The notes beneath the pieces are model-generated. The model had not been told where the DNA came from. It was given only the letters and a program-made list of their open reading frames with translations, and searched no databases. From Flaccisagitta enflata (lineage: Eukaryota), in assembly GCA_965153355.1 (NCBI GenBank), contig OZ231126.1, positions 5,518,001 to 5,582,000 of the forward strand: DNA of 64,000 bases. Direction: 5' to 3'. Below are positions 1 through 64,000 of the stretch, piece after piece. The position numbers and the translations under genes are program-made. Every line of letters starts with the position of its first letter. The stretch's first letter is position 1.

Positions 1-466
1 GCTCTTTTTACTGGAACTAATGAAGATAAAATCTTGTCAAGAGCGCTTTTTGAGATTTTTATAAAAATTGATGGTTTTTAGCCTTCTTTTTCCCGTAGAT
101 TCAACTGGGTATTTCAAAAATACTTTTTGTCAGCAAATTTGTATTCCTCATGAAATTTCCATTCATTTGATAGGTCGCAACATATACTTTTACATAAAAA
201 TAAGATTTTCAGTTTTTAAGCCACCGTTGCAAAATTGTAACGGGGGCTTAAAAATGGAAAATTGCAGTTTTGGATGAAATCGTATAGTGCGACCTATCAA
301 ATGAATGGTAATTTCATCAGGAATTCAAATATGCTGTCAAAAAAGATTTTTAAAATACCCAGTAGAATCTACATTGAAAAAAAGGGTAAAAACCATCAAT
401 TTTTATGAAAATCTCTAAAAGCGCTCTTGACAAGATTTTGTCTTCATTTGTTCCAGTAAATGGAGC
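1..466. repeat. Long imperfect palindrome (foldback/MITE-like), probably cut by window start
   Basis: 1-49 GCTCTTTTTACTGGAACTAATGAAGATAAAATCTTGTCAAGAGCGCTTT pairs with 418-466 AAAGCGCTCTTGACAAGATTTTGTCTTCATTTGTTCCAGTAAATGGAGC; pairing continues inward to a centre near 231 (CCGTTGCAAAATTGTAACGG). Confidence 0.8.
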
Positions 467-519
467 TCAGATTCTATACAAAACAATGAAAAAACCTACA
501 GTAATGTTACTTTTCTCCG

Positions 520-1560
520 GACCTTGCTGTGAGAGGGCTGTGGGGTGTGTTGCACCTTCTTGTCAACTGCATCACTGAAGGATCCCCTCTATGACAGGCC
601 ATGCAAATGGCAAAATAATGAATAATTTTGTTTTTCAAATAGTCATCAGAACCAATGTATTTAGACATGTAATTTTGTGTCGATTACAAATCAAAGGTGT
701 CACTTGGCATTTGAGCGCACAAGGTATGCTGGAACAGCTCGTCAATAGCATCAGTAAAGGACCTCTTCACAAATCATTTAGAACCATATGCGACTGAAGT
801 AATTTTGTTTTCAGATAAGTATGTTTCAGAGCTTTGTATAGAATATGACAAAAAACAAAGATTTAAAGAAGGGTTTGTTGCACCTGCTTGTCAACTACAT
901 CACTGAAGGATCCCCTCTATGGGGGGCCATGCAAAACAATCAAAAATTATGTTTTTTTCAAAAAGTTATCTTTTCCAATGTATTAAGACGTATAACCTTG
1001 TTTCAATTACAAATCTAAAGGTGTAACTTGGCATTTGAGCAGTCAAAGTATGCTGGAACTACTTGCCAACAGCATCATTGAGGGCCCTCTCCATAGTTCA
1101 TCCAGAACTAAAAGCAGCAGAAGTAATTTTGATTCCAGATAAATCTATTGTACAGCAATTGATTGAACAAGGAAAAAAATTGCATTATGGTGTGCGGGAG
1201 CTGCTTGTCAAATGCATCACTGAGGGATCACCTCCACAAGTGGCTTCTTTTGCAAGGACATTTTTAGTTGTGTGTTATGCAACTCTACAGTGTACACCCC
1301 GCTTTGTCCGTCCGTCCATCCATTGGTCGGTTGATTGGTTGGTTAGTCAGTTGGTTCCCTTTTAACATTTTTGGCATTTTTGAGCTTTTTGAGCTCACTG
1401 CTCCTGCCCAAATGCCCTAGTGACCTTTTCTGTCAACACTCGTGCCCACATGCAACTAGGGTAGCCGTGTATCCGGCCTAGTTTTGGCAGTAAAATCTAC
1501 TGATATGCATAGAATAAGAGGAAAAAATACTGAAACCAATTGTCAACTGCATCACAATTT
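520..1560 (+). repeat. Left arm of ~320-330 bp tandem repeat family (inverted partner at 11290-12400)
   Basis: Motif TGTCAACTGCATCACTGAAGGATCCC recurs near 561, 889, 1207 with a half-unit GGTATGCTGGAACAGCT between; interrupted by a HINE at ~1261-1483. Confidence 0.7.
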
Positions 1561-3122
1561 TGTCTTCATAACAACTTCATATGCTCAATTATAAGTAGAG
1601 ATGCAGAAGCGGAAGCGGAAGCGGAAGCGGAAGCACCTGGAAGCGGTACTTTTTTAGTGAGAGTGGAAGCGGAAGCGGAAGCGCACTTTTGTAATTCATT
1701 GGAAGCGGAAGCGGAAGCGAAAGCAGATTTTTTTTAACTCATTGGAAGCGGAAGCGGAAGCAAAAAAAGAAATTTGAGCCAATTGGAAGCGGAAGCGGAA
1801 GCGGAAACGTCTTATTAGGCGCTTCCGCTTCCGCTTCCGCTTCCACATTCCTTATTCATGATGGTGGTAAAACACATGGTAAAGTCATGGTTACTGTCAC
1901 TTAATGTATGCAACATGGGAAAAGTACTAAGATCATTAGACCACATGGGGAAAGAAAATGGACTGGAGATAGGAAGAGAGAATCTTTCATTTGTTCATTT
2001 ATCCCTTTATTTTTCTCATTTATTTATTCATTCATTCATTCATTCCACTGTCGTTGTTTTTGTTGTTATTGCAGTTGATGTTATTGCATGATAAGAAAGA
2101 TTTGTTTCAAAATCGTGAACTTTAAAGGGAATATTTGCTTCGGATACTGTATGGTAGTACAGTAGCACAGTGAAGCTACACTGGAAGGCATTTGAAGGGA
2201 CCGACTCATCTTATGCCTTCTAGGCAGGATGCCATATTGCCTAGCATGACTTTCTCTATGGTTTACATGGGTAATTATTACTTTCTAATAGACTGTACAT
2301 GTCCGATTAAACTACTTAGGGGGAAAAATAATAGAGACTTACTACATAGAGATAAAGAAATGGAAGAGTAACCAAGTGAGGACTAAGGCCTTGCATATGA
2401 GTTTTTTTTATTCGGGCTCAGTTTGGGTTTGTAGGGGCTAAAATATGAGCCATGACATTTGGCTTTATATGGGCCCAAATCCGAATGTAATTCGGGTCTA
2501 TTTCGGTTTCCATAGTAACTGTAATGTAACAAAAAATGTTATCTAACACTGAAGTGTTTGGATTTTCGAACAAAATCATTTTGTGAAAAATAACAGAGGT
2601 ACAGTTATGATAAAGTTTTTAATTACAATGTGTCAGATGAGTTATTTCGATTTTTTCATTTCAAAAGATTTTCTAGCTTTTAAAAGAAAAAAACGAACAA
2701 GCAAGATTTGGCCAAGATGTGCGCCTTGTGCATTAAAAATTGATGATGAAAATGAAAATTGAATAAATAAGTGAGTGAATGAAAAGATGAATGAATGAAT
2801 GAATGAATGAATGAATGAATGAATGAATGAATGAATGAATGAATGAATGAATGAATATGTGAACACGAAAAACATTGTTATAATGCTAACTCTTTCCTGC
2901 TCATGAGAAAACAAGTTTTTTTGTGAACTAGTTGTTTCTTTATATTCTTTAACAAAGCATCAGGAAATAACTTATGATAACTATACTCCACAAAAAAAAA
3001 AAAGTTATGTCAAGATCGCGAGCTCTTGTTCCAAAGAAATCACTTGTTTTTTGGGAGAACGGAAACACGGAGATGCGATCGAGGGTAATCAAGAATTGGG
3101 AGAATACGGTATACCGACGAAC

Positions 3123-3207
<85 letters not shown>

Positions 3208-3413
3208 CGCACAGGTTGGTTGTGGTGGGTTGAGTTAACTATCATCCAATGATATTCCAGAAAAGTCATACATCTGCGAGATTCAACGATCATTACCAAT
3301 TCACATTTTTAATCAAAACAAATAATGTTTTTTTAAAAGTTTTTCATAAAAGTAAAACTTAAAATATAAAGCGAAAGAAAGGAAAAAGAAAGATGAAAAG
3401 TGTGTGTGCGGTG

Positions 3414-3453
<40 letters not shown>

Positions 3454-3510
3454 GTGTGTATGTGCGTGTGTATGAGCGTGTATTTGTGAAAAAATACCCT
3501 CTCAATCTCA

Positions 3511-3570
<60 letters not shown>

Positions 3571-3749
3571 CTTCTTTGCCCGAAAAATCTGTCATTGTAA
3601 TAATCCAAACAATGGAGATCCTCGAAGTTGATGTGCGTGCTAGTCAATGTCCATAACTAAATGGCTATACCAATGACAATTCAATGATCTGAGGGCAAAC
3701 TTTTTAGTCAAATGCTTGGAACTTATTATGCTGCCATGATAAAACTGCG

Positions 3750-3835
3750 ACAACAAGAACAACAAGAACAACAACAACAACAACAACAACAAGAACAACA
3801 ACAACAATGACAACAACAAAAAGAACAACAATGAT

Positions 3836-3891
<56 letters not shown>

Positions 3892-3910
3892 CGATAACAA
3901 CAATAACAGC

Positions 3911-3963
<53 letters not shown>

Positions 3964-4012
3964 CGATAACAACAACAACAACAATAACGATAACAACAAC
4001 AACAACAACAAT

Positions 4013-4077
<65 letters not shown>

Positions 4078-4170
4078 CGATAACAACAATAACAGCAACA
4101 ACAGCAACAGCAACAAAAACAACAACAACAACAACAACAATAACAATAACAACAACAACAACAACAGAAC
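3750..4170. repeat. (CAA)n microsatellite, ~420 bp, interrupted
   Basis: Direct reading; source of the poly-L/V/C/T ORFs in the track. Confidence 0.95.
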
Positions 4171-4371
4171 CAAAAAAGTAAAGGTATGACTGACAGATGG
4201 ATGGGCGGACAGACGGATGGATGGACAGACCAACCAACAAAGAGGGGTGTGCACTCGCGTAGCACGCGACTAAAAACAACAACAAAAACAACATCAATAA
4301 GAACAAGACCAACAACGTCAACAATAACTACTATGATATACATTCATGTACAAGATTTATGACTTAGTAAG

Positions 4372-7300
4372 TGTTAGGATGTACCTTTGAGGACGTAGAC
4401 GGACGTATGGATGAAGATGAGCGGATGAGTAGGGAATGAAGGACGAGTAGATGCAGACGCCAGGATGATGTGTGAACGCAGAGGAGAGGCGTAGATATAT
4501 ACAAGTATACAAGCAAAGAGAGCATACAGTATATGAACCATGAACCGGGTGTGCCTCATATCTGAGGACAAAGAGAACCAGCAACCGGCAATGATAATGG
4601 GGCACAGGATGAACAATGACAAATGATAAATGATGTCAATGGCAATGAGGGTAACTATGCCGTGGGCCTAACAGAGGCTACCCTCTTTGAGTTTGTTCGT
4701 CCCGAACAAGAGACAACACCAGGCGTGAAGTCAATTGTCCGGGCTCTGTGTTGAAGGTTTGGTTTGGTTAGGATGAGTTGCCACTGCGCCAAGTTGTACA
4801 ATCGCCAAGGTAGTTCCACTGCAGAAGGATCGTCTGGTAACGAAGATTGTCAGGGTGCCAGAAAGGCCCAGCACCCTGATGATGAGTCGCCACCACGCCA
4901 CGTTCCACAACCGCCAAGATGGTACCACCGCCAGATTGTTTAGTGATGACGATTATCAGGGTGCCTGATGAAGAGTCGCCACTGCGCCACGTTCCACAAT
5001 CGTCAAGATGGTTCCACTGCAGGAGTGTCTGGAAATGACGATTAACAGGGTGCCAGAAAGGCCCAACGCCAAGATGACAACAACGCCTAAGGGATTTTCA
5101 AGGTCCAAAATGAGGCTCCGCAGATAATGATTGCCAGTAGGTCTGCTCATGAAGGGGAGAGTCTGGTAATGGTTGTCGTACGGTGTTGTTGAATGGCATT
5201 GTTGAACGGCGTTGTTGAACGGCGTTGTTGAAGAGCGTTGTCGAATGGCGTTGTTGAATAGCGTTGTTGAATGGCGTTGTTGAACGGTGTTGTCAAACGG
5301 CATTGTCAAACGGCGTAGTCGAACGGCGTTGTTGAACGGCGTTGTCGAACGGCGTTGTCAAACGGCGTTGTCGAACGGCATTGTCGAACGGCGTTGTCGA
5401 ACGGCGTTGTCAAATAGCGTTGTCAAACGGCGTTGTCGAACGGCATTGTCAAACGGCGTTGTCAAACGGCGTTGTCGAACGGCGTTGTCGAACGGCGTTG
5501 TCAAATAGCGTTGTCAAACGGCGTTGTCAAACGGCGTTGTCGAACGGCGATGTCGAACGGCGTTGTCAAACGGTGATGTCAAACGGTGATGTCAAACGGC
5601 GTTGTCAAACGGTGTTGTTTAGCGGCATTGTTGAATGGTGTTGTCAAGCAGCGGCGATTTTGCCAGGGGGCAATGGTGGTGCGGTGACAATATTAGGGCG
5701 ACACAACGGCGGCGTAGAAGGGTTGAGGATGAAGTACGATCACAGGTGTACCGGCCATCACTAAACCATCGCAGGTGTCCAAAGCGACAAATAGAAGAAT
5801 GGGAAGGTTGGATCTGGTCAGTCACGCAAAGGGCATTTTGTTTCATTTCCTCGGCAGTTATGTACGAATTTACCTAAACACTAGAGGCAGTCCCCCATTT
5901 GAAGTGGATCGTCTCGATACACAAATCAAAGAGGGTTTTGTCTGGAAAAGAACACCATGAAGAGATGGTGTTTGTGCAGTACATAGTGCAGCAGGAGTTG
6001 ACTAGATGGTTGCTGTAATCAGAATTGAAAAGTGTGATTGATAAACTTCGTGGCTATTGCCTTTAAAAAAATTGGGTCTGGGTTTTTGCAGATCCAGTTT
6101 AAATAATTTAAGTTGGTCAAGAATGGGGCGAGGCGGCCGCCAAAAGAAACCGTCACAGGTGTCCAATGCGTCGATGAAGGGTAAGCGGTAATGTCGAAAG
6201 ACCAGGGAATCCGTGGGGGTAAGATGACGATAATATCCACCATCTGCGGTTTGGAGTGGATCGTCCTAATACCTGGCTTAAATCCCTCCTCTAATGCGAA
6301 TGATTGGATCTGGGTTTTTAACAGAAGACAAGTGTCACGCTTCGGCAGCAAGCAAGGGTGCCCGACTCTCCAACATCAGAAGTCCAAGCGAAGTAAGAAA
6401 GCAGATGGTGGAGAGATTCCAGATTCCGTACTACATGCGGCGGCACTCGATGGTGATGCGGTGACGATATGTTAGTGTGACAGCGTTTCAGGGATGAGGC
6501 AGAAGCCAACCATAGATGAGTAGTAAGGTGCTAAAAATTAAGGGCAGTCTCCCATTTGAGGTGGCGCGGCAGAGGTCTATCCAGTACTCCGTGAGGTGCT
6601 GAAAGATCCCATTATCCAGCGTCAAGAGAGTGGATAGTTGGCAGCGTCGAGAGCAGATATAAGTCGTGTAGGTTGTATAATGGCATTGGTAGATAGTAAT
6701 AACAAAGCGAAGTGTTGGGTCCAGAAGAGGCATATAAAAACAAGGAACATGATAACATTCAACTTTGCATGAAGGCGATGATAAAGGCTGGGAGGTAATT
6801 CCCCATCCAAGATCCAAAAGAGGTTTGGCTAAAAGCAATGATGGCAGATGGGAAGCAGTCCCCCCATCCAAGATCTTAAGAAAGTTTTGTCTTGCAAATG
6901 GGCAATTATCAAAATGCATGGGGAGAACAGATGCAAAACCGCATGAACCCACAATGTAAAGATCCAAATTTAGAGAGGCGCCAAACTTGCAACATTGCAC
7001 CTAACCAGCAAAATTTTTGCCAAAAATGTCCACAATTTCACATCCCGCGGCATTCGATGAGGCCCACACACGCCGTTAATGAACATCCAGGCAGCAGTCA
7101 AGTTGCGGTTATACGGTTAGGAGTTAATAATCCAGGCACGCAGCTGCATCAAAAGAGCGAGAGCTAATGATGGACCTGGGCAAAGCCTGCCGGCAACTGT
7201 ACCTGTTGCAGTAATGAAAGAAGAGAGGAAAGAAGATTTGGTCTGGGTACCTGCAGGTTTGTCATTCCGTCACTCCACAGAAAAAGGCGATGGCAATAGA

Positions 7301-9123
7301 GACAGTCAATACATGATGAAACAAGGTAGGACAATGATCCAGCTTGTTGGCAAACAGCCAACCGAGTCCACTTTTTTGTTATGAATTTGTTTTGTTCAGT
7401 TAGGGGCCTGTTGCAGATAAGGGCGACCATTCCAATAGGCATCAACAGTTGGTAGCAAGAAGTAGTATAGAGGAATTCTTACTTAAAAGAGAGATTAAGG
7501 TCTGGTGATTGTTTTCTCTTCAAGATGTAGTCCTGGGCAGTAGTATTTGGATGGGAAAAAAAAGTTGGATCTGGTTACTTGGAGAGTGTCTGGAGCTTGG
7601 GGTTGATTTGAGTATGAAGTAAGGCATGGTTGTTCAGTGGTTGTTTGTTACTCGCTAGGCGCATTTGTCCGTCAACACATAAAACAAGATGGCAATAGAA
7701 TGCTATGTCTGGAGCTGGTGTTTGGCCACCAGTTGGCAACTTTTAAGAGGTTTGTGCCCGGCGAGCGGTATTCCAGCGACGCCTAGGTGGGGGTGCGTAT
7801 TCCAGCAGCACGTGATTAGAAGGCGCGGTTTCCAGCTGCTCTAGCAACTACAACGCGGTCTTTTCCAGCTGCTTGCGGCATCGAGACGCGGAATTCCAGC
7901 TGCTCTCGGACTCGCAACGCGGTCCCACGAAGTGTTCCTCCGTGGCGTTCCAGCTGCTTGCAGTTGATAGACGCGGTCACGCTACACTTCGAAATACGCC
8001 GCGGACGCTAAGGTAGTAGTTGGCGATGATTGCGATGATGTGGAGAGCTAAATTCCCCAAAAGTAAAGCAGTTTTGTCTTTTAACAAAAATTCCTATTTT
8101 TAAAGAGCACACACCCGGTTCAGCACAAAAGTTATTTACAATTCCGCATTCCTTAATGTATCTATATGCAGTTTGATTGAGTAGGAGTACCATCCAAACC
8201 AATGTTGTTGAGGCAGATGTCGAGGCGAAAGATGTAAGCGAAGATAAGAGATGGAAGGGAACCTCGTCGCCTTCTACAGCCCCTTTGCCAGGCGTGGACA
8301 GAACCGACGGATCCCGTTAAGATCCCCATGCCGAGGGATCACCCGCCGTAACCCGTATTGCGAAGGGGGGGATTGCTGTAGGCAGCGAAGAGTTGGTCTG
8401 GTACCAGTGAAGTAGGATTCTCCTGTGGTATCGACGGGATTGCCATCAGTTGAAAACTTGCTTCGTTCCGTTTGCCACAGTAGCGAAGTGCTACCCCCGC
8501 AGACGAGTGCTACGACGTACGATCCAGCACCCCTCAAGCTGTAATTCCCAACGGTCCCAGCGCTATTGTGGACATGTCCAGCGATAGAGAATCCCCTACC
8601 CGGGGGGTGCACAACTTGGGCCATTAGGCCAGCAAGGGTTAAGGCACGTTAGCGTACGAAGATGATGATAGGGCAGGTGCAAAGCAAATCGTAGAGTCGT
8701 GCGTGAATGAGTCAAATGTCGAGGTTTGGACGGTGATGTCTGGGAAGGAGCAGACAGACCCAGATTCTCAACAATAACTACTATGATATACATTCATGTA
8801 CAAGATTTATGACTTAGTATCTGTTAGGATGTACCTTTGAGGACGTAGACGGACGTATGGATGAAGATGAGCGGATGAGTAGGGAATGAAGGACGAGTAG
8901 ATGCAGACGCCAGGATGATGTGTGAACGCAGAGGAGAGGCGTAGATATATACAAGTATACAAGCAAAGAGAGCATACAGTATATGAACCATGAACCGGGT
9001 GTGCCTCATATCTGAGGACAAAGAGAACCAGCAACCGGCAATGATAATGGGGCACAGGATGAACAATGACAAATGATAAATGATGTCAATGGCAATGAGG
9101 GTAACTATGCCGTGGGCCTAACA
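4372..9123 (-). mobile_element. Young non-autonomous LTR retroelement (LARD-like) with identical 302-bp LTRs
   Basis: LTRs 4372-4673 and 8822-9123 identical by eye, TG...CA ends with 7-bp IR TGTTAGG/CCTAACA, 4-bp TSD TAAG (4368-4371, 9124-9127). Purine tract AAAGAGGG on minus strand close to the 4673 LTR suggests minus orientation. No recognisable gag/pol ORF; no TGG-type PBS. Confidence 0.9.
5170..5650. repeat. 13-bp minisatellite (AACGGCGTTGTCR)n inside LTR element
   Basis: Roughly 35 tandem copies read directly; lies toward the inferred 3' end of the element. Confidence 0.92.
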
Positions 9124-10655
9124 TAAGATCTAAGGTTAAGGTTAACCCTCGACTTAGCAGTTGACCGCTAACAGAGAATCTATGAAAAAGTACCATCTTG
9201 GAAATAAAAAATTTTCATCCAAAAAGAACCTTGGAATCAAGCCGCAGATTACAGCTTTGTTGCATTTTAAAGAATTTAAACAACTCTTTAAATGAAACCA
9301 ATCTGGTTATGATAGCTTTCATTGTTTTGAAGCAGTACTCCACCAAATTTTTTGTCGTGTGGTATGCGACTCTACACCCTGCCTTGTCGGTCCATCTGTC
9401 GGTCCATCTGTCTGTCTGTCCGTCCATCCATCTGTCTGTCCGTCACACTCAAGGCTGGAATTTGAACTTCAAAAAAGTAATTTAGGCTTCATAGCAGGGA
9501 GAAGGAGGAGGAGAAGCAGAGGGACGATCTATATGTATGAAAGCATAGGTAATAGGCCCTTGTGCTGCCACTGCCCAAAATTAGAGGAAGAAGCGATGAA
9601 ATAGCATGAAACTGTGAGATGAATATTCCAAGAGCTAGACTTTGTTAAACTGGTGACAATCTCAAATTTGAAGAAATGATAATAATCTTTTTTTCTGGTG
9701 TGCCTATGTGGCTGTGTGCGCAGCCTACTTTAAAAAGAACTTTGTGCGCATTTAAGTATGCTGAGTATGCCCTTGGTCCTATCTATTGTAGCCTTATATA
9801 TTGTGATCATGCATGTCTAGTTTCATTGCAATGTAACAAAAGATTCAAAGATGAATAACAAGGTGAATACCATGGTACCACCACAATGTAACAACATAAA
9901 CAGGGATGCAGAAGCAGACATTGTGTTGGAAGCGGAAGTGGAAGCGGAAGCGGAAGCGGAAGCGAAAGCGGAAGCTGTGCCATGGTGAAAGAGTGGAAGC
10001 GGAAGCGGAAGCGGAAGCTTTTCTTTTTAAAATAGTGGAAGCGGAAGCGGAAGCGGAAGCTAAGTTATTTGAAATGGTAAAAATGGAAGCGGAAGCGGAA
10101 GCTGTCTTTTTTCAAATGGGCCTTTTGGAAGCGGAAGCGGAAGCAGTCCAAAAATCTACCGCTTCTGCATCTCTAATTATAAGAAAACTATTTGCTTAAA
10201 TATTGAAGAGAAATGAAAAATGAAATAGAGAAGTTGTTAACTTGTTGTCCATTTTATGAGAAATTGTTTTTGGCTTTCCACTTAAGCTTTAGAAAACAAG
10301 GCCAGATGCACGGCTACCGAAGTCACGTGCAGGTGGGCAGGGGCCATATTTGAGGTCACCAGACCATTTGGGTGGGAGCAGTGAGGTCAAAAAAACAAAA
10401 TCATAAAAAAAGTAAACTGACCGACCAACCAACCAACCAACCAACGGACAAAGCGGGTTGTAGAGTCGCATACATGCGACTAAAAAAATTCAAAACAAAC
10501 TTTTTCTGAAATCGATGAGAGATGCAGGGTAATACCCCTCCTTTAGTTTCTCTAAGTGGCACTCATTTTTAGTCGCAGACATGCAACTCTATAATCCACT
10601 TTTCGGTTCGTCGGTCCATCTGTCTGTCTGTCCATCCATCCGTGCATTGGTCCGT

Positions 10656-10748
<93 letters not shown>

Positions 10749-11289
10749 TGTTGTGCCATGGCTACACCAGCTACCCCTTCAAATACACCTCTGTAGTGAA
10801 AGGTGGTTGAGTGTGGATGGGATTAAGACGCCTCTGCTCATTTATCCACTACAATATTGAGACCTGCTTTACTTGTTCTTAGTGATAAAAATTTGGTAAG
10901 GACAATTTATCAGAATCTGTATTCAGTTAAACTTACAGCTAGAATTTGTTATAGATGTCTCACGTGGTGAGGGGTGACAAGGGATAGCTTGTTTAAGGTT
11001 AGAGGCTGTACTGGGCTGGGTTTAAAGTTTATTGCAGTGATAATCTTTAGGTTAAGGGAAGTGTTAGATTTAGTTAGGATCGCAGTTTGACGCAAAAAGT
11101 GGTCAAACCGGCCCTCCCCCACCCTTCCCACCACTAGTTACCTCAAAATTGTATGAGTTTTATATAGGGTGAATTGTTGCACATGTCACACATTTTCATC
11201 CAAACTTTTTCATGTGCAGAGGAGAAGTCTTGTTGTTTTCCTTTATCACAGATGGTGTGGTATTTCTGTAGAACTTAATGAGTTTTAGA

Positions 11290-12400
11290 GCAGTCCTTCA
11301 ATGAAGCAGTTAACAAAAATTTCCAGCACACCTTACTTTTTCTTGATATATCAAGGAGTTTCCTCTAATTCTATGCATATGTGTAAAATTTCCAAAGATT
11401 TTAAGCAGAAAAATGCTCTTGCATTGGGAATGTAGATTTTGTGGGGGGGATCCTTCAGTGATGCAGTTGAAAAGCATCTTTTAAACACCCTTATTCAAAA
11501 AATTTGTTTTTCCTCTTATTCTATGAAAAGCTGTGAAATCTACTTATTTGAACTTAAAATGACTTCCACTTCACACAGTTCTACATGTATTGTGGGTACA
11601 TCTTTTAATGATGCTGTTGACAAGCTGTTTCAGCATACCTTGACTGCTCATATACTTATTGACACCTTCAGATTTGTAATCAACAAAAAATTTCATGTCT
11701 GAATACATTGGCCATGATGAATTTTTGAAAAACATGAATTTTCAGCATTTTGCACAGCCTCTTGTGGAAGGGATCCTTCAGTGATGCAATTGACGAGTAG
11801 TTCCAGCCCACCCTGATTCAAATCTTTGTTATTCCTTATGACATTTACAGCTGTGAAACTTACTTATCTGGAAAAACCTTCTGTCTTTAGTTTTACATGA
11901 TTTATTGAGAGGTCCTTCAATGATGCTGTTGACGAGCTGTTCCAGCATACCTTGACTACTCAAATGCTTAGTGGCGCCTTCAGATTTTCAATCTACACAA
12001 TATTTCATGTCTGAATACAGTGCATTGATTACAATGACTTTTTGAAAAACATGATTTTTTATCATTTCGCATAGCCTGTTGAAGGGATCCTTCAGTGATG
12101 CAGTTGACGAGCAGCTCCAACTCACCCTGATTCAAATGTTTGTTTTTCCTCAATCATATTTATAGCTGTGAGACTTACTTATCTGAAAATATATAAAAAT
12201 CTGCTGCATATAGTTTTACATGATTTATTGAAAGGTCCTTCAGTGATGCTGTTGACAAGCTGTTCCAGCATACCTTGACTGCTCGTATGCTTAATGGCAC
12301 CTTCAGATTGGTAATCTACACAAAATTTCATTTCTGAATATATTGGTCATTATGAATTTTTGAAAAACATGATTTTTCATCATTTTGCATGGCCTCTCTG
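11290..12400 (-). repeat. Right arm of ~320 bp tandem repeat family, inverted relative to 520-1560
   Basis: GGATCCTTCAGTGATGCAGTTGA at ~11448, ~11772, ~12085 is the reverse complement of the left-arm motif; AGCTGTTCCAGCATACC half-units also mirrored. Confidence 0.7.
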
Positions 12401-12875
12401 TAGAAATGTCTCTGATCTTAGTTAATTCCTAAGCTAAGAAAGCTTCTTCAACTTAGTGATTAACCTAACATTTGAAATGATCTTTCTCTGAGAATTGTTA
12501 CGACCGGTAGAGATTTATACCTATACCGGTTTGTCCACTGACTGTAAGCTTGACTCACGGTACGACTTTCGTACTTTCATTTCATAAGTCCACTTTTATC
12601 AAACCACCGTGGGAAACAATGAGAAATGGAAAAAAAAAGAATATTGATGGGTTCACTCGAGCGCAGACCGGATAAAATTTTGCACATTGGTAAAACTGCC
12701 TTATTGCCAATCTAAAATGCTTTAACGGCGGGCATGCCTTATAAGTGGGTGCGCTTTAGCGGTGCTCCACTGTGAAAAACTGAATCACCCCAAAAGGAGT
12801 GTCACAAGGAAAGGTCACCATGTAGTATCACAGCGTTACAGTGATGAGTGATCTTAATGGAGTTTCAACTCTCAC

Positions 12876-12934
12876 CTCGTTGAGTCTGTCAATGAACAGG
12901 GGAGAATCAGACCATATTATCCCCGCCGTCGAAA
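12876..12934 (-). CDS. Candidate internal exon (STAGIIWSDSPLFIDRLNE), possibly androglobin
   Basis: Pyrimidine tract + TTCAG acceptor, GTGAGA donor, one open frame; LFIDRL weakly resembles the LFVDSL segment that follows the FHKP motif in androglobins. Its phase does not join directly to exon 33968. Confidence 0.25.
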
Positions 12935-13059
12935 CTGAATTGAAAGGCATCAAAAAGGATCAAAGAATGGCCTCAGGTAAAAAGAGAACGAATGAATGCC
13001 CCCAACCGAATGCCCCCCAACCAAGTCTTTGAAGAGGCGTTTGATTAGCGGCATTTATG

Positions 13060-13380
13060 CCCCCTGACTGAATGACGAGATAACAGCCGAACCGAAGTGG
13101 AGGCATCCATGCCCCCATGCTCTGTGTATCGAAATGGCAGCCAAACCAAAGTTGGGGGCATCCATGCCTTCATGCTCATTATATCGAAATGGCATCCTTA
13201 TCCTCTGACTGTGTATGTGTATCGAAATGGCAGTCAAACCAAAGTTGGGGCATCCATGCCCACTAGCTGTATATCGAATATGGCAGTCAATCCATAATGG
13301 AGGCATATAAGCCCTGGGGGGCAGGAGACTTAGTATCAAAATAGCAATCAAACCGTAGTGGTAACATCCATGCCCCAAAA
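13060..13380. repeat. Degenerate tandem repeat (ATCGAAATGGCAGCCAAACCAAAGTTGGGGGCATCCATGCC-like)
   Basis: About five related copies read directly. Confidence 0.65.
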
Positions 13381-13905
13381 GTAAGTGAGAGACGCGACCG
13401 AATCACAGTCGGACCATCAAATGCCACCGAAGCCAATTCTGGAGTCATCAAAATGCCCCCGAAGAAAATTCTGGAGGCGGCAGCAATTCTCGATCGATCC
13501 ATAATTCAGAATCGTCAAAAGCTTAACATGCTCCCAGTCAAAAATCTTTTTTCATGGATGATTTCGTGGCTGTGATCCGCGATTGTTTTGGGGATCATCA
13601 ATCATGAAAAAGACAACGATGATGAAACTAAAAACACATCTTTACAACAAAAAGAGCCTCGTAGAAATCCCTGATATGGAAAAGGGACAAAACCGCATTT
13701 TGATTGATTTCTTTTAGCCATTTTCCCATTTTGATCAGTGTAAACAGCATCACGCTTCCTAGAAAAAATACGGTAACACTGAGGATTGGAGTAATTTCTA
13801 ATATTTTACAGAAGTATTCCGCTTCGAGCTTCAATGCTCCAGTATGAATTGTTCTATACAGAATTGTATTGTTCCTCTCAGCGTACAGCCTCACTGAGGA
13901 TTGCT

Positions 13906-14057
13906 TTTTAGTTGCGGACACGCGAGTCTATAAGAGGCTTTGTCCGTCCGTCGGTCCGTCGGTCCGTTGGTAATGATCGAGTTGGAAAGTAAGAAAACGC
14001 GCATTTCCGCCCCTGCCCACCTATCCGCAACTGGTATTGGCCGTGTATCCGGCCTTG
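13906..14057 (+). mobile_element. Helentron-associated interspersed element (HINE/DINE-1-like), family 1, representative copy
   Basis: T-rich insertion site, 5' palindrome GTTGCGGACACGCGA, (GTCC/GTCG)n microsatellite, subterminal IR CCGCAAC, 3' hairpin GGCCGTGTATCCGGCC. About 20 related copies: ~1261, 10294, 14455, 15415, 15760, 17876, 31936, 41097, 42588, 43629, 46317, 46586, 46843, 47461, 48667, 49295, 53063, 53287, 54591. Confidence 0.75.
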
Positions 14058-14777
14058 TTGTAAAGGGTTGTACTTCTCGGGAATCTGCCACTATTTGTTG
14101 ATTATTTTGTTTAGAACTGCATTGTACCTCTCAGGATTGGATGAATACCTCTTTAAGCCTCTTTTGTCTGAAGTGAGAATCCAGTCTCAAGTCTCAAATC
14201 TGAAAACAGATCGACTGCCCCCAAAAAAGGGGAGCTAAAAGCCTAAATTGATCACATGCTTTTCCTCTCCTCCTCTTTTTCCCACACACAGATTGGTGTT
14301 GTTGTTGTTGTTGTTGTTGTCAGAGTGATTGGCTTTTCATCAATTCCTGGATGGCTTTATTTTTCTAAGGATGCTATCTCTTCTGCTTACTGTTTTCTAT
14401 CCTGTTGGCTATCCTGCATCTGTGCTAGGCCGCTCCATCCCTTACGCTTTGTTTCAAGTTGCGGACACTCTATAATAGGCTTTTTCCGTTCGTCCGTCCG
14501 TCCGTCCATCCGTCCATCCGTCCGTTGGTCTATCGGTCCGTAGGAGGTCATCGAGTTGAAAAGTGCGGAAAACGAGCGTTTTAGATACTTATTGTGCATG
14601 GTTTAGTGTGGGGGGTAGGTTGGAGTGTGGCTGGGGGATGGAAGCCCCTGCCCAGCCTTAAGCAACCATATTGTGATCCCGCGTCACTTGTTCTATCTCT
14701 CTCTCTCTCTCTCTCTCCAAAACATCATCCAAAGCATTTATCATGAGCAACAACATTATCCACAGCATTTTTTTCTT

Positions 14778-14839
<62 letters not shown>

Positions 14840-15104
14840 CCGTGTTGTAACTTGGAATTTTCCTGAGCCTCCGAAACGTCTTCATCAAAAAAGCAGCAAC
14901 AATCGCTGAGTGATGATCTCTCTCCCTCTCTCTCTTTTCCTCTTTCTCTTCCTCTCTTTCCTCCTTTCCCTCTCTCTCCTCTTCATCTTCCTCTCCTCTT
15001 CCTCGACCTCCTCCTCCTGCTCTTCCTCCTCTTCCAATTCTCGCTCCTTTTCACATCTACCTCGATCCTTCCCTTCTTCTTCTCTCATCATCATTGTTGT
15101 TGTT

Positions 15105-15139
<35 letters not shown>

Positions 15140-18100
15140 CCATTCAAACTGCTCCCTCTTCTTCGATCTTTCGTTTGGATATTCCTAACTTTTTAAAGCT
15201 TTTATTTAGTTTTATATTTAAAGTTCTTAAATTCAACCTTCAATCTGGACTACCCCGTACCTGCCCACGTGACTCTATCTCTATCTCTATCTCTAGTTTT
15301 GTCTGTATGTACAGCTGCACAGCTGTCAAATAATCAGTTACTTGAAAAAAGACGCTTAAATATCGAAAAACCAAAAAAAAAGAAAAAAGATCAAATTTAC
15401 CATCAAAATTCAACAAGTTTCGCAGGGTCACAATATCGTTGCGGACGGTTGGGCAGGGGCATCCAACCCAAATCCTATCCCACACACAAACATACACAAT
15501 AAGTTTCCAAAACGCTCGTTTTTCCACTTTTCAACTCGATCATTACGCGGACCAACGGACAAATGGACGGACAAAGCCTCTTATGTAGTTGCGTGTCTGC
15601 GACTAAAAACATACGACTAAAATTAGTAATATTTTTTGTACAATCCTTAAATGAGTATTTGCAAAAAGTGGACGTATAGTTGTGTGCAACGAGTGCTCCC
15701 TAAAAATAAAGAAACTAATTTAGCATCATCGCGTAAAAACGTGACCATCAAGAATTTCTTTTCAGTTGCAGACACGAAACTCTATAAGAAGCTTCATCCG
15801 TCTGTCCGTTGGTCCGCCCGTTGGTCCGCGGTCATTGAATTGAAAAGTGGGAAAACAAGTGTTTTTGATACTTTTTGTGCATGCTTGAGCTTTGTCCGTC
15901 TGTTTGAGCGTTGGGGATGGGTATGGGTGTGAATGGGGGAAGATTGCCCCTGCCCACCCGTCCGCAACGATACTGTGACCCCGCGTCACTTGTTCCTCTT
16001 CTTGTAACAACAAATTCTCCTCGGTCCCTCGATCGCCTCAACATCCAACAGTCAACCTTAACTTTAAATCGAGTTATGATGTTATTTCTTTTTAAAGAAA
16101 ATTAACCTGTTTAATAGCTAAGAATCAAGTTAATGTTAAAGTTTTTTTCGTCCTTATTTTTCCTCTGTAAAGGGAGAATCGACTTTCTGCCCTTCTGCTT
16201 CTATTAGCCACGGATCGAGTTAAGATTTTGGGTTGAAAACCAACAAATTTTACTGCGCATATTATAAAACGGAATACTTTACTAGCTTCATTGGCCCAGC
16301 GTTAAAGAAATGAACTTTAAAGAAATCCATGAGCGGTAAATTCATTCATACTCATGCTCATGTACATGATAAAAGATTGCGCAAGTATTATCAATTTCCC
16401 ATTATATAAGAAGACATACCACTTATTAAGTTATTCTCCTCCTCTCTACAATATAACCTTTTACTTGATGCCTTTTACTTCGACATGACAATGATGACAT
16501 AATAACAAAAGAGAACATATTCATGTTTATGGATACGACAGGGACAAACTTACATCTATCCTCAGATTGTCACAAAGTCAAAGAAAACGCAAGTGAAATA
16601 AGTAGTCGCAAAAGCGTTAGATGGTCAGCGGTACCCGTGCCCTGCAGGGCCCTGCGAGGCAGCGGTCCCGAAGGGGTCAATGACCTATGCTTTCACACAT
16701 GGGGGATTTTCTCCTTCTCCTCCATCTTCTTCATCTCCGTCCCTCCCCCCTCAAATCCCAGTCTCGAGGCCTAAATTCCAGTCTCAAGGCCAAAATCCCA
16801 GTCTCAAGGCCCAAATCCCAGCCTTGAGGCTAGGATTTGGGCCTTGAGGCTAGGATCTGGGCCTCAAGGCTTAAATTTGGGCCTCGAGACTGGGATTTTG
16901 GCCTTGTGACTGGAATTTACGCCTCGAGACTGGAATTTGAGGGGGGGGACAAAAAAGAAGAAGGAGAGGGAGAAAATCCCCCATATGTGTGAAAGCATAG
17001 GTCATCGACCCCTTCGGGGCCGCTGCCCAAAAAAGAAGAAGAACTTCAACGTACACAGATATGAAACAGAAAAGTAAAACGGTGGGTCGGACGGACGGAA
17101 CGTAATTCAGACGCATGTAAAGTTGTTTGATGTGATGGATCAACCAAGTGACTCTGCCCTCTTGCTATGATTGAAAGATGGACGGACAGACGTATGAACC
17201 AAATATACAAATGACTTTGTGCAATTGTGTGACAAACGGACAGACTGATGTAAGTTTATAACCTCAGCCTGGCCTGTGTTTGACGTTTTATGTGTGCGCA
17301 CTCACTTTCTTAACAAAATAGAAGACCGTGAAACCGAATATTAATTATCACTCACTTGAGCAAAAAAAAGTTTGAAAAGCAAAAAAAAAGACACGAAGAA
17401 TTCTTTGAAGTTGAGAAAGTCGAAACTCAATTCCATTCCAAAGAAAGAAAACTGAGAAAAAAATGTCTGGAAAAATCTGGCCAAGTTTTGGCAAAGGGAA
17501 CATTTTTAGGAATTTGCACCTCTTATTTGGCTTCAATGGGGAAATGGATTTTCTATTCTTTTCCCGAGGAAGGAAACAAAGAGCAAAAACAATGCTCTTG
17601 AGTATATCTCTCTCTTTCTCTCTCCCCCTCATCCCCCCAGTTGGTTTCTATCAGTCTTTCTTTTCATTCTCGTCCTAGATGTATGATGGTCTTTATATTC
17701 ACCAGCATTAAAGAGTTTGCTTCGTATAATTCTTTTATTTGGTCTAAAGAATTTAGTTTGACAGTTTGAGAATTTTCTGTTCCATTGTGATGCCATTTAC
17801 TCCGAGGGGCCGTTCCATGCCATCAATAACATCTTTCTTTCTTTTTTCGCAACCATCTTCTTTTCATTGGAGCTTTTTTTAGTCGCATGCACGCGACTCT
17901 ACAACCCGCTTTGTCCGTCCGTCCGTTGGTCGGTATGCTGTCAAACTTGTCTTTTTTTTAATTTTTCAGCGTTTACGGGGGTTTACTGCATTAATGCTCC
18001 TGCCCAAATGCATGGTCTGCTTTTTAGTCGCGTGCTACGCGACTCTATGAACCGCTATGTCGGTTGGTCGGTCGGTTGGTCGGTTGGTCTCCGTTAGTTT

Positions 18101-18245
18101 TTTTTTTTGCGTTTTTGGGCTTTTTTTGCATTACTGCTTCTGCTTTTAGTTATTTTGTCTTTTGGTCTTTAGGTCTTTAGTCTGCCCCTGCCCACCAGCA
18201 CGCGACTAAGGTAGCCGAGTACGTATCCGGCCTTTTTTCTATTCA

Positions 18246-18306
<61 letters not shown>

Positions 18307-18314
18307 CTCTCTTT

Positions 18315-18736
18315 TGGGCAGCGGCCCCAAAGGGCCGATGTCCTGTAGGACACAGGGGTGAATTTCCAGACGTCTGTACGTCCGTCCGTACGTCCGTACG
18401 TCCCCCCCCCCGAGGTCTCTCTCAGACCCCAAATCAGCTCTCTCAGGCCCAAAATCAGCCCTCTCAAGCCCAAAATCAGTCCTCTCAGGCCCAAAATCAG
18501 CCCTCTCAGGCCCAAAATCAGCCCTTTCAGCTCCAAAATTAGCTCTCTAATACCCTAAATCAGCCTTGTCAGGCTCAAAATCAAGCATATCAGCCCTTTA
18601 ATGTGCTTTCTCAGGACGTCTGGAAATTCACCCCCTTTGGGGCCGCTGCCCTGCTCTCACTCCACTTCTTCAGTTGATCACTCCTAGCAGGGCATCGGGT
18701 ACCGCTGACCATGTGCGATCCTTGGATGACTAGTTT
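18315..18736 (+). mobile_element. HINE-like element, family 2, with internal 21-bp minisatellite
   Basis: IR GGGCAGCGGCCCCAAAGGG ... CCCTTTGGGGCCGCTGCCC, internal (CAGCCCTCTCAGGCCCAAAAT)n, conserved 3' tail; related copies ~16610-17030, 35850-36250, 53643-54342, 55281-58826. Confidence 0.7.
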
Positions 18737-19362
18737 AATACTTTGTTGATAAAGATCTCTCAATAACCTTCTGTTCAAACTCGATCAACCATGTCATTCT
18801 TTTTTTTTATTCTTTTTTCTTTCAATTTTGCAGCCTGGGACAGAAAAAAAGGAGAAAAAATTCTTCCTCTCCAAAAAAGAGGGGGAAAAATCATTTCTTT
18901 GAGGAAAGAAGGGAAGACAGCAAAAAGAAAAAAATCCCAGTTTCCTCTTTTTCCTCCTCAACCTTCTCCTCCTCCTCTTCTGCTTCCCTTCAAGTGGAGA
19001 CGCGACCGTCAGACATGCGATAACCTAAATTTTGCCACGGATTACCACTGGTTCCAAATTCCACATCCTCCTCCTCCTCCTCCTCATCATCATCATCATC
19101 ATCATCATTATCCTCCCTTTCTTAGAGAATTCCGAATTTTCTTTCATAACGAAAAAAAAAAATAATTCCATGAAATATCTGCTGGACCGAAGAAAATAAG
19201 AAAACGACGCAATTTCAAGTGAATATGTAAAAAAAAAGATAGAAAATCAGTTATTCGTTGATTGAAATACATACAGCGTAAAGACGAATAAAAAAGATAT
19301 AAATAAGAAATTGCATACATAGAAAATATACAACGACAACAGCAACAGCAAAAACAACAACA

Positions 19363-19836
19363 ATGACGAAGTTATCGTCGACATCGGAGAAGCCCCCGGC
19401 GCAGGAAGTAGTTCACATGGAAGATGAAGACGATTCATCCTCTGAAAGCGACGACGACTTGAAGAAGAACATCTACAACGAGATCCCGGAATACGACGAC
19501 GTCGACGAAGTCAAGCTCGCCGTCAGCGGACTCAAGGATGTCGACGATGTCAAGTTGACCGTCAGCGGTCTGGATAACACCAGCAGCATGGATGCGGTTT
19601 TGAGACAACAAAATCTCGCCAACGAAAACTTGTATTCTGAAATTCGTCCAAACGACGAACGGTTCGAGAACGCCCTCTACATGGAACACGAGAAACAACG
19701 GGAATTTGATGAAGGCAAAAAACAACAGAAGAGCAACTTGATTATTGGTGGAGGAGCAGTTTTCCCTTCCATGTCACCCAAAACGAGAAGTTTCTTCCCA
19801 GCCGCGCCCCTGCCCTCCATTCCTTCTTCACAAAAG
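19363..19836 (+). CDS. SUEL-lectin type II membrane receptor, exon 1 (cytoplasmic tail with tyrosine motifs)
   Basis: ATG 19363, 158 codons, AAG|GTCGGT donor, phase 0; motifs IYNEI, EYDDV, LYSEI, LYMEH. Confidence 0.75.
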
Positions 19837-20195
19837 GTCGGTTTTAGCATGGGAATAAGATTTATGGCTGAGTCCAATTAATTGCCCCTGCCTTGACCCT
19901 GCCCTCCATTCCTTCTTCACAAAAGGTCGGTTTTAGCATGGGAATAAGATTTATGGCTGAGACCAATTGAATGCCCCTGACTTGACCCTGCCCTCCATTC
20001 CTTCTTCACAAAAGGTCGGTTTTAGCATGGGAATAAGATTTATGGCTGAGTCCAATTAATTGCCCCTGCCTTGACCCTGCCCTCCATTCCTTCTTCACAA
20101 AAGGTCGGTTTTAGCATGGGAATAAGATTTATGGCTGAGACCAATTGAATGCCCCTGACTTGACCCTGCCCTCCATTCCTTATTCACAAAAGGCG
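19808..20195 (+). repeat. 89-bp tandem repeat duplicating exon 1 end and its splice donor
   Basis: Unit starts 19808, 19897, 19986, 20075, 20164; alternating A/B variants give a 178-bp higher-order unit. Confidence 0.92.
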
Positions 20196-20378
20196 GGTTT
20201 AATTGTAAAAATGCCCCTGCCCTCAATCCCCTCTTCTTTATAAGTTGTGCATTATGGCGGAAGTCGAATGGATGCCACTGCTTTCACAAATTCCTTAACA
20301 AGTGTGGCTCCTGCCATGCCTTTATCCTGACTTTCACTTCCTCCTCATAATCACCTCTCCTTTCCAACCCCTTGGCAG

Positions 20379-20904
20379 ATCCCCGAGGAGCCCGAGCCTT
20401 CGTGGTGCTGCGGAACTCGTCGTCGACGCCGCCGCAGCCTCGTCCTTGGACTCTTCATTTCCACTTTGTTCCTCCTCTTCCTCTGCGTCGCACTGCTCGT
20501 CAGGATGTACGTCCCGATATCAGATGACAACAGCAGCAGCAGCAGCAGCAGCAAAGGTGGGTGGAACTACGACAACCGCAAAGCCGAGGCATACAAAGCC
20601 GCTGCTCCAGAGGGCTTTGACAATGCTCCTTGGCTGACCGCTGATGAGATGATTCCACTATTGGAGGATGAAATCCTCAACGACGGTGTTGATCAGGATG
20701 ATGATGATGTTTTTGAGTCGACAACAACAGCAGCAGCAGCAGCAACAGCAACCATGATAGCAGCAGACAAAGTGAAAGAGAACGACAAAGAGGAAACCGT
20801 CCCGTCGTCGCCGTCGTTGGCAGCGCTGACCCCGGAAGAGGTCCAGGCCAACAAAACGACGACGACGACGACGACGACAAAGATGATTACGTCATCTCCC
20901 CCAG
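20379..20904 (+). CDS. SUEL-lectin receptor, exon 2 (TM helix + acidic/Thr-rich stalk)
   Basis: TTGGCAG acceptor, phase 0; WCCGTRRRRR followed by SLVLGLFISTLFLLFLCVALLV (positive-inside, type II anchor); CAG|GTTCCC donor, phase 1. Confidence 0.8.
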
Positions 20905-21561
20905 GTTCCCCTTCCCTTACTTTGTTTAGCCTTAGCATGTACCATTAGCCTTAGAAAAGGACATGAAAAATGCACTTAAGTTGTTTTATTTTTGGCACTG
21001 AAATATGACACATGCAATAATCAAGACAATGTCCCCGTTGGATGGTGACTGAATTGACAATGCCATTTCGTTGAGAGACTGATTGACATGATACATGACA
21101 CACATGACATGACACGATTGGCAATCGACATGACACATGATACGATGAGAAATTGGACAGTTATAAATAGATTTTAGTTATCGTCACCTTTGCTTAATGG
21201 ACTTATTGACATAACATAAATTGGGTGCCGGAAATTATAGCGCCTCCAAAATAGCAGCCTCTAAAATAGCAGGCTTGGAAATAGCACGGCCGATTATAGC
21301 ACACCGAGATTATAGCAGCTCTATTATAGCACACCGAGATTATAGCAGCCTTATTTTCCAAAAAGAGACAAGTAAAGGCCATGCTCATGATAAGATAGAC
21401 AGATGATGATGCTGATGATGATACTGATGATCATGATGATGATGATGGATATATTGATATGGACTATTGTACAAATGTTAGGAACTATCATGACATAATT
21501 TGGAGTGGAAAATATTGTAGTTTAGTATACAAACAAGATATGCATATGTACTGCAAAATGT

Positions 21562-21598
<37 letters not shown>

Positions 21599-21624
21599 CT
21601 GTCGCTATAATCTCGTCGCCATTT

Positions 21625-21702
<78 letters not shown>

Positions 21703-21751
21703 TTTTTGCCGATTAAGAGAAAAACGTTAGGAAATTATAAACAGTCATAGA

Positions 21752-23975
21752 AACAAGCCCAACAGGCCAACAGTCGCGTGCTAAGTTACACAAAACTACA
21801 CAACTTCATGCTACACACAACTACATAACTTCATACTTCATACTTAACATACTACATACTTAACATACTACATACTTACTTACATACTTACATACTTACA
21901 TACTTACATACTTACATACTTACATACTTACATACTTACATTATTACATACCTAATTACATACTTACATATTTACATACTTACATACATGCTTACATATT
22001 TACTTACATACTTACATACATACTACATACTTATATACTTACATACATACTTACTTACATACTTACATACTTACTTACATACTTACTTACATACTTACAT
22101 ACATACTTACTTACATACATATGTACATACATACATACATACATACTTACATACTTACATACTTACATACATACATACATACATACTTACATACTTACAT
22201 ACTTACATACTTACATATTTACATATTTACATACTTACTTACATACTTACTTACATACTTACTTACATACTTACATACTTACTTACATACCTACTTACAT
22301 ACTTACTTACATACTTACATACTTACCTACATACTCACATACTTACACACTTACCTACTTACATACTTATATACATACTTACTTACATACTTACATACTT
22401 ACTTACCTACATACTTACATACTTACATACTTACATACTTACATACTTACATACTTACATACTTACATACTTACTTACATACATACTTACATACTTACAT
22501 ACTTACATACTTACATACCTAAATACTTACTTACATACACTTACCTACTTACATACTTTCATACATACTTACTTACATACTTACATACATACTACATACT
22601 TACTCATTTCTTACATACTTTACATAGATACTTACTTATATACTTACCTACACACTTACATACTTACCTACATACTTACATACTTACGTACTTACATACA
22701 TACTTACATACTTACATACTTACATACTTACATACTTACATACTTACATACTTACATACTTACATATCTACATACTTACTTACATACTTACATATTTACC
22801 TACATACTCACATACTTACATACTTACCTACTTACATACTTACATACATACTTACTTACATACTTACCAACATACTTACCTACATACTTACATACTTACG
22901 TACTTACATACTTACATACTTAATTACATACTTACATACTTACTCACATACTTACATACCTACATACTTACATACTTACATACTTACCTACATACTCACA
23001 TACTTACCTACTTACCTACTTACCTACGTACATACATACTTACATACTTACCTACATACTTACATACTTACCAACATACTTACATACTTACGTACTTACA
23101 TACTTACATACTTACATACTTACATCATTACATACTTACATACTTACATACTTACATACATACTTACATACATACTTACATACTTACATACATACTTACA
23201 TACCTACATACCTACATACTTACTTACATACTTACCTACATACTCACATACTTACCTACATACTCACATACTTACTTACATACTTACTTACTTACATACT
23301 TACCTACATACTTACATACTTACATACTTACCTACATACTTACATACTTACGTACTTACATACTTACATACTTACATACTTACATACTTACAAGGGATCT
23401 TTAATGAAGCTTATGTTTACATGCTCAAACAATTAAGGCCACTAAGGCATTGCGTTAATGCTTTAAGGCCACTAATGCACAAAATTACTCAAAAAATATA
23501 TTTGTCCAAAAATACCTAAAAATACCCAAAAATACCCCTGTATACCCAAAAATACTAAAAATTTATTAAAACACATCAAAAGTACCTATAACAACCCAAA
23601 AATACCTGAAAGCACCCTAAAGTACTTTAAGTACCTAGAATAACTTAAGTACCATAAAGTACCCTAAAGTACCCTAAAGTACCCTAATGTACCCTAAAGT
23701 ACCCTAAAGTACCCAAAATTAATGAAAAATCATCAAAAGTAGCTATAAGTACCCGAAAACACCTAAAAGTACCCTAAAGTACCTTAAGTATCTAGAATAA
23801 CTTAAGTACCCTAAAGCACCCTAAAGTACCCTAAAGTACTCTAAAATACCCTAGAGTACCTTAAATTACCTTAAAAAACCATAAAAAGTCATAATTTCAA
23901 AAATGTGACGGACCGACGGACCTACCGACCGACCGACACGGCAAAGTGTAGAGTCGCGTGCACGCGACTAAAAAA
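21752..23975 (-). mobile_element. HINE copy inflated by ~1.6 kb (ACTTACAT)n satellite (21820-23390)
   Basis: Both termini and the AGGGTACTTT sub-repeat match the compact ~470-bp copy at 46843-47312 on the opposite strand. Confidence 0.75.
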
Positions 23976-24730
23976 GCTTGGAAGTAGATGCCTTTTTGCT
24001 AACATTTTGCCATTTTTTATTGATTTCCCATGACTATTTCTCTTGGTTTGATTCTTTTTTTCCAAACTATTGTACAAAAAGATGTGGAGTTGGACTAGAG
24101 ATAAAGATATTTATTGTGGTTAAAGAGAATTCGTAAAAAGATTCACATTTTTTTATGGAATACAGTGATATTTCCTAAAATTATACTTATGAAAATCGGT
24201 TTCTTTTTGTAAGCGTGGTTATTAAGGGAAAAAATTTAAAATTGTGAGGTTGTTTTTCATTGGTGCCAAAAACTACAGCTAAAAATCTTTGATTTGGGAC
24301 CAATCTCAGCTCTGTAGCTCAATCCGTTTAGAAATGAGAGCCTCTTAAAGAAAAAGTGTGTATGGGCAACAAAAACAAAATTTGCATCACAAAAAATAGC
24401 CTCATCGCTTCAGGTTGTGAATATGTAAAATTCTTAGGTAACTGATTAATTATCTTTGCATGAGCAAATATCGGTTTTTAAGAGCTCTTTAGAACTTTTT
24501 TTTCAGAATGGGATTATATTCTCTAGAAGCTGAGATACATCAATTCTTTATGTTACAACTGTGTTGGTACACCCTGTATGTAGAATTTGAATGAAAGATG
24601 TTTGTTTTTTAATGAGTCATACTGTAAAACGATCATAACCATAGGGATCACGATGTGTGGCTCTTTGCGTATCCAAAATCATTCCTCCAAGGCTGAAAAG
24701 GAACAAATTTGGTGCTGTTTTCGAATTCGG

Positions 24731-24948
24731 TGATGTCTTTTGTTTTACTGACTTTCTAAGCGGGTTTTTATGTAGGGTTAGGGGAAGGGTTAGGGTTAAG
24801 GTTGGGGTTGGGGGTGGTTTTAGGGTTAGGGTTAGGGTCAGAGCTAGCGTTAGGGCAAGGTGAGAGCTGTGTTAAATACATTTCAACCCGAATCTACACG
24901 AATTAAAGCTTCGCCCAAACGGGAAAACCTGATAAAAACAAAAGATCA
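24731..24948 (+). mobile_element. MITE with internal degenerate (TTAGGG)n; second copy at 58892-59110
   Basis: Ends TGATGTCTTTTGTTTT / AAAACAAAAGATCA; two near-identical dispersed copies. Confidence 0.7.
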
Positions 24949-26180
24949 GTGTCGTCTTCAAAATTTTTTCCACAAATTTTCATGGAGAAAGTCCAACGAA
25001 AATGAAGGGATGATTTGCCCCTCAATTTCACTGCTGAGAGGACGGGGATTCATAGTTGATTGAAACTTGAGGAGGGCGAATATGAAGGGGATTTGATATT
25101 TAGATACAATTTTGTAGACCGAGTTCTTCAAACTTTCAAGCAATTTTTTTTCAGCACTTTCACACTAATTTATATCAATTTTGATATCACGCGACTAAAA
25201 ACCTGCTTGGCGGCATTCGACAGCTTTTTCTAAGCTCTTTCTAATGGTCACCGAATTTAGATGATTTTATGAAACTAAGCAGGCCTAAATATTATTGAGT
25301 TTGGGGGGGGGTTGAGACGGTAATTTTGAGCAAGATGGTATATGTGTACTTGTTACTTATCTGCGCGGTGTGAGAACCAAATGAATCTTGATGAGTTTTG
25401 ATCATCAGCATGAACACTCCTAAGTATATGCGTACTCTTTACTTATCTATGGGCTTGAGAACCAAATGAGTTGTGTTCATCCTAGTTTCCAAATGATTTA
25501 CAGCTAAGCATGACTTATCAGTGTTGACAGATATTATCATTACTCTTATTCCAGCTTAGTATTAACATAACTGAGCACTGTTAGATCCTTTTGACATATA
25601 GATTAGCTTGCACCCAGTCTTTTTTTGTCTTTTTATGTAAAAAATAGGGCTGCTATAATCTCGGTGTGCTATAATAGAGCTGCTATAATAACGGTTGTGC
25701 TATAATGGGCTGTGCTATTTCCGAACCTGCTATTTTGGAGGCTGCTATTTTGGATGCGCTATAATTTCATGTATCCCATAAATTGACATAATTGACATAA
25801 ATAACAGACGAGGCTGCTTGCTTCATGAGCCTCGATGTATAACATAGTAACTGCGCCAATATTGTCACGCAATTTGAGCGCTGATGAATTTATTTCCATC
25901 CTGCACTAACATATATGGCATGGCCATGAAAATTCCCCTGGCCTGGCCTGGTTATGGCGACCTTAACAAAAAGAGAGATCGAGTCTAGTCTGCGCCAATG
26001 AGCTGAGTTGCTGCTCAGCAAGATTCCTGTCGTTTTGTAGCGGTTAAATCGCACTGTTTTCATCACTGTTTTGTTAAGCACGATTTAGAAAAAGTTCTTT
26101 TTGTTTAAATCCCTTTTAAAAAGTTATATCTTCCAACCCTCTCTCTTCATTCCAACCCCCTTTACTGATTCCCCCTTCAG

Positions 26181-26314
26181 GCGAATACATTTCGACTGCT
26201 GAGTTTTTGTCTTCGTCTTCTGAGGATGACTGGGAAGTGGCCAATCAAGTCGTTCCTACTGAAAAGATCCCCGAGAAGATCAGAGTCACAGAATCCATCT
26301 GCACAAGCTGGCAG
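26181..26314 (+). CDS. SUEL-lectin receptor, exon 3 (stalk and first Cys of lectin domain)
   Basis: CTGAT branch-like site + CCCCCTTCAG acceptor, CAG|GTATGT donor; phase 1 to 0; GEYISTAEFL...VTESICTSWQ. Not in the ORF track. Confidence 0.78.
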
Positions 26315-27119
26315 GTATGTGTACAGGATGATGTGTATGTGCAGGTGTAATCTTATACTTAAAATCCATCTGCATAAGCTGGCATGTATGTGGAGATAAA
26401 GTGTCCAGCACTGAGTGATTGTTTGAGGATTGTTGGAAGATTGTTTAAGGATTGTTGATATGATGAAGAACAAAGATTGTCACTGAACATTAATATTGAA
26501 TGTTTGATAGTGCTGATGGTTTATTCTGTAGAATGGTCTATCAAGGGGTGGCTGATTTGTACAGGCGTGTGTCTTTGTTGTTTGTTTGTTGTTCTTTGTT
26601 TCTTTTGGTTTGTTTTCTTTATTGGGTATTATCGAAGCCGCAGGTCCGTACATTCAAGAATGGCGTGTCTGCTTTGTTTTCCTTTCCCTCCTTTTGTCCC
26701 TCAAAAGTCTTTGATTTGTTACCTTCAAGCATGTGTCAATGTTTTGTTTTGTTTTTGTTACGATTTCTTCCTCTCAACGTGATACCAACAGTCCAAATAA
26801 AAGATGAAACCACAAAAATGTTTTTGAAAGAAAGATCGAATTTGATACTGATAAGCTATTCGGCGGTTTTTAACGTGCATCTAGGAAGTTAGCAAAAACA
26901 AAAGAATCAGGGGGAATGAGTTTTGGTTTAGGGGATTACAGAGGGCGGAGGAATGGGAGGAAAAGGATACGGGAATTCTAGGGGCGGAAGAACAAGTTTT
27001 CATGAGGGTTTTTTGGGGGATGAAGTTTCGGAAGTAATTCGAGAAGTGGAGTCAAAAATGTTTAGATTTTCGAGGACAAAAATAAAAAGACGGGGAAAGA
27101 CAGCTGGAATTGGCAGTAG

Positions 27120-27120
<1 letters not shown>

Positions 27121-27201
<81 letters not shown>

Positions 27202-27280
27202 TGGAGAAGTGTATATGACAGGCAAAATAGTATGATGTGGTTGCGTTGTGCGAACAATGTAAATGTGATGCGGTTTCGCA

Positions 27281-27323
<43 letters not shown>

Positions 27324-27772
27324 CGATTTGATGATGATGTTCCTCTGCAACATCCTGACATGACATATGTTTTCACACAACAGCAACAATCAGCAACATC
27401 ATGCCATGACAGCCACTTCCGCACAACAGATACATCAGAACATAACAGCGACATCTTCCCACTTAAATCATCCTAACATTTCCACACTACCGCAAAGTGA
27501 TCGACATTTTCAGGCTTTACCGCTTTTGAGCACTGAAACCAACTCTTTGAGGTTAAATAGTCCTTGGCCATATATCCAAATACAAGTAAATCATGTATCC
27601 CAAGTAAAGCATTCAGCAAATGACTTTCACAGGAAGTTTTCCGAGTTTGAAATGTTTACGACGAAAGACTCAAAGACGAAAAAATCAAAAATATTTGGCC
27701 TTGACGAAACCGATACAATTCAAACCGCAGGAATGATACGGAAATTTATGGACAGCTGAAGTATTCTTTGAG

Positions 27773-27838
<66 letters not shown>

Positions 27839-27860
27839 AACAACAACAACAACAACATGT

Positions 27861-27913
<53 letters not shown>

Positions 27914-28018
27914 GTAATGATGATGATGATGACGATGATGATGATGATGACGAGGATGATGACTGTAAGCATTCTGGTGATGCTCTCGATGATAAGAGGG
28001 TTTTGCAAAGGGCGAAGG

Positions 28019-28082
<64 letters not shown>

Positions 28083-28179
28083 TGTGGAGAAGTGTATTTG
28101 ACAGGCACAGGTATGATGTTGTTGCGTTGAGCGAACAATGTAAATGTGATGCGGTTTTGCTATGATGATGATGATGATA

Positions 28180-28219
<40 letters not shown>

Positions 28220-28665
28220 CGACGATTTGATGATGATGTTCCTCTGCAACATCCTGACATGACATATGTTTTCACACAACAGCAACATCATGCCATGACA
28301 GCCACTTCCGCACAACAGATACATCAGAACATAACAGCGACATCTTCCCACTTAAATCATCCTAACATTTCCACACTACGGCAAAGTGATCGACATTTTC
28401 AGACTTTATCGCTTTTGTGCACTGAAACCAACTCTTTGAGGGTGAAATAGTCCTTGGCCATATATCCAAATACAAGTAAAGCATGTATCCCAAGTAAAGC
28501 ATTCAGCAAATGACTTTCACAGCAAGTTTTCCGAGTTTGAAATGTTTACGACGAAAGACTCAAAGACGAAAAACTCAAAAATATTTGGCATTGACGAAAC
28601 CGATACAATTCAAACCGCAGGAATGATACGGAAATTTATGAATAGTCGAAATATTCTTTGAGACC

Positions 28666-28741
<76 letters not shown>

Positions 28742-28801
28742 CCAACAACAACAACAACAGCGGAAAAGATGATGACGATGCTGACGATGACGATAACGAT
28801 A

Positions 28802-28868
<67 letters not shown>

Positions 28869-28940
28869 CGATGATGACGGAAAGCATGCTGGTGATGCTC
28901 TCGATGATAAAAAAATTTTGCAAGGGGCGTAGGGTAAAAT
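27121..28940 (+). repeat. Tandem duplication of ~900-bp intronic unit containing GA, GAT and CAA microsatellites
   Basis: 27121-28020 and 28021-28940 are collinear and highly similar outside the microsatellites. Confidence 0.88.
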
Positions 28941-29682
28941 AGAGAGACTTGGGCTTGGCATTCAGAAATTAGTTTTAAACGTAAGAAAACGCACTGGATC
29001 GAGAAAGAGACTATCAATAGAATTTGACCTTTTCAAATGACCGAGATAAATTTGAGGTTCGAAATCAAATAAAATTCTTTCATCTATTGAGTTTAACGAA
29101 AAATAAGAGAGAGATCATTAAACTTGATTATTAAAGTGCAGACTAGTTTTAACCCTCTTCATAGCCCACTTTTGTTGTGGTGAGTTTTTAAATGTTTGGG
29201 TACAGTAAAACCTCGCTGGACCGCTACAACGGATCCAAGAATAACAAAAATCCGTCTGTAACAGACAAAACATCGGTCTCTCCGGATCATTTCTTTTTGT
29301 TGGATGAAATTCATAAGTCCCCTGCCGTCCGTTATTGTTTGCGGTGTGAAACTGTATCAATGATTGCACTCAAGAATGTACTTAAGAAAAGGTCCCTTTT
29401 AAGGTTGTTAATGCATCCAGAAAAAAATCTCTGGGTGTGTTGTTATCGGTTTGGCCCAAACCGTTTCGGTGGATGATTGAACTCAGAAAAGTTTCCCCGA
29501 TTTTGAGTTTTGAGGGATGAATGTACTTTTGCTCCTGAAATGGTTCTTTCGAGTTTTCTTGTCGTTTTTGTGCCTGGAAAATGTCTGCTTATCATCTTCA
29601 TCACGTCATCCTACTTTCTTCAGCTTTCTCTCTCTCTGTCTCTCTCTCTCTCTCTGTCTCTCTCTCTCTCTGTCTCTCTCTC

Positions 29683-30783
29683 ATTGAGCTGCCCGGCAAC
29701 TTCTATGAGAAATCTATTATGGCCCAAGCAAGAATCAAAGCCAAGCTTGTAAAAGATTCACTAAACAGGGACCACGCTGACAAATACCTTGCAAAGCCAC
29801 AACATGGTGCATTTGCCCGCTTATTAAATGACAATGAGGCAGACGTGAAGCAATCCTTTGCGTGGTTGAAAAAGTGCCACTTAGATCCACACACTGAGAG
29901 CTATATCTGTGGTGCTCAGGAGCTTGCAGTTATTACTAAAGTCCATGAAAAACGCATCCTGAAGAATAGCTCTGATGACCTTTGCAGAGTTTGTAAAAAG
30001 GACCCAGAATCGATCTTCCATATCTTAGGGGCCTGTGATGTACTTGCAAAGCGGGAATACTTTACTCGACACAACAACATTTGCAAATATCTCCATTACA
30101 AAATCATGAATCACTACCAAGTCAAAACAGGTGACAACTGGTTCCATCATGAACCAGATGATGTTGTTCTCAACGACAAATGTGAGATCATCTATGATCA
30201 AGTTATAGCAACCACAAGGCCTGTTGGAGCTAATCGCCCTGACATCATTGTAAAGGATAAGACAACTAAGAATGCACTCATTATTGACGTTTCTTGCCCG
30301 GTTGACACAAATATCGGAAAGAAAGAACGGGAAAAAGTGGGCAAATATGCTGGTCTAAAGGGGGAACTACAGAGGATGTGGGGTATGAAAGCAGAAATTG
30401 TCCCTATTATTGTGGGTGGGCTTGGAGCTATTACAAAAAACCTGGGTGACGAACTTACCAAAGTCCCTGGCCATCCAGACCGCTTCATGTGCCAAAAAAT
30501 TTGCCTCCTTGGATCTAAGAAGATCCTCCAAGACGTTTTAAAGAGAAGATAAAGAGCAAGCCCAAAGAACACCCTTTTCGCCAAGCCCAAGAAAACAACA
30601 ACCCTCCAAGACAGTTTCTAAGACAGTTGCCAAGTCAGTTTTTAAGACAGTTTTTCAGACAGGTTTTAAGACAGCCCCTTAAACAGCATTAATCTCCTAT
30701 GAGGACAAGCGCTCTTCCGGAGAAACGAACAATGCGCCCATAGCTGTGACTTTGGTGATGATTCTTCAATATATCATATTTTC
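29683..30783 (+). mobile_element. 5'-truncated non-LTR retrotransposon with restriction-like endonuclease (R4/Dong-like)
   Basis: ORF to 30552 with CRVCKKDPESIFHILGAC (CCHC finger), RHN, RPDII, IIDVSCP and KxxKY motifs of RLE; RT domain missing; flanked on both sides by (CT)n. Confidence 0.85.
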
Positions 30784-30796
30784 CTCTCTCTCTCTC

Positions 30797-30864
<68 letters not shown>

Positions 30865-31193
30865 TGCACACAAACCATATCGGACAGGAATTCCCATAAT
30901 TCACCCAAAAAAAAAAAGAAGGCAAAAAACCGTTTTCAATAACATCATTTTCTCCTCATTTCTTCCCCTTCTTTTCCAACCAGCAACCCCTCATCCCTCT
31001 TTAAACACCCCCTCAACTTATCTCCCCCTTTTTCGCACCCCTCCCGCCCTCCACAATATCCGCCACGACCAACCCCTGCTACCCCAATATCTTCCATTCT
31101 TCCACCTCCCGCTAAAACCCGCAAACACCCCCGCCACCTCCACCCCATCACCTCTTTCCACCCCCTCCCAACCCCCCCCCCCTCTTTTTCCAG

Positions 31194-31457
31194 GGCTCTC
31201 GTCGTCTGACTTTGACTTGTCCATCCTCGGACTACCGCATCGAAGTAATCCGTTCTTTCTACGGTTGGTCCAAGTCGGAGTCCGTCTGTCACCAAGTCGC
31301 CGGTGACACATATTGTCAAATCAGCGAAGGTGACGTGGCCAGCCGTTGCGACGGTGAAAGTTCATGTCAATTCTGGGCCGATGCCTCGGGCTGGCTCATT
31401 GGCTGTCACGGACTCCACGATTTCCTTCAAGTGGATTTCTTCTGCGTCCGATCGTGA
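31194..31457 (+). CDS. SUEL-lectin receptor, exon 4 (galactose/rhamnose-binding SUEL lectin domain)
   Basis: TTTTTCCAG acceptor, phase 0; LTLTCP..IEVIRSFYG..C..C..VASRCDGESSC..C.G..DFLQVDFFC; with exon 3 gives the 8-Cys SUEL pattern. Confidence 0.82.
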   Translation, partial: GSRRLTLTCPSSDYRIEVIRSFYGWSKSESVCHQVAGDTYCQISEGDVASRCDGESSCQFWADASGWLIGCHGLHDFLQVDFFCVRS

Positions 31458-33967
31458 TTAATTAATATGCTTAAATGTTCTTTCATTTTAATTGTTGATT
31501 TATTTTACTGGTTATACGATGTTGGATTATTTTCATGAAAATTGTTGATTATTTTTTTTTAATCTTTGCGAGGACTTTACTGAAAAGTTTGTAAGTAGAC
31601 CTTCATAAACCTTTTTGTCTCAAGGGTAAATTTGAATTTTTTTCAAGAACAAGTTCCCATTTATACAAAAGTAAGTTACGTTTCTGGTTTTTTTTTATAC
31701 CCCCCCCCCCCCAAAAAAGAGTCTGAGAAAAAAAAATATTGATCCTCATGTTTCTCTATTGTTGCTTATCGCTATTAAAACAGCTTTTGATATGTTCAGT
31801 GATAGAATTTAACATGAAATGTTAAATTCTCTTGTTTTCATCACAAATCTCTTGACGACGAGAGGCTTAGAGAGAAAGAAAAGTTTTCCCTTCACTTCTT
31901 ATTTAAAGATAAAGAATTAAGATCTTTTTTCTTTCTTTTTAGTCGCGTGCTACGCGATTCTACAACCCGCTTTGTCGGTCCGTCGGTCCGTCCGTCCGTC
32001 TGTTGGTCCGTTGGTCTGTCCGTCACACTTTACTTTTTTTGGGTTTTTTGCGGTCTTTGGCCTCACTGCACCTGCCCAAATGATTGAGTGACCTCAAATA
32101 CAGCCCCTGCCCACCCGCACGCGACTGGGGTTGCCGTGTATCCGGCCTTGTTTTTCTTGAAGGGAGAAAAACGGAAGCAGACTAGAGGTCGCATGTTTTA
32201 AAATTGTTTATTCCGAATTCAAAATTCAAAGATGTCTGGTCATGGTCCAAGTTTAGTCTGAGTTTTAATAAGAGAAGAAAAAGGGTTTTGAATTAGAAAC
32301 GGCATGCATAAATGGGTCTTGAGAATCGAGATATACAATTGACCTTTTCCATGAGTGAACTTCCGTTTGACTTCTGAAGTTCTGATGGTCTCATGATAAT
32401 TAAGCACAAATGGCTATTGATAATCACTTTCATTTACAAGAAATAAATGGTTAAATGAACTCGACTTGTTGATGTTAATTGTTTAAAATTGGACGCTGGT
32501 AGATTTATAGTCGTTGTTATTCCTCCCCCCCCTTCCGCCTTCCCCCACCTCCCCCCATGTTCCCAATATTGTGTATCCCACCACAAGTCTGCAGTCAAAC
32601 ACTCCCCCCCCCCAGCCTCCCCCCCCCATCCCCCCACATGCGTCCTTTCTGGACAATTAAGGAGAATATCACCAATTTTCACACTTTCACTGTACATATG
32701 AATACACAATTTTATGTCGAATTAGTTGTTAGTAATTTGTTAATAAAATTCAAACTAAAGCGCGTTAAGAGCCCTCAAATGACTTGTTTTTTTTTCCTTA
32801 GCGATCTTAAAATTTAGGCTTAATCGAACAGACTAACAGGGAACCCATCCGTTCAATCTTAGGGACGGCACAGTTACTTATTTTCCTCTTTTATCTATTG
32901 ATATGTCATAGGCACAATTACCTCTTGAAACCCCTGATGAGAATTAGATTTTAGACATGCATGGAATGGGGTTTTAGGTAGGTATTTGTTTGGTAAAAAT
33001 GTAAACCGGAGATAGTTAACACAAGTCGGAGTGCAAACGAAGACAAAAATTGATTTTCAGTCACAAAAAACTATTATATCTAGCTATTGTAGAAGATAAA
33101 AAGTTTTGAAATCAAAATTTTTATATTCCAGATTACTTGAAATGTTTGCTTAATACTTTTACAAATGTTAATGTCTTTATTCAGGTATTCCCTGATGAAG
33201 GCCGTTTGGTCGAAATATATTGGGAGAATTATTCATGTACTTTGAGAATATCAAGAAAAAATTACCAAACAACAAATTTTTATTGTATGTTCATAAAGAC
33301 TAAAGTTAGTCAATAAAACAAGACAATTTTTCAAAAAAATGAGAGGAAAAGTTCAAAAAGTTGCTGGGTAAAATTATAATTCCGCTTCAGGATGCAAAAT
33401 TTTGTATTTCTAAATACATGGCCCTCATCTCATAAGTCTTTAGAAAGACGCCATGTTTTTTAAAAAGGACGCCTTTTAAATCTCTAAGCAAAATTATAAT
33501 CTTAAACAAGACATGTCAGATTGTAAAAGAAGATTTTTCTTTAAAAATCCTTTTTTTCTGACCTTTATCTTTACATTTCATAGTTACTTTAGACACAAAA
33601 ATGATTTTAATGCAAAAATATTTTAATCATAAACTAATGAACATTTTTCATCAATGAAATATGCAAATTTACTATATCTATGATGTTAGAAAAAATTGTG
33701 TTGACCGATCAAATTTTGTCTTTGATTGCACCCCGACACAAGAGAGAACATCAAAGACCCCGTTTTCTGGAAATTGTAGCATCAATTACAGAAAAGGCAA
33801 ATTTATCTTGTTTTTTTTTCATATTGCAAAAGGGACCTAAGAGAGGCATAATCGTTCATAGCGCTGAATTTGGGGTTTTCAATGAAGATCTACAATGTTG
33901 AAATAAAGTGATAGGATTAAGGTAGGTTTGGAACCATGAAAACTGACATATACAAAAAAAGACTTAC

Positions 33968-34061
33968 TTGAGGGTTGTAAATCTTTTCCATGCGTTTGAA
34001 GTCCGTCACTTTGCTGTTGCTGCAGTGATAGGTGAAGGGTTTGTGATACAGCACCAAATGC
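33968..34061 (-). CDS. ADGB: Androglobin internal exon (HLVLYHKPFTY...KVTDFK)
   Basis: CACAG acceptor, GTAAGT donor, phase 2 to 0; continues WIHYDDFVRCFK to match the W..F.DF..CF..I.IFHKP..Y block of androglobin as I recall it. Confidence 0.8.
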
Positions 34062-34847
34062 CTGTGGACAAATTGAAAAAAAAGAGTATTCAGAGTTTGA
34101 CTTGTTGCAGCATGTTTTAAAGCATCTGACTCAAGATCATAAACCTTGAACCACAGAATATATGGCATTTGGGTGTGTCAATATGCAAAACATCAATCCC
34201 TGAGAACATTACACTAGGAAAGCATGGGATTACTCATTTTAATGCCCTCACTGGTTTTCTTTTTTCAAATTTCTGTCATCTTCAGTTTTTTTTCAAAAAC
34301 CCTGTTTCGCCCCTAATTTGCATAATGTTGTAATCATGTTATCAACTTATCATCCTTTGCCTTGTTATAGTGGGCTTTCCAATTACTTTTAAATGCTGCT
34401 ATCCACTTTAAAGCTTCATAGAAAAATGTCTGGGTTGTTTATGTCAAATTTAATGAAACCGTAAAATGGTCATTTTCGGTTAATCAATTTGTCTTTGACG
34501 AACGAGAGTGCAGTCATTACTTAGTATTTCGATCGCGAAAAAAAACGGTTGCTGATGGAATTTTGGAAAATGAGAACGGTGATCATTTTTGAATCAAAAG
34601 CACCATATTGAGTCAGCATGATGGTCTCAAACACAGTCATCACCCGTATTTGACACACATGAATGTGGCATCAAAATCAATATTCTTCGAATCATCGTTC
34701 TTGCAGCCTCTGACTCAGAACTAAATGACTTCGCACTTGAATCTAAATCTATGTACTATCTAGGAAATAGATATACGGACAGATGAAAGAAATTAGCCTT
34801 TACATTCACTGAATGATATGTATGTTCAAATGAATCAATTTCTTGAG

Positions 34848-34968
34848 TGAAAACAAAACATTTCTTTGGGAAACACATATGATGTTTTTATGAGGTAAAA
34901 ACGGGAATTTTCGACCCTTATCTAACAAAAACATCATATGTGTTTCCCAAAGAAATGTTTTGTTTTCA
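34848..34968. repeat. Perfect 42-bp inverted repeat with 37-nt loop
   Basis: 34848-34889 is the exact reverse complement of 34927-34968. Confidence 0.9.
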
Positions 34969-35166
34969 ATCATTATCTCTACCATATGTGTAATGTCACT
35001 CAACCCGAATCAATTTCTTGTCATTACTTGGTGTTTTGATTTATCAAGAGCTTCCGTTTCGAGTTATGGGATTGGTCAATGATTTTTCAACTTAAATGAG
35101 TGTATCCTTAATTCCTTAGTAAGTTCACTCACTTGAAGCATCTGACTCACAGCAACTGACACTTAC

Positions 35167-35398
35167 TTGAAGCATCTGACGAAGTCGTCGTAATGAATCC
35201 AAATCTCTTTTGGTTTTTTGGGGATGTCGTCTCCTCCGGCGCCTTCTTGAGACGCGGCATCTTCTTCCTTCTCTTCCGGTATGGCGCCGGCGCCTTCGCC
35301 AGGCGGCGCCAATGAAGACGGCGTCGCGGCCACGTTCTCTTTGGACAGTCCCATCGACGACTCGCCACCTTCGCCACGAGTCATACCACTCTTTAAAC
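35167..35398 (-). CDS. ADGB: Androglobin internal exon ending in calpain-like EIWIHYDDFVRCF motif
   Basis: CCAAG acceptor, GTAAGT donor, phase 1 to 2. Confidence 0.8.
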
Positions 35399-36462
35399 CT
35401 TGGAGGGGCCGTGAGGAAGGGAGGGGGGTGGGGGGGAAGTTAACAATTAACACTATGCCAGCGGTGACTCACCACCCTCGCCACGAATCATACCACTCCG
35501 TGAGGAAGAGGTGGGGGGGGAAGTGGGGGTGTTAACAATTAACACTATGCAAGCGAGGACAGTGAAAACTCTCTGGACGAAGTCATCGAGGATTGTTGTT
35601 GTTGTTCTGGTTCTTGTTTTTGTTGTTTTTGTTGCTTTTGTTGCTGTCATCTTCGTCATCGAGAAGTCGCCTACTCGGCCGAGTGGTATTTCATTGTTAC
35701 AGCGCTGTTCTTCAAGCCTTTTTTCAGTATTACACTAGACAGAAGAACGACAAGGACAAGAAGGACAAGGACAAGAAGGACGAGGACAAACATGAAAAGC
35801 TAGGAATGAGGGTTGGCTTAGGATTATGTAATGGATGAAAACGCGACGGTGAACAGGTCAGCGATACCCGTTGCCCTGCTTTGCATGATTGTGAATTGAT
35901 GTGAGACGGAAGCAGGGCTGCGGCCCAAAGGGAACAAAGTCATGTAGAACACAAGGGGACTTTTGTCCGTTTGCGCGTCTGCCATCCGCCCCCCCCTCGG
36001 CTCTCTCAGGCCTGAAATCTGCCCTCTCAGACCTAGAATCTACTCTCTCAGGCCTGAAATCTGCCCTCTCAGGCCTTGAATCCCTATGGCAAGCAAAAAG
36101 CCATAGAAGGCAGATTGTAGGCCTGATAGGTCAGATTTCAGGCCTGAGAGGGCAGATAGTAGGCCTGAGAAGGCCTGTAGGGATGGATGAACGAACAAAA
36201 GTCCCCATGTGTTCTACAGGACTTCGTCCCCTTCAGGGCCGCTGCCCAAAAAGGGGTAGGCATCAACTCAGATGGTAGAGGAGTTCAAAAGGGAAAAGGG
36301 CGCAGGTGATAACTGAGTCATCACTGGCAAGTACTGGGAATCTGCGCCGGTAAGGCTTGGCGGGAGTAAGGGTCAATTGTTCACAAAGCAGATCAGGAGA
36401 AAAAGTAAGCAGAGAGAGAGCGAGAGAGCGAGAGAGCGAGAGAGCGAGAGCGAGAGAGCGAG

Positions 36463-36510
<48 letters not shown>

Positions 36511-37165
36511 CTACCGCGACACATATTGACAAACGCGTTAACATGACAAATCACTGCCGACTAAGCAGCTTCTACATTTTATTTGATACCCGAATGAAGA
36601 AAATAGACAAACAGCAAAGGGGAGAGAAATGAGTGATTCAATCAATCATCAAACGCTGTGACACAGTGACTAAGCACAGTCGCACAGTGACACAGTGACT
36701 AAGGCTAAGCAGTATCGAAATCGCAAAAGAGACAAACGGTCATCCGAAATCATTAATCTGGATTTTCCACTCAAATCCACGAATCTTTTTGACATGAGTC
36801 ACTTTAATACATTGGGATCAATCAGATCCGGATGGTGAAGCTTCCGTTTCCCAGTCGTATTACAACAAACGTGACTATGCAAAGCCCGCTTTTAGACGAA
36901 ACAGAATAATCTACGTCTTGTATTTGATAATTAATGATCATCTAACAAGTTGCCAAATCCCAACAAACACAAACAAGATGATTTTACAATTTACATACAT
37001 GAAGTCTGTGAGGAACAAAGGAAAGCTACTCTCAGACGTTTTCAAAACATCTTCTTTTTTTTTCTTCCTTAAAATTTGCTAGGAATTTACCTCCTGACTG
37101 AGTTTTTGCAGTTGCTGACATGAAGGAGGAGACCAATGGGGGTAACTAATAATTTTTTGGCCCAT

Positions 37166-37249
<84 letters not shown>

Positions 37250-37461
37250 GTATAAGTGAGTATCCTCGTCTCTCTTCGTCTTCGCGTATCAGTGAAAGTG
37301 TGTGACTGTGGGTCTGGCTGATCGGGTAGGGTCCAGTAGTCCTACAGATCGTGCTTGTCTTTGTTCTTATGTTTGTATCTGTGCGTGTTACAAAAAATCC
37401 CCATACACATGCACACGCTGATGTCTTCGTGTGCGATCAATTGTATATTGTGTACTCTTAC

Positions 37462-37597
37462 CTTTTCTCATGCTGGCTTCGGAGGGCGACGGACTTCCAG
37501 TCTGTTCTCCTCTCATCGAAGGCGCCGCAGACTTTTTCCCTTTTCCTTCTTTTAATGATGGAGTTGAAGTTCCATTGTGACTTTCACTGCCTTTGGC
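37462..37597 (-). CDS. ADGB: Androglobin internal exon (low-complexity insert AKGSESH...SMRK)
   Basis: TTTTTTCAG acceptor, GTAAGA donor, open frame, phase 0 to 1, joins exon 35398. Confidence 0.7.
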
Positions 37598-38223
37598 CTG
37601 AAAAAATCAAGTTCACTTGCATGACGCTGAATTACAACTTCACCCTTAATTCTATACTTCCTTAATCTAAGACTTTCCTTGCTCATTCCTCCTCTGAAAA
37701 AAAGAACCATAATGTTTCTACAGGAGACTTTGTTGGTCAGTCTGTCCATCCTGTCGCAAATTTCTTCCATTTTCTTTCCTTTGTCGGTTTGAAATGATAA
37801 GCACACAGACATTAATCAAACATTTCCAGGACGTGTCAAAACTGCAACAATCTCATTACTCGTCTGCTGCACAAATTAATTGCCCTATAGCTATTCTGTG
37901 TTCTATATTCAGGAGACAATAATCATCATCCTGTTTCACACAACACAAGTCATACAGGCCACGTCGTAAAAAAAGGATAACCGACCAACGCACGTACAAA
38001 CTGTCATACCCTCTCATTGTAATGCAAGAACCCATCTCCAAAGAGAGACACTATCTAGATAACAACACAACTAAGATTAAAGAAGCCAACAGATTACAGT
38101 AATTATCATATCATTTTCATAAAATCAATTCACTCCACATGCAAAATTGCCGCACGATTTATTCATGCTAAAGACGTTTTTTCTTCACGTCCAAAACAAA
38201 GCATTAGTAATTCCATAATTTAC

Positions 38224-38250
38224 CTTTTTTCTTTTGGAGCTACTTCGTTT
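38224..38250 (-). CDS. ADGB: Possible 27-nt androglobin micro-exon (KRSSSKRKK)
   Basis: CACAG acceptor, GTAAAT donor, symmetric phase 0; no homology support. Confidence 0.4.
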
Positions 38251-38923
38251 CTGTGAGTTTGGATTAGTTTTTCAGTTTTGAGGGGAAATTGAGGGGTTTG
38301 GAATGTTAGCAGGGGGTAGAAAAAGACATGACAATGAAGGACGATTAATTTGTAATGCTGAGTTATACATTTTGTCTTGGTTAGTGGAATTGAATAGAAA
38401 TATGTTATTTTCATGTTCAGCATACCAGAAGTAGTAACAGCGATAAAGGAACTATATCCTAGCAAAGTTAAAAATGTAATTGCCTGAGATGAAGTGCTAA
38501 ATATTAGCGTCTAGTTCCTACAATCAGACTATCACATGGGCTATTTTTTTTGTTCGTATTGATGTTGTCAATATGATTTGCGAAGCCATTTGCTAAGTCT
38601 CAGCGTGTCTAACGAACCATTACTAGAGTCCTCAATTTATCATTTATTCGCGTTTATTCGATCTCTAAGATCACAGGGATCAGATACGAGATTACTGTAC
38701 AGGAGAAATGGCTGTTTGAACATGATTTGCGTGTTGAACCATAAATTTCTAGTCTTCCCAGTAGGCTAACAATCAATAAACCTCGAACTATTTACTGTTT
38801 ACAAGTAACGAGTCCTTTCACAGATAAAATAACATCGTTCCCAGTAAAGATCTTAGTTCCCATTAGTCTTTTACAGTAATTGCCTTAATAGGCAAAAATT
38901 TGATTAATTCCTTTCGTCAGTTT

Positions 38924-38971
<48 letters not shown>

Positions 38972-39873
38972 CTTTCTCATCAAAGCAGTTTCACATCTTT
39001 TAAATGGTTCAGCTCAGCTACGGTTTCAGCTACTATCATTCTCAGTTGCTCTCGCGATTTAGCGCTTTCTGTCATAATGAGGTCTTTCGTGACTTTCTCT
39101 TATTCTATGTGTTAATATCGACAAATCAAACGACAGAAGAAATCGACTAGAGGAGAACTAGGACAGTGTTTGCAATTGCAAACTCAAGGCAGTCGATACT
39201 CGGCTGTTTATGTCAGTTTTGTAACTTGATCCATTTTAATTTGGCCGAAATTTAAAGTCTTTGGCAAATATGAGATAAGGAAAGACTTGTCGTGCCATTT
39301 TTATTTAACGAGATTCGCGTTTCACTTTCGAAAGAAATTTGTAAAATTTACTTCGTCAGCCTACGACGATTTCTAATGAAAACAAGCCCAAACTGGCAAC
39401 GATGCGTATATTGATCATGTGACACATATGGATTGACAGATGGACAAACAGACAGATGGAACGACAAGATTAGTAATGGAGGCTCTCAAATCATGTTTGT
39501 CTCGCAGTAGATTCAGTGTACGATCTCGTCGTGGCCGTAAACGGCCGAAAACCGCGGTTTTTGCACAGGCGTAACGGACCGACGGACCGACGGACGGACG
39601 GACGGACGGACCGACCGACCGACGGACGGACGGACAAACCCTCTTATAGAGATGCGAGGACGCATCTAACAAACAGTAGAATTGCTCGTTCACAGGCTGG
39701 TTCATTCATTCCTTATTTGCTCGAATATTTCGTTCTCAATAAATTGCGAGTGTTCCCTTTCTTTCGATAACTGTTAGTTAACTGAACGGAATTTCACACA
39801 ATTTCTTATTGCGGCGATATCAGCAAGTAACGAAATATCTACCTTTAACGAAACATCCGCCAAAATCGAAGCT

Positions 39874-40066
39874 ATGGCGGCGCGAGTAGAAACTGAAGAT
39901 GGCAAGAAAGATCATCTGAAGGTTCACGTTGCGACTTGGAATTTGGGCAACGGTTTACCCCCGACAGAAACTTGGAACGGAAGCGAAGATAATTGGCGCA
40001 GATTCGTCGAAATGCGACAATCGAACAAGAATGCCACAGCTAAAGGCGCGTTGGATGCTGCAGCAG
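39874..40066 (+). CDS. INPP5K: Inositol polyphosphate 5-phosphatase (INPP5K/J-like), exon 1
   Basis: ATG 39874, LKVHVATWNLG motif, CAG|GTAAGC donor, phase 1. Confidence 0.85.
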
Positions 40067-40466
40067 GTAAGCAGGATAATACGACCTTCAACAAAACAAT
40101 GCAACAGCTGATAGAGCTGTAGCAGCTAAAAACGCTGCAGCAGGTAAGCAAGATTTCTCTTAATACGAACTTTTCCACGAAAATGCAACAGCTGATGGTG
40201 TTGCAGCTTCTGCAGATGTTGTAGCAGGTAGGTCATATGACTCATATCGTGATGTTTGCAGCATCAGATAACACACGCAAGGTTGCATGCTTAAAAGTGT
40301 CACCATTTTTATGGTCTCACCTCACCTTCGGCCCTCTTAGCGACCTTCAGCAGCATCACAAAACCCTCCATCAGCAATGAAGCAGAAACTCTTCCCTCCA
40401 CTGAAGCAGAAACTCTTGCCTCCGAAGCTCTTCCTTTCTATAAAACAGCATCTTCACTCTCCACAG

Positions 40467-40832
40467 GCTCTGATGAGATCGATTTGGCGGTTTTTAGCTT
40501 CCAAGAAATCGATCGACATTGTGATCTGTTTGAAGGCGACGAACCCTGGACGAAGCTGCTGACGGACGAGTTGACGACGAGCCATTCCAAGTCCGCCGAT
40601 TCGACAAGCCATTCCAACTCTGCTCAGTCGACGAGCCGTTCCAGCTTCGTCCGATTGGCGGCGGTGCGCATGGAGAAGATTCTGCTGTTGGTGTTCATCC
40701 GTCGGCCGCTGCTGCACAGAGTCAGAAATCTGAGAACTTCTTACACCAAAACCGGATTAGGAGGACTGAAAGGCAATAAAGGAGGAGTAACGGTCAGGCT
40801 GACGCTAATGGGGAGAGAGATATGCATCGTGG
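40467..40832 (+). CDS. INPP5K: Inositol 5-phosphatase, exon 2 (alternative in-frame acceptor at 40341)
   Basis: DLAVFSFQEI and TGLGGLKGNKGGV motifs; G|GTGAGT donor, phase 1. Confidence 0.85.
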
Positions 40833-41322
40833 GTGAGTTGTTGTTGTTGTTGTCCTTTTTGTATTGTCGTTGTTGTTGTTGTTGCTTTTTCGTTGTCAAT
40901 GTTGTTTTTGTTGTCGTTGTTGTTGTTGTCGTTGATTTTGTTGTTGTTGCTTTTTCGTTGTCGTCGTCGTCGTCGTCGTTGTCGTTGTTGTTGTTGTTGT
41001 TGTTGTTATCGTTGCTGTATGCAATGCAATCGTTGTCGTTCATGATAAGTCATTTGCATATTTGTAGCTCAACTTGATTTGGTCAAGTAAACGTTTGTAG
41101 TTGCGGACACGCAACTCTTTATCCGTCCGTCCGTTGGTCCGTCCATCCGTCCGTCGGTCCGTGGTGATCGAGTTGGAAAGTGTGAAAACGCGCATTTCCG
41201 CCACTGCCCACCCGTCCGCAACTGGTATTGGCCGTGTATCCGGCCTTGTTTCTCCCTTTTCGGCATTTTCCACTTTCCTTTTTCCATCCCCCCCCCTCCC
41301 CTCTCCCATTCATTCCTCAAAG

Positions 41323-42458
41323 GCTGCCACTTGGCGGCTCATCTCTCAGAACAAGCGGAACGCATCGTCGACTTCACTTCCATTCTCGACGAGCAAGTCT
41401 TCGAACTGCCCGTCAACTCCACTTCATCATCCGCATCCTCGAGACACCTCCGCATCCTCGATCACGATTATGTCATCGTCGCCGGCGACCTCAACTTCCG
41501 ATTGGACGAGATTCCGCGTCAGGAAGTCATCGACCAATTATCGCTCGTCTCCGATAACAACGACGACGACGTCAATGACAACGATGTTGATATCAAAGAC
41601 AACAACAATGGAAGTATCAAGAACAACGATAATGGAAGTATCAAACCAACCAATCAGCGTCGTCGTCGGGAGATTTTCGACAGTCTTTTGGTCCACGATC
41701 AACTTCGTAAAGCCTTCAAGATGGAAAAATGCTTCCTAGGATTTGACGAAGGACAGATCGACTTCAAACCGACATACAAATTCGACTCTGGACAGTTTAT
41801 GACATGGGATTCGTCGCAGAAACAACGGAAACCCGCGTGGACCGATCGCGTCATCTGGCGAGCGCATCCGGAAGCAAAGACGATGGCGAAGAAGTCGTTG
41901 ACGAAACCGTTGAGCATCCGCAGTCAATTCTACGTCAGCGATCACGCCTTTGTCAACAGCGATCACAAACCCGTCATGTCGCATCTCCAACTGGGCGTCG
42001 ACTCTTTCGCCGATGGAGACGTCAATCGCGTTGTCAAGGATGGTGAGGATTCGGTCCCCGTCGTCGTCGTGGAAGCAGTTGGCGGAGCGTGGCGCCAATC
42101 CGTCAATGGCGTTTGTCGACTCCGTTTTCCACCCGGCTTCCGGGTCCACAGTCACGATTGGGTCGGACTCTTCATCGCCGACGAGTTGCCGCATCTCAAG
42201 TCGTTCGTGACGTGGTATTGGGTCGCATCCGCGGTCGACGTTGAGGAGGAGGAAGAGGAGGAAGAAGAGAAGGCAGTTGGTCGACAAAAATGCGATGGAT
42301 TTTTAAAAGAACTAACATTTGAGAGTCAATATGTGAAGGCGTTGACGGGCAGCTCGAACATGTCCAAGTCTACTGAAGGGTCCCATCAACTGATTTATAT
42401 TTCCGGAGATTATGACAACGTCTTCGGCGTATCTCCCGTATTTAATATTCACCCATGA
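41323..42458 (+). CDS. INPP5K: Inositol 5-phosphatase, exon 3 (catalytic motifs + SKICH domain)
   Basis: CHLAAH, GDLNFR, PTYKF, PAWTDRV, SDHKPV; C-terminal DWVGLF..WYW..FGVSPVF SKICH-like region typical of SKIP/PIPP. Confidence 0.92.
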
Positions 42459-43473
42459 AGAGAAAAGCACTAAAAGGGCAATTTGAGCCCAAATTCAAGC
42501 TCCATTGAATTTCTCACACTTTGGTCTTGACTGGCTAAGTCGCGTCGCGTGCTACGCTTCATTGGTTGATAATTCATGTGATTGGTCTTTTTAGTTGCGG
42601 ACAAGCAACTCTATAAGAGGCTTTATCCGTCCGTCCGTCCGTTGGGAGCGGTGATCGAGTTGAAAAGTGGGGAAATAGGCGTTTTAGATACTTTTCATGT
42701 ATGTTTGAGTATTGGGGATGGGATAGGGTGTGGATGGGGGGTGGATGCCCCTGCCCACCCGTCCGCAACGATATTGTGAAGCCCCGTGTCACCTGTTTCT
42801 GTGTCAACTTTTGTTCGAGGTCGGAGGTACTTTTGTCATTCTTGTTGACAACTTCTTTTGGATTCTACGTCAAGCCCTCGTTTTTCACATTCAATAATAA
42901 TTCAATCAATTGATTCATTAATAACCTCAGCCTTTAAAGAAGTGTTTTCTAAAACTGTTTTAAATCACTGTCATGTTCAACATAACCAAATAGGAACCCG
43001 CATGAACGGATTTGAATTCGAATAGACGACATGCTTAGTTGACAGTTACTGGAATGATTAATGATATGTATGCTCGGCCTATACTCATTCTGAATATATA
43101 TCGCGGGTGTTAAGTGGGAAAACTTAATTACCTCATCAAGTTATTGTGAAAATCGCCCTTTTACACGAATTTAAACATATAGGTAGAAACAGGTATTTCA
43201 TCTTTTGGAGAAAAAAAATTCAAGCAAAGGAAAGTAATTTGATAATTTCATCTTAGTCTTAAAACGATGTGCAGGATTTCATCTCAGGCAATTTCATGTA
43301 TCATGCATCAAATTTGTCACTCTCTATATCAATCATTAGGTCAAGGATAGTGAATTAGTTTTTTGTTAGTTAAAAGAAGTTAGTCACGAACAAAATGAAG
43401 TATTAGGAATGAAGTAAGTAACAAACAAAATGAATGATTATGAATGAAATTGATGAATCATTTTATGACTGAC

Positions 43474-43554
43474 CTCTTTGGCTGAGTCTGTGCCTTTTGG
43501 ACTCTCTCCATCTCGCTGCTCACACTTGGACGTGCTCTTTGATCCACCTTCCTC
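43474..43554 (-). CDS. ADGB: Androglobin internal exon (EEGGSKS...DSAKE)
   Basis: TTACAG acceptor, GTCAGT donor, 81 nt, phase 0-0. Confidence 0.6.
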
Positions 43555-43838
43555 CTGTAAGTGTAAGTGGGAAACTGTATTGTTCCTTTAGAATCATTTT
43601 CCGTTTAAACCATTCTCAGTTTTGTCTCTTTTTAGTCGCGGACACGCGACTCTACACCTTGCTGTGTCGGTAGGTCGGTAACATTTTTGAATTGTGAGCT
43701 GTTTTCGCATTATTGCTCCTGCCCAACCGTCCGCGACTGGATTGCCGTGTATCCGGCCTTGTTTCTACTTTCTCCCATTCCTACTATCTTTCTTCTTTTC
43801 TTTCTTCCCATCTTCTCTCACTTGCCTTTCTTTCTTTT

Positions 43839-43918
<80 letters not shown>

Positions 43919-44087
43919 TTTTTTCTTTCAGTCTTTCCCTTTCTTTTCATCTCTCTCACTAATTACTTTTCTTCTTCCTTTCCTTCTTTCTCTGCTTCTC
44001 CCATTTTTTCTTTCTCTTTCTATCCATCTCTCTTGCTCTCTTACTCTCTTTTTTCTTTCCCTCATTTTTCATGCTTAATCTCATTTC

Positions 44088-44214
<127 letters not shown>

Positions 44215-44219
44215 CCTAC

Positions 44220-44355
44220 CGGTGGTGGCTCTTCAATGGTCGGTGCGTCTGCATCAGCTCCTGTTTCGTCTTTTTCCTCGATGTCCGGTATTTCGATGAC
44301 GGAGGGGCGCCGCTTTCGTGCGGCGCCCTTCTCTAACTTCGAATTCGGTCGGGAA
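44220..44355 (-). CDS. ADGB: Androglobin internal exon (SRPNSKLEK...EEPPP)
   Basis: CTTTTCAG acceptor, GTAGGA donor, phase 2 to 0, joins exon 45563. Confidence 0.72.
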
Positions 44356-44662
44356 CTGAAAAGAGGAGGAAAGATGTCGTTTACTAAGCAGCAATTAGAC
44401 TTCAGCAGTCAACATCTACAAAAAAAAAAAAAAACTTGGATTTACTACATGTACAACAACATAAAAATCAACGACAACAACAACAATAACTAAGACAACA
44501 ACAACATAATCAATCAGCAGCCATACTACCGCTGGAAAACCATCATCAGATACAGAAAAAAACAACAGTGATGTGCTAAGGATAATAATAATAATAATAA
44601 TAATAATGATAATAATAATAATATTAATAATAATAATAATATTAATAATAATAATAATGATG

Positions 44663-44705
<43 letters not shown>

Positions 44706-45444
44706 TAATAACAATAATAATAATAATGAAAATAATGATAACAACAACAACAACGACCCTCATATGACGGAAAATTTATGAAGGAAAGTGAAGTGTTTCA
44801 CAATGATTTTTGCATTATTATCAGGATAATAATGAAGTTGGAATGCTTTTAGTGGACAAATTGTCTCTAAGAATACTTGGTGCATACATTTTTATCATAT
44901 TCTGACTTAAAATGTAATTTGACTTATGCGATTCACATGAAAACAAGCCAGAAAATGTTTTTTAGTGATTTTCTGCTCACACTTTTTTTCATTTTCTGAG
45001 GTCGAAATTCTAAGAAAGCCAAACACAGGGAAATTTTGCATTTTGAAAAACATAGTTCTCTCTGTAATCGATTTGGGAAGAGAACTATGTTCTTTGTTTT
45101 TTCATTTTTTCATTTCCTATGCAAATTAAGAATTTCGACCAGCCCCCTGTCAGTGACCAAAAATGAAAAAAATACAAATTTTCAAAATGATTGTTTTGGT
45201 CACATTGGTTAAACTTGGTCCTTTTGCTAAATCAATGCAAATTTTTCTTTTAAATATTATATCTGAGCCATCTCAATCATCTTTATTCACTTATTTTTGC
45301 ATTTTCATTTATTCATTTTTTCTATTTTGACCTTCTTTGAAACACAAACGTTGCCTTCGGAGGGAAGCCGTCATATGCACTTACGTGCTGGTTGGAATTT
45401 GCATGGGTGTGACTTTGTAGTTGACAAAGGATTACGTCATCCTC

Positions 45445-45545
<101 letters not shown>

Positions 45546-45562
45546 CCCGCGTATGCACTTAC

Positions 45563-45713
45563 GTGCTTGTCGGGATTTGCATGGGCGTGACTTTGTAGTT
45601 GACGAATGAGGAAGTAACTTTGACCCACATTTCTGGTCTTGGAGGAGGAGGAGGAGGAACCGGCTCGTCTGAGGGAATTTTCCGCTCCCGACGAGGACGA
45701 ATCAGCTTCCATG
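45563..45713 (-). CDS. ADGB: Androglobin internal exon (WKLIRPRRE...SSFVNYKVTPMQIPT)
   Basis: ACCAG acceptor, GTAAGT donor, phase 1 to 2; WKLIR...DE...PE....SS.F.NY..TP..IPT matches the androglobin calpain-domain insert as I recall it. Confidence 0.82.
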
Positions 45714-48700
45714 CTGGTATTTGGAAAAAAAAGTCACGAAAGCATTACAGATGGTTAGCGAAACCCGTTGCCCCATGTTTTGTATTTGTATTACTTAATG
45801 TTTAATATCAACAAGGCAGCACCTCTGGCAAGGCAACTTATTTATGATTTCACACAGAGCGATCTTTGTTCCGATTTTTGGTGGACATCACCAAATACTT
45901 TGAAATTTAAGGGCAATATAAATTATAAACACTATATTCAACGCTTATACAGGAGGCTCAAGTGGCTGTTTCAAACCAGAGCGGGCTGATTGGCTGTCTG
46001 AAAGTAGAACTCCTAAGGCTGAATTTTGGATTTTTAGATTTGTGCTGCACAACTCTATAAGCTACTTTCATTTCAATTTCAGGGTTCAAAGGATTTAAGG
46101 ATTAAGCAGTTAATTTGGCTGAGCAAGTATGTAGGCTTATCTGAGAGCTCAGGGTAAAGTTAAGGCTTTGATTATGATGAGTATTGCACTGTTGTAGTAG
46201 TTGAGGCATATTAAATAGTTAAATTTGTCTTACAATCTGATCAAAAGAAAAAAAAAGAATCTTTGTAGGACTTAATCAGGCTTGTGGCAAGGAAATGGAT
46301 ACCATACGACTAAAAAAACAAGGCCAGATACACGGCAATCTAAATGGACGGTCGGGCAGGAGCGGTAATGCAAAAACCGCTCGGAATTCAACAAAATTTG
46401 TTACGGACCTACCAACCTACCAACTGACACAGCAATTTATAGAGTCGCGTGTCCGCGACTGAAAAAGACGCACTTTTGGATGGCTTATTTTACCTATGAA
46501 TCAAAGAAAAACCTATCAAAATTTAAAGTCATCTGAAAGCCCTTTGAAAGTACTTTCATTTGACGCCAATCTGGTATTGCTATCATTTTTAGTTGCGGAC
46601 ACGCAACTCTATAAGAGGCTTTGTCCGTCCGTCCGTTGGTCGGTTGGTCGGTTGGTCAGTTGGTCCGTCACACTCAAGTTGAAAAGCGGGAAAACGCGCA
46701 TTTTGGCCCCTGCCCACCCGTCCGCAACTGATGGCCGTGTATCTGGCCTTGTTCGTTTGGAAGGCATTAGTTTGAGTGAAAATGTTGCCCATTTCAGTTT
46801 TGCAATCCCTATGTAAAAATTCACTTTAGCAAATTAGTGCTTTTTGGTTGCGTGCACGCAACTCTACACCTTGCCTTATCGGTCGGTAGGTCGGTTGGTC
46901 TGTCCGTCCGTCCATAACATTTTTGAAATTAAGACTTTTTAAGGTCTTTTAAGGTAATTTAAGGTACTCTAGGGTATTTCAGGGTACTTTAGGGTACTTT
47001 AGGGTACTTTAGGGTACTTTAGGGTACTTTAGGGTATTTAAGTTTTTCTAGGTACTTTAGGGTACTTTCAGATATTTTTGGGTACTTCTAGGTATTTTTG
47101 AGTATTTAGGGTATTTTTGGGTATTTTTGGGTGTTTTTGAGTGTTTTTGAGTGTTTTTGGGTGTTTTTGGGTATTGTATTGTACCAATGTTATATCGATA
47201 TTGCATCGAAATTGTATCGCATTGTATCAATACATATTGCGTGGCCTTGGGGGGAGGAACTCTTTTGTTTGTCATTTCCAGACGCACGCGACTGTTGCCC
47301 TCTTGGGCTTGTTTTTTGGCAAGGCTCTAGCTGTTTGAGATACAGAGCTGGGATCGGTCAAGATTGAAAAAATTTTATTAAGTCTCTCAAAATGTTTTCT
47401 TTAAGAAAAATTGATATTAATTTTCATACCTGTTTTATCAATTTAAAAACAGGTGCGTCTTTTTAGTCGCGTGCACGCGACTCTACAACCCGCTTTGTCC
47501 GTCCGTCGGTCCGTCGGTCCGTCCGTCGGTCCGTCACACTTTACTTTTTTATCATACTTTAAGTTATTTCTAGTCATTCTAAGTCATTCTAAGTCATTCT
47601 AAGTCATTCTAAGTCATTCTAAGTCATTCTAAGTCATTCTAAGTTATTTTAAGTCACTTAAGTCAAATAGGTCAAAGTAGTCATTTCAGACATTTTAGGT
47701 CTTTTTAAGTCATTTAAAGCTGTCTTAAGTCATTTTAAGTCATCCTGAGTCAATAAAAGTCATCTTAAGTTATTTATGTCTCGCACGCGACTTATAGGTG
47801 TTGGCCTTGTTCTTTAGCCGAGTGGTACATGAGGAAGGGTAGAGAAATGGCAACGGAATGGGAGGTAGAGGACAGTGAAAAGGGTGGAATGGAGTGAACC
47901 AGCCTCTTGTTTTGTGTCTCATTTTTATCTCTATTCCACCCATTTCCCTCTCCTCTTCCTGTCATTTCATTGTCATTTCTCTACCTTAACTTTTGAATCC
48001 ATTTCTTTGTATAAGCCTAATGAAGTCTTGTTGTTTACAGACAAAAAAATCACTAAAATTTTTTCCATTTTCTTCCTTTTCATCACATTTTACGACAAGA
48101 TTAACAATCCAAATTGGGCTTTTATTGACAGATTTTGAGACCGTGATGGCTAATCTAGCCAAATTTTAAGCTGAATGGGCTAATTTGAGGCTAGACTGAT
48201 TAGAGGACTTAATCATGTCACATTTTTGAATGGCGAGTGGCTACAGCATTCCTGCTCATGCCCACCCGTCCGCGACTGAGGGGGAGTGTAAACGGCCTTG
48301 TTGGGCTTCAGAAAATTTCAGTTCCTTGAAACTGAAATTTCTTGTCTTATCCCTTGAGATTTGCCCTTTCAGCCTTTCATCCACACTCCGCTTTTTCAGG
48401 CCTGAAATAAGCCTTTAACTTTGAGCCCAACAAGGCCGTTTACACTCTCCCTCAGTCGCGGACGGTGGGGAAAGAGCAAATGGAATCATAAGCCCCACCA
48501 GGGCCGCTGTCCAAAAATAGAGAATAAAAACGATAACGATAACAGAATTTCCGATGATGATTGTCTAGAATCAGTTATCATAAAAAATCAATTCTCCTTT
48601 CTTCACAGATAAATAGCTAAATTTATTCGTAAATAGAGAGTTCTCGTAAAGTAGACTGGAAGAACTTTTAGTCGCGTGCACGCGACTCTACAACCCACTT

Positions 48701-49642
48701 TGTCCGTCCGTCCGTTGGTAGGTTGGTCAGTCACAATTTACTTTTCTTATGATTATGTATATTTCTTTGACCTCACTGCTCCTGCCCAAATGGTCTGCTG
48801 ACCTCAAATATGGCCCCTGCCTACCCGCACGCGACTTCGGTTGCCGTGTATCCGGCCTTGTTTACGATCGAAAAGTTTCAATGATGATGAAATCTAACGA
48901 CTTGATGGTATGTGTCGTGACGGGGACGTAGAAACCTTTAATCATTGTTCCCTGCCCACTTCGTCCCATAAAGCGCCCCCAAAGTCAACCCACAACCTCA
49001 TCCATTTAACCAACAGAGGTTTGTTGAAAAAATGTCTCTCTCAAAACTTCAGGCAATTTTTATGATGGGAACCATCGTTAGGAGCTAGATTTAATTTTAA
49101 ACTGTAGATTTGGGATCATGAGATGAATAATACCCTACCTATTACTTCATAGAATGCTTCAAACTTTTCTAACAAAGGTTCCCGTTAACGCAGCGATCTG
49201 ATTTGTCTGAGACGTTTTTCCAACAAGCCTCCTCATGGGTTAACTTTAGGTGCGATTTGTGGGACCTACGCGCACGATCATCAGTCCTGTCGTTTTTAGG
49301 TGCGACAAAGCACCTCTATAACTGGCTGTGTCCGTTGGTTGGTTGGTCGGTCGGTTGGTCGGTTGGTAACGCATTCGTTCGACAATCCACACCGTCGCAC
49401 CTATTGGCCTACTTGGCCTTGTTTGATTGCAGATAATCTCCTTCCCAACTACAGTTTAAGTGATTTTGCAACTCTCATTTTGAAGTGTACTGCGCGGCTA
49501 AAGACTACTACCTTGGCCAAAAGAAACCCAACATCCTGGGAATGATATGGTCAAATGACCACACTGTCATGAAATATAATACCTGATAGTATATTAATTA
49601 TATAAGTTTTTTTATGAATAACAAATCAGGTTGTGAATCTAG

Positions 49643-49962
49643 CAGGGGTGTATATTATTGAGTCGCTTTTGATTTTCCCCCCCCCCTGCCTTTGATTTTC
49701 TTCCCAGCGACGCGTCGCATCGCGTTTTTATATCTATGATTTTCATCCCCATATAGCAATAAAACTATGTATTTAAGGCTTAAATAGTGTTAAATTGTGT
49801 TTTACTAATTGAGTTTTATGATTTGGTACTGCCGAAAGTTATATTTTCCCCAAATTTCCTCTTTTTCTTTTTTTTCCTTTTGAGTTCCTTCCCTATCTCC
49901 AGACCCTTTGATTTCCCCCCCCCCCACGGGGGGGGGGGGAAACTCAAGAATAAACAGGCCTG
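49643..49962. mobile_element. hAT-type MITE ~600 bp upstream of Roco start codon
   Basis: 8-bp TSD GAATCTAG (49635-49642, 49963-49970); imperfect TIR CAGGGGTGTATATT / AATAAACAGGCCTG. Confidence 0.8.
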
Positions 49963-50560
49963 GAATCTAGAAAGCAATTTCTAGAATCTTTTTTCATTGG
50001 CAAGGGTGAATAAATTTTCTTATTTGTCCACAATTTCTGCAATCTCACAATTTTTAAGATAGGTCTACTCTTTTGCTTGCCATTTCCAACCATTTGAGTT
50101 ACAGAATCCAGAGAGTATGCATCTTTTACCTTTTAGGAAATAGAATATTTTGAGTTTTTTTTAGCCTATTTAATGTAAAAGCTGAGATATCAAAAATAAA
50201 GTTGAACAATTTTTTTTTCTATTTTTTTAACAAACTTTAATTTTTCTTTTCTTTTCTTGCCATTACAAAAAGCCACAACAACCAGAATAGACTCAACTTA
50301 CAGATTTTTTTGTATTAAATTAATTTTTACAGAATTTTACAGAATTCTTGTGTTTCTTTAAAAGCTGAGATATTTTTGTTAGGTGTCGCGTTTCATTTGG
50401 CCGAGATAGTAAGAACTGATATTGATCAGTAAAGATGGAAAAGTAAAAAACAAAGGAAAAATTTTGTAAAAATATTTTTGGTACAGCGATCTTTACCAAA
50501 ATATCTCAGTTATTTTCGCTCATCATTTACATAGGCGCAAGCGGCGCTTAAGCGTTTATT

Positions 50561-52172
50561 ATGGAGGTGGAAAAAACATTCATCCTTGACGCGAAAGCGC
50601 TAAAGAAACAAAATACTGGGAGTTTCCAATTGCCTATAGGAAAAGAATATACAAAAATGGTGATAGATCTGGAACTCCAAGAAGCTGCTTCCATCGAGAC
50701 ACTAGACATGCTATATAATCCTGTTAAGACCGTCATTGGCAGCGAAAAACTTGCCGGTATAAAAATTCTTAAAAGCGACAATTGCAAGCTCGACATAGTC
50801 CCTGGATGGATCGCAGAACTCGAAAATGTAGAAGAAATTCATCTTTGGAAAAATGACTTAAAAGAGGTGCCATCTTGGTTTTCTGATCTGCGGAAACTAA
50901 GAAACTTGAATTTATCATCTAACAAAAACCTCCATTCACTCCCGAGCATCAATGATTCCCTTGCCATACTTGATATTTCATATTGCAACATCAAAATTCT
51001 ACCTGATAACCTTTTTCAACACAACCTACAAGTATTAATAATGCATGAACCACTATTCCTTAATAGTAGTGGAATCCAGACTCTCCCGACTAATTTCTTT
51101 CAACATCACTTCGAAAAAATCAACTTGAGTGGAATTAATAACCTTGAATCACTCCCTCGTGTAAATGACTCTCTTAAACAGCTGAACGTATCCAACTGCA
51201 ATATCAAAACGCTCCAAGAAGATTTCTTCCATCATAGTCTAGAAAAAGTTGATTTGCAAGGAAACAAAAACCTTCAATCGATTCCAACTGTGAATGCCTG
51301 TCTTGCTCAACTCAATATTTCTTACTGCGATATCAAAACTCTGCCCGATAATCTTTTTCAACATGGATTGAACAAAATCCAGTTACAGAACAACCAAAAC
51401 CTTAAATCAATCCCAAGCATCAATGATATTTTGGAAGAACTTGACCTCTCTGGTTGTGACATCCACACTCTACCAGAAGATGTCTTTCAACATTGCTTGA
51501 AAAGCGTTAATTTGAGTGGTAATAAAAACATTAAATTGACACATCGAGTCAACAACTGTCTGAAAGAACTCAACATTTCAAACTGCGACATTCAAACTCT
51601 TCCTCCCAACATTCTTCAGTATAGCTTGAAAAGGATTCAACTTAACAACAACCCAAATCTCAAATCAGTTCCCAACATCAATGAAAATGTTGAAGAGATT
51701 GATCTCAGTGGTTGCAACATCTTGAAACTGTCAGATGATTTTTTCCAGTATCATCTGAAAAATGTTAACTTGAGTGGAATGAAAAACTTGAAATCAATTC
51801 CTCGCGTAAATGCCTTTTTGATGGATCTTGATATTTCCAATTGCGACATACAATCACTTCCAAATAATCTATTTCAGCACGGCTTAAAGAGATTGAAGGT
51901 GCATAATAATCAAAACCTCAAATCAATTCCAAGCATAAATGATGATTTTGAGGAACTTGTTCTCAGTGGTTGTGACATCCACTTTCTCCCTGATGACTTT
52001 TTTCATCATCGCTTGAAAAAAGTTAACTTGAAAGGAATGAAGAACCTGCAATCAATACCAAGCTTGAATGACTTTCTTGTGGAACTGGACATATCAGGAT
52101 GCGACTTACAGACACTTCCTGATAATCTGTTTCAGCACAAACTACAAAGGATCAGTACGAAGGAGAACTCAG
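50561..52172 (+). CDS. Roco protein, coding exon 1: leucine-rich repeat array
   Basis: ATG after in-frame TAA 50549; about 20 LRRs, mostly as 43-aa doublets; CAG|GTGAGA donor, phase 1. Confidence 0.9.
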
Positions 52173-52286
52173 GTGAGATTATAATTTATAAGTATGGTTC
52201 TTCGGGGCTGACATGACTTAGCAGATATAGTGAAATATATCTCAATGGGTTTTACCCTGGATATTTATCCATCTCAATGGTTTTTA

Positions 52287-53061
52287 CAGGGTGTCCCAAG
52301 TCAGTTGTAACATAAGGAATCGACATATCTCTTCTTCTAAATCCTTAAATCAATTTCTAAAAAAAGATCTATGAAGATCTAGGTCTGCACTTTTTGTTAT
52401 ACTAAAACTTCAACTTTGAATATTGGAAAGTTGGTGGTGAGAAAATATCAAATGAGTGGTGATATTTGGTGGAAAATTATCTTTTTCATAGCTGTATTTG
52501 GAAGTAGCTGGCTTTAAGTGTTTGCCATTTTTTGACAAATTGATCTAAAAACCTGGGATTGGTCACAAATGAAAGATAATTGTACAGATTGTAAATCTGC
52601 TTTGAAAACTTGGACAATATTAACAATTAATGACTGTTTTGATGATTTTTGTCAATTATTGTAAAAATCAAAAATGGAAATCTTAAAAAAATCATTGAAA
52701 ATCTTACAAAATTTTTGAAAATTGGCAAATTTTTTTGGTGATCTAAAATCTATGACAAATTATCTGCCATTTGAGACCAATCGCAGGGTTTTAGCTCAAT
52801 TGGTTGAAAAGTGCCAAGTTGTTAAAGACAACTACTTACAAGTACAGCAAAAAGTGAAAAAACAAAAAAAGACTCGGTCAGAAATTATTAGTGAATTTTA
52901 AAGAAATGTGGTCCCTAAATAAATAGTCCAATTGTCATGAAATTTTGCATGCAAAAAGTGCAGACCAAGATCTTTTTAGATCTGTTTTCAGAAATTGATT
53001 TGAGGACCTACAAGCAGAGATATGTCCATTCTTTATGTTACAACTGACATGGGACACCCTG
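52287..53061. mobile_element. Tc1/mariner-type MITE
   Basis: TA on both sides; TIR CAGGGTGTCCCA.GTCAGTTGTAACATAA.GAAT / ATTCTTTATGTTACAACTGACATGGGACACCCTG. Confidence 0.82.
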
Positions 53062-55490
53062 TAGTTGCATGCTACACAACTCTTCACCCCGCTATGTTGG
53101 TCCGTCCATCCGTCACTCGGTCGGTTGGTCGGTCCCCTTTTTACTTTTTTGGGATTTTTGGACTTTTTGAGCCTACTGCTCTTGCCCAAATGCTCTAGTG
53201 ACCTTCTCCAGCACTGCTCCCGCCCACCCGCACGCGACTGGGGTAGCCGTGTTTCCGCCGGTTTCCTGGAGTTTTTTTGCCAATTCTTTTTAGTCGCGGA
53301 CACGCGACTCAATAACTTGCCGTGTCGGTCGGTGAGTCACATTTTGGAATTCCGAGCAGTTCTCGCATTATTGCTCCTGCCAAACCGTCCGCAACTGGAT
53401 TGCCGTGTATCCGGCCTTGGTTTGTTTTTTGTTGGTACAGGGTCATCAATATCTTTTAGGACATAGTGTTAAGATTTTACTCTAAGATGCATCCTCTGTA
53501 GGTTGGTATAGGTAGATATCTTCTCACTACCCTGCCATCAAAAGCAACTGATACCAGCAAAACCTTTATGGTATTTATTTTGAGAAAATCAGACTGGTTC
53601 TGTCTGAAAGAACATAACTTACCATTTGTTCATGAAAATTTAACAGGTCGCCCAAGGGTAATATGTGGTCACCGATACCCGTTGCCCTGCTTGGAGTGAT
53701 TGTGAATTGGTGGGAGGGGAAGCAGGGCAGCGGCCCCAAAGGGGACAAAGTCCTGTAGAACACAGGGGGACTTTCATTCGTCCTGCCTGAAGAAGTGAAT
53801 GAGATGCTATAGAGGGCTGACTGAAGGCCTTCAAGAGCCTAAACTGAGGTCTAAGAAGGCAGATGTAAGGCCTGAGAATGTCAATCGGAAGCTTGAGAGG
53901 GCTGACTCGGCTTGAGAGCGCTGGACTAAGGCTTGAAAGGTCAGAGGACTGAGAGCAATAAATTTAGGCTTAGATAGCTGATTTGAGGCCTGAGAGGCCT
54001 AATTTGAGGCCTGAGAATTTGGATTTGAGGCCTGAGAAGCCTAATTTGAGGCTTGAGAGGCTAAGTTTGAGGCCTGAGAGGTTGGATTTGAGGCCTGAGA
54101 GGCCAGATTTGAGGTATGAGAGGCTAAATTTGAGGCCTGAGAGGCTGGATTATAAGTCTGAGAGGTCAGATTTGAGGTCTTAGAGGCCAGATATGAGTTC
54201 TCAGAGGCCAGATTTGAGGTCTCAGAGGCCAGATTTGAGGTCTGAATGGCCTGATGAGGGGGCGGGGGGGACAAACAAACAAACGAACGAAAGTCCTCCT
54301 GTGTTCTACAGGACTTCGTCCCCTTTGGGGCCGCTGCCCAAAAAGCACTGGCTTTAGCGGTTTAGCTTTTGCCTAATTAAGAAAAGTGATATGATTTTTA
54401 GAATTTTTGCCCAAAAATTCTGTTTTCAAGCAAGAGAACATCAGTATATGTATAAGTAAAGGTAGAAACTTTCTGATTGTTCATGATTGAGAAGTAATTG
54501 ACCCTTCTTTTGTATGAACTTTAATTTTTTACCATTCTTATGGAGATTTAGGTTGCCAGTCACCAGTGATGTGATACAAAACCTGTTCAAAACAAGGCCG
54601 GATACACGGCTACCCTTGTCGCGTGCAGGTGGCCAGGGGCCCTAATTGGGGTCACTTGATCACTTGGGCAGAAGCAGTGAGGCCAAAGACCGCAAAAGCC
54701 AAAAGAAAGTTAAGTGTGACGGAAGGACGGACCAACGGACCAACGGAACGACGGACCGACAATGTGGGGTGTAGAGTCACGTAGCACGCGACCAAAATTC
54801 AGAGGAAAGAAATCAGATTTGCCTTATGATTTCCCCTATCTTTGCATCTTTTTTAGAAATGCGTAAGCTGTAGCGGATATCTTATAAGACTAATCTGGCC
54901 ATTTTTTATTGATTCATAAATAAATGACATTAATTTGAAGCTACAGAGGTCAGTTTATCAACATTTTCAGAAACCTAACATTGCGTAAATCACATTTTTT
55001 CTCAAAACTACATGGAAGCTAAACCGCTAGAGCCAATACTATGAAATTTTGCATGAACAAATGGTAGGAAATGTGCTTTCAGACAAAACCAATCCGAATT
55101 TTTAAAAAGGCCAACACCTATAAGTCGCGTGCGGGACATAAAGAATAACTTGAGATGACTTCAAATGACTCAAGATGACTTTAAATGAATCAAAAAGACC
55201 TAAAGTGACTTAAACGACTACATGCTCTGGTTTAAAATCTTTTCAGAGATTTGTAAACCACTATGCAATAGACCCCTTTTGGCCGATGTCCTGTAGAACA
55301 CAGGGGGGATTTTGAGACGTCCGTCCATCCTTCCATCCGTCCTTCCGTCCGTCCTTCCGTCCGTCCTTCCGTCCGTCCTTCCGTCCCCCCCGTTGACCAT
55401 CCAGGCCTCAAGTAAGCCCTCCCAGGCCTCAATTTAGCCCTCCAGGCCTCAAATTAGCCTTCTTCGCTTCAAATCAGCCCCCCCCCTCAT

Positions 55491-57912
55491 TAGGGCCAAC
55501 GGTTTTTGCATCAAGTCAATTGAACACCCCAGTCTGCAGCTTTTTTAAACAGACTATGTCTATACTGTTGAAAACTACTCGCTATATGACTTTTCTCCGT
55601 GATTTAGAGGTGCCAGATTTGATATATTGATCATAACTTGATGGTGGTTGTGGTAAAAATGTCAAATTTAGGTCATTTTGGCCACGAAATTGGGCCACTT
55701 AGCCGTAGAAATCAAACCTAGACTCCATGAGATTATAAAACTAAAGCTCAAGATCTCACTAATGGTGCAATCCGGATGTTTCTATCATTTTTCGTTTACA
55801 GTGCGGCTCAAAAAAAAGTTTTAGGTCTTTTACATGTTATATTGCAGGTATTTATTGATAGATCTTAAAAAAATCCATGATAGAATTAAAGAGTTTCAAA
55901 AAATGAAGCATATGCCGCCAAGCACAATTATTTTGGTCAAAAGGTTTGAAAGTTACAGTAGTTTGAAGTTGATGTCCCAAAAATCTGTTGGGAAAAAAGC
56001 TAACTTTGGCAACAAAAAAAATCAAACTGCTTGTTTGTCAGTGTTTCACATCCAAGCAATGAGAAAAACATAGCAAAATCCATGACCATTTTGAAGCTCT
56101 GCAAAAGACCTTTCAAATGAGACCTTGCCAGATGTCCTTGCTCTATCCGTTTAGAAATGGCGTAAGGATGAAGACTGGTGGTAAATAATTTGGAAATCTA
56201 CTATGTGATTTTCATGGCTTATCTTTATTCTAACATAAAAGTTAAACGCATTGAGTTAAAACTTTGTTCTTAGCGCGATTTTGCAGAAAATTTAAAGCTC
56301 TTCATTTTGCTCATGGATAAAGAGTAGCTAAGATAATCTTGAGCTGCATCATTGTCAAAATAGGAAAAACTAAAATTGTTCATTGGAAAAACATGAAATG
56401 AGCATTTTTTTTCAATCAGTGATTTTTTTCTTCAAACCTTTGCCATTTCTAAACGAATAAAGCTACAGTGACCAGCAACATCCCATTTGGAAGATTTTTC
56501 GCAGAGCTTTCAAATGGTCATGGATTTTTTATGGTTCTGGCCCACAGTTAATCAGTTTAGTGCTCGCTTTTGATGGACTTTAAGGCATTTAGGTGATGAA
56601 ACCTCAAAAACACCCTTGCAACTTTTTTTTTTTTTATACTGCATCATTTTTCACTTTCTAGTCAAACTGTGAAGGTTCATTCAAGTATTGTAGCCTAAAT
56701 TATAGATGATAAAGAAAAAATAGTTAAAAGGTTATTTCTATTGCTATAATATAGGATCTAATACTACCTAAAACTTTTTTTTGAGCTGCACTGTAGATTT
56801 GAGAGCATTTAAAAGATGAAAGGGTTTGAAGGGAAAATTGCGGCTTCACAAATTTCAGTATTTCGCAGCTTTAGATGGACCAATCTGCATAAAATTGGTG
56901 ATCAAATTGAACAGTTTTTCCTGTTCTAGCCAATGGTAAAAAAAATTTTGATCGATATTCCCCCAAAAAAATTTCAGAGACTGAAGAAGCAGGTGCAAGA
57001 AAGTCGATTTTTTTGCAAATTGGTCAATTTTCGATGCCACTTCCAATTCATAAAAAGACTTAAAATCCATGAGCAAAATGAAGTACTGCTCAGGAGCTAA
57101 CCAGTGGTGCAATTGGCGTGTCAATATGTTTTTGCGTTTAGATTTTATAGAACTTCAAAGATTAAAATACCCAAAAATTGTTATTTTGACATACCCTTAG
57201 ATCTTTGAAGTTCTATAAAATCTAGATGCAAAAAGATATTGACACGCCGATTGCACCACCGGTTAGCTCCTGAGCAGTACTTTGTTTTGCTCATGGATTT
57301 TAAGTCTTTTTTTTTAATTGGAAGTGGCCTAATTTTTCATCCAAAATTGACCAATTTGCAAAAAAAAATCAACTATTTTGCACTTACTTCTACAGTATCT
57401 GAAAATTTTTGGGGTGAATATTGATCAAAAAATTGTTTACCATCAGAACAGGAAAAATTCTTCAATTTGATCACCAATTTTATGCAGATTGGTCCATCCA
57501 AAGCCGCGAAATGTTGAAATTTATGAAAAATATCATAAGTGCCACTAAAATTGAAGCCGCAATTTTCCCTTCAAACCCTTTCATCTTTTAAATGCTCTCA
57601 AATCTAAACAAAAAATGATAGAAACATGCGGATTGCACCACTAGTGAGATCTTGAGCTCTAGTTTTATAATCTCACGGATTTTAGGTTTGATTTCTAAGG
57701 CTAAGTGGCCCAATTTGGAGGCCAAAATGACCTAAATTTGATATTTTTACCACAACCACCATCAAGTTATGATCAAAATATCAAATCTGGCACCTCTAAA
57801 TCACGGAGAAAAGTCATATAGCGAGTAGTTTTCAACAGTTTAGACATAGTCTGTTTAAAAAAGCTTCAGGCTGGGGTGTTCAATTGATTTGATGCAAAAA
57901 CCATTGGCCCTA
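55491..57912. mobile_element. Fully palindromic hAT-type foldback element, inserted in a HINE
   Basis: TAGGGCCAA...TTGGCCCTA ends, 8-bp TSD CCCCTCAT (55483-55490, 57913-57920); after removing nested 55799-56793 the two ~700-bp arms pair to a centre near 57185. Confidence 0.85.
55799..56793. mobile_element. Tc1/mariner-type MITE nested in the hAT foldback
   Basis: TA TSD; TIR CAGTGCGGCTCAAAAAAAAGTTTTAGGT / ACCTAAAACTTTTTTTTGAGCTGCACTG. Confidence 0.82.
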
Positions 57913-57933
57913 CCCCTCATGCCACAAATCTGC

Positions 57934-58514
57934 CAGTCGCCCAGAGCTTGACGCAAGTTGACCTTAAATGATCGCCACCAACTTCAGTGGTTTCATGACC
58001 CTGATGGCGCATAGAATACTTATCTAGAGAAAATGAAATCTGTTTTGGAAAAAAACTGGAACTGTATTTTTATAGATCTTTGTGATAAATTTTGATTTTA
58101 GCTCTGGGATTTGATCTCAGATGATATTTCAGTTTGTTTGATAAGTCACACTATATACTTTTGCAAAAGAAATAGAAGCTTATTTTTTGGTCACATTACT
58201 ATAAAAAGCAATGTTAAATAGCAAAATTTAAGTTTTCATTTCTTTTGCAAAAGTATATAGTGTGACATATCAAACAAACCGGAAACTATCATCTGAAATC
58301 AAATCTGCGGTCAAAATTATCAAAAAAATTAATCACAAAAAGTTATGGTGAAAGATATAGTAAAATAGTACTATTTTTTTAGATATCTTAAAAAGCGCCC
58401 CTAAACAGATTCTATTTTTTCTAGATATGTATTCTATGCACCATCAGGGTCATGAAACAACTGAGGTTGGTGGCGATCATTTCAGGTCAACTAGCGTCAA
58501 GCTCTGGGCGGCTG
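57934..58514. mobile_element. Palindromic foldback MITE, superfamily uncertain
   Basis: CAGTCGCCCAGAGCTTGACGC... / ...GCGTCAAGCTCTGGGCGGCTG; arms pair along most of the length; TGC on both flanks. Confidence 0.75.
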
Positions 58515-59894
58515 TGCTGCCCTCCAGACCTTCAATCAGCCCTCCAAGCATAAAACCAGCCCTCCATACCTCAAATCTGCTCTCCAAGCCTTTATTTTGC
58601 CCTCCAGCCCTCAAATATGCTTTCGGTGGCCTAAATTAGCCATCTAGAGTCCCTCAGGACAGACAGAAGGACAGAAGGACGGATGGACGTCTCAAAATCC
58701 CCCCTGTGTTCTACAGGATATTGGCCCTTTGGGGCCGCTGCCCTGCTCTCACTCCACCTCTTTACTGGATCACTCCAAGCAGGACATCGGGTACCGCTGA
58801 CCATGTACGATCCTTGGATGACTTGTTACCCGTACTGTAGTTGCTAAAAATCCTACTATAGTGCCCTATTGGGTACTGATTTCCAACTCCCTGATGTCTT
58901 TTGTTTTACTGACTTTCTAAGCGGATTTTTATTTAGGGTTAGGGGTAGGGTTAGGGTTAGGGTTCGGGGTGGTTTTAGCGTTAGGGTTAGGGTCATGACC
59001 GGTCAGGACTAGCGTTGGGGGCTAGGTGAGAGGTTAAATACATTTCAACTTGAATCTACTCGAATTAAAGCTTCGCCCAAACGGGAAAACCTGATAAAAA
59101 CAAAAGATCAGTAGCGTCATTTCTTCCCCATATTGTCCATCTACTACCATGTGCTGAAGAGAAAAATGTAATTTTCAAATGCTTAGCTCAATTCTCAAAT
59201 GTCAAAATTAGCATTAGGAGTAAAAAGTAAAAATTTTGAAGTAAAAATTTTTTGAAATGTGATTGCAGATTCGGATTCTTCATGAAAAAGTCTTCTTTTT
59301 TTATATTCTTTTTAGAAGCCTATCAAATTTCCAAAAAACTAATGAAAAGCGCAAAAATGACCTTTTTTTTAGTTAAAGATAGATTTTTACCCATGTTCCC
59401 ATAGGAAATTTAAAAAGAAGGACTTCACTTTCGGTATGTCCTTTTCAGTCATGGACACGCGACTCTAGACCTTGCTGTATCGGTTGGTTGGACAGTCACA
59501 TTTCCTTATTAAGAGCATTACTGCCCCAGCCCAACCGTCTACGACTGTCCAGCCATGTATTTGGCCTTATTTATAGTGAATCTGCAATCAGTTTTAAAAA
59601 TCTTCATTTCAAAAATTTGTATTTCCTTTACTCGTTGCCGATTATGATGGTTGAGAACCAAGCCAAGAATTTTGAACAATGTTTTTTTTCTGTTAACCAC
59701 ATGATAGCAAATGGACTTTGCAACAATATGGCGCTGTGGTGAGATGTCTATCTGCAGGAAAAAATTGGTCCACTTTGCAAAACATATTTATTACGCCTCG
59801 GGTTTGCCCAGGTGGATTGTGGTATGGAGAGTCAAAGTTTTTTTGTCAGCTTACCCTACTGGTTTTCTGGCTGACATATTATCCTGCCCGTTAG

Positions 59895-62800
59895 GTTTGA
59901 CAAATCTACCTCCACTTTCTACTGGATGCCCTTTGGAGAAACTGGATGCAAGCAGATGTTCCATTATGGCACTTCACCCCTCATTCTTTAAGAAGGGCAT
60001 ACAAGTTGATCTTCGCAACAATCAAATATCAGAATTACCACGTAATAAAACGCTGCAGTATCTTCAAGAGGGTGGCTCCCTTGAAAAGAAAGAAAATGAT
60101 GTCTCTTTTATTGCCTTAGAAAACAATCCACTGGTATACCCACCCCAACATATCTATGAAAACGGTATTCCTTCCATTATCTCCTACATCTCAAAACATG
60201 ATAATGTACTTGTTGACCCGAATGATTTTTCCCTGTTACTCATTGGTAGTCAAACGGCTGGAAAATCCTCGCTAGGGCTCACATTCGCAGGTATAATTCC
60301 AGATGCCAGTGCCATTGAACCTGATGACCGTACTCATGCTTTTGATACCTACCCATCGTCATTGGACTCTGTCAATGTCACAATGATTGATCTTGGGGGT
60401 CATAAAGAGTATGAATCATGTCTTGCTGTACTTGGACGTAATGGGGGACTTTATGTAGGTGTTATCAACCCAAGGGATATTGAAAGCAATGAGAATTTGT
60501 ACCTTTCTCTTTGGTCATGGGTTGAAAAAGTGCTAGATGGTGCAGACCAGCCGCATTTTGTTTTTGTTGTTTCCAAATCTGATCTAGCAGGATTGGAGAA
60601 AAAATCGTCATGTTTTTCAGCAGAAAAATACAAGGGTCAAAAGATGATTGAGTTCCAGCAAAAACTTATTCAATTTCTTGATGTAAAACAAGAACAGTTA
60701 CAAATGGTCAGACAACTAAGGGAGGAGCAGCTGAAGGTTGAAATAAAAGAAATAGAGAAGGAAATGGGAGAACACGAGAGTGACAAAAGTCATGTTAACA
60801 TGTTGGAACATAAGAGACAAATTTTGGACAAAAAATTGAGCAACCAATCCCAAAAAGTAAAGTGTCAACCGAACTTCAACACTGACTGCATAACCTTTGT
60901 CAGTTCCTTGGAGAAAGTAGGATTTTCTCAATTCAAGAAGAACCTGAAAAAAGTGATATCCAGAACATCAAAGGTCAAATTGCAGGCCAGCTGGATAGAA
61001 ACTGTTGAGCTATTGTTCTCTCACTATCAACAAGAACCTTATGTCAAGTTCATTGACTTACTGAGAGATTCAAACCTTGAAGAAGAGGATTTAGAGGAGA
61101 TGCTGACAGCTCTTTGCGTGATGGGTCGCATTGTGTGGGCCAATACTGAAGACAGGAAGAGAATTATTTTCCATCGACTCAACATTCTCTCACTCATGAT
61201 GAAATGTATTTTCTTCCATGGAATGGAATGGGTTTTTCCCATTTTTGCCAATCAGGTAAAAATATCCCTAAGATTATTGAAACAACGCTATGAGCAAGGT
61301 CAATTGCCGATGGAACTGATCAGATCTATGTTTGTCCATGTGAGCAAAAACTTTGACAAGTTGGTTCCTTGTGTAGCGGTTTCATACCAAGGATTACAGA
61401 TTAAACAGCTGGAGGGCGACATGGAAAAAGTGTTTTTGTCTTTCATAAAAACACTTGAAGCGTTAAATATGATCATGGCTTTAGATGATAAGGTTGGGGG
61501 AATGGAAATGTGTTTTGTTCCTAACCTGATCTTCAAAAGACCAGGTATTGCAGATAATCTGTGCATGTTGCACAACGTTTGCAAATTGCCTTGTTATGAA
61601 TTGGAGATTTCCATCAGTTTTAACTCTGCCCTCTGCAAAAACCGATTTTCGAAAATTTGCATAAGCTTCACAAAAGTGACCAAGTCAATATCTGCCATGA
61701 CAAATGAAAAGCTCGACATTAAAGCACAAGAGGGTGCGATGTTGGCTCAAATTGGGCACATTCAACTTCTGTTGAAATGCTATCTATTTCACTCTGAAAA
61801 AGATGCATTATTATTGTCAGTAAGAATAACTGAAGAAAATATAATCCCAGAAACTGCGTGGGTCATTCTGAAAGAGGTGGCATGCAAACTAACTTTGGAA
61901 GATGCTGACTGCCGACTAGTTTGCCCCTCTGCTGTATCAAAAGAACATTGCCATCATGGGGACTTTGTTACAGAACCAATGTTCCCCTCCACGCCTTTGG
62001 AAGTTGTACAAGAAACACCATCTTATTATGGACGCAAGATTAAGTGTCCAAATACTGTAGATATGAAAAACTGCTTTCCCTCTCATTTGGCAGTCAAAAT
62101 ACAGAAACAAATCTATAAAAAGAAGGGCGTTACAATTTCATCATTGGCGGGTGAGAAACCGTCGCATGAGAACCTAGAAATAATCAATTTGCTCTCGGTT
62201 ATTTTCAAAGTTCCCCTGTCCAAACCAGATCATGATCAAAATTATCTACTAAGACTGCCTGTTTTCAAAACCAACGTTGACAAGTTCCTCCACTTTGTTC
62301 AGCCCGTAAGGCAGAAACTTGATGACATGACCAAATGCACTGACCACGAAGATGGATGTTGTTGTTTCTCAGATGAGTACATCAACCTTTTCTGCCTTCT
62401 TGAAGAGAACGGTTTGATTGTAACTGATGGAGATTGGAAAGCCAAGATGCGACCAATACTTGAGAAGCACCCAGAATATGCAAAGAGGGAATCATGTGAC
62501 GGAAAATCTAGAAGCGTTGTTGCATTGGTCAGACTGCTCAGAAATCTTTCAGCTCACAAAGACCCTGAAGATCTCAATCATTCTTTATTCACAGAGATTA
62601 TCGAGGAGCTTGATTGGACCATCATGCACTGCTTTTCATTTTGGGCTAAAAATGTCCTGAAATCAAACTATACCCTCATTGTTTTTGCCGACACATATCA
62701 AAAACTTGAAAAAAATACAGTCGAGGAACGACTGACTAATGGTACACTAGAAAAACCCACAGACGCAATATTCATTGTTCAAGTTCGCAGCAAAGTTGGG

Positions 62801-63292
62801 ATAAGCAAAAACACAGTTTTTTTCAAAGATACAACCAAAACAGTGGATGATTTGGTGAGGGAAACCCACCAACAAATTGGTGTTCCCATGCGTAAGAGGA
62901 TAAGTTACATGGGCATATATGAACCAACTGTTTCATCCACTCCAACAACAGCATTAATCCCAGTCTTGCAACCTTCAGCTAATCTTGCAGATCTTAAACT
63001 TGACACCCTTAAGCCACATCTGATAAGAATCGAGGAGGAGCAGATCTGCTTACAAATCAAACTTCAGTACAATGACACTGAAGAAGATATGGAGATGAGG
63101 CTTTGGTCAGATGAGAAATTTGGAGTGGTTAAGGATCATATTGAAGACCACACTGGAGAAGAGCTCAGACTCTTCAAAGATGGGATTGTCATCAAGAATA
63201 CAGCAACCATTGGATCCATTTGCATTGATGATTTCCAAATACTTGCCATGGATAGTGATGCAAGGAAGAGATTCTTTGCTAGGTTTCAATGA
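59895..63292 (+). CDS. Roco protein, coding exon 2: last LRRs, ROC GTPase, COR, KEN-like RNase, two Ubl domains
   Basis: TTAG|GT acceptor, phase 1, rebuilds an intact LRR (LQRISTKENSG|LTNLP); G1 GSQTAGKS (60245-60268), G2 RTHAFD, G3 DLGGH, G4 SKSD, G5 VSS; COR-like L..L...G.I.W; KEN-like DW..SVVALVRLLRNLSAH; MFHAS1-like overall. Confidence 0.9.
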
Positions 63293-63301
63293 TTAGTCTT
63301 A

Positions 63302-63370
<69 letters not shown>

Positions 63371-64000
63371 GACAGACAGAGACAGACAGAGATTTTGTAT
63401 TTTGAAAGTGAAAATCAATTTTGTGAACCATCAACTAAAGGCAGCTTTTTCCCCCACCCACAGATGATTTTGGATTTCTTGGACTGGTGATCTTCATATA
63501 CTATCAGTCTGAATGGACGCAAATCAAGCCAATGTTTATCTCGACATAACCTTTGATTCTTCTACTAATTTCGGCGTTTCATATTGACTTGGATGTTTTC
63601 CATTACATAAATTTCTCCTAAGTTTTAGAAATCATTTGTTTCTTCATAAAATTGGTACAAGTATTGTAAAGAGGGTTAGTGTCAAACATGGTATTATAAA
63701 GAGAATGATAGACAGACTTAGGCTTATAAATAGACATTATCACTTCAGTCAACTTCAAGAGGGCATCATACATAAATGCAGGAATGTTTTTAATAGAATT
63801 GACTGATGTATTAACGGACCACCATTCGCACAGGATGACCCAGTAAATGGTTAAGTGATTAACAAATTCTTTAGATTTGAACCTGAGAATATAAGGAGTG
63901 GGTGGCGCCATACATTGATGAATATAACAGTAATTTACGGTAAGTGCATCACTCGATACAAATGGGGAGTAGGGGGATCTGTTCCATTGCATTAGAAAGG

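What the first reader, a model, noticed from the sequence alone, without database searches (positions are those of the whole stretch)
62170..62650. KEN domain detail: catalytic R-N-x3-H kept, Tyr displaced, vestige of kinase C-lobe end retained
LPVFKTNVDKFLHFVQPVRQKLD ... LEENGLIVTDGDW ... SVVALVRLLRNLSAH aligns by eye in three collinear blocks with IRE1 (HPFFWS.EKQLQFFQDVSDRIE ... LERGG..VV..DW ... SVRDLLRAMRNKKHH). RNLSAH is at 62540-62557 with His at R+5 as in IRE1. The IRE1 catalytic Tyr (R-13) has no direct equivalent (nearest Tyr at R-21). Upstream IINLLSVIFKVPLSKP...YLLRLPVF resembles the last two kinase helices, suggesting the module was excised from an IRE1-like gene. A Cys-rich insert (KCTDHEDGCCC) sits within the domain and might bind metal or sense redox.
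Basis: partly seen in the sequence, partly recalled or inferred. Interest (0 to 1): 0.75.

Follow-up and report, generated by a model that had tools for sequence, protein, structure and literature searches.

The report
Roco GTPase ending in KEN ribonuclease
This animal gene joins a leucine-rich sensor and a GTP switch to the RNA-cutting domain known from the stress sensor IRE1 and the antiviral enzyme RNase L, without their kinase, and it is one of over a hundred such copies in a genome with hundreds of similar sensor-RNase genes, which may be an undescribed immune system.

Summary
Bases 62141-62698 fold like the end of the IRE1 kinase plus its KEN RNase (best matches yeast Ire1 Z 9.5, RNase L Z 7.1, next 3.9). 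The domain fills the kinase slot of a predicted two-exon LRR-Roc-COR protein and is followed by two ubiquitin-like folds. The genome gives 132 matches. In 96 aligned copies R and N are invariant, H is kept in 94, and dN/dS is 0.19, so the domain is not dead. The Tyr is lost, not displaced: 0 of 96 have it at R-13. The Cys insert is conserved as C..H..C-x-C in most copies and absent from 11. The two kinase helices are real. The closer relative is not IRE1 itself: a sister family of LRR-membrane-pseudokinase-KEN receptors shares the whole kinase-tail-KEN-UBL-UBL module. One other Roco here keeps a full kinase-KEN. Best reading: a family of immune sensor-RNases switched by Roco dimerisation. RNase activity, expression (0 reads) and immune role are not shown.

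The parts
50561..52172 (+). Predicted exon 1: leucine-rich repeat array (alternating 21/22-residue repeats), the likely sensor
   Evidence: Pfam LRR_8 E 2.6e-26; repeat register and phase-1 GT donor after 52172; 10 of 14 upstream 10-kb stretches of paralogues hold an LRR frame, all 10 with a phase-1 GT at the same register. Splice not seen in RNA.
52173..59894 (+). Predicted 7.7-kb GT-AG intron; joining gives a 1669-residue open frame
   Evidence: 65 of 65 aligned copies have AG at the matching acceptor position
59895..63292 (+). Predicted exon 2: last LRRs, Roc, COR, kinase tail, KEN, two UBL folds, stop
   Evidence: model pLDDT 84.4, pTM 0.81
60224..60964 (+). Roc GTPase domain; P-loop GSQTAGKS 60245-60268, DLGG 60389-60400, SKSD 60572-60583; coiled-coil insertion about 60620-60862
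   Evidence: profile hits Roco proteins first (4wnr E 1.7e-14, 6hlu E 2.7e-11); G1 65 of 65, G3 60 of 65, G4 63 of 65; helices
60974..62095 (+). COR domain and Cys/His linker (C 61910, two more invariant Cys and one invariant His up to 62047)
   Evidence: model 1-734 aligns to LRRK2 1231-1863, Z 19.7, rmsd 5.7, 539 aligned; Foldseek LRRK1 E 8e-16; conservation. Pfam COR models did not hit this protein.
62165..62266 (+). Vestige of the kinase C-lobe end: two helices and the P-x-F motif (P 62258, F 62264)
   Evidence: dN/dS 0.20
62273..62740 (+). KEN (kinase-extension nuclease) domain and the long helix leading to the UBLs
62333..62368 (+). Cys/His insert after KEN helix 1, candidate zinc site (C 62336, H 62345, C 62357, C 62363)
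   Evidence: C 88, H 54, C 78, C 85 of 96 by column; absent in 11 of 96; metal binding not tested
62495..62503 (+). Position of the lost IRE1 Tyr (Cys here, R-15) and the conserved Gly at R-13
   Evidence: alignment; one search counts (Gly 94, Ser 2, Tyr 0 of 96 at R-13)
62531..62557 (+). Predicted active-site helix R-x2-R-N-x3-H
   Evidence: R 90, R 96, N 96, H 94 of 96; the invariant Arg uses all six codons; dN/dS 0.12
62762..63037 (+). Ubiquitin-like fold 1
   Evidence: strand/helix order; Foldseek matches of about 165 columns to ISG15, di-ubiquitin and the OASL di-UBL, E 3.6e-7 to 3e-6; weak by sequence
63047..63250 (+). Ubiquitin-like fold 2; no C-terminal Gly-Gly
   Evidence: Pfam ubiquitin E 0.022; polyubiquitin E 5.7e-4

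Best explanation
A cytosolic sensor-RNase of a large, probably immune, gene family. The variable LRR exon binds a trigger (inferred). The Roc-COR unit, with intact GTPase motifs (shown by sequence), changes its dimer state (inferred from Roco biology) and so does the job that the kinase does in IRE1 and RNase L: bringing two KEN domains together. The paired KENs cut RNA with R-N-x3-H (motif and selection shown; activity inferred), without the Tyr, so probably more slowly or less specifically than IRE1. The two leftover kinase helices are kept as a structural base of KEN (fold shown). The Cys/His insert is an accessory, probably zinc-bound loop, not part of catalysis. The outcome would be decay of pathogen or host RNA, as with RNase L. 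The module came from an IRE1-derived kinase-KEN-UBL cassette that this lineage has attached to many sensors.
For: Fold. Motif: R 96, N 96, H 94 of 96 copies chosen by overall similarity, not by motif; 18 of the 19 outside homologues that cover the site keep R-N-x3-H. Selection: dN/dS 0.19 overall, 0.12 in the catalytic helix, 27 disjoint pairs. In yeast Ire1 the His mutant loses at least 3e5-fold, the Tyr mutant about tenfold (PMC3149027, passages), so loss of the Tyr need not kill activity. Architecture. Expansion: 132 matches, 107 in open frames of 1000 codons or more, on all 9 contigs; upstream LRR exons vary in length. Shared module with the receptor family: hhalign 97.6%, E 3.5e-12, 320 columns; KEN end plus linker alone 90.9% against receptors, 0.15% against IRE1. 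Expanded KEN and HEPN families were proposed to be defensive RNases (PMC3710099 section 9). COR is described as a dimerisation domain (PMC11378527, passages).
Against: No read on either exon among 12.2 million records (about 6% of one polyA run), so expression and the splice are not shown. The Tyr is gone in all 96 copies while the receptor family keeps Tyr (58) or His (14) at R-13 in 72 of 72. Four more distant Roco-KEN copies outside the list of 132 have R-D-x3-H (4 of 4 looked at), two copies have lost the His, and one outside homologue has lost R and N. The 96 aligned copies lean towards intact genes: 34 of 132 matches were not fetched and 2 broken or cut ones were dropped. In IRE1 the kinase supplies much of the dimer surface (recalled), and it is absent here. 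Nothing here ties the family to infection.
Confidence: 0.5

Rival explanations
1. The KEN is an RNA-binding or scaffolding domain with little or no cutting activity; signalling goes out through the UBL tail.
For: Tyr absent in 96 of 96; kinase absent; R-D variants in 4 distant copies; one copy adds a deubiquitinase after the UBL.
Against: His kept in 94 of 96 and the catalytic helix is the most constrained region; the Tyr contributes only about tenfold in Ire1 (PMC3149027).
Confidence: 0.17
2. It is an active RNase, but switched by something other than Roco self-pairing, for example pairing with the KEN of the receptor family, release of LRR or UBL auto-inhibition, or redox change at the Cys insert.
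For: Hundreds of KEN partners exist in the genome; the Cys insert lies next to KEN helix 1, which forms the RNase-RNase contact in Ire1 and RNase L (PMC8104961, passages); some Roco proteins fall apart on GTP binding (recalled).
Against: KEN sits directly in the slot that Roc-COR regulates in LRRK1/2; GTPase motifs are intact; 11 of 96 copies lack the Cys insert.
Confidence: 0.15
3. Active sensor-RNases with a non-immune job (stress, development or environmental sensing), cutting chosen host mRNAs as IRE1 does.
For: KEN's ancestral role is the unfolded-protein response (PMC3710099); no infection data were obtained here.
Against: Two ordinary IRE1 genes are present; the copy number, tandem clusters and variable LRR exons fit receptor arms races; the Tyr loop and the loop before it are the least constrained part (dN/dS 0.25).
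Confidence: 0.12
4. A mostly silent or selfish expansion, carried around by mobile DNA or inflated by assembly duplication.
For: 0 reads in one run; 25 of 132 matches lie in short frames and 6 have stops; some copies on different contigs give identical scores.
Against: dN/dS 0.19; 65 of 65 keep the splice acceptor; pairwise identity down to 28%; divergent homologues occur in other public assemblies.
Confidence: 0.06

Closest known systems
IRE1 (Ire1p/ERN1) kinase-KEN
   Same: KEN fold, kinase-end helices, R-N-x3-H and the upstream Arg.
   Different: No lumenal domain, membrane helix or kinase; Tyr lost; Cys insert; LRR-Roc-COR in front and two UBLs behind; over 100 copies.
RNase L (ankyrin-pseudokinase-KEN)
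   Same: Soluble repeat-sensor plus KEN logic; second-best fold match, Z 7.1, rmsd 4.3, 141 aligned.
   Different: LRR instead of ankyrin repeats; a GTPase unit instead of a pseudokinase; no sign of a 2-5A site (not tested).
Roco proteins (LRRK1/2, prokaryotic Roco, brown-algal LRR-Roco expansions)
   Same: LRR-Roc-COR order and fold; large LRR-Roco families are proposed immune receptors in brown algae (PMC11378527, passages).
   Different: KEN-UBL-UBL stands where LRRK has kinase-WD40. 'RNase' and 'ribonuclease' occur 0 times in that paper's main text; its supplements were not read.
Kinase-free KEN expansions of Oikopleura and monocots, KEN-ubiquitin fusion, and DZIP3-type HEPN fusions to NACHT/LRR (Anantharaman et al. 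2013, PMC3710099)
   Same: KEN separated from its kinase, expanded in one lineage, predicted defensive RNase; one KEN-UBI fusion listed.
   Different: No Roco fusion in the main text ('roco' 0, 'cor' 0); supplement not read. No LRR-membrane-kinase-KEN receptors in the passages seen.

Membership tests
KEN domain (PF06479) | KEN helical fold | tested here: met
   All 30 listed Foldseek rows are IRE1; Z 9.5 and 7.1 against next 3.9. Z is below the range the tool calls safe for helical bundles, but the two KEN entries stand clear and cover the domain.
KEN domain (PF06479) | R-N-x3-H catalytic motif | tested here: met
   96, 96, 94 of 96
KEN domain (PF06479) | Tyr partner 12-13 residues before the Arg | tested here: not met
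   0 of 96 at R-13; aligned column is C/L/F/M
KEN domain (PF06479) | Pfam curated cut-off 23.3 bits | tested here: not met
   20.7 bits for this copy; 65 of 96 copies match at E <= 0.1, best 7e-6
KEN domain (PF06479) | Back-to-back dimer | tested here: inconclusive
   complex prediction gave no answer
KEN domain (PF06479) | Metal-independent endoribonuclease activity | not testable with these tools
   needs an assay
IRE1 | Lumenal domain, membrane helix and full kinase before KEN | tested here: not met
   the genome's true IRE1 genes are elsewhere and branch apart
RNase L | Ankyrin repeats and whole pseudokinase | tested here: not met
   the 91 residues before the tail do not align to the pseudokinase profile (E 0.85)
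Roco proteins | Roc followed by COR | tested here: met
   (structure); Pfam Roc under cut-off and no Pfam COR hit for this copy
Roco proteins | Intact G1, G3, G4 motifs | tested here: met
   65, 60, 63 of 65
Roco proteins | Nucleotide-dependent dimer cycle | not testable with these tools
   needs biochemistry
HEPN superfamily | R-x4-6-H at the end of the catalytic helix | tested here: met
   motif as described in PMC3710099. Other HEPN families fit worse: HEPN_Swt1 9 of 96, best non-KEN HEPN structure Z 3.3.
Zinc-binding loop | Four conserved Cys/His ligands in tetrahedral geometry | tested here: inconclusive

The most novel reading that the evidence does not exclude
This animal runs an innate immune system whose main output is RNA cleavage: several hundred receptors carry their own IRE1-derived RNase, with LRR-membrane-(pseudo)kinase-KEN proteins watching the outside and LRR-Roc-COR-KEN proteins watching the cytosol. 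In the latter a GTPase switch has fully replaced the kinase as the activator of KEN, which would be a kinase-free way to switch on this nuclease.
Probability: 0.4. Interest if true: 0.92.

Novelty: new variant of a known kind. Interest (0 to 1): 0.8.

Why it matters
KEN is known from two enzymes, both switched by a kinase domain. A natural KEN that keeps only two kinase helices and sits behind a Roco GTPase shows the smallest unit KEN needs and makes it testable whether pairing alone switches it on, and how much the Tyr matters. It also gives Roco proteins, whose outputs are mostly unknown, a readable output. The wider set (about 130 Roco-type matches, 147 further Pfam KEN matches, and about 60 more kinase-KEN frames in one genome) would be a very large family of receptor-RNases and a candidate invertebrate counterpart of the RNase L pathway.

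Tried and rejected
Displaced Tyr: rejected. Dead domain: rejected. Unrelated helical domain: weak sequence rows for casein kinase 1, PglZ and MALT1 are not backed by the fold search. A larger kinase remnant between COR and KEN: none found. L179 as direct ancestor: not shown; its Roc-COR is no closer to this family than two TIR-bearing Rocos are (92.6% against 97.2% and 96.1%), and its KEN module fits the receptor family (99%) far better than this one (7%). Trees: each family is one supported group, but their order is unresolved; long branches meet, there is no RNase L or non-animal outgroup, and only 84 and 43 chosen rows were used. KEN homodimer prediction: no answer; the alignment was not used. 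Expression search: no RNA holder listed. Word-based protein search with the KEN region: no hit; ESM Atlas: no usable hit for this part; metagenome contig scan: none; the profile search returned only 4 unnamed proteins, so the taxonomic range is open. Literature: 'KEN domain'+'Roco' 0 papers; 0 papers; only PMC3710099; searches listed nothing on this architecture (listings and abstract starts only). The library lacks most subscription papers, and no supplements were read.

Full report
The observation. The stretch lies in a 1194-codon open frame, 59708-63292 (+). RNLSAH is at 62540-62557, the Tyr at R-21 and the Cys-rich insert are as described. Sequence evidence for KEN in this single copy is modest: Pfam PF06479 at E 4.8e-4, under the cut-off, and no IRE1 hit in a single-sequence PDB search. 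With a profile of 96 paralogues, IRE1 fills 9 of the 10 rows, in the same three blocks, but only at E 0.29-0.4. Structure settles it. The model of 62141-62698 has pLDDT 89.6; all 30 listed Foldseek rows are IRE1; among 48,161 chains the best are yeast Ire1 (Z 9.5, rmsd 4.1, 156 aligned) and RNase L (Z 7.1, rmsd 4.3, 141 aligned), the next 3.9.

The kinase vestige. The structural match runs from model residue 1 to 180 against Ire1 940-1114 and RNase L 547-722. KEN helix 1 starts at about 589 in RNase L and includes residues 988-992 in Ire1 (PMC8104961, passages), so about 40 residues of kinase end are included. P40 is invariant and F42 is kept in 88 of 96, matching the HPxF that ends the IRE1 kinase. 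Alone, this tail is weak by sequence (E 0.005, probability 7%; reversed 62-residue control E 0.2). The 91 residues before it do not resemble a kinase. So two helices, and no more, are left.

The active site. A search of the genome gave 132 matches, 107 in open frames of 1000 codons or more and 6 with stops. I fetched 98 of them and aligned 96 (two broken or cut ones dropped; the 34 not fetched were mostly short frames or near-copies, so the sample leans to intact genes). R134 and N135 are invariant, H139 is kept in 94, R131 in 90. The Arg uses all six codons, and dN/dS over 27 disjoint pairs is 0.19, lowest (0.12) in the catalytic helix (own NG86 script). Of 23 outside homologues, 19 cover the site and 18 keep R-N-x3-H. 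Against this, four more distant Roco-KEN copies found later all read R-D-x3-H. The Tyr is lost: 0 of 96 at R-13, where Gly stands in 94; the column that HMMER pairs with it is C/L/F/M; 35 of 96 have no Tyr from R-26 to R-9. In yeast Ire1 the His is worth at least 3e5-fold and the Tyr about tenfold (PMC3149027, passages), so activity remains likely but is inferred.

The Cys insert. It is 11-27 residues in 85 copies, all with three or more Cys, and C..H..C-x-C in 72; CCC occurs only here; 11 copies lack it yet keep R-N-x3-H. That fits an accessory zinc-bound loop better than a catalytic part. Neither metal nor redox role was tested.

The whole protein. The profile of 65 full exons hits Roco proteins first. 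The 1132-residue model (pLDDT 84.4) matches LRRK1/2 and bacterial Roco, then ISG15, di-ubiquitin and the OASL di-UBL over about 165 columns. Model 1-734 aligns to LRRK2 1231-1863, so KEN stands where LRRK2 has its kinase (kinase position recalled). GTPase motifs are intact in 65, 60 and 63 of 65. An LRR frame at 50552-52216 ends in a phase-1 donor that joins a phase-1 acceptor at 59895 to give 1669 residues. All 65 copies have AG at that acceptor, and 10 of 14 upstream stretches hold an LRR frame with the donor in the same register; the LRR exons differ widely in length. One polyA run gave no read on either exon in 12.2 million records, about 6% of the run, so expression and splicing are not shown.

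Where the module came from. Pfam PF06479 gave 150 scored matches of 172 candidates, at places other than those. Three are exons of two intron-rich IRE1 genes. Most of those examined are LRR-membrane-pseudokinase-KEN proteins: of 29 with 800 or more residues before the motif, 27 have LRRs, 25 a hydrophobic segment, 23 both; the HRD Asp is kept in 2 of 55 scored; 72 of 72 keep the His and have Tyr or His at R-13 (R-N was used to locate the site). Their kinase-tail-KEN-linker-UBL-UBL module aligns end to end with this family (97.6%, E 3.5e-12, 320 columns; reversed E 0.51), and the KEN end plus linker matches them (90.9%) and not IRE1 (0.15%). L179 is an LRR-Roc-COR protein with an intact IRE1-type kinase and KEN, and a 77% identical cassette sits behind a membrane segment in L180. 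So the cassette moves between sensors, and a Roco with a full kinase-KEN exists here. It is not shown to be the ancestor. Trees give each family one supported group with no resolved order, and the genome's IRE1s group with a newt IRE2. Either a whole cassette was gained and the kinase then deleted, or the join fell inside the kinase end.

How it most likely works. LRR binding of a trigger changes the Roc-COR dimer state, two KENs pair, and RNA is cut; fold, motifs, selection and architecture are shown, each mechanistic step is inferred (0.5 overall). KEN needs a dimer in Ire1 and RNase L (PMC3149027, PMC8104961, passages) and COR is a dimerisation domain (PMC11378527, passages). The direction of the GTP switch is open. 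An immune role rests on copy number, clusters, variable LRR exons and the precedent of expanded HEPN families (PMC3710099 section 9, read whole).

Novelty. Kinase-free KEN expansions and a KEN-ubiquitin fusion are in print (PMC3710099), as are Roco expansions (PMC11378527). A Roco-KEN fusion was not found in ten searches; the library is partial and supplements were not read. Earlier scan notes list other sensor-kinase-KEN fusions but none with Roco (unchecked). It is a KEN by fold and motif, not an IRE1 or RNase L, and a Roco by structure: a new wiring of known parts, at unusual scale. Counts are lower bounds by the search design and may include some assembly duplicates.

Noticed in passing
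G000, 147 non-IRE1 matches (e.g. L065:1274-5710, L069, L071): Large family of mostly single-exon LRR-membrane-pseudokinase-KEN-UBL receptors, 1300-1900 codons; some carry two pseudokinase ends in tandem. Deserves its own study.
   Followed up: partly
L179:373-4956 (-) = G000:C5:79377277-79381860; 80% identical cassette at C5:79771948: LRR-Roc-COR-intact IRE1-type kinase-KEN, with a hydrophobic insert inside COR; an LRRK-like Roco with an RNase.
   Followed up: partly
about 60 further places; L201-L204: A fourth family of kinase-KEN frames (400-650 codons) with HRD and DFD motifs; 4 of 4 fetched keep R-N-x3-H and a Tyr at R-12.
   Followed up: partly
L197:457-5301 (-): Distant Roco-KEN with R-D-x3-H and a C-terminal USP-type deubiquitinase (Pfam UCH E 2e-22).
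   Followed up: partly
L040:1480-3390 (+), L174:352-2667 (-): KEN or kinase-KEN fused to SH2 domains.
   Followed up: no
L199, L200: LRR-Roc-COR-TIR proteins in long single frames.
   Followed up: no
L075:2468-7000 (+): Roco-KEN copy with extra LRRs after the KEN.
   Followed up: no
G000: 18 matches of 20 scored to OAS1_C (oligoadenylate-synthetase-like), possible makers of activators for the KEN proteins.
   Followed up: no
G000:C6:6.306-6.316 Mb (-) and C4:63.77-63.78 Mb (-): Two intron-rich IRE1 genes.
   Followed up: partly
window 40295-42458 (+): Exons that look like an inositol polyphosphate 5-phosphatase (motifs recalled, no search run).
   Followed up: no
window 29539-30552 (-): Frame that looks like the end of a non-LTR retrotransposon protein (recalled, no search run).
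   Followed up: no
window 58933-58993: Ten imperfect TTAGGG repeats inside the predicted intron.
   Followed up: no
G000:C2:49266659 and C2:69198958, and other pairs: Copies with identical scores far apart or on different contigs: very recent duplication or assembly duplicates.
   Followed up: no
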